From NCBI RefSeq assembly GCF_001194135.2, contig NC_068984.1, forward strand, positions 134,163,073 to 134,227,072: a stretch of 64,000 nt of DNA, read 5' to 3'. The notes beneath the pieces were generated by a model, which was given only the letters and a program-made list of their open reading frames with translations, was not told the DNA's origin and ran no database searches. Within the stretch, counting starts at the first letter, position 1. Each line of letters begins with the position of its first letter. Origin of the DNA: Octopus bimaculoides (Eukaryota). The translations under genes and the position numbers were made by a program. This document shows positions 1-64,000 of this stretch, one piece after another.

Positions 1-215
1 ATATGTGCATATATATATATGTGTGTGTGCATATATATGTATATGTGCATATATATATATGTGTGTGTGCATATATATGTATATGTGCATATATATATGT
101 GTAGATATATATGTATATGTATATATATGTGTATATATATATATATATATATGCATAGACAGATGTATATATATATATATGTGGCGAGTGAAAGAGAGAG
201 TATTATTGTACTTAC

Positions 216-500
216 ATGCAACGAGTCATTAACGAGAAGATAAAAAGGACCGTCTCGACTATAAATAGAGTGGCCTTAACAGTTACCCCCCTCCCACTCT
301 CTCTCGTTGTCTGACCATTCCATTCTGGCGCACCACCCCCTACTGTATGTCTTTACGTCTGTCTGTGTGTAGTATTGATCAGTAATAAAAAAAAAAAGAC
401 ACCACCACCAGCAGCAGCAGCAACAACAACAACATCGACTGCTATGGCGTTTCGTTAACGACCCAATAATACTGGCGATGAGACTTATGTACACCAATGA
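216..500 (-). other. Possible first exon/promoter of a neighbouring gene running out of the window to the left
   Basis: CpG-rich non-repeat island ending in a consensus donor CAT|GTAAGT at 215, with an ATG at 229 (MTRC.). A CTATAAATAG motif lies at 259-268. Confidence 0.25.
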
Positions 501-576
501 CACTGTATAGTCACATATACATGCATGGACTTACACATAAACATATAGATAAATGACACACACACCTACACACACG

Positions 577-740
577 CGCAGGAGTGGCTGTGTGGTAAAT
601 AGCTTGCTTATGAACCACATGGTTCCGGGTTCAGTCCCACTGCGTGGCATCTTGGGCAAGTGTCTTCTACTATAGCCTCGGGCCAACCAAAACCTTGTGA
701 GTGGATTTGGTCGACGGAAACTGAAAGAAGCTCGTCGTAT
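577..740 (+). mobile_element. tRNA-derived SINE family A (CORE-like CTTGGGCAAG segment, microsatellite tail)
   Basis: A-box-like TGGCTGTGTGG and B-box-like GGTTCAGTCCC. Related copies at about 7655-7805(+), 20065-20225(-), 22980-23140(-), 54363-54480(-), 56283-56435(-) and 56660-56810(-). Confidence 0.8.
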
Positions 741-764
741 ATATGTATATGTATATATATATAT

Positions 765-1359
765 NNNNNNNNNNNNNNNNNNNNNNNNNNNNNNNNNNNN
801 NNNNNNNNNNNNNNNNNNNNNNNNNNNNNNNNNNNNNNNNNNNNNNNNNNNNNNNNNNNNNNNNNNNNNNNNNNNNNNNNNNNNNNNNNNNNNNNNNNNN
901 NNNNNNNNNNNNNNNNNNNNNNNNNNNNNNNNNNNNNNNNNNNNNNNNNNNNNNNNNNNNNNNNNNNNNNNNNNNNNNNNNNNNNNNNNNNNNNNNNNNN
1001 NNNNNNNNNNNNNNNNNNNNNNNNNNNNNNNNNNNNNNNNNNNNNNNNNNNNNNNNNNNNNNNNNNNNNNNNNNNNNNNNNNNNNNNNNNNNNNNNNNNN
1101 NNNNNNNNNNNNNNNNNNNNNNNNNNNNNNNNNNNNNNNNNNNNNNNNNNNNNNNNNNNNNNNNNNNNNNNNNNNNNNNNNNNNNNNNNNNNNNNNNNNN
1201 NNNNNNNNNNNNNNNNNNNNNNNNNNNNNNNNNNNNNNNNNNNNNNNNNNNNNNNNNNNNNNNNNNNNNNNNNNNNNNNNNNNNNNNNNNNNNNNNNNNN
1301 NNNNNNNNNNNNNNNNNNNNNNNNNNNNNNNNNNNNNNNNNNNNNNNNNNNNNNNNNNN
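765..1359. other. Assembly gap (others: 2642-3179, 5541-6357, 36236-36260, 45474-46031, 56246-56255, 57619-57628, 58941-58950)
   Basis: Runs of N, mostly next to microsatellites. Confidence 0.99.
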
Positions 1360-1895
1360 TGGCAGAATCGTTAGCACGCCGGGCGAAATGTTTAACGGTA
1401 TTTCGTCTGCCGTTACGTTCTGAGTTCAAATTCCGCCGAGGTCGACTTTGCCTTTCATCCTTTCGGGATCGAAAAATTAAGTACCAGTTACAATGTAATC
1501 GACTTAATCCCTTTGTCTGTCCTTGTTTGTCCCATCTATGTTTAGTCCCTTGTGGGCAATAAAGAAATACAAAAACGTTAGCACTGCGGCCGAAATGCTT
1601 AACCGAGGTCGACTTTGCCTTTCATCCTTTCGGAGTCGATAAATTAAGTACCAGTTGCGTACTGGAGTCGATCTAATCGACTGGCCCTCCCTTCTCAAAC
1701 ATTTTGGGCCTTGTGCGTAGAGTAGAAAAGATTATTTCTTCCAAACTACTTCTGAGTTCAAATTCCGCCAAGATCGACTTTGCTTTCATCCTTTCAGGGG
1801 TCAATAAATCAAGTACCAGTTGCGTACTGGGGTCGATGTAATCGACTTACCCCTCCCCCAAAATTCCAGGCCTTGTGCCTATAGTAGAAACGATC
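1360..1895 (+). mobile_element. Three tandem copies of SINE family B (tRNA head plus Meta/MESC-like central domain)
   Basis: Repeated GTTCAAATTCCGCCGAGGTCGACTTTGCCTTTCATCCTTTCGGGGTCGATAAATTAAGTACC core. The domain name is recalled from the literature, not verified by alignment. Confidence 0.8.
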
Positions 1896-2334
1896 ATTTC
1901 TTCCTTACTACATAGTGGATTTTGAGGGTGCAAGCATGTCCCGCGTTCGATTTTACTGTTAGTCATCTTGAGCAAAATTTGTTTTGTTCTTAATATTTAT
2001 ATATTATAGGTGAAGGCATTACTGTATGACTATGTAGTATCCCCTCCCAGTTCGCAACTTCATGTCTTCAGGTTCAGTCCCAAGCACCTTAAGCAAGTGT
2101 GTTCTACTGCAGTCCCGTGCCGATCAATGTTTTATGACCGCATTTTCATGAAATAATTACCCATTTTCTGAAAGTTCTGAGGAAACAAAGCCACGTCGAA
2201 TGAATTTTCCGAAAATCTTTTTCTATCTGCCGTAAAAACTTTTTTTTACAGCAAATTCTGATATAATCGGAATGTAGACCATCTGAAGAGCCTATTTGTA
2301 GAAGATTTTCGTTAACAATATCCAATTGTTCTAT

Positions 2335-2535
2335 GGCGGCGAACTGGCAGAAACGTTAACAAGCTGGGCGAAATGCTTAGCGGTATTTCGTCTGAGTTCA
2401 AATTCCGCCGAGGTCGACTTTACCTTTCATCCTCTCGAGGTCGAAAAATTAAGTACCAGTTGTGTACTGGGTTCGATCTAATCGACTGGCTCCCTCCCCC
2501 AAAATTTCAGGCCGTGTGCCTAGAGTAGATAAGAA
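2335..2535 (+). mobile_element. SINE family B copy
   Basis: Same head and core as 1360-1895. Confidence 0.8.
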
Positions 2536-3185
2536 TATCCATTTTTCTGAAAGTTATGAGGCATCAAAATCGGGCGGGGACACTTGTGTAGTTATGCCGT
2601 CTTGCTGATTAAACAACTGAATACTCATCGTCGAAATCAACNNNNNNNNNNNNNNNNNNNNNNNNNNNNNNNNNNNNNNNNNNNNNNNNNNNNNNNNNNN
2701 NNNNNNNNNNNNNNNNNNNNNNNNNNNNNNNNNNNNNNNNNNNNNNNNNNNNNNNNNNNNNNNNNNNNNNNNNNNNNNNNNNNNNNNNNNNNNNNNNNNN
2801 NNNNNNNNNNNNNNNNNNNNNNNNNNNNNNNNNNNNNNNNNNNNNNNNNNNNNNNNNNNNNNNNNNNNNNNNNNNNNNNNNNNNNNNNNNNNNNNNNNNN
2901 NNNNNNNNNNNNNNNNNNNNNNNNNNNNNNNNNNNNNNNNNNNNNNNNNNNNNNNNNNNNNNNNNNNNNNNNNNNNNNNNNNNNNNNNNNNNNNNNNNNN
3001 NNNNNNNNNNNNNNNNNNNNNNNNNNNNNNNNNNNNNNNNNNNNNNNNNNNNNNNNNNNNNNNNNNNNNNNNNNNNNNNNNNNNNNNNNNNNNNNNNNNN
3101 NNNNNNNNNNNNNNNNNNNNNNNNNNNNNNNNNNNNNNNNNNNNNNNNNNNNNNNNNNNNNNNNNNNNNNNNNNNNNNNGTTTAA

Positions 3186-3462
3186 CCCATTACCTACCAG
3201 TGATCTCATATGAGATCACTTAAAAATTACAAATTTCGTAATTATCTGTCAATATTTACACATATCTAACCTTTTTGCTATATCTACTAGGTATATTTCT
3301 CTGATATTCAAATGAGGTTTGCTAATTTTTCACCCAATATCTCGCTTATTTCTTTTTGAAATGTTATTTTGATCATTCCAGCGTGTTTCTAAGGCTGTTT
3401 TATGCTAGAAATCAAAGTTTCATAAAAAAATTCCAGTTAATAGAATTGTGGGAGGTAATGGG
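3186..3462. mobile_element. piggyBac-type MITE (277 bp)
   Basis: TTAA|CCCATTACCTACCA ... TGGGAGGTAATGGG|TTAA, i.e. near-perfect TIRs with TTAA target duplication. Internal 22-bp palindrome at 3199-3220. Confidence 0.8.
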
Positions 3463-3709
3463 TTAAAGAACAGCAATATAATCGTTGCAAAATCTCCTTC
3501 AAACAGGCAGAACTATGATTCCAAGATCGGAAGATAAAGGTTGGTGTTCATGTGTTTAGTTTGGCTCAACGTGAAGATTTCCAAGTCGTTTTAGCAATAA
3601 TGATGGTAGTCACTCGTAGGGCTAGAAAGACGGTTCTGCAATTTCTTGCTGAATAACTTACATAAATGATTTGTCTATTGCAATCAAACAAGTGTATGTG
3701 TTGTACCTC

Positions 3710-3905
3710 AGCTCACTCCCTCCATCAAATCGACGTCACCTGAAGAGGTGAACGATGTACCACACGTCAGGTGTCGGAATGATAACAGAGCATCGTGAGA
3801 TGAAATATTTTGCTCAAGAACGCAATGCACTTATCCGGTCCAGGAATTGAAACCACGATCTGTCGATCGGGAGTGAAACACCCTAGCCACTAAGCCATGC
3901 GCCAT
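3710..3905 (-). mobile_element. tRNA-derived SINE fragment (CORE-like)
   Basis: Reverse strand reads GGCGCATGGCTTAGTGGCTAGGGTG...GGTTTCAATTCC followed by GTTCTTGAGCAAAATA. Confidence 0.6.
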
Positions 3906-4431
3906 CATTCATTTTTATCAATAATGCACCCATGTATTACAGACACGAAAACGCTTATTTAACACTTTTAAATTCAAATATTGAAATATGTAATATTACA
4001 CACCCTTATTAAATTAATAAAAATATGGGCTCCCATATTAGAAATAAACATTCCAACTGTAAATACATAAGGATTTAAATTAATTACATGTTCACATAAT
4101 CAAAATTTTGAATAATTAATATTTTCAACAATTAAATTATCAGCACAAAATAATCGTGAAGAACATAACCTATAACAAAATATTGTTCGCTCTTCTCAGC
4201 CTAAGAATAAAGTTTCTAATTCAATGAAGAAATATTGCCTGCAGTTTGGGTTTATGGAAAAATAAGAATGCATGAGAATGCGTCCCCGTATGGAGAAGCT
4301 ATGAAGAATAACTAAGGAATGTACATTATGTACCAAAATATTAGTCTCCTTTGACTAGATATGGAGGTTGTGTATTTTATAGCGCGGGGTAACATTTTAA
4401 GTCGATTTGGCCGGTATTTCCAGCCGATCCG

Positions 4432-4812
4432 TGGAGGCGCAATGGCCCAGTTGTTAGGGCAGCGGACTCGTGGTCATAGGATCGCGGTTTCGATTCCCAG
4501 ACGGGGCGTTGTGATTGTTTATTGAGCGAAAATACCTAAAGTTCCACGAGGCTCCGGCAGGGGATGGTGGCGAACCCTACTGTACTCTTCCACCACAACT
4601 TTCACTCTTTCTTTCTGTTTCTGTTGTACCTGTATTTCAAAGAGCCAGCCTTGTTACACTGTGTCACGCTGAATATCCCCGATAACTACGTTCAGGGTAC
4701 ACGTGTCTGTGGAGTGCTCAGCCACTTGCACGTTAATTTCACGAGTAGGCTGTTCCGTTGATTGGATCGACTGGAACCCTCGACGTCGTAAGCGACGGAG
4801 TGCCAACAACCA
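4432..4812 (+). mobile_element. SINE family C, full length (about 380 bp)
   Basis: tRNA-like head GGAGGCGCAATGGCCCAG...GGTTTCGATTCCC and tail GGAGTGCCAACAAC. A second full copy lies at 57408-57812 and a related partial copy at about 7822-8000. Confidence 0.85.
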
Positions 4813-6381
4813 GCCAATTCAACGATCGCGTTGAGGCTTCTTCTCCACCTCAGAAGAAATGGGGTATGTTATAGTCAGCCCTTTCCCTCTGTGGCGTAGC
4901 GTGGGCTTTGGTTGCCCTGTGCTGTAGCTAAGCTGGCCATCCTCTATCTTGTACGTACCATATCTTCAACTACAGTGAATACTGGTAAAATAAAGTGGCA
5001 AAGTGGCCGGCTTCAGAGATGACTTCCAGCTCATAGCTATATGTTGGTGTTAAAACTGATGGACATATTAAGTGCTGCCGCCTGCAAAACAACGGCGATA
5101 CTTTCTACGGGTTTCCGACTACTCTCAAGGCTTTCACTCCGAAGGTCAATGTCCAATCTGCAGCGCACTGGGACCGAACCAGGAATTAAGTGATTGCGAA
5201 GTGAATTGCTTAACAATATGTCTCTATCAACATCCGAAGTGTCACTTAGGTATCTCTTGAGTTTCTTTCTTGCATGTGTATTAATGGATGCGTGCATATA
5301 TATATATATATATAAATACAAATAATAAATGGGTATATGCATATATACGTACATACCTTCATCTACATGTATATATAGATGCATACTTGAGTACAGGACG
5401 TTGCAAAAAACGTGGACAAAATGATAAACAGAGTACAGAAAACATACAGGCCACATAGAGAACATTTCCTTCATCAGCTGCCACCATTCTAAAACTAAGC
5501 GTTTCGAAGAGTTATATACATATATATATATATATATATANNNNNNNNNNNNNNNNNNNNNNNNNNNNNNNNNNNNNNNNNNNNNNNNNNNNNNNNNNNN
5601 NNNNNNNNNNNNNNNNNNNNNNNNNNNNNNNNNNNNNNNNNNNNNNNNNNNNNNNNNNNNNNNNNNNNNNNNNNNNNNNNNNNNNNNNNNNNNNNNNNNN
5701 NNNNNNNNNNNNNNNNNNNNNNNNNNNNNNNNNNNNNNNNNNNNNNNNNNNNNNNNNNNNNNNNNNNNNNNNNNNNNNNNNNNNNNNNNNNNNNNNNNNN
5801 NNNNNNNNNNNNNNNNNNNNNNNNNNNNNNNNNNNNNNNNNNNNNNNNNNNNNNNNNNNNNNNNNNNNNNNNNNNNNNNNNNNNNNNNNNNNNNNNNNNN
5901 NNNNNNNNNNNNNNNNNNNNNNNNNNNNNNNNNNNNNNNNNNNNNNNNNNNNNNNNNNNNNNNNNNNNNNNNNNNNNNNNNNNNNNNNNNNNNNNNNNNN
6001 NNNNNNNNNNNNNNNNNNNNNNNNNNNNNNNNNNNNNNNNNNNNNNNNNNNNNNNNNNNNNNNNNNNNNNNNNNNNNNNNNNNNNNNNNNNNNNNNNNNN
6101 NNNNNNNNNNNNNNNNNNNNNNNNNNNNNNNNNNNNNNNNNNNNNNNNNNNNNNNNNNNNNNNNNNNNNNNNNNNNNNNNNNNNNNNNNNNNNNNNNNNN
6201 NNNNNNNNNNNNNNNNNNNNNNNNNNNNNNNNNNNNNNNNNNNNNNNNNNNNNNNNNNNNNNNNNNNNNNNNNNNNNNNNNNNNNNNNNNNNNNNNNNNN
6301 NNNNNNNNNNNNNNNNNNNNNNNNNNNNNNNNNNNNNNNNNNNNNNNNNNNNNNNNNATATATATATACATATATATATAC

Positions 6382-6416
<35 letters not shown>

Positions 6417-6618
6417 CTTGTGTGCGTATGCATGTGTATGTATGAGAGTGAGTATGCGCGTCAATGTTTCAGTGAGCGTTTGTTATGTGCATACGAGTGT
6501 ATGATTGTGTGTGTGTGAGTGTGTTTATGTATATGCATGTCAACGCAGTCTCATATCTGGCCCTCCGTTTCTAGGCAGCTGTCGTTGTTGTCAAGTCATT
6601 ATAGCCAAGCTGACTGCA

Positions 6619-6659
<41 letters not shown>

Positions 6660-7139
6660 CATACATTCATATCATGTCTCAGCTTCTCTTTCCAGTTGCT
6701 TGTTCCTACATCTTTCAGTCTGCCTTGCTACACCAACTACATCTTGTTGACAATTATGTCCTAGTTCAAGAACGAACAGAACTTGTATATCAATCAACTT
6801 TGAACAGTGAATTGACCGCCAGAAGTCACCCCTCGAAACTTCTCCTCGTTATTATACTTATATTGATGTACGTTATGATAATCATTAGACCAGGTGAGAC
6901 GTTACTCATACTTGAAATTTTCTTTGTTTCATTCAGGATTTGCTGTATGGAGCGTGTTAGAAATGTATGTATGTATGTATGCATGTAAATTTATATATTT
7001 ATGTATGTGTGTGTGTGCATATGTGTATGTTTGTAAAGGTATATTTTCTAATTATGCATAATGATTCATACGTACGTGCATGCATATATACACACATGCA
7101 TATACAAAAATATATGCATATGTATATATATATATATAT

Positions 7140-7200
7140 ATGTTGTTGTACTTGGGGATGGTCATACTGGCAATATGACCATCCCCAAGTACAACAACAT
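7140..7200. repeat. Perfect 27-bp inverted repeat with a 7-nt loop
   Basis: ATGTTGTTGTACTTGGGGATGGTCATA-CTGGCAA-TATGACCATCCCCAAGTACAACAACAT. Confidence 0.95.
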
Positions 7201-7243
7201 CTGTTTCAACACACGTTTTCACATCAAAAATCTTGCAAAACAA

Positions 7244-7340
<97 letters not shown>

Positions 7341-7364
7341 TAGACATGAACATACACATATATG

Positions 7365-7530
7365 CAGGACCGGCCCTAGGGTTACTGGCGCCCCGGACAA
7401 GCTGAACTTCGGCGTGTACAAGCTGATGGTCATGGAAAATTTCTTGTCTTTGTCACGTCCTCTTTGGCACCCCCTAGCAGATGGCGCCCTGGGCGACTGC
7501 CCAAGTTGCCTGTACGTTGAGCCAGCCCTG
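7365..7530. mobile_element. hAT-type MITE (166 bp) with 8-bp TSD
   Basis: Ends CAGGACCGGCCCT ... GAGCCAGCCCTG are imperfect TIRs, flanked on both sides by CATATATG (7357-7364 and 7531-7538). Confidence 0.8.
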
Positions 7531-8573
7531 CATATATGTACGAGCACGCACACACATTTCTTTCTTTCTATCTATCTATCTATCTATAAGCATACATATA
7601 TATGCATGTGTATACGGATATGCTTACATATGAAACCGCTTACTATTTACATATGTGTGGTGAGAAGTTTGCTTCCCAATAGCACGGTTCCGAGTTCAGT
7701 CCCACTGCGTGATACCTTGGCCTAGTATCCTCCACTATAGCCCGGGGCTGACGAAAGCCTTGCTTGTGGATCTAGTTGACAGAAACTGAAAGAAGCCTGT
7801 CGTTTACACACACACACACATAGTGAAGGCACGTACCTTCGTGGTTATGGTATTTGGCTCACTGTCGTAAGGTTGTGAGTTCGATTCCTGGCGGTACGTT
7901 GTGTCCTTGAGCAAGACACTTTATTTCACATTGCTTCAGTCCAGCCAACTGGCGAAAATGAGTAGTACCCGTAACTTAAAGTGTCAGCCGTGTCACACTG
8001 TTGGGCCACTGGACTCAACACGTTTTTTTTTTTCATTCTCTCTCTATTCATTTCCTCTTATCTGAAGAGCGTAGGCTGGAAACGTAAAAGACTTTTCCAT
8101 TTTCCCCAAGCATCAACCTAATACACTTGCTTGTTGTTCCTACACCTGTCTTTGTGTTTCTATAAATTTGATGTCACTGCAGTGACATCTACTTAGCACA
8201 TAGCTATTTATCCAGACCATGTCGTCGCTCAACAGAGGTTCCCACTGCACATTCTACAAATTTAGGTATAGTAATAAAAGCTACAGGCTGCAGTGCGTCA
8301 GTCAGAATATATACACTCTTTGCATTCCATCCGCTGATTAAGGTGATGTTCATAGCAGAAGTGGACAAGATGGTCAGGGTGTAACTGTTAGCGTTTCTTT
8401 TTTGCATTTGTGCTGCAAAAATTCTTGATGTGAAAACATGTTGAAACTGATTTTAGGACGGTCACACTGCTAAAAAAAAAAAACACGTGCACTGGTTATG
8501 TGTCACTTCACTTTTATTACCAATAACTTTTTAAGTGAATTTGGTGAACGGAAATTGTGTGGAAGCCCGCCTC

Positions 8574-8605
<32 letters not shown>

Positions 8606-8931
8606 TCGTGTCTATGTTTGTCACCCCACCTTGCCACCGCTTGACAATCTGTTGCTTTGTTAATGCCTTCGCAACTTAACGGTTCAGCAGTTGTCAGTAG
8701 AATAAGTAACAGACTTAGGAAAAAAAAAAAAAACAAAAAAAAAACAAACAAATATGAATACACTAAGAACTAATTTTCTTGAATACGCAGTGCTGAAATT
8801 GGGGTGCGTCTATTATGTCATCAAATATCGATTCTCCGGAATCGATAAGTAATCGGTGTCAACTTTGTCTCTCCGCATCAAAAACTGATTGCATGCTTGA
8901 AGAATGAATCAATATCTAATGATATATACAT

Positions 8932-8967
<36 letters not shown>

Positions 8968-9780
8968 GCATATATACATACGTATATGTACATACATCTA
9001 TACGTATGTATATATGCATATGTGGGCACAGGACGTCATGAAACGTGTACAACTACAAAATAAAAATACGAAGTACGAATACATGGAATATGAACTATTT
9101 TCTCGAACAACGAAAGACACAAATGGAAAACAAGACAAACAAGTCTAACGTTTCGGGCAGAACCCTTCGTTGGAGAGAGAAGAAATGTTAATCGTGTTGA
9201 AGGATGTAATAGGATTAATGAATGAGTTATTGAACGAGAAAGAGAGAGGGGGAGAGGGAGGGAGAGAGAGGGGGAGAGGAGAGAGGGGGAGAGGAGAGAG
9301 GGGGAGAGAAGAGGGAAGTAAGGAAGGAGGAAGAGGTGACAAGTGATACAAGTGGGGTGGTCATTGAGAGGAGGAAAAAATAAAAGGAACGCCAACAGAT
9401 TTGAAAAACATTGAGGTAGAGAGAGAGGTAGAATGAGAGAGAGAGAGAGAAACGTAGAGGGAGAGAGATAGAGAGGGTGAGGTGTGCAGAGAAAGTAGTA
9501 CTTAGCAACGGATGTGTAGCAACAGATTACAACCAAACTCTGTGGGAAGCGTGTATTTATAGAATAAATTAATCAACATTTTGTATTAAAGGATGGGTGG
9601 TTTAGTCGTTGTTCATTCACTCTAATGAGCAATATGATAAATTACTTTAAAGAAGACATTGGAAAATGGGGATGCAGAAGATTGTGAAGAAAACAACCAG
9701 AAATTGATGGCACTTTCAATATTAAAAAGACCAAAGAATGAATGAGAAATCATGTTTAATACCAACGTGTTTGAATTTTC

Positions 9781-10400
9781 TTATACTCTTTTACTTGTTT
9801 CAGTCATTTGACTGCGGCCATGCTGGAGCACCGCCTTTAGTCGAGCAAATCGACCCCAGGACTTATTCTTTGTAAGCCTAGTACTTATTCTATCGGTCTC
9901 TTTTGTCGAACCGCTATGTTACGGGGATGAGGAGGAATGATTGATCCAATGCTGTAACTAGGGAACCTAATATTGGAATGCTGATAAGGCGACGACCTGG
10001 CAGAAACGTTAGCACGCCGGTCGGAATGCTTAGCAGTATTGCGTCTGTCTTTATGTTCTGAGTTCAAATTCCGCCGAGATCGACTTTGCCTTTCATCCTT
10101 TCGGGGTCGATTAAATAAGTACCATTAACGCACTGGGGTCTATGTAATCGACTTAATTCCTTTGTCTGTCCTTGTTTGTCCTCTCTATGTTTAGCCCTTT
10201 GTGAGCAATAAAGAAATAAGAAACGTTAGCATGCTGGGCGGAATGCTTAGCGGTATTTCGTCTGTCTTTACGTTCTGAGTTCAAATTCCGCCGAGGTCGA
10301 CTTTGCCTTTCATCCTTTCGGAGTCGATAAATTAAGTACAATTTGTGTACTGAGGTTGATCTAATCGACTGGTCCCTCTCCCAAAATTTCGGAATGCTGA
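9781..10400. mobile_element. Cluster of SINE family B: reversed 3' tail (9781-9950) plus two tandem forward copies (9985-10400)
   Basis: Same core as 1360. The tail CTTGTTTCAGTCATTTGACTGCGGCCATGCTGGAGC recurs at 22740 and 56465. Confidence 0.8.
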
Positions 10401-10495
10401 TGGAGACAAGACTGAAAAACAACAAAACAATTACCAAACATACACATACATATACGAGTCCTGTGGAAAGGCATTTTGGAGCGAGTCTAGAAATA

Positions 10496-10622
10496 CAGGA
10501 TGTCCACAAAGTTTGGGTACATTGGGATTAACACATATTTCAAGAAATTATTATTTCTTATATTTAATTGTTCGTGTTATGATTTTATTTACTCCATGTA
10601 CTCAGACTTTGTGGACACCCTG
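10496..10622. mobile_element. Tc1/mariner-type MITE (127 bp)
   Basis: TA|CAGGATGTCCACAAAGTTTGGGTACA ... TGTACTCAGACTTTGTGGACACCCTG|TA, with TIRs of about 26 bp and TA TSD. Confidence 0.82.
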
Positions 10623-11734
10623 TATATTATTGCCTGGAACTAATGATTTCATAAGTTCTGGGATGTGTTACGTAATTTTCCCAACGGCCATAATTAATCC
10701 ACTAGCTGATGTGTTCTAAATACTGATTTGTACATAAACATTGAGAGAACATGTGTGGATTTTGGTTGGCCCAAAGCTGAATAAGACTCAAATAGGCAAA
10801 AGCTATGATAATTCAGACGTACGGTCTATAAGTTATTTCTGAGAGGTATAAACCGCAAAGTATTTTAGAACGAGGATAGAAATGGATAGAAAATTGATCA
10901 TCTCGTATGCTCTACGAAGTGTTTTATAATGTTGTTTTCTCTCTCTTTTTCTAAGAGTACCGTATCTAAATAAACGTGGACTAGAATTAGAGTGTTGGAC
11001 TTAGAGAGTTAGTGTTGTCTACTCGGTTAAAATAAGTAATAGCCGTGTTGAATATAACCCTCTTTCCCTCTAGCTGTCATAGTCTACGGTGTCTATGTGT
11101 GTTTGTGGTACAATAGTATTTAAAACAATGAGCGAAAACATGATACGTGCTAACAAGTCGTACTCGTTTGTGAGTGACTGCTGTGTTCGTTTTAGTTTTA
11201 TCTAAATAAACTATGAATATTCTAAATAACAAACTGAAGAAAGAGCAGTCGAAAAACATGCGAGACATAAAGCAATTTAAAAACTCACCAATAGAGGAAA
11301 AGTATGGCATGGAAATACATTTCTGTTGACATGATTTAAACTCGTCTCAATAATTTCTGCAATGACGTCCACCAGAAGTCTTGTAAAAGTTGTGCATTTG
11401 TCGTATTTCTCACGGAAATTGGATTAGTAATCGTTTTAATATAATTATAATGTACAATATCGAAGCAATTTATTTGTTTTTCTGCTAGAAAATGTATTTA
11501 ACTAAAACGACTTTAACACTGATGTTGTTACCATTTTGATTTTTCAGGCTCTGCTGTTGCTACTAAGCAGAATTTGCGACATACAAACTACTTTTCTTTT
11601 TTAATATCAATTTTTGAAACTTGAACAAAAAGCTGCTTTAAATTTCTCTGAAAATAATTCTTTTTAGAAAGAAAAGAAGAAATCAGAAGCAAGGAGAATA
11701 AGAAACAATTATTAAAGGATAAACATAATATTGG

Positions 11735-11945
11735 TTTCAAATTTTGGCACAAGGCCAGCAATATCGGGGGAACGGATAAGTCGATTACATCGACCCTATT
11801 ATTCAACGGGTACTTATTTTATCGACCTCGGAAGGATGAAAGGCAAAGTCAGCCTTAGCAGAATTTGAACTCGGATCGTAAAAACGGACGAAGTGTCACC
11901 AAACATTTTGCCGGGTAGCAATTCTGCCAGTGTGCCGCCTTAAGA
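11735..11945 (-). mobile_element. SINE family B copy
   Basis: Reverse complement of the family B core. Confidence 0.78.
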
Positions 11946-12436
11946 ATAAATATAATATTACTAACAATTTTTACGCAAACAGTATGGTTGACGTGCTCTT
12001 TTTAAAGATTCGAATTTAATTGATATTTCAAAGAAATTTCAAATACTACCTCTATAAATAATGAATGGCTTTAACGGCATTCTAACTGCATTACAACTGC
12101 AGTCTAACTATTACCAGAAATGACAATTACTTTTCACTTCTTTCTTATTGATTCCTTTCATCTGAAAATTTCGAAGAACCTCAGACCTTGGCTGCCTTGT
12201 TTTCCATTTAACAATTATTCATTTGTTCGCCTAACACGGTGTTGATATAATGTCGAAAAGGTATTTTTATGGCAGTCAGTTAAAAAGGCTACATTCTGAA
12301 ACATTTTGACATCATAACAGCTTATTCAAAGTACTTCTGTTTAGGACTATTCAACATCGTAAGCAATTCTGCTTTAATATAATACAATACATTCTAATAT
12401 ATAATATAATATAATATAATAGCAAAATAAGACTAT

Positions 12437-12471
12437 ATGGCGAGTAGAACATTACAGCTACCACCACCGAC
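12437..12471 (+). CDS. CD36-like candidate exon 1 ([12 protein letters not shown]), followed by a 55-nt intron
   Basis: ATG at 12437, donor AC|GTAACT at 12472, and acceptor ttttatattgtttcatAG at 12526. The phase-2 join is in frame with exon 2. Confidence 0.55.
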
Positions 12472-15268
12472 GTAACTGATTGTATTTATGCGACCTGGGG
12501 CAAATCTGTTTTATATTGTTTCATAGTTGTCTCTCACGGCAATATACACCAATGATTGATCGATCATATTGGGGTAAAAAAATCGAAGAGACTGGTGTAC
12601 GCCAGCATGGAACATCAAGCCGTATTTTAGGCATTGGCATTTTCATCACTGGATTACTGTTTCTAGCTGTTGCTCTCATCATGGGATTTGAGTTCCCCAA
12701 ACTCATCTACACTGGAATTACTGGCCGGCAGTGTTATTTCTCTGACCAAAGTATAAACTATGAACAATGGGTAAGTCAACGTTTTCACTTCTTTCAAACA
12801 CTGGCGTTGCATCCTACTCTTTTATTCATTATTTTACTAATTTAGATCATTGGATCACCCAATCTGGTTCATCACTCGGGTACGCGGCCCTTGTGTGTAT
12901 AGTTTCTGATGATAAGGATTTTAAACTCTGTTGGAATCATAAATACTTCAGTTTCAGCTTTGAGTCAACCAGTGTGACAATGTTTTCTTTTGCTTATTTC
13001 TACCATGTTTACCTTTTTCAAATATTAGCTGTGTAGGAGCATTCATGTTATTTCCTCAGCATAGCACCCTGTAGCTTTATTATTTGCTTATTCTAATTTT
13101 ATTTCAATTTCCGTTGTTTCTTCTCTCTCTTCACAAATGTTTGCCATTCCAGCTTCTGTTTCGTATTTGTTACCTTCATAAAAGACAAGATTTTTTTTGT
13201 AGTTATTTGTCCTAATTTTCCATTATTCCTTACCAGATATTTTTGTTACCCTACAGTGGATATTTTACGATAATTTACTAGTTGCATAAAGCCCTTACCT
13301 TCTTGTATTCGAGGTAAATATAAACATGCTTATGAAAGATTTTGGGTGCTGTATTCTGAACGTAGCCTTTAATTTTCTTGCCTTTTTGTCTGTCTAGTCT
13401 TTCTGGTTCCTTTAGTATTCAGTTAACAATAACGATACATTATTACTGTGACAGCTAGAGTATTGATGCCCATCACTTCATTTTATTTATTTTGCATTTA
13501 GCTCGGTTTCCAGTATTGATCTAATACGTTTATGTTACTTTCTCACTTTTCTATCATTTGTATGCTTCGTTTTCAGTCTAGTTCGTTGATTATGAATTAA
13601 GTGTGTTTTGATCTAATTCTCTTATCTTCATTTCTTTATCTAGTATAATATAACTGTTCTTAATTAATTTTCCTTTCTTCTGGAAAAAAACATTGCATTG
13701 GCGTTGTTGTTGTTGTTCTTCTTCTTCTTCGTATTATTATTATTATTATTATTAGGGTGGCGAGCAGGCAAAATCGTTTGGGTATCGGACAGAGTACATA
13801 GCAATATATCTTCCGACACATTACATTCTAAGTTCAAACTCCGCCAAGATCGACGCTATTCTTTTATATCGACCGGTACTTATTTTATCGACCCCGATAA
13901 GATGAAATGCCTTCTAAATCAGTTTATTTTACATTATGAAATGCCTTTCATCTTATCGGGGTCGATAAAATAAGTACCAGTCGAGCATTGGGGTCGATAT
14001 AAAAGACTAGCCCTTCCCTCTAAATTTCAGGCCTTCTACCTATAGTGGAAAGGGTTATCATTATTGTTTTGTTTTCCCCCCGGAATTGTTGCTGTACCCG
14101 GTTTAATTGTATTCCACATCGAGGAACAGCATGTGATCTCAGATGAGGAATATTTTGTGCCTTCTGTATAAAAGACTTTGCCTTTCATCCTTTCAAGGTC
14201 GATTAAATAAGTACCAGTTACGCACCGGGTTCGATGTGATCGACTTAATCCCTTTGTTTTTCCCCTCTATATTTAGAAATAAATACTTTACTTTTCCGAA
14301 CCGGCATGCCACATCGATTTTAGTAGTCACTTCTTCTTGTAGATGACTGTTGTATGCAATCTGTTGCATTCTACTCTTTCAATCTGTACAAGAAAGCCAC
14401 ACAGCAACCTCACTTTGTCGTTTCTCAGTACTGGCATTTTTTCTGTGCAAGCAAAACCAAATTTCCTGCAAAAATTACTGTGTATCATTGCAACACTCTT
14501 ATGGTTATACTTCTTGTATTCATTCTGAGCAAGTTTAATGACACTCGAAAACAACTCATCCATACCGGAACTGTGACTAGTAGAAAACACCGAGACAAAG
14601 AGCATGAAACTGATGATACAGAGTAGAAAACTTAGCTGCTTGATTTGTCGGAGTAAAACCTACCTAAGAGCCAAATGTATGGGCTCTATGCAAATGAAGT
14701 ACGAAACGGAAATATAAGATCTGAGTTCAAAAATACTATTGGCTACTAATAAAGGTCTCCGAGATATTTACCTGACGAAAACATGGGTTCTTATTTATCC
14801 ACTCAGAACAAAGAACTCACAGACGATTCTACTCTCGCCATCATTACATTGATCAACTGGAGAGGTTGTGTAAAGACAGCAGAATGCTCTGATCAATGTA
14901 AATGGACTTTTGAATTTTATATATCTTGTTTTAATTTATGCATTTCATGTAATTATTTGTATGTTGCCTCTTTAAAGTTTTCAAATTTACATTGTAAAAT
15001 AGCAAAATGGTCGAAAGTATAAAAGCTTCTTGGAATATTGTTAACAACAAACTCATTATCATATAAACAACAGTAGGTTTTAAATCATTCTAAATATCTA
15101 TATTCTAAATGTCTAGTCTAACGGTATTCTGAGATGATCATACTTCTGGCAAAAGAACTTTGGAGTTTTGGTGTCCATTCTACTAAGTCAGTTTATTTTA
15201 CATTATACTTCCCAAGTTTTACTTTTGCAATCTTTGTCTACATTTTATAGCCAGTTTAAACAAATATT

Positions 15269-15304
<36 letters not shown>

Positions 15305-15342
15305 AATATTCGTATGTGTATATATACAAATATTCGTGTATG

Positions 15343-15387
<45 letters not shown>

Positions 15388-18300
15388 GACACGTCTATAA
15401 CATTATTCTGCATATGTTTATCTCTGTGATAAAATATTTAATGCCATTTGTCTTCAAGACTGCTGAAATATTTGTCTGAAACATATCTTTATTTTTCTCC
15501 TTATTAGAAAAATGATGACTTCTACACACACTATAACAGGATTTATTATTTCGTGATTGACAATGTCGACGACTATTTGTACAGAAAACAGAAGCCCAAG
15601 GTATGTTGCTTCAACCGTTTCTATAAGTATACATCATTCTCGAGTATTATTTATTATTAACACAATCATGTCGTTGAAAACTGGATGTTTATGTTAGCTT
15701 ACCATCTATAAAATTCGCTCCCAAGCCTTCCTATAGCTGTAGCTAGATATTGTGAGGTAAAAACAATTCTTTAAACTAAGATGTTTGCTGTAAAGGAGAG
15801 GAATAAACTGCTGTTACTCAGTTGGCCAGTCGTTATAGAATACGCAATACAAGTCAACCTAGAAGAACTGATACAGCTTTAAAAGCCTTACTAATAATTA
15901 ATGTGTGCATATTAAGCTAATATCAATTATTCCTATATTCAAAATACATAATACTTGCATCATTTTGTGATATTTATAGTAGCTTATGTGTGTGTGTGTG
16001 TGTGGCTGTTAGATGTGATTACCACTTGTGCTTGAGCTAATTAGCTAACAGCTGTATATGACTGCAGATGTTGGGAGCTGTCTGTTGTGTCTAGCGTCGG
16101 AGGTCAACAGTTGTATACAGAAGAAAACGACGAAATCTGTTGAGGTTTTTACGGACAAAATTACATGTTCTCTCCATTTGACAAGCTGCCACACTGTTTC
16201 TGTCAACTCAGTTTCATTCATAAGTCATGGGTCAACTTGAGCTTATAGTAAAAGATACCAGCCCAAGATTCCACACCTGATGAGACTGAATAATTTCAAA
16301 ACACCAGGTATTGCAGAGTCCCTTGCGCTAATGTGTCAAATATGTTATGAGAATACATTTATTGTAAAGGAGAAATTGTTCTGTGACAAAACACAACAGC
16401 AGTTGGCATATTCACATTTGGATCTTCTGGAATGTATTAAGAATAAATATGTGAGACATCGTTTTGATTCTTGCTAGTTACCGTGCATATAACGATTTAT
16501 TTTAAACTTTATATTTGATTTTTAGTGCTTTTAGTTGCTAACTGAGAGTTCTGCTTGATACAGCAGGGATATTTGCTCAGTTGTGATTACAGTGACTTGG
16601 GCTTGTACATATATCATTTTAATCAACAAGAATGAAATAGTTTAAATGCTAATACAAAACTATGAAGTAATACATTTTTAATGCAACAGACACTGGATGG
16701 TATAGCATTTTTAATTCTATCCCCAACATAAAAAAAAAAAACAAAAAGCAAAACAAAACAAAACAAAGAAACCCACATTTGACATAATGAATGATTTGAA
16801 TGACAAAACAAAATTGAGATAATAACATTGCTTGAAGAGAAAAGTAGGAACAACAGAAGCTTTTCAAAACTGGGGAAGAAAATATTTTTATTAAGTTTTG
16901 ATGAAGCAGTAATAGTAGTAGTTGTAGCAGCAGCAATAGTAGTAGTAGTAGTAGTAGTTGTTGTTGTAGTAGTAATCATGACTAATGTTGTTTTAATTAT
17001 TTCGGCAAATTTGGGAAAAAGACTCTACATATTTCATTCTTATGATCTTATGATCTCACCAGAAGGAATTGAGACTTTTATAGTCATCAAAATTTATGTC
17101 TTTTTTTATTTTGTAATATCCATAAAATGTGATAGTTTGGTATTTCAGATACGTGAAGTCGGACCCTATGTCTATAAAGAGTCTAGAAAACATACACAAA
17201 TAGATTTATTAGGATCAAAGCTATCTTATGAAATATTACGACAGCAGACTTTTGATGAGCATCAAACGAGGTTAGAATGTGGTATAAATTGCCATGAAAA
17301 TGATAAGGTATGTTCTCTCTTTCTCCTTCCTTTTTTAAATTGGCCATTATAACGTTCAGTTTACGGTGAAAATACTTGCTAATTTGATATTGGTAAAGTA
17401 TAAAAATTGTATAATTGATACCAACATTATTGATTTGCTTTAATCTTACAAGATGAACAAGTTAATAATATAATTTTGTTTTTGTTTCAAAAGTGGAAAA
17501 ACATAACGTTAATGTTCAAACATTTAAGTGGTGCCATAGTAGAAGAAACAGTTTACTGGTTAATAGAAACCATAAAAAGGCCTTTATGCAGGCTTGCTTC
17601 ATGTTAGCCAATGTCTTTTGAAAGGGTATGATTACAACAAAATTCTCATTTACCCTTACACTAAAACACAGGTTGTTTTTTCTCTACCCAATCAAAACAT
17701 ATCTAGTAGTTATACTGCTACTAATAGACCTAGGATTAAATTTCTTGAATCCAAGTTTGTAATTCTGTTTCAATCCTTGACTGTGGCTTATTTTTTTTCC
17801 TATTATTCTTGGGCAAGAAATCACACAAACTCATTTTATTTGCCTTTTGAATCAACCAGAAATTTACTTAGACCTTGTTTAGCCCTGACTGAGCAAACCG
17901 TTCTAGCAATAACTGCCTCATCTTTATTAAGATGTCATCTAAAATTACATTATTCAGTGTTCTGGGCACAAAGGTGAGACACGAGGGAGATATAGTTGCT
18001 ATTTCTAGTACCTTGATTGGCTATGCAGAGATTCTGTCATTACTGCATGTCAGGGGAAATGTGTAAGGCAAATACTTTTATTTGCAGCTAAGTCTTTTAA
18101 GAACACCAGAGCAGAGTATCTGCTGCATCAGCCTGACCAATATCAATATGTCATTTGTATTGTTTAGAATTAATTCAATATATTTCTTTCTATTTCATAC
18201 TTGGAAGCTGAACATTTTTAACTTGGAATACTTATACAATGTTTCTTTGTGGGGAGGAGAAAATAATTTTATACTTTCAAACATCCCTGATCTCTTACAA

Positions 18301-21300
18301 CATCAACTTCATTTAGCTTTCATATTATATAATGGTACAGACTTTTATGGTGACTTAGCGAAATTCCCATCAGAAGATTGGTTGCAGAGTAACCCAAATG
18401 CTTCCCTCAATTGGTCTATCACTAATTGGATAACTCAACAGACGATAATACCTGAGCAGTTATTAACAAACTTGTCTTTCAACAGAGATGAGATACAAGC
18501 TCTGTACAATGTGATTATAGATCCTCAAAAATTTGGTACAACCTGCTTAAATGGTCTCAAGAGTTCCACCCAATGCATCAATGCTGAACAGAAGATGACT
18601 GAAAATGAATGTGTTTATAAAGACACTAATCAACATTGTAAAAATGCACAAAAAACAGAAAAGCAGAATGCTACATCTGAATTTGGTTTAATCCAACATT
18701 TAGAAAATTGGAAATTAACCAATGACACGATCCATCATGAACATATCCAACAGTTATTATGCTCAACTGTTGCAAACTTCTCTGTCAATTCCACCACTGA
18801 CTGTTTTGTCTTTGACAAACACAACATGACTTTGAATATTTTCATGGATCTGCTCTTTGATTATATTTTCTCACATTTGGCCTTGCTCAGTCATAATTCT
18901 TTGCCACCAGAATCCAGGAATCTAATTTTCACAAGTACTCAACAGGATATAGCGAAAGGTTATTTTACAGGAGAATACAAACACAAAGGTATCTTGACTA
19001 ACAATTTTGATGTGAAAGACACATTCCAGGAAAACCCCAGGTGGATATTTTATACCTGCCTTCATGAAAACCATATTAAAAACAACTTTCTTCTGACTGG
19101 TGAGTATAACATTTATAGAGTATTTTTGAACAAAACATTACAAATAATGTAGGTATGTATGTATGTATGCATGTATGTATGTATGCATGTATGTATGTAT
19201 GTATGTATGCATGTATGTATGTATGTATCTTGAGTATTGAGGCAATGGTGCACAAGCACCGGTTATGTTGGACTGGACACCTTATTAGAATGAAGGATAG
19301 CAGGATTCCTAAGCAGATGCTATATGGAGAACTTGTGAATGGAAAGAGACTCTGGCAGAAACCAAGGTTGCGATTTAAGGACTGTGTCATGTCCTCATTA
19401 AAGGCTTGTGATATGCAGGATACTGACTGGGGGAACAATGCCTGTCATCGTCACAAATGGAAGAAGCAGGTTAAGGAGGGGATTGATACTTTTGAGAGAG
19501 CACGTATCCAGCATGAAGAACTTAAGCGAGCTGTGCAGCTTGTATAGTGAATGGGGAAAGCTCGGTCTGCAATGTTTGCAGTCGTGTATGCTTATCAAGA
19601 GCAGGGCTCATTAGCCACCAACAGAGCCACAAATGCAAAATATAAGTTAGTCCTAGAGCGCACAATGTTCCTGAAGGTCAGCAATGGTCTTCCTCGGTCA
19701 CGAGTGGATGGCCATCATCATGATCATGTATGTATGTATGTATGTATGTGTGGTGTGTAGGTATGTGTGTGTATGTATGTAAGTAAGCATTTATATGTGT
19801 TTTTGTGTAAACTGAGAGGCCTTATGTCCAGCAGTGGTGGTAACATTGCTAATTGTGCATTTCTGCCACCTTGGGTTTCATCAGTAGGCCATGCTGGGGC
19901 ATTGCCTGAAGGGTTTAGGTGACCAAGTCGACCCTAATACCTACTATTAAGTCTGGTAATTATTCTAATTTGCTTTTTTTTTGTTGTTCTGCTAAGTTAC
20001 AGTTGTAAAAAAAAAAACAAAAAAAACAAAAGCCAAGGGATGGAAAATGGTATACACAAACACAAACGTACACTCACATATACAGTGGGCTTCCACACAG
20101 TTTCTGTGTACCTTATTCACTCACAAGGCACTTGTAGGTCTGGGGGCTACATTAGTAGACATTGTACAAAGTGCTGTGTTGTGGGACTAAGCTCACAACC
20201 ACATGGTTACAAGTGAGCTTCTTAATTATACAAATATTCATGTACTTGTAAATATGATTGAATATGAATCTACACTAGGATTTTAATTATTATTGTTGTG
20301 AATAAGATTTATTATTATTTGTTAAATTCAAATTACGATAAATGTAAACAAACAAATGAAGTTTGCTTTTAGAACCGTTGAGATGTCTTAGAAAGTTAAA
20401 GAAGTGATTTTTAAATTCTCAAACGCAGGATAATGCTAATAATATAGCCTGAACAGGATAAGCTACCCCTATTTTGCAGAAAAAAGTGTTGGCAACTAGC
20501 TATTATTATTGTTACAGAATAAATGAATAAGGAATAAGTTTTCTTGCTTTCCCTAAAATATAACAGATAGGCCAATCAATTGTGGTGGAGATAAATATTT
20601 ATCTATGAAATATATCACAGCAGATATCTCAAAGAATGTAGAACACAATAAAAAAACAATAGCTCCGTTGTTTAAAACCTAACATACCCGAACACAAGAC
20701 GTTTTCTAAAATAAGTTCCGCAGTAGGATGTTCACTGAAAAATTTACAACATTAATCAAGATTTTAATTTTTTGAATTAGCCAATAAATACTGCTTAAAT
20801 AATTGCAGAATATGACAACCATACCTGCATCCCAGCAATTTACTTCCCACGAGTCACAGCATCATCAAAGCTAAAAGTGAATGGTTACGTATATTTTACA
20901 CCACAGGCTCCACTTACGACTGTATGCCGAACCCCAGTATTTTACTCAGATAAATATTCAATGTTTATGCCTGAGTTCTGGCGAACATTGACATTTTCTA
21001 AGCAGAATGAGCTAGAAATGAACTGTGTCCGAGTGGGCAGATATTTACCTGTTAATGGTAAGTATAAATTCATTATGGACAAAATATTGATAAATTAGAA
21101 ATTCTCTGAAAATCAATGAAATATTCTTACTACTTTTGGCTCAAGACCAGCAGTTTTGAGGGTTGGTGGCTAATTGATTACATTGACCCAAGTACTTGTT
21201 TAGTATTTTATTTTATCAATACCAAAAGATGAAAGGCAAAAATAGCCTTGGTGGTATTTGAATTCAAAATGTAAAGAGATGAAAGATATGCTACAAAGCA

Positions 21301-24185
21301 TTTTGTCTGGTGCAGTAACAATAACATTTAAAAAAAAAAAAAAAACGGGAAAAATAATCCAGAATCCTTGTCCGGTGCTGGATTGATCCCAAAATCTAAT
21401 CAGTTTGTGCCAGTTATGAGGCAAAACATCCCTGAAAGTTTCATCTGAATCCATCCAGCGATTCTTGTGGTATCTTGTCCATGGACAAACAAACAAACAA
21501 ACAGACATGACTAAAAACAATACGTCTGCCTTTGCTAAGGAGGTAATAATAATCCTTTCCACAAAGGCACAAGGCCTGAAATTTGTTGAGAGGGGGACTA
21601 GTCAATTCCATTGCCTCCAGTATATAACTGGTACTTAATTTATCAATCCTGTAAGGACGAAAGGCAAATTTGACCTTGGTGGAATTTGAACTCAGAACAT
21701 AGCAATTTCATTCAGCGTGCTAACAATTCTGCCAGTATTGTAGAGATACAATATCAGAGACATAAGTAAAAATTGAAATAAGTTTATTTGTTTAATTATT
21801 CTGCTCTTTAAATCCTCTCATTATTGAATGTTTTCCTTCCTCTTTTTAAAGAACAAACACAATCATTCCAAATGATCAAAACGCCAAAAATTGTATATTG
21901 GGATTACACAGTAAAAAGAGGGAAAGCAAAGGGAGATAAGCAATCTTTTTAATTGTTTCGTATGTTCAAATTTGTATTGAAGAACAGAAAGAGAATATTC
22001 GATTATGAAAAAAGTATTCAATAAATAAACTATTTAATTTTCTGCTTATGTCTTTGATATCGTATTCCTGCAATACATGTTTACCATTTTTGTGAGTAAA
22101 TATGCTCACTGTATCACGAATTACCTTTATTTTATTGATGTTGCACAATGAAACATGTTATAATATATTTCTCAAACAGATTTAATTTTAAAACTATAAA
22201 TCATGTTTTAAAGATCGTTTTTCTTTTTATTTTCCCTTAAAACAGTTATTCTGACACAGCATAATAAAAGAGTAAATATGCTATATGTTCCTCAAATAAA
22301 CTTTCTTCTAAAAATAATTCATCTCAAAATTTGGTGTTCTCAGTATTTGGTCTTCTGGTCCTTTGGCACTCTGTTCATTAGGGGACTTGAAACATGGCTT
22401 GCTCATGCTTGGCCTTATTGAAATTGATTGTATATAAGTAACTACTGACCCTGAAAATTGTTGACTGGCCTAGTACCTAAATTAGAAACCATTAAATAGA
22501 TTTAATATACATTCTTATATTTGTATTATTTTCCACTTCATATTATTAAAGACTGGGTTTTTTTAATTCACTTCAATTGAATTCCTGACTACAGCATCAT
22601 TTAATTCCAGTGCCAACCTTTCTTTAGCTGTGTTTGAGCTTCAATAGAGTGAGAATAAAAAGTTTCTTTTTTTCTCCATGAAATTATGAATGCAAATATA
22701 GCAAATGAGAGCTATCAATCATATTGATAAATATCTGCATACTCTTTTACTTGTTTCAGTCATTTGACTGTTGCCATGCTGGAGCACCACCTTTAGTCGA
22801 CCAAATCGACCCCAGGACTTATTCTTTGTAAGCCTAGTACTTATTCTATCGGTCTCTTTTGCCGAATCGCTAAGTTACAGGGGACGTAAACACACTACCA
22901 TCGGTTGTCAAGCAATGTTGGGGGGGACAAACAGAGACACACAAACATATACACACACACATATATATATATACATATATATGACAGGCTTCTTTCAGTT
23001 TCCGTCTACCAAATCCACTCACAAGGCTTTGGTCAGTCTGAGGCTATAGTAGAAGACACTTGCCCAAGGTGCCATGCAGTGGGACTGAACCTGGAACCCT
23101 GTGGTTGGTAAGCAAGCTACTTACCACACAGCCACTTCTATGCCTATATTCACTTTTACTTGGACACATGATTCTAATTTTGGAAAAGGAAAGAAATAGT
23201 AGACCCAGGTATAATACTCATTCTTATGACATTAAGTGCAGAAAGCTGGAAGCAAATTTGATTCCAGAGGAATTCAAAGATATGAGTTAGAAACTCAGCT
23301 GTGTGAAGCTAAATGACTTAAGGAATTACAACTCTGCACTCTTTATATGAATTTAGATATTGATTTACAACATTGGCATAATGGACACAAATTATGGTGT
23401 GGAAGGCAAGTCAATTAAATTAACACCAGTACTTCACTGGTACTCGATTTATCAACCACTGTATTTTATCTGTAAAATATTCGAAGGTAAACTCCATACC
23501 GTTATGATTTGAGTTTAGCAGAAAAGATATGTAACCAAATACAAAAATGCATAAATTTGTCCTATATTCTACTGATTCTGTCTTTTACTCTTAAAAATTA
23601 ATGTTAAATGACTTCAGGCTTTTCCCAGCAAATGCCTATCTGTAATAATATTTCTTCAATTCTTAGATGAATTTAAAGTCGATGGATTCTTCATTGAAGA
23701 GGATGGTATTCAGAATGTTACTCAACAATGTGGTTATATGAGTTTCTTAAGTCATCCCTACTCAACAGCCAGCAATATTACACAAGTAGAAAGAAAAACA
23801 AAAAGCAACAAATCCCATTGTTATGTAATTATTTTCTTTATACAAATATTAATTTCACTCTCTTTCTTCTTCTCCACTTACTCTATAAAACACTATTTTA
23901 CGCTTTATACTCTAATTTCCTTATTTTCTTATGAACTCTTTTTTTCAAATATTTGTTTCTGCCTTCTTCAATTCTTTCCTTCCATATTTTATTCTAGCTT
24001 CAATATATTGAAACAGTTGATAATAAATACATGCATACATATATACATTCAAATCTGTACATATACATACACACAAAAATACCCTGTTGGTGTTGTTGAA
24101 ATTCCAATGAAGGAGCCTTGGATCTAGGTCAGAAACTGGCTCTTTTTCTATTGACAAGAAATCTTGAAATAAAACTGAATAATGT

Positions 24186-24228
<43 letters not shown>

Positions 24229-24804
24229 GTATGTGCAACGGAAGCAATATTTGTTTAAAATAGTAATGTGTGTATTATACTTAATGCAGAGTTATCATGG
24301 AAAGTCAAATTTACTGCATTATTCATCCTGAGAGAGGATATCTCTTATAGATGCACAATGCTAAATAACACAAAAATATACCAGTTGCAGACTAAAATTA
24401 CTCAGCAGCAGGTGTGAGAATGTTAGATGCACATTTCTGCCTTGCTTAGTTTTGTCAGTAGAAAGTCCACCAACTTGTCATAGCTTATGCATGTTCCTGT
24501 GACCTCTTAGCACTCATTCAGAATGATGCAGACCACCTTGGTTTCTGATTGAATGCTTCCAGCATTTTGTTACTGATGCCTGTGTAAATAGACATATCCT
24601 ACCTCTGTCCCTATTCTAGCAGAATGAGTAAGTTGATTACATTAACCCCCAGTATTCAACTGGTACTTATTTTATTGACCCTGAAGGGATGAAAGGCAAA
24701 GTCAACTTTTGCAGAGTTTGAACTCAGAATGTAAAGATGGATGAAATGCCGCTAAGCATTTTACCCAGCATGCTAACAGTTCTGTCGTTTTGCTGCCTTC
24801 AGTA

Positions 24805-24839
<35 letters not shown>

Positions 24840-26339
24840 CGCTGGACTGGCTCCTGTGCAGGTGGCACATAAAATACACCATTTCGAGTGTGGCTGTTGC
24901 CAGTACCTCCTGACTGGCCTTCGTGCCAGTGGCACGTAAAAGCATCCTCTACACTCTCTGAGTGGTTGGCGTTAGGAAGGGCATCCAGCTGTAGAAACTC
25001 TGCCAAATCAGATTGGAGCTTGGTGCAGCCTCTGGCTCACCAGTCCTCAGTCAAATCCTACAACCCATGCTAGCATGGAAAGCGGACGTTAAACGATGAT
25101 GAATAATAAACGATAATAATAATCATAATGAGGGTTTCTTACACTGGATTGAGGCTACGCAGTTTGAGAGGTTACTATTGATCAAACGGATAAATATGTA
25201 ACTGGTACTTATTTTATCAAACCCACTGACATTTTTAATTCAATGTAAATGGACTGTCTGCCATCTTGTGTGTCCTGAATCTGCTGGTAATCACAGGCAC
25301 ATTCACATTTATGCACAAAACACAAAGCTACTGTCAAGAACAATGCATCCAAATGAAGTCCCATCTGTAAATTGCATATACACTTGTACTTCTTCTTTCA
25401 GATATATATTGAACCAGTAACAGGACAGATTTGGCATCGAGTAATCAGTTTCCAGTTTAACATCAAGATTTCCAGAAAACTGTTTGATTCTAAATGGAAG
25501 CAGCCTCTCAATTTGGCTTCTTTCGAACATCTCTTACCTGTTTACTGGGTGAAAACAGTCACAACAATGACACAAATTCAGCCATACAAAGATTTTGTAA
25601 GTTTTTTTTATTTTTTTTTATAGATATAACTAGTTGTTGTTGTTTAGTCCCAAGTCGGTTCTGACTGAGCAAACCTATGATCAGATATTCTAGTCATGGC
25701 TATCCTGTCATTTGTCTTTAGGCTGTGTGCTTCTTTCTCTTTTTAAGATAATAGTGTGATATGAGGGAGAGCTAGTTGTCAACTGAAGACTGAGCATCTA
25801 CATACATGCCCCTCTTGTTGAATAAATAGCTCTTTTAATTTCTGGAAAGGAAAAACAAAATTCATGTATATTTGCTCTCTTTCTTTTGTGTGTGTGTGTG
25901 TGTATGTGTGTGTGCATATATATAAATTAATGCAAGCAGCTACACGTGTGAAAAGCCAGATCTGGCTAGTGTGAATATAAAACAGATCAAGTGTTTTGAC
26001 TGGATATGGCTGGTTTAAATGCTAAAGGGTCAATACCAGAAAGTGAAGATACCTTAGATTTTATCACATTCAATGTCTACCAGGCAAAATATAGACTATA
26101 GAAATAAGTGAAATAAAAACCTTTATGATGTAAAAGAAAAGATTGCTTCTGGCTTTGTTAAGGTAAATATTTTCAGCTCTTTATTCTTGTTGCAGGTAAC
26201 AAATATGAGGAGATGGGCCTGTGGAGGTTTGATCAGCTTTACTCTCCTAGCTTTGTCCATCATGATGTGTGGTAGCTTTATCATCTTTAAGCCTTATGTC
26301 TTCAACAGAGTGTATCCTTTACCAGAAGCAACTACTTGA
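12437..26339 (+). CDS. Divergent CD36/SCARB (LIMP-2-like) scavenger receptor class B gene, 9 coding exons, 2169 nt, about 722 aa
   Basis: Exons 12437-12471, 12527-12770, 15508-15600, 17149-17307, 18208-19099, 20809-21057, 23667-23824, 25402-25596 and 26196-26339 join through GT-AG introns with matching phases (2,0,0,0,1,1,0,0) into one ORF. It has N- and C-terminal TM helices and CD36-family motifs in the expected order: [64 protein letters not shown]. Confidence 0.9.
12527..12770 (+). CDS. CD36-like exon 2: cytosolic N-tail and N-terminal TM ([22 protein letters not shown]); alternative ATG at 12552
   Basis: Hydrophobic helix followed by ...SINYEQW and a canonical donor TGG|GTAAGT at 12771. 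Confidence 0.88.
13752..14055 (+). mobile_element. Rearranged SINE family B copy with an internal inverted duplication
   Basis: Head at 13752-13860, then an inverted copy of the core, then the forward core and tail. Confidence 0.8.
14340..14600 (-). pseudogene. R4/Dong-like (restriction-like endonuclease) LINE ORF remnant
   Basis: Translation [27 protein letters not shown]...[24 protein letters not shown] resembles the R4/Dong LAQ.EYK.RH....IH..LC...VLEN...K.LWDF.IQTD motif. Confidence 0.65.
15508..15600 (+). CDS. CD36-like exon 3 ([31 protein letters not shown])
   Basis: Pyrimidine tract plus AG at 15507, 93 nt phase 0-0, donor AAG|GTATGT. Matches the CD36 Y.FN..N......KP segment. Confidence 0.88.
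17149..17307 (+). CDS. CD36-like exon 4 ([11 protein letters not shown]...[10 protein letters not shown])
   Basis: Signature EVGPYVY, acceptor tatttcAG, donor AAG|GTATGT, 159 nt. Confidence 0.92.
18208..19099 (+). CDS. CD36-like exon 5 (892 nt) carrying an insertion of about 200 aa
   Basis: Lies in the long stop-free ORF 18082-19152. It starts LNIFNLEYL after acceptor ttggaAG and ends at ACT G|GTGAGT (phase 1). Contains [14 protein letters not shown]. Confidence 0.85.
19229..19727 (+). mobile_element. 5'-truncated RTE/BovB-like LINE 3' end inside an (ATGT)n tract
   Basis: [37 protein letters not shown]...KPRLRFKD, the typical RTE ORF2 C-terminus. (TATG)n lies on both flanks. Confidence 0.85.
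20809..21057 (+). CDS. CD36-like exon 6 (...[11 protein letters not shown]...[14 protein letters not shown]...VGRYLPVN)
   Basis: Acceptor aattgcAG, phase 1-1, 249 nt, donor AAT G|GTAAGT. Corresponds to the CD36 G.DG..F.P / F....CRS....RY region. Confidence 0.85.
21345..21549 (-). mobile_element. Helentron-associated (DINE-1/HINE-like) non-autonomous element among family B SINE copies (21130-21320, 21550-21740)
   Basis: Minus strand reads ATTACCTCCTTAGCAAAGGCAGACG...TGTCTG(TTTG)n...GGATGGATTCAGATGAAACTTT, the terminus-plus-microsatellite layout of HINEs. Confidence 0.6.
22740..23140 (-). mobile_element. Composite SINE: family A head plus family B tail
   Basis: Both segments match other copies in the window. 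Confidence 0.75.
23667..23824 (+). CDS. CD36-like exon 7 (DEFKVDG...[20 protein letters not shown]...KSHCY)
   Basis: Acceptor ttcttAG, phase 1-0, donor TAT|GTAATT. Matches CD36 G..dvs.C.....S.PHF...H. Confidence 0.82.
24620..24800 (-). mobile_element. SINE family B copy (CpG-decayed)
   Basis: CTGGTACTTATTTTATTGACCCTGAAGGGATGAAAGGCAAAGTCAAC core. Confidence 0.78.
24840..25105 (+). mobile_element. SINE family D with RTE-like 3' tail ending in (GAT)n
   Basis: GGTTGGCGTTAGGAAGGGCATCCAGC...AACCCATGCTAGCATGGAAAGCGGACGTTAAACGATGATGA. Related copies at about 42270-42440(-), 50885-51060(-), 53905-54030(-), 55740-55900(+) and 55930-56110(-). Confidence 0.75.
25402..25596 (+). CDS. CD36-like exon 8 ([23 protein letters not shown]...LLPVYW...)
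   Basis: Classic iEP.TG..Q.N..lP..W motif, acceptor cttctttcAG, donor TTT|GTAAGT, 195 nt. Confidence 0.92.
26196..26339 (+). CDS. CD36-like terminal exon 9: C-terminal TM and short tail, stop TGA
   Basis: Acceptor ttgttgcAG, translation [53 protein letters not shown] signals lie downstream near 26818 and 26925. Confidence 0.88.
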   Translation, partial: VTNMRRWACGGLISFTLLALSIMMCGSFIIFKPYVFNRVYPLPEATT

Positions 26340-28079
26340 AAACAGTGTTGGTCTGAAATCCCCTTTTGGCATTGAATCATGTAACATAAATCTGCCTATT
26401 AAAACTGCATCATGTTTGTGACATTTAAGACAAATGATCGTAAAGTCTTAGATTTAAATACTTCTGTTTTGATGTCATATAATCCAGTTATCTTTATTTT
26501 ATAAATCCTTAAACACTTTATCCAAAATCTCAGGTATTTTGTAGTTATGTCTCTTTTAAAATATATATTTACATACATATATGTCCATATGCTGTTGAAT
26601 ATGTATCTCAAGTTAACTGTAAATTGCCACATGTAGCTGTTAAATATGTCTTTTAGCTAAGAATCATTATATGCAAATGAGAACATTCTGATATCCATTA
26701 TGTTTATCGGAAAATGCTGTCTCTTTTATATTGTTACTTCAGCAATTATATATTATTTATTTTCTTTTCAATGTTTAGATAATAATTGCATCATGATGAA
26801 TCATGTAGAAAAATGAAAATAAAGAAGTTTAAAGCATTTGGTCTCTCACTCATTTATTTCCAGTTCACCACTTTCTTGAATATATTCGTCAAAAGAGAAA
26901 AATAATATTAATTTTTTTTTTACCAATAAATGTGCCTATGGAATTGTAGAACCCTGATATCTCTGATGGTGCTGTTGCTATGCTGTGCATCAAGCAAAAG
27001 GTCACCTCACTGCTTTGTATACATTTGTATATCATTGGTATGAACACATACCAATTTCTGGGCCCACAGACATGCTATCTCTTTATTATCTCTTCTGTCA
27101 CTACTAGTGATCTCTGTTGCTTGGAACTTGCTGGTCTCATGCAATATCATCAGGTACACCTGACCACTTGTCCCCTTGTATGTGCCCCCAAATCAGTTGT
27201 CTCCTATAAAGTCACACCATCATGGCATGTGTTGACAGAGCTCTTTTCATCTCACTCCTAACTCTGGCATATCCCATAGGTCAGTTTTGCACTCTCTCTC
27301 TCTCTGTCTTCAATACATCAATAATCTGTCTTCAATACATCAATACATCTCTGTCTTCAATAATCTAGCTGCCAATCACCTAACAAAGCTCTCTCTTTAT
27401 GCAGCCTAGATATCATATGCCAAGCCTGTATTAATTACATGAATGGAGACCTTGAGGGAATCCTCCAATGGAAGCATGTCAATCTTATCTCTATCACTGA
27501 CAAAACTCAATTTCTATTCAAATCAAGAAACATCACTGCACGTAAAGTTTGAATGAACAGTTAGAAGAATAATATTATAGATTTAGCTTAATAAAAAAAT
27601 ACTTTACACTACCAACACACCACCACCACCACCTCGTTCATCACTATAGTTTTCAGTTACAAAGCTCATTTCAGTTCAGTTCAGTTGTTTGTTTATTTCT
27701 ACTTTTTCTTGCTGTTGATGTATCTCTACTCTGACAATACAAATGCTATCTACCTCTCTCTCCCTCAATATAACTGCTTCCTCTGTTCATCTCTCTTTAA
27801 GCTCACCACCAGAACATCCCCCTCTGCTAAATATTGTATTGTAAACATATCTCTTACTCTTTACCTTCCCCTCACCACCCTACAGTATGTGTTAATGCTT
27901 CTCTCACCGTATTTTTCTCTCACTCTTTGTCTCACCCTTCAGCTTACCATGTGACACATTTGATCTTATTATACATCTCTCTCTACTTCTTTCTTCTCTA
28001 CTCACACTTTTACTCCACCCCTCTACCTAAAGTATAATGGGCGAACAAACAAGCAGATTATTATATAGATGTTGGTGTG

Positions 28080-28260
28080 TGTGAATCATTTGTATATTAA
28101 TTGAAGGAGTTTCTTTTGGACATGGTTGAATATTTGTTTGAATGTAGTAGTACCACCATTCCATAAACGTGAACAATACTCCAATGTAGGTCTTACTAGA
28201 GCCTCATTGTTGCTGCAAATTGAATTCAGTTGAAGATGTTGCATATTAGGCTATTCAGTA
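28080..28260 (-). pseudogene. CR1/L2-group LINE fragment
   Basis: Minus translation VRPTLEYCSRLWNGG...VQKK matches the post-RT motif (L/V)RP.LEYC..VW. Confidence 0.5.
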
Positions 28261-29360
28261 AGTTTTATATTTATGTTGATGAATTAATAGTACAGAACAT
28301 ACAGAAATAAAGTAGTAGTGTTTTGCTTGTTATCTTGTAACCATGCTCTGGAAAATCTCCGAAAGCCAATTTTTTATTTCACATGCTGAAAGTTGTTATA
28401 AATTAATATAAAAATAATACGAAAGTAATTTTTGTTTTTCTTAGGAAAACAAACCATTTTATTTCTTAATTACACATATATAGTCTGTACAGTCATACAA
28501 AATCAGTATTAAGTTGGACACTGCAATTAGCGAGCTCTACACAAGACAAATTAGTATTATCATTTCTGTTTACTGTTTAATTATTTTTTTTTTTTATAGT
28601 TGGTAATAATAAACCAAAGTCATTTGTCATTACATTTCAAAAGAATGTTCTTTTTGTTTTGATTTTCTCCTTTTTTATTTTTTTTTACTTTGCTTTATTT
28701 TCTGACTCGGCACATATATTTAGGAAGCAGCCAGCATTTTGAAAATTTTAATGTCCCATACCTCATGACAAACTCTCCAACAGTTATGTCTGAGCACAAG
28801 ACATTTGCTGCTTTGGACAAATGGAAATATTTAGAAAGAAGGAGAGAAGGAGCAGGAGTAAGGAGCAAGATAAATATAGAAACAGAGCAACAATAGAGAG
28901 AAGGAGGGTAATATCCAGTAAAACTTGGAATTGAATTAAATGAAAAGGTAAAGGAAAACATCATAAAGAGGTTCATATTGGAAAGGTATTGAGAAGGGGA
29001 GGTTTTTGGTAGGGTTATTAAGCAGTTGGGTTAAAGAAAGGGCTTTTCTTTCTAGAATTTACCATCTCTCTATAAGAGTGCCCAAAATGTAGGAGATAAG
29101 TCATTGATTGAAGCTTAAAAATAAAAATAAAATATCCTAGTTGAAATTCCTGTGTTCTTAGATTTTAGTCAAAACACCAAGGAAGTTAATTAGAAATATA
29201 CTATTTGAAATGGTATAAACAGTAGACAGTGATTAATAAATTTTTTTTTTCCATTATCAATAATTTTAAAATTAATTTTAGTTATAATGCTTTTTATTTA
29301 TTTATTTTTTTTTGACAGGATAGATGGAAATAGATACACAGCACCCTTTTGTTTTGGGGC

Positions 29361-29575
29361 AGTTGGTGATAGAAACACATCTACTTCAATGAGGTGGGTA
29401 GAAACTGAAGTATATATTCCTCAGGGGAGTAGATGAGAATAGAGACACACCTTCCTCAATGGAGTTGGTGGTTAAAGAAACACATCAACTTCAATAAGGC
29501 CGGTAGAAACAGAAGCATACATTCCTCAATGGGGTAGATGATTATAGAGACATTCCCTCAGTGAGGCAATTTGGG
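29361..29575. repeat. Degenerate tandem repeat of about 102 bp built from subunits of about 34 bp
   Basis: AGTTGGTG..AGAAACACATC.ACTTCAAT.AGG..GGTAGAAAC.GAAG.ATA.ATTCCTCA..GG.GTAGATGA..ATAGAGACA occurs at 29361 and again at 29463. Confidence 0.75.
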
Positions 29576-31649
29576 ATAGAAGTACATTTTTCTAAGTACT
29601 GGAGTAAAAAAATGTACTTCATTGAAAAAAAAAAAGAAGTCTTCCTTATGAGTACTCTTAATTTTTCTCTAGTGTGAGATATAACTAAAAAAAAAATCAT
29701 ATATATTACCTTCTGTTGTTAGTGTTTTCAGTACAATATACATGAGATTTTGTTCATCTTTATCAATAAAATATGCATATAGAAGTCTTCTCATTATAAT
29801 GTAGAGAAAAAAAAATTATCTAAAGTAAATTGCACTTTTGAAAGCAATGAAAAAACTGCCAAATTTTGAAATGAGAATTGTTTGACTGAAAGCAACAATG
29901 TGTTACTATGATTTGGTTCCAGCAAAAAGATGAAATATGCTGGCATATGTTTTATTTGCTCTATAGCAAGATATGGCCACTTATTTATGTAAGCATGCAT
30001 GTATTTATATACATATATGCAAGTAAATATGAGCATGTATATTTGAAGTAAAATTCATCCCTCACATTCTTCAACATATTTAATCTCTTCTATTTAGAAC
30101 TGTTCTTTTATAGTCAATGACAATATATTCTTTAGTTAGCCAGCTTAGAACAGTACTTAACTGTAGCTGGAACAACAAGCTTATTTGGGGTGTGTCTCAA
30201 GTTGAATAGGTATACAGACACACACACACGTGCATACACACACGTGCATACACACACACTTGATCACACACACACGTCTTACATATAGAAAGAAGTTGGG
30301 TTAATAGTCACTTATTCACCTTTAAAAACATACCAAATGCACTTATTCTAAAGAGTGCAAATAAAAAGTGAAGGACACTATCTTTATTACAAAGCTCATT
30401 TTACTTAATTTACTTCTATTCATAGCTTATCTTTATTATGTTTAATTGTTTTCAGAATTGATTTTATCTTCATTAGCTAAAAAATAAGATGAAATGGATT
30501 AAATTAAGAGGAAACATACTCCAAATATGCATGAAGAATATAACAAATATGTACTGATGCTTTTAGATTTCAGCTGCCTAGTTTAACACACAAAAGTTAG
30601 CAAAGAGTTCAAAACAATTGTTGGCATCTTAATTATTGGTAACATTCCTGAAATTGAATGCCAAAAAAATAAAAAAAATTATTACCCCCCCACCAAAAAT
30701 GTTTTCTTTTTTGTCACCTAAATGTAACAAGAAGACTTCTATACACTCCAATATACAGACATATATATTTATATATGTGAATGTATATTTACAATTTATA
30801 TTTGCATATATATATATATACATATATATGTATATATACACACATGCATACATGTTTATTTATATATGTACATGCATGTATATAGCTATATGTATATATA
30901 GGTATATACATATAGACATATATGTATTTTCATATATATATATGTATATAAACACATTGAAACGTACATATGATGTATGTATTTTATATATATATATATA
31001 TGTATATATAAAGTTTATAGATTTTGACATGTGTGTGTGTACACAAAGTATACATACACATATTTTCCCATACACATACACATAAATCCATTTGTAGATT
31101 TTAATCTCAAAGATGGATTTAATGCAAGAATCCCACGGTTTTATCTCCATTCTTTTGTTATTATATTTGTACTGTTTTAGTTGATAATGTCTCCTTTCAT
31201 ATACATGCGCAAAGCAGCGCTGTTGCAACATCTTTTGCTCGTGTAGCTGCCTGTTGTTGCTGCTGCTGCTGCTGTACTACAAGGCTAGCCAGCAGATTCT
31301 GGCATAGTTCTTAGAATCTTTGGTTAGTTCATGGTAATTTCGAATTCATTTGTGTAATTGAGTGGCGACAATCCGTTCAACATTGGAGCAATGGTTCTCT
31401 GATTGTTAGTTAATTATATGATTTCAACAAGTTGGGTATCAACATGGCCAACATATTTTGTAAATTAATTTTGCGGTGAGGGCTAGGCAAAGCTAACTTA
31501 AAGTTATAGTATAAAAAAATTATTAAATGGAAACGAGACAAAAATTTCAATTTATGAATGTAACACAATAATCTGCAATGCAATTAAATCACAAAAAGTC
31601 TCCAAATCCATTTCTGAACTAAAATAATTACAATAGTCATTAGGAGATG

Positions 31650-31880
31650 ATGATAATAATATTAATATGACAATAATAATAATAATAATAATGAGCAGGA
31701 GAACAATGATATTAACGGTGATGGCGAAAGTGATTTCAATGATGATGATGATGATGATGACAATGATGATGATGGTGATAATGATGATGATGATGATGAT
31801 GATGACGACGATGATAATAATAATAATAATAATCATAATAATAACAGCAACAACAAGAGCAATAATAATGATCATAATTA
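31650..31880. repeat. Compound trinucleotide microsatellite (AAT/GAT/GAC/AAC)
   Basis: Directly visible; explains the poly-I/poly-M ORFs. Confidence 0.9.
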
Positions 31881-32179
31881 TACTTATTCCAATAAAGCTA
31901 ACTGTTGTATTTGTTAGCTGGTTAAGAGGGCTTTAAGATTAATTTCTTGTCTAGGAGATTATGGGCTTGTCAGTAGGTAGTTTTATTAAGGTACCATTTA
32001 AATAAATAATGTGTTTTCCTCTTGGAGTGAGATCAGAAAATTAGAATTTTCTTTTAAAACTACAAAAATAAAAAGTGTAAATAAAAAAAAATTAAAAAAA
32101 TATATTTCCCCAATAAAACTTAACATCTGACTCATTGTATACTGCTATCTTGTCAGCAGGTCAGGAAATGAAAAGTATC

Positions 32180-32245
<66 letters not shown>

Positions 32246-35200
32246 CTGTGTGTGTGTGTGTGTGTGTGTCTGTCTGTCTGTGTGTACATGATGTTAGAAG
32301 TTATAATGAAAAGAGTAAAACATATTTTTATATCTATATATCTATAAAAATATTCATTATCTTTAAGATATTGTGTTTAAAATTTAATAATAAAATAGTT
32401 AATAGGAAAGATTAGTTTCTTTTTATTGAATATCAGTATAATAAAGGCAAGAGAGTTTAACTGAATTATAATCTAACAGAACCAGCAATGCCAAGCCCCT
32501 TGAGGTTATCATATGATGTATTACACACTATCTGTTATATAACAATACCCTTATAATATACTAAATATATCTTCAAAGATATCACAATTATTTGCTTATA
32601 CTCTATATATACATGGATGCACATTTGTACATAGATATATACATATATATATATGCAAATAGAGGCACATCCCAACAAGCAAAATATGTACTATTTACAT
32701 ATACATATAATATATGAACTACATACACATATATGTACATTTCGATTTATGAATGAGCATATATGTACACTTACATAGACATGCACACATACAAACACTC
32801 ACACAACACAAATTCTCACACATAGATGTAGTTGGAAATGGAACTGTATTTTTAAAGAGTTACGTTTTCTATGGGCAAAGAGAATTGGGAATTGTTCTGA
32901 TACATTTATGCACACAGGCACAAGACCTGCTGTAATGAAAAAACATGATGTCCATATGTGTATGTGTGTGAGTGTGTGGATATATTTGTAATGTATGTGT
33001 GCATGTATATATGTCTATGACATTGGCACATTCTCTTTGAAGTACTCCCCATGATAATGATTTATCATATCAATTAACTGAAAAGTATTTATTTCATCCC
33101 TACAGCTGATTAGGCTAATCTGAAATGTTAATTAGAACTGTTCCAATGTCATATAAGTCAGATATTTCATAATACAAATTATTTCATATGATTTGAAAAA
33201 CATTCAATTTATATATCTAAGAAAGAAATATTCCATTTTTTTCTAAATAGCTATTTTCTGGAACATAACTTTAGATTAAGAATACTTATAAGTAATCAAT
33301 TTATTTTTGATTTCTAATTTGGGAGAGAGAGTGTGTGTGTGTGTATATGATATATATATCGAGGGAGAGAGAGAGAGAGAGAGAGAGAACTGAATTTAAG
33401 GAAAGTGTTGGTAGCATCACTCAAATATGGAAATCAAATTGAAAGAAATTATGTTGAACATAGAATAAATGTACATTTTGAATGTACATAAATTTAAACA
33501 TGAAAGTAGTTTTACTAAATAAAGTTATATGGAAGTGTTGTATGTATTAATTTTAATTATTTGTAGTTTAGAATTTTAATCCCTTAAATATATTAACTGA
33601 ATATCTTAGAATCAGAGTTATTGAAACTGTAGCAACAGCATTCAACATATTTGTAACTTAATTTTTTTGCTTTGGATATTCTCTATCCTAAACTATTGTT
33701 TGATTCTGAGAAAGGAAAAAATTCTGTTCTATGTAAATGTGCTGTTGGAAGAAGGGGTTGAAAGGGACTTTATCTTTCTACAAAGTGAGATGATATATTT
33801 ATCTATAAACTATTCTTTCACTAAAGTCAGAATCTAATTACAATTGTGCATCAAAGAATTGAAACAAAGTATACCCTGATTTAAATCGATTATCAGCAAA
33901 ACTGTTAGAAAGTGTTATATTTTGATATTCTGTGTCAACTGTAATTAGTAATGAAATTAAAATTTATAATAAAGATATACGAAGAATAAAAACGAATTAG
34001 TGACTTCATAGTTTAGAATATGTTACACAATATTTGTTTGATCTCTGGGTAATTTGTACTACTGTGCCTGTAGTAGCTTTATCCAATGTGTGTGTGTGTG
34101 TGTGTGTGTTTAGTTTCTTTTCAATTGCTGTTCTATCTTCAAGATTTCATAAATTGTAAAAATATATCAACATAAACTAATCAACAAGATAACAAGAACA
34201 ATTTTCTAATCAACAACAACCCAGAAGCCTCATCATCAGTAACAACAATAACAGAAGCAAATCTTTATAATTTGCAGTTGATTTATAAATTTAAATGAAA
34301 ATAAATTCATGTAAATTTACTTTTGTCTGGGTTAATTTTCATACAGAGAAAGGCAGAATATATGAAGAGAACAGAATTGTAAATAAAGTTCAGACTTGTT
34401 ATTCAATCAACTCAAACACTGGGACTAAGCAAACATATTGAAACTGGAGAAATGAGAACAGACCTAAAGCATTTACAACCAACAGAAAGTTAAACTTTAT
34501 TATAGTAAGGTAACATTTAACTTGCCAGAAGTTATAAAATAAAGTGGAATCTAAACACATCATCAGTAGCAGAGTAGCAAAGCAATATATGTGTTAATAA
34601 ACGATGTTGAAAGCTAAGGAGGAATGTCTTAGAGTGAGAGGTTCTTTAACACCAGAGTATAGTTTTTCTTTATTGATAAGCATAAATGGATATATACCAC
34701 AAGAAGTTCAATTCGCCTTAAGGTGAAGACATTTTGTATGTGTAGGATTTATTACTGTTTGTCATTTGCATTTAAGGATATGTGCATATATATATTCATA
34801 CATGTAATTGTGACATATATCAGTGTTGGAATTGCTCCTGTATGTGGCTATGTAAATGCTCCTGTATGTGACTGTATAATGAGGGAATATCTATATTTGG
34901 ATAAAGAAAGCCTTAATACAAAGACGTTAAGGTTGTTGTTCAGATACATAGTGCATCAATTCACTTACATTTACAATGTCAAAAATGCATATGTCTGAAC
35001 ATTTCTTTACTTACTCCATCTGAATAATGCTAGTAAATAAGTAGTTTTCTAAATGATTTTGCATTGATGCTATATTACCTAACAGAGACTGATGTAAAGA
35101 ATAGCAGAGCAAAGTATTCTTAAGGTTATACTTTAACATGAAGATAAAATCTGAAAAATCTTTTACTTAGCCCCTAAAACAAAAATATAAAAATGTTGCT

Positions 35201-37742
35201 GTTTATATATATATATATATATATATATTCTGGTGTCAAATCATATTGTTTAATGTTAATAATCAAATGTTAATAATGAATGCTTCTATTTTCATTTATT
35301 CAAATATTTGTTTTTTTTTCCAATCTGGAGCAATACTAGGACACAAATGTAAGAAATGAATTTTTAAATGGATTCTTTTAATAAAAGCATCTGTCATTAT
35401 TGCTTAACTGAAATCTAGCATCTGACGATAGGCACATTTTCTAGCTTGGCCAGGATGTTGTAATTGTCAAGTAAAAATTGTAATTTAAATATTTATTTCA
35501 GGAAACAGTTTTAATTAACTTTAAATATTTTATTTGATATCATGATTATTAATAATAAGAAATAGCAATGAATTAGTAGGTGAAGCAACAATATTTAACA
35601 TTAATATTTTTTAGAATCATCCATGACAAAAGTGTATCCTTTAAGTTTATTAATCATCATTAATATCTCTTATCAACACTTATGTAAAACATTATATATG
35701 TGGATTGGAGGTCTTTAAAACTAATGACTGGGTAGCTAATGCTTGAAAACAAAATTTTCTAATCAAATAACAAAAATGAATATAAAATGGGATAGAAATA
35801 GTTGGACGGAATGATGGACAAGGAGAATTTGAGTACTAGTTTAAAATATAAAAGAATCTATGTATATTTGTATGCATCTAAATATATTTAGGTTAGGAAA
35901 TGTTAGTATGCATGTTTGTGTGTGTCTATGTATGTAAGTAATGTATGTATGATGATATATATATATATAATATAATTATATATATATATATATACATAAT
36001 GATTATCATTATTATTATGTACATGCAAATATACATGTGTGTATGCCTTTCTTGTACAGTTTGTTAAATTTTAGTAGCGTAATATTGTCCATTTATCAAA
36101 GCAAATATGCTATTAAATTTACTTTTTATTCCTTTACAGGCAATGTATGTCAAAAATAAACAGTATAACTAAGATTTGTTTCAACTTACAGTTTCAGATC
36201 AAATCCCTTGCCAAACAATATGTTTACATATATATNNNNNNNNNNNNNNNNNNNNNNNNNTATATGTATATATATATATATGAATAATGTGTGTGTGTGT
36301 GTATAGAAAGTAACATGGTTAAGAAAGGGGGAAAACAAAACCTAACTGAAGGGGCAGGGTGTAAAATGACTCAGAGCACAATGGCAATTTTGCATACAAA
36401 AGAATTCAAAGGACATCAAAATGTTTATCATGGACTTGCACTTTTGAATATTAAGTTTTATCTGAAAATTAACTAAGAGTTTTGGACTAAGTATAAACAT
36501 TCATCAATCATAAATGTATTTCGGACTAAAACCCAGGAAATTAATTGTTTTGTTTACTAAATAAATTTTAATTTGTTCATAGAATCAATGCTAAAGAATC
36601 TTTTATTCTTGATTAATATATTTTTATGTTTCTAAGCTTTGAGTTAACAAGAAAATAGTTGAAGTAGATGCTTGTGTTTCCTTCTTTAAGGATAATGTTT
36701 CAGGAATAAGAATGAATAGTGTTTTGATTGTAGTTATCCATAGAAAAAATTATTGGAAAACAGGAATAGAAACCTCGTAAAACGAATGTTTTTGCATTTG
36801 CACGCTGACAAAAAGAATAATATAAGAAGATTGAAAATAATAATCAACTTAAATTAGCTAGATGAGGAGAAGTATGAAATAAAAAAGTGAAAAAAAAGTA
36901 TATACTAATGTCTGTTTTTCTAAAATTAGGTTTCAATGCTGATTACAATGCAACCTTATTGAGCATTCATTTCAATCTTTATTATTTATTAAACAAAGAG
37001 ATCTCCACTTGTCCTAAGGGAAATATTATATTGAATTCAGTAATGTGTACTGGGCCTATTTCTCTGGTATTTTGCTCTCATACCATTCAGACATTTCCAA
37101 AAGAAAAGAGACTAGGTTGAATAAGTTAGACAAAAACCAAGACAGAACTTGTATGTAGAAATGTATATCTTCAGTATAACGAAAACAAAAATTGGAATCA
37201 AGAAGAAATAATAAATGAAATGGGAAATCATAACTGCAACCAAAGACTACTAATATTACAGCAATAATAACAGTTAATATCACAGTGACACAGCATATGA
37301 TCTTTTGCTTTGTTATTTTTTCATTTTCTTTTCAATTATTTTAATAAAAAAGTGCATCTATGCAGCATTAGGGAAATAGTTATGAAAGACCAATGAAAAA
37401 CCTGAGGTTTCAATACCACTAATTCATACCAATGCAATATAGCACAATACAGGTATCAGTAGCAGTTAATAATACTTTCAATTAGACACAAGAATGGAAA
37501 AGAAACAAAAAAAAAAAATTTTAAAGCAATTTCTAGAAGCATGCAGTATGAGGGAGTAGTGGTGGTGTGTGTATGCTTGCATTGTGTGTGTGTGTAGGTG
37601 TATGTGTGTATGTGTGCGTGTGCGCATATCTTAATATATACATGTACATAAATTTAGCTTACATCCATACATTGGTGATCACTATTCAGCATTTGTGTGC
37701 ATATCTTGTATATGTAATTATGTACAATTTTATGTACACCTT

Positions 37743-37807
<65 letters not shown>

Positions 37808-38183
37808 GCACATATATATATATAATGTATGCATGTATATATATATATATACATACATACATAAATACACACACACACATATATATATTTATATATTTAA
37901 AAGTCAACCTTGTATACATACGCTCATACTGGCAGACACACATATACACACATGTATTGCTACACAAATTTTGGGTGTGTAAATATAAAACAAGCTCACA
38001 TGCACACACACTCACACACACACACATTTATATCCATTAAAAAGGGAGGAAGAAGACCAGCAAACATTCTTCACCATACATACAAATGGAAATACACATA
38101 CATACACAGGCACAAAGCCACAGACACATATACATGTATATGCCAATACTTATAAATTATTTGTAAATAGCAAACTGAAATCT

Positions 38184-38237
<54 letters not shown>

Positions 38238-38360
38238 TATGTAGTGATTTCTGTATACATGCATACAAAATTTAAGTACTTGCATTTATAGATATTGTCT
38301 GAATATTTCAATATGCATGCGCATGTGTGTTTGAGAGAAAGAAAGACTGAGAGCAGCAGA

Positions 38361-38397
<37 letters not shown>

Positions 38398-64000: not shown

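What the first reader, a model, noticed from the sequence alone, without database searches (positions are those of the whole stretch)
18250..18921. CD36-family receptor with a Cys/N-glycan-rich domain of about 200 aa inserted at the ligand-binding apex
Seen: the spliced ORF is about 722 aa. Between IFNLEYL and [14 protein letters not shown] there are about 236 residues, all in one exon, with 6 Cys (an even number, so possibly 3 disulfides) and 10 N-x-S/T sequons (NVS, NGT, NAS, NWS, NLS, NAT, NDT, NFS, NST, NMT). Known: in LIMP-2/CD36/SR-BI the equivalent stretch (NIP...FVTHTVDELLWGY) is only about 30-40 aa and forms the apical helical bundle that binds ligand (glucocerebrosidase, lipoproteins). 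Animal members are usually about 470-550 aa, while Dictyostelium LmpA-C are much longer. Inference: a distinct subfamily with a new apical recognition module on the lipid tunnel. This could be an ancient long-form lineage retained in molluscs or a lineage-specific scavenger/chemosensory co-receptor (insect SNMPs are CD36 proteins).
Basis: partly seen in the sequence, partly recalled or inferred. Interest (0 to 1): 0.72.

Follow-up and report, generated by a model that had tools for sequence, protein, structure and literature searches.

The report
Octopus long-apex CD36-family scavenger receptor
The window holds an annotated but unstudied octopus gene for a CD36-type membrane receptor whose tip carries about 200 extra amino acids. 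This enlarged tip is real and conserved, but it belongs to an old receptor lineage shared with chitons, annelids and cnidarians that was described in 2023, so it is a new member of a known kind.

Summary
One 892-nt exon (18208-19099, + strand) encodes a 229-aa stretch (aa 167-395, window 18235-18921) with 6 Cys and 10 N-x-S/T sequons. It lies between two CD36-family anchors that are only about 28 aa apart in human LIMP-2.

The gene is Octopus bimaculoides LOC106880172: 702 aa rather than 722, 8 coding exons, and two transmembrane helices. It matches Pfam CD36 at E = 1e-23.

The Argonauta hians ortholog has the same exon structure. The insert is under purifying selection (dN/dS about 0.14).

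The insert is not an octopus or mollusc novelty. The protein aligns end to end, insert included, with the "long-apex" SR-B clade of Boohar et al. 2023 (GBE evad218), which comprises one chiton, one annelid and six cnidarian proteins. A profile built only from those proteins' inserts scores the octopus insert at 40 bits, against at most 14.9 bits for 2000 shuffles. A tree built from core columns puts the octopods inside that clade (100% bootstrap), next to the chiton.

The insert has no Pfam or PDB relative, and structure prediction failed because the alignment had only two sequences. Function is untested for any clade member. A glycosylated, disulfide-braced helical ligand-binding apex is an inference.

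Verdict: a new member of a known kind, of low to moderate interest.

The parts
12552..12770 (+). Coding exon 1: start codon, short cytoplasmic N-tail, transmembrane helix 1 (aa 25-45) and the start of the ectodomain, with clade-invariant C61
   Evidence: ATG at 12552 and donor TGG|GTAAGT. The model translates exactly to RefSeq P0001. Hydropathy peak at aa 25-43.
15508..15600 (+). Coding exon 2 (aa 74-104), the 'IYYFVIDN' beta-strand motif of the CD36 domain
   Evidence: AG/GT borders, phase 0-0. Part of the Pfam CD36 match aa 33-166.
17149..17307 (+). Coding exon 3 (aa 105-157), with the EVGPYVY motif and the clade-specific C148-x3-C152
   Evidence: It is the best match to LIMP-2 in the PDB, aa 70-124.
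18208..19099 (+). Coding exon 4 (892 nt, aa 158-454 plus 1 nt), which holds the whole apex expansion and the following conserved 'TxxQxDxxxGY' hinge
   Evidence: Borders are ttggaag|CTGAAC and TGACTG|gtgagt. It is one exon in RefSeq X1 and X2 and in Argonauta (L001 8859-9720, 862 nt).
18235..18921 (+). The apex expansion (aa 167-395, 229 aa): 6 Cys, 10 sequons, with clade-invariant W231, C342 and C356
   Evidence: dN/dS is 0.14 against Argonauta. No Pfam or PDB relative.
18544..18672 (+). Octopod-specific Cys-rich sub-insert within the expansion (about aa 270-312). C301 is found only in the two octopods and C270 only in O. bimaculoides. This is the fastest-evolving part.
   Evidence: Other clade members have gaps here. 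Identity to Argonauta is 49%, with two deletions in Argonauta.
20809..21057 (+). Coding exon 5 (aa 455-537, phase 1-1), skipped in predicted isoform X2
23667..23824 (+). Coding exon 6 (aa 538-590), donor TAT|GTAATT
   Evidence: The RefSeq model and Argonauta both read ...[17 protein letters not shown].
25402..25596 (+). Coding exon 7 (aa 591-655), with the conserved IEPVTG / FQFN / LPVYW motifs of the CD36 C-terminal barrel
   Evidence: (second weak LIMP-2 stretch).
26196..26339 (+). Coding exon 8 (aa 656-702 plus stop): transmembrane helix 2 (aa 666-686) and the short C-tail
   Evidence: Hydropathy peak at 666-686.

Best explanation
The feature is the enlarged apex of the octopus ortholog of an old class B scavenger receptor paralog, the 'long-apex' SR-B clade known from a chiton, an annelid and several cnidarians. 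The protein (LOC106880172, 702 aa) has two membrane helices and a roughly 620-aa ectodomain. About 200 extra residues replace the short alpha4/alpha5 helices that form the ligand-binding tip in LIMP-2, CD36 and SR-BI. Shown here: the extra stretch is coding, lies in one exon, is conserved in Argonauta under purifying selection, is enriched in N-glycosylation sequons, and is homologous to the apex expansions of the other clade members. It therefore predates the mollusc-annelid split and probably the cnidarian-bilaterian split. Inferred: the expansion folds as a mostly helical, glycan-covered module braced by two ancestral disulfides (the four clade-conserved Cys: C280, C292, C342, C356), and it serves as the ligand-capture surface on top of the CD36 beta-barrel. 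Octopods added a ~30-40 aa Cys-rich loop that evolves fastest. The ligand, the cellular location and the presence of a lipid tunnel are unknown.
For: Identity: Pfam CD36 E = 1.1e-23. The reconstructed CDS is identical to RefSeq isoform X1. There are two hydrophobic helices. Coding status: a 361-codon open frame; the same 8-exon structure with the insert in a single exon in Argonauta; dN/dS of 0.14 for the insert and 0.10 for the whole protein; 9 of the 10 octopus sequons are kept in Argonauta, which has 10 of its own. Clade membership: blastp gives single alignments over the whole ectodomain with the chiton Acagr_SR-B_2 (206 bits), the annelid Dimgy_SR-B_1 (152 bits) and cnidarian long forms (87-117 bits), against 31-35 bits (N-terminus only) for short-form lophotrochozoan SR-Bs. 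An HMM built only from the 7 non-octopod inserts scores the octopus insert at 40.0 bits and Argonauta at 44.4, with a best of 14.9 among 2000 shuffles. W231, C342, C356 and the EMxGLY/KFG motifs are co-linear. A neighbour-joining tree on 386 core columns gives 100% support for the long-form clade including the octopods, 87% with the chiton and 78.5% with the annelid. The canonical CD36 disulfide cysteines are absent, as reported for this clade. Location at alpha4/alpha5.
Against: Identity inside the insert to non-octopods is only 16-22%, and pairwise BLAST of the insert alone is weak at 19-27 bits. A two-sequence octopod profile of the insert found nothing else among 1.84 billion representative proteins. 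Boohar et al. could not exclude long-branch attraction for the clade, and my tree is neighbour-joining with few taxa. There is no usable 3D model (pLDDT 29 and 37), so 'helical', 'disulfide-braced' and 'tunnel' remain untested. The C-terminal half alone does not reach Pfam CD36. No functional data exist for any clade member.
Confidence: 0.8

Rival explanations
1. The insert is an octopod- or mollusc-specific novelty, a new recognition module gained recently, for example for chemosensation in suckers.
For: The octopod-only profile search found no other protein. There is no Pfam or PDB match. An octopod-specific Cys-rich sub-insert does exist at aa ~270-312.
Against: A profile built only from chiton, annelid and cnidarian inserts detects the octopus insert at 40 bits, against at most 14.9 for shuffles. 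Whole-ectodomain alignments run through the insert, and W, Cys and motif landmarks are shared. Only ~30-40 aa are octopod-specific.
Confidence: 0.05
2. The apex expansions arose independently at the same hot spot in lophotrochozoans and cnidarians, and the clade is a long-branch artefact. The octopus protein would then share its insert only with other lophotrochozoans.
For: Boohar et al. describe apex expansions as repeatedly independent across eukaryotes and could not reject long-branch attraction for this clade. Identity to cnidarian inserts is 16-21%.
Against: The four Cys, the invariant W and the EMxGLY-KFG block occur in the same order in cnidarian and octopod inserts. The core-only tree gives 100% support, and its internal order follows the species tree. 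The clade shares N-terminal Cys (C61, C148, C152) and the loss of the canonical Cys.
Confidence: 0.1
3. The insert is an annotation artefact: a retained intron or a non-coding open frame that is absent from the mature protein.
For: No RNA-seq could be inspected here. The first homolog search with the exon alone returned nothing.
Against: The frame is open for 361 codons in AT-rich DNA. The exon is present in both RefSeq isoforms. It is a single exon with the same phases in Argonauta, has dN/dS of 0.14, and is homologous to protein sequence in seven other species. The negative result was a false negative of that tool, since P0001 contains the query exactly.
Confidence: 0.02
4. Same protein, different role: it is an endolysosomal membrane glycoprotein (LIMP-2/Lmp-like). 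Its glycan-rich apex would shield the membrane or bind a luminal cargo, rather than acting as a cell-surface scavenger or chemosensory receptor.
For: The closest solved relative is LIMP-2. Ten of the 14 sequons are concentrated in the apex.
Against: No recognisable di-leucine or YxxPhi sorting motif in the short tails, by my reading of the sequence. The similarity to LIMP-2 is marginal (E = 5e-4 over 55 aa). No localisation data exist.
Confidence: 0.3

Closest known systems
Long-apex SR-B clade of Boohar, Vandepas, Traylor-Knowles & Browne 2023 (Genome Biol Evol 15:evad218): Acagr_SR-B_2 (chiton), Dimgy_SR-B_1 (annelid), Aurau_SR-B, Nemve_SR-B_4, Stypi_SR-B_4/5, Acrdi_SR-B_2, Xensp_SR-B_3 (cnidarians)
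   Same: Two-TM SR-B proteins with an ectodomain over 500 aa. The expansion sits at the alpha4/alpha5 position and is homologous (40-bit profile hit, shared W, Cys and motifs). The canonical CD36 disulfide cysteines are absent, and the clade shares the N-terminal C61/C148/C152. The octopods group with this clade in a core-only tree.
   Different: No cephalopod was in that study. At about 620 aa, the octopus ectodomain is at or just above the top of the metazoan range the study reports (367-616 aa). Octopods carry an extra Cys-rich loop (aa ~270-312) and more sequons (10, against 2-8 in the others).
LIMP-2 / SCARB2 (PDB 4F7B, 4Q4B, 5UPH and others), CD36, SR-BI
   Same: CD36 domain, two TM helices and the conserved N-terminal strands (EVGPYxY). 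The hinge 'T..Q.D...GY' matches 'THTVDELLWGY', and the IEPxTG motif is present.
   Different: Only 28 aa lie between the anchors in LIMP-2, where they form the three-helix ligand-binding tip; there are 232 aa in octopus. The canonical disulfide cysteines are replaced. Sequence similarity is marginal (E = 5e-4), and the C-terminal half alone falls below Pfam detection.
Dictyostelium LmpA/LmpC and other non-metazoan long SR-Bs
   Same: They also have enlarged, multi-helical apices at the same topological position.
   Different: The literature treats these as independent expansions with no homology between lineages. I did not test them directly.
Insect SNMP1/2 (CD36-family chemosensory co-receptors)
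   Same: The same protein family.
   Different: SNMPs are short-apex forms in an insect-specific group (table of clades). Nothing here links the octopus protein to chemosensation.

Membership tests
Class B scavenger receptor (CD36/SR-B) family | CD36 domain detectable above the curated threshold | tested here: met
   PF01130 scores 83.9 bits against a cut-off of 26.5, E = 1.1e-23, over aa 33-166 plus a second weak stretch. The precomputed annotation for P0001-P0003 is also PF01130.
Class B scavenger receptor (CD36/SR-B) family | [quoted passage not shown] 2023) | tested here: met
   Kyte-Doolittle peaks at aa 25-45 (2.79) and 666-686 (2.28), and nowhere else.
Class B scavenger receptor (CD36/SR-B) family | Asymmetric beta-barrel with an internal tunnel | tested here: inconclusive
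   AlphaFold2 with a 2-sequence alignment gave pLDDT 29, which is not interpretable. Deeper alignments were not accepted by the tool.
Class B scavenger receptor (CD36/SR-B) family | Canonical disulfide cysteines (human CD36 C243-C311, C272-C333, C313-C322). These are common in bilaterians but not universal. | tested here: not met
   All six positions are non-Cys or gaps in the octopus and in the other long forms. The literature reports this as typical of the long-apex clade, so it does not argue against family membership.
Long-apex cnidarian-lophotrochozoan SR-B clade (Boohar et al. 2023) | Ectodomain over 500 aa, with the expansion between motifs M4 and M6 (alpha4/alpha5 position) | tested here: met
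   The ectodomain is about 620 aa. There are 232 aa between the N162-L166 and T399-Y409 anchors, against 28 in LIMP-2.
Long-apex cnidarian-lophotrochozoan SR-B clade (Boohar et al. 2023) | Groups with clade members in phylogeny, to the exclusion of short forms | tested here: met
   Neighbour-joining on 386 core columns gives 100% bootstrap for the clade and 87% with the chiton. Bit scores are 87-206 against clade members and 31-35 against short forms. Caveat: a simple method with few taxa.
Long-apex cnidarian-lophotrochozoan SR-B clade (Boohar et al. 2023) | Apex expansion homologous to that of the other members | tested here: met
   An HMM from the 7 non-octopod inserts scores 40.0 bits (octopus) and 44.4 bits (Argonauta), against at most 14.9 for 2000 shuffles. 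W231, C342 and C356 are invariant.
Insect SNMP-type chemosensory CD36 proteins | Membership of the insect group 3 clade and expression in chemosensory neurons | not tested
   No insect sequences were included in my tree, and no expression data are available with these tools.
Amoebozoan LmpA/B/C | Groups with the amoebozoan Lmp clades, with homologous apex sequence | not tested
   Not compared here. The literature treats these expansions as independent.

The most novel reading that the evidence does not exclude
The roughly 170-230 aa apex module is one ancient domain (invariant Trp, four conserved Cys, an EMxGLY-KFG block). It arose before the cnidarian-bilaterian split and defines a second SR-B paralog that is retained in cnidarians and lophotrochozoans, including cephalopods. 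None was recovered from the ecdysozoans or deuterostomes sampled by Boohar et al. On this reading it is not a set of lineage-specific expansions or a long-branch artefact. Octopods then elaborated it with a fast-evolving Cys-rich, glycan-rich loop that could tune ligand specificity.
Probability: 0.55. Interest if true: 0.4.

Novelty: new member of a known kind. Interest (0 to 1): 0.25.

Why it matters
The apex of CD36-family receptors is where ligands are recognised: glucocerebrosidase by LIMP-2, and lipoproteins, fatty acids and pathogen proteins by CD36 and SR-BI. A conserved 200-aa replacement of that tip implies a different, still unknown ligand class, and no member of the long-apex clade has been studied functionally.

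Adding two octopods has two effects. It extends the clade to cephalopods, and it adds evidence against the long-branch-attraction caveat left open in the 2023 paper. That evidence is insert homology shown with a profile that excludes the octopods, plus a core-only tree that follows the species tree.

The practical gain is modest. It gives a clean gene model, a defined domain boundary for expression constructs, and a list of conserved residues (W231 and the Cys at 280, 292, 342 and 356) to mutate.

Tried and rejected
1. The homolog search with the exon alone found nothing. This was a false negative of the word filter, because the full-length query later retrieved P0001, which contains the exon exactly. 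I do not use it as evidence.

The protein is too divergent for this approach.

3. I rejected it because no donor is in phase with exon 5, and it is absent from the RefSeq and Argonauta models.

4. I guessed a micro-exon at 25319-25357 ('[13 protein letters not shown]', which resembles LIMP-2 'AIEGMHPNQ'). I rejected it because it has no AG acceptor. RefSeq and Argonauta instead extend exon 6 to 23824.

5. A third homolog search, using a 9-sequence clade profile, returned only the three octopod proteins. I therefore could not map the clade in squid, bivalves or gastropods.

6. AlphaFold2 on the full length (pLDDT 29) and on the insert alone (pLDDT 37) was unusable. I ran no fold search, because low-confidence models give meaningless matches.

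7. The insert profile found no match in PDB sequences or in Pfam. The DUF6115 and MSL1_dimer hits (E = 0.08-0.09) are noise.

8. Literature searches for cephalopod CD36 and for LOC106880172 found nothing relevant.


Full report
WHAT IS THERE

The window is AT-rich animal DNA with assembly gaps. At 18067-19149 the + strand is free of stop codons for 361 codons. At the local GC content of 37% this is expected by chance about 1e-11 of the time (my arithmetic).

Using splice signals and family landmarks, I assembled an 8-exon coding model: 12552-12770, 15508-15600, 17149-17307, 18208-19099, 20809-21057, 23667-23824, 25402-25596 and 26196-26339. All exons have GT-AG borders. Its translation is identical to RefSeq 'uncharacterized protein LOC106880172 isoform X1 [Octopus bimaculoides]', which is 702 aa (P0001). 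A predicted isoform X2 (619 aa) skips exon 5.

The likely cause is a candidate exon at 20567-20634, which is out of phase and is not used by RefSeq or by Argonauta.

- Between IFNLEYL (aa 160-166) and [14 protein letters not shown] (aa 396-409) lie 229 residues, at window 18235-18921.
- All of them lie in the single 892-nt exon 4.
- Ten of the protein's 14 sequons fall in this third of the sequence. Shuffles of the insert give 3.8 +/- 1.7 sequons, P = 0.002.

IT IS A CD36-FAMILY PROTEIN

Pfam CD36 (PF01130) matches at 83.9 bits (cut-off 26.5), E = 1.1e-23, mainly through aa 33-166, which correspond to profile positions 2-133 of 463. Hydropathy shows exactly two transmembrane helices, at 25-45 and 666-686. 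This is the SR-B topology, with an ectodomain of about 620 aa.

The protein is very divergent. The only solved relative by sequence is LIMP-2, at E = 5e-4 over 55 residues. The C-terminal 336 aa alone do not reach Pfam.

In a multiple alignment, octopus N162-L166 pairs with LIMP-2 N137-L141, and T399-Y409 pairs with T170-Y180. Those 28 residues are helices alpha4/alpha5 of the ligand-binding three-helix tip.

THE INSERT IS CODING AND CONSTRAINED

Argonauta hians has an ortholog (P0003, 691 aa, 76% identity). Its locus (L001) has the same eight coding exons with the same phases. The insert exon is again a single exon, 862 nt against 892 nt.

Nei-Gojobori estimates (dS is saturated at about 1.5, so the ratios are rough) give the following:

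| Region | dN/dS | dN |
|---|---|---|
| Whole protein | 0.10 | 0.14 |
| Insert (aa 167-395) | 0.14 | 0.24 |
| Barrel core | 0.03-0.10 | 0.09-0.12 |

The insert evolves about twice as fast as the core but is clearly under purifying selection. Nine of the ten octopus sequons are kept in Argonauta, which has ten of its own. The insert has 6 Cys in octopus and 5 in Argonauta, because C270 lies in a deletion.

THE INSERT IS NOT NEW

A profile of the two octopod inserts found nothing else among 1.84 billion representative proteins. The insert also has no Pfam or PDB relative.

The literature, however, already describes this kind of protein. Boohar et al. 2023 (PMC10715195) surveyed SR-Bs in 165 eukaryotes. 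They report repeated expansions of the apex at the alpha4/alpha5 position. They also report one well-supported metazoan clade of six cnidarian and two lophotrochozoan proteins with ectodomains over 500 aa that lack the canonical disulfide cysteines. Their data set contains no cephalopod. I took the sequences from their supplement.

Four tests place the octopus protein in this clade.

- Whole-protein alignment. The octopus protein aligns as one segment across the whole ectodomain, insert included. Scores are 206 bits with the chiton Acagr_SR-B_2 (27% identity), 152 bits with the annelid Dimgy_SR-B_1, and 87-117 bits with the cnidarian long forms. Short-form lophotrochozoan SR-Bs reach only 31-35 bits, at the N-terminus.
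- Insert-only profile. An HMM built only from the seven non-octopod inserts scores the octopus insert at 40.0 bits and the Argonauta insert at 44.4 bits. The best of 2000 shuffles scores 14.9 bits.
- Shared landmarks. The inserts share an invariant Trp (W231), an EMxGLY...KFG block and four co-linear Cys, which are octopus C280, C292, C342 and C356.
- Core-only tree. A neighbour-joining tree on 386 core columns, with nearly all of the insert removed, gives 100% bootstrap for the long-form clade including the octopods. Support is 87% for octopods plus chiton and 78.5% for adding the annelid, which follows the species tree.

All six canonical CD36 disulfide positions are non-Cys in the octopus, as in the rest of the clade. 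What is specific to octopods is a ~30-40 aa Cys-rich loop at about aa 270-312. It carries C301 (and C270 in O. bimaculoides only) and is the least conserved part of the insert.

HOW IT PROBABLY WORKS

Shown:
- It is a two-pass membrane protein with a large ectodomain.
- The apex is enlarged, conserved and sequon-rich.

Inferred:
- The apex is a glycosylated, mostly helical module held by two ancestral disulfides.
- It replaces the three-helix tip as the ligand-binding surface.

Both of my AlphaFold models are all-helical there, but at pLDDT 29-37 they carry no weight. Published models of a clade member (Aurelia) show multi-helix apices with no known domain homology. The ligand, the subcellular location and the presence of a lipid tunnel remain unknown. 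A lysosomal LIMP-2-like role is as compatible with the data as a surface-receptor role. Nothing supports or excludes the chemosensory idea.

VERDICT

Of its two evolutionary readings, the 'ancient long-form lineage' fits the data. The subfamily was already published in 2023 and the gene is already annotated, as uncharacterized. It is therefore a new member of a known kind.

The small added value here has three parts:
- the extension of the clade to cephalopods;
- evidence that the apex expansion is homologous across the clade, rather than lineage-specific or a long-branch artefact;
- the definition of an octopod-specific Cys-rich loop.

Noticed in passing
window 39743-40165, - strand: A 140-aa ORF with a transmembrane helix, a Gly-rich tail and the C-terminus ...[10 protein letters not shown]. 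It matches the Pfam Syndecan domain (PF01034) at E = 1.4e-9. It looks like the last coding exon of a neurexin- or syndecan-type adhesion protein encoded on the opposite strand, downstream of the SR-B gene.
   Followed up: partly
window 20809-21057 (coding exon 5): Predicted RefSeq isoform X2 (P0002, 619 aa) skips this in-frame 249-nt exon. That removes 83 aa of the barrel core, including clade-invariant C494. It is unclear whether this is a real splice form or a prediction artefact.
   Followed up: no
window 19240-19550, + strand (intron 4): An open frame reading '[30 protein letters not shown]...' sits next to a (TGTA/TGCA)n microsatellite at 19150-19230. It looks like the tail of a retrotransposon ORF. 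There was no Pfam match.
   Followed up: partly
window 25304-25367, + strand (intron 6): A short stretch translates to '[18 protein letters not shown]', which resembles LIMP-2 'HFYQADERFVSAIEGMHPNQ' (tblastn E about 2). It has no usable acceptor site and is not in the RefSeq or Argonauta models. It is either chance or a decayed duplicate exon.
   Followed up: partly
window 1396-1560, 2302-2480, 9988-10125, 10045-10303, 14137-14343 and others, both strands: Copies of a short interspersed repeat recur through the window. Their translations share 'LSSNSAEVDFAFHP' and 'FKFRRGRLCLSSFRGRKIKYQL'. This is probably an octopus SINE-like element.
   Followed up: no
L001 14907-39484 (Argonauta hians): The last intron of the Argonauta ortholog is about 24.6 kb, against 0.6 kb in the octopus window (25597-26195). 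All other introns are of similar size.
   Followed up: no
window 765-1359, 2642-3179, 5541-6357, 45474-46031 and four short runs: Runs of N (assembly gaps) occur at these positions. None lies inside the SR-B gene.
   Followed up: yes
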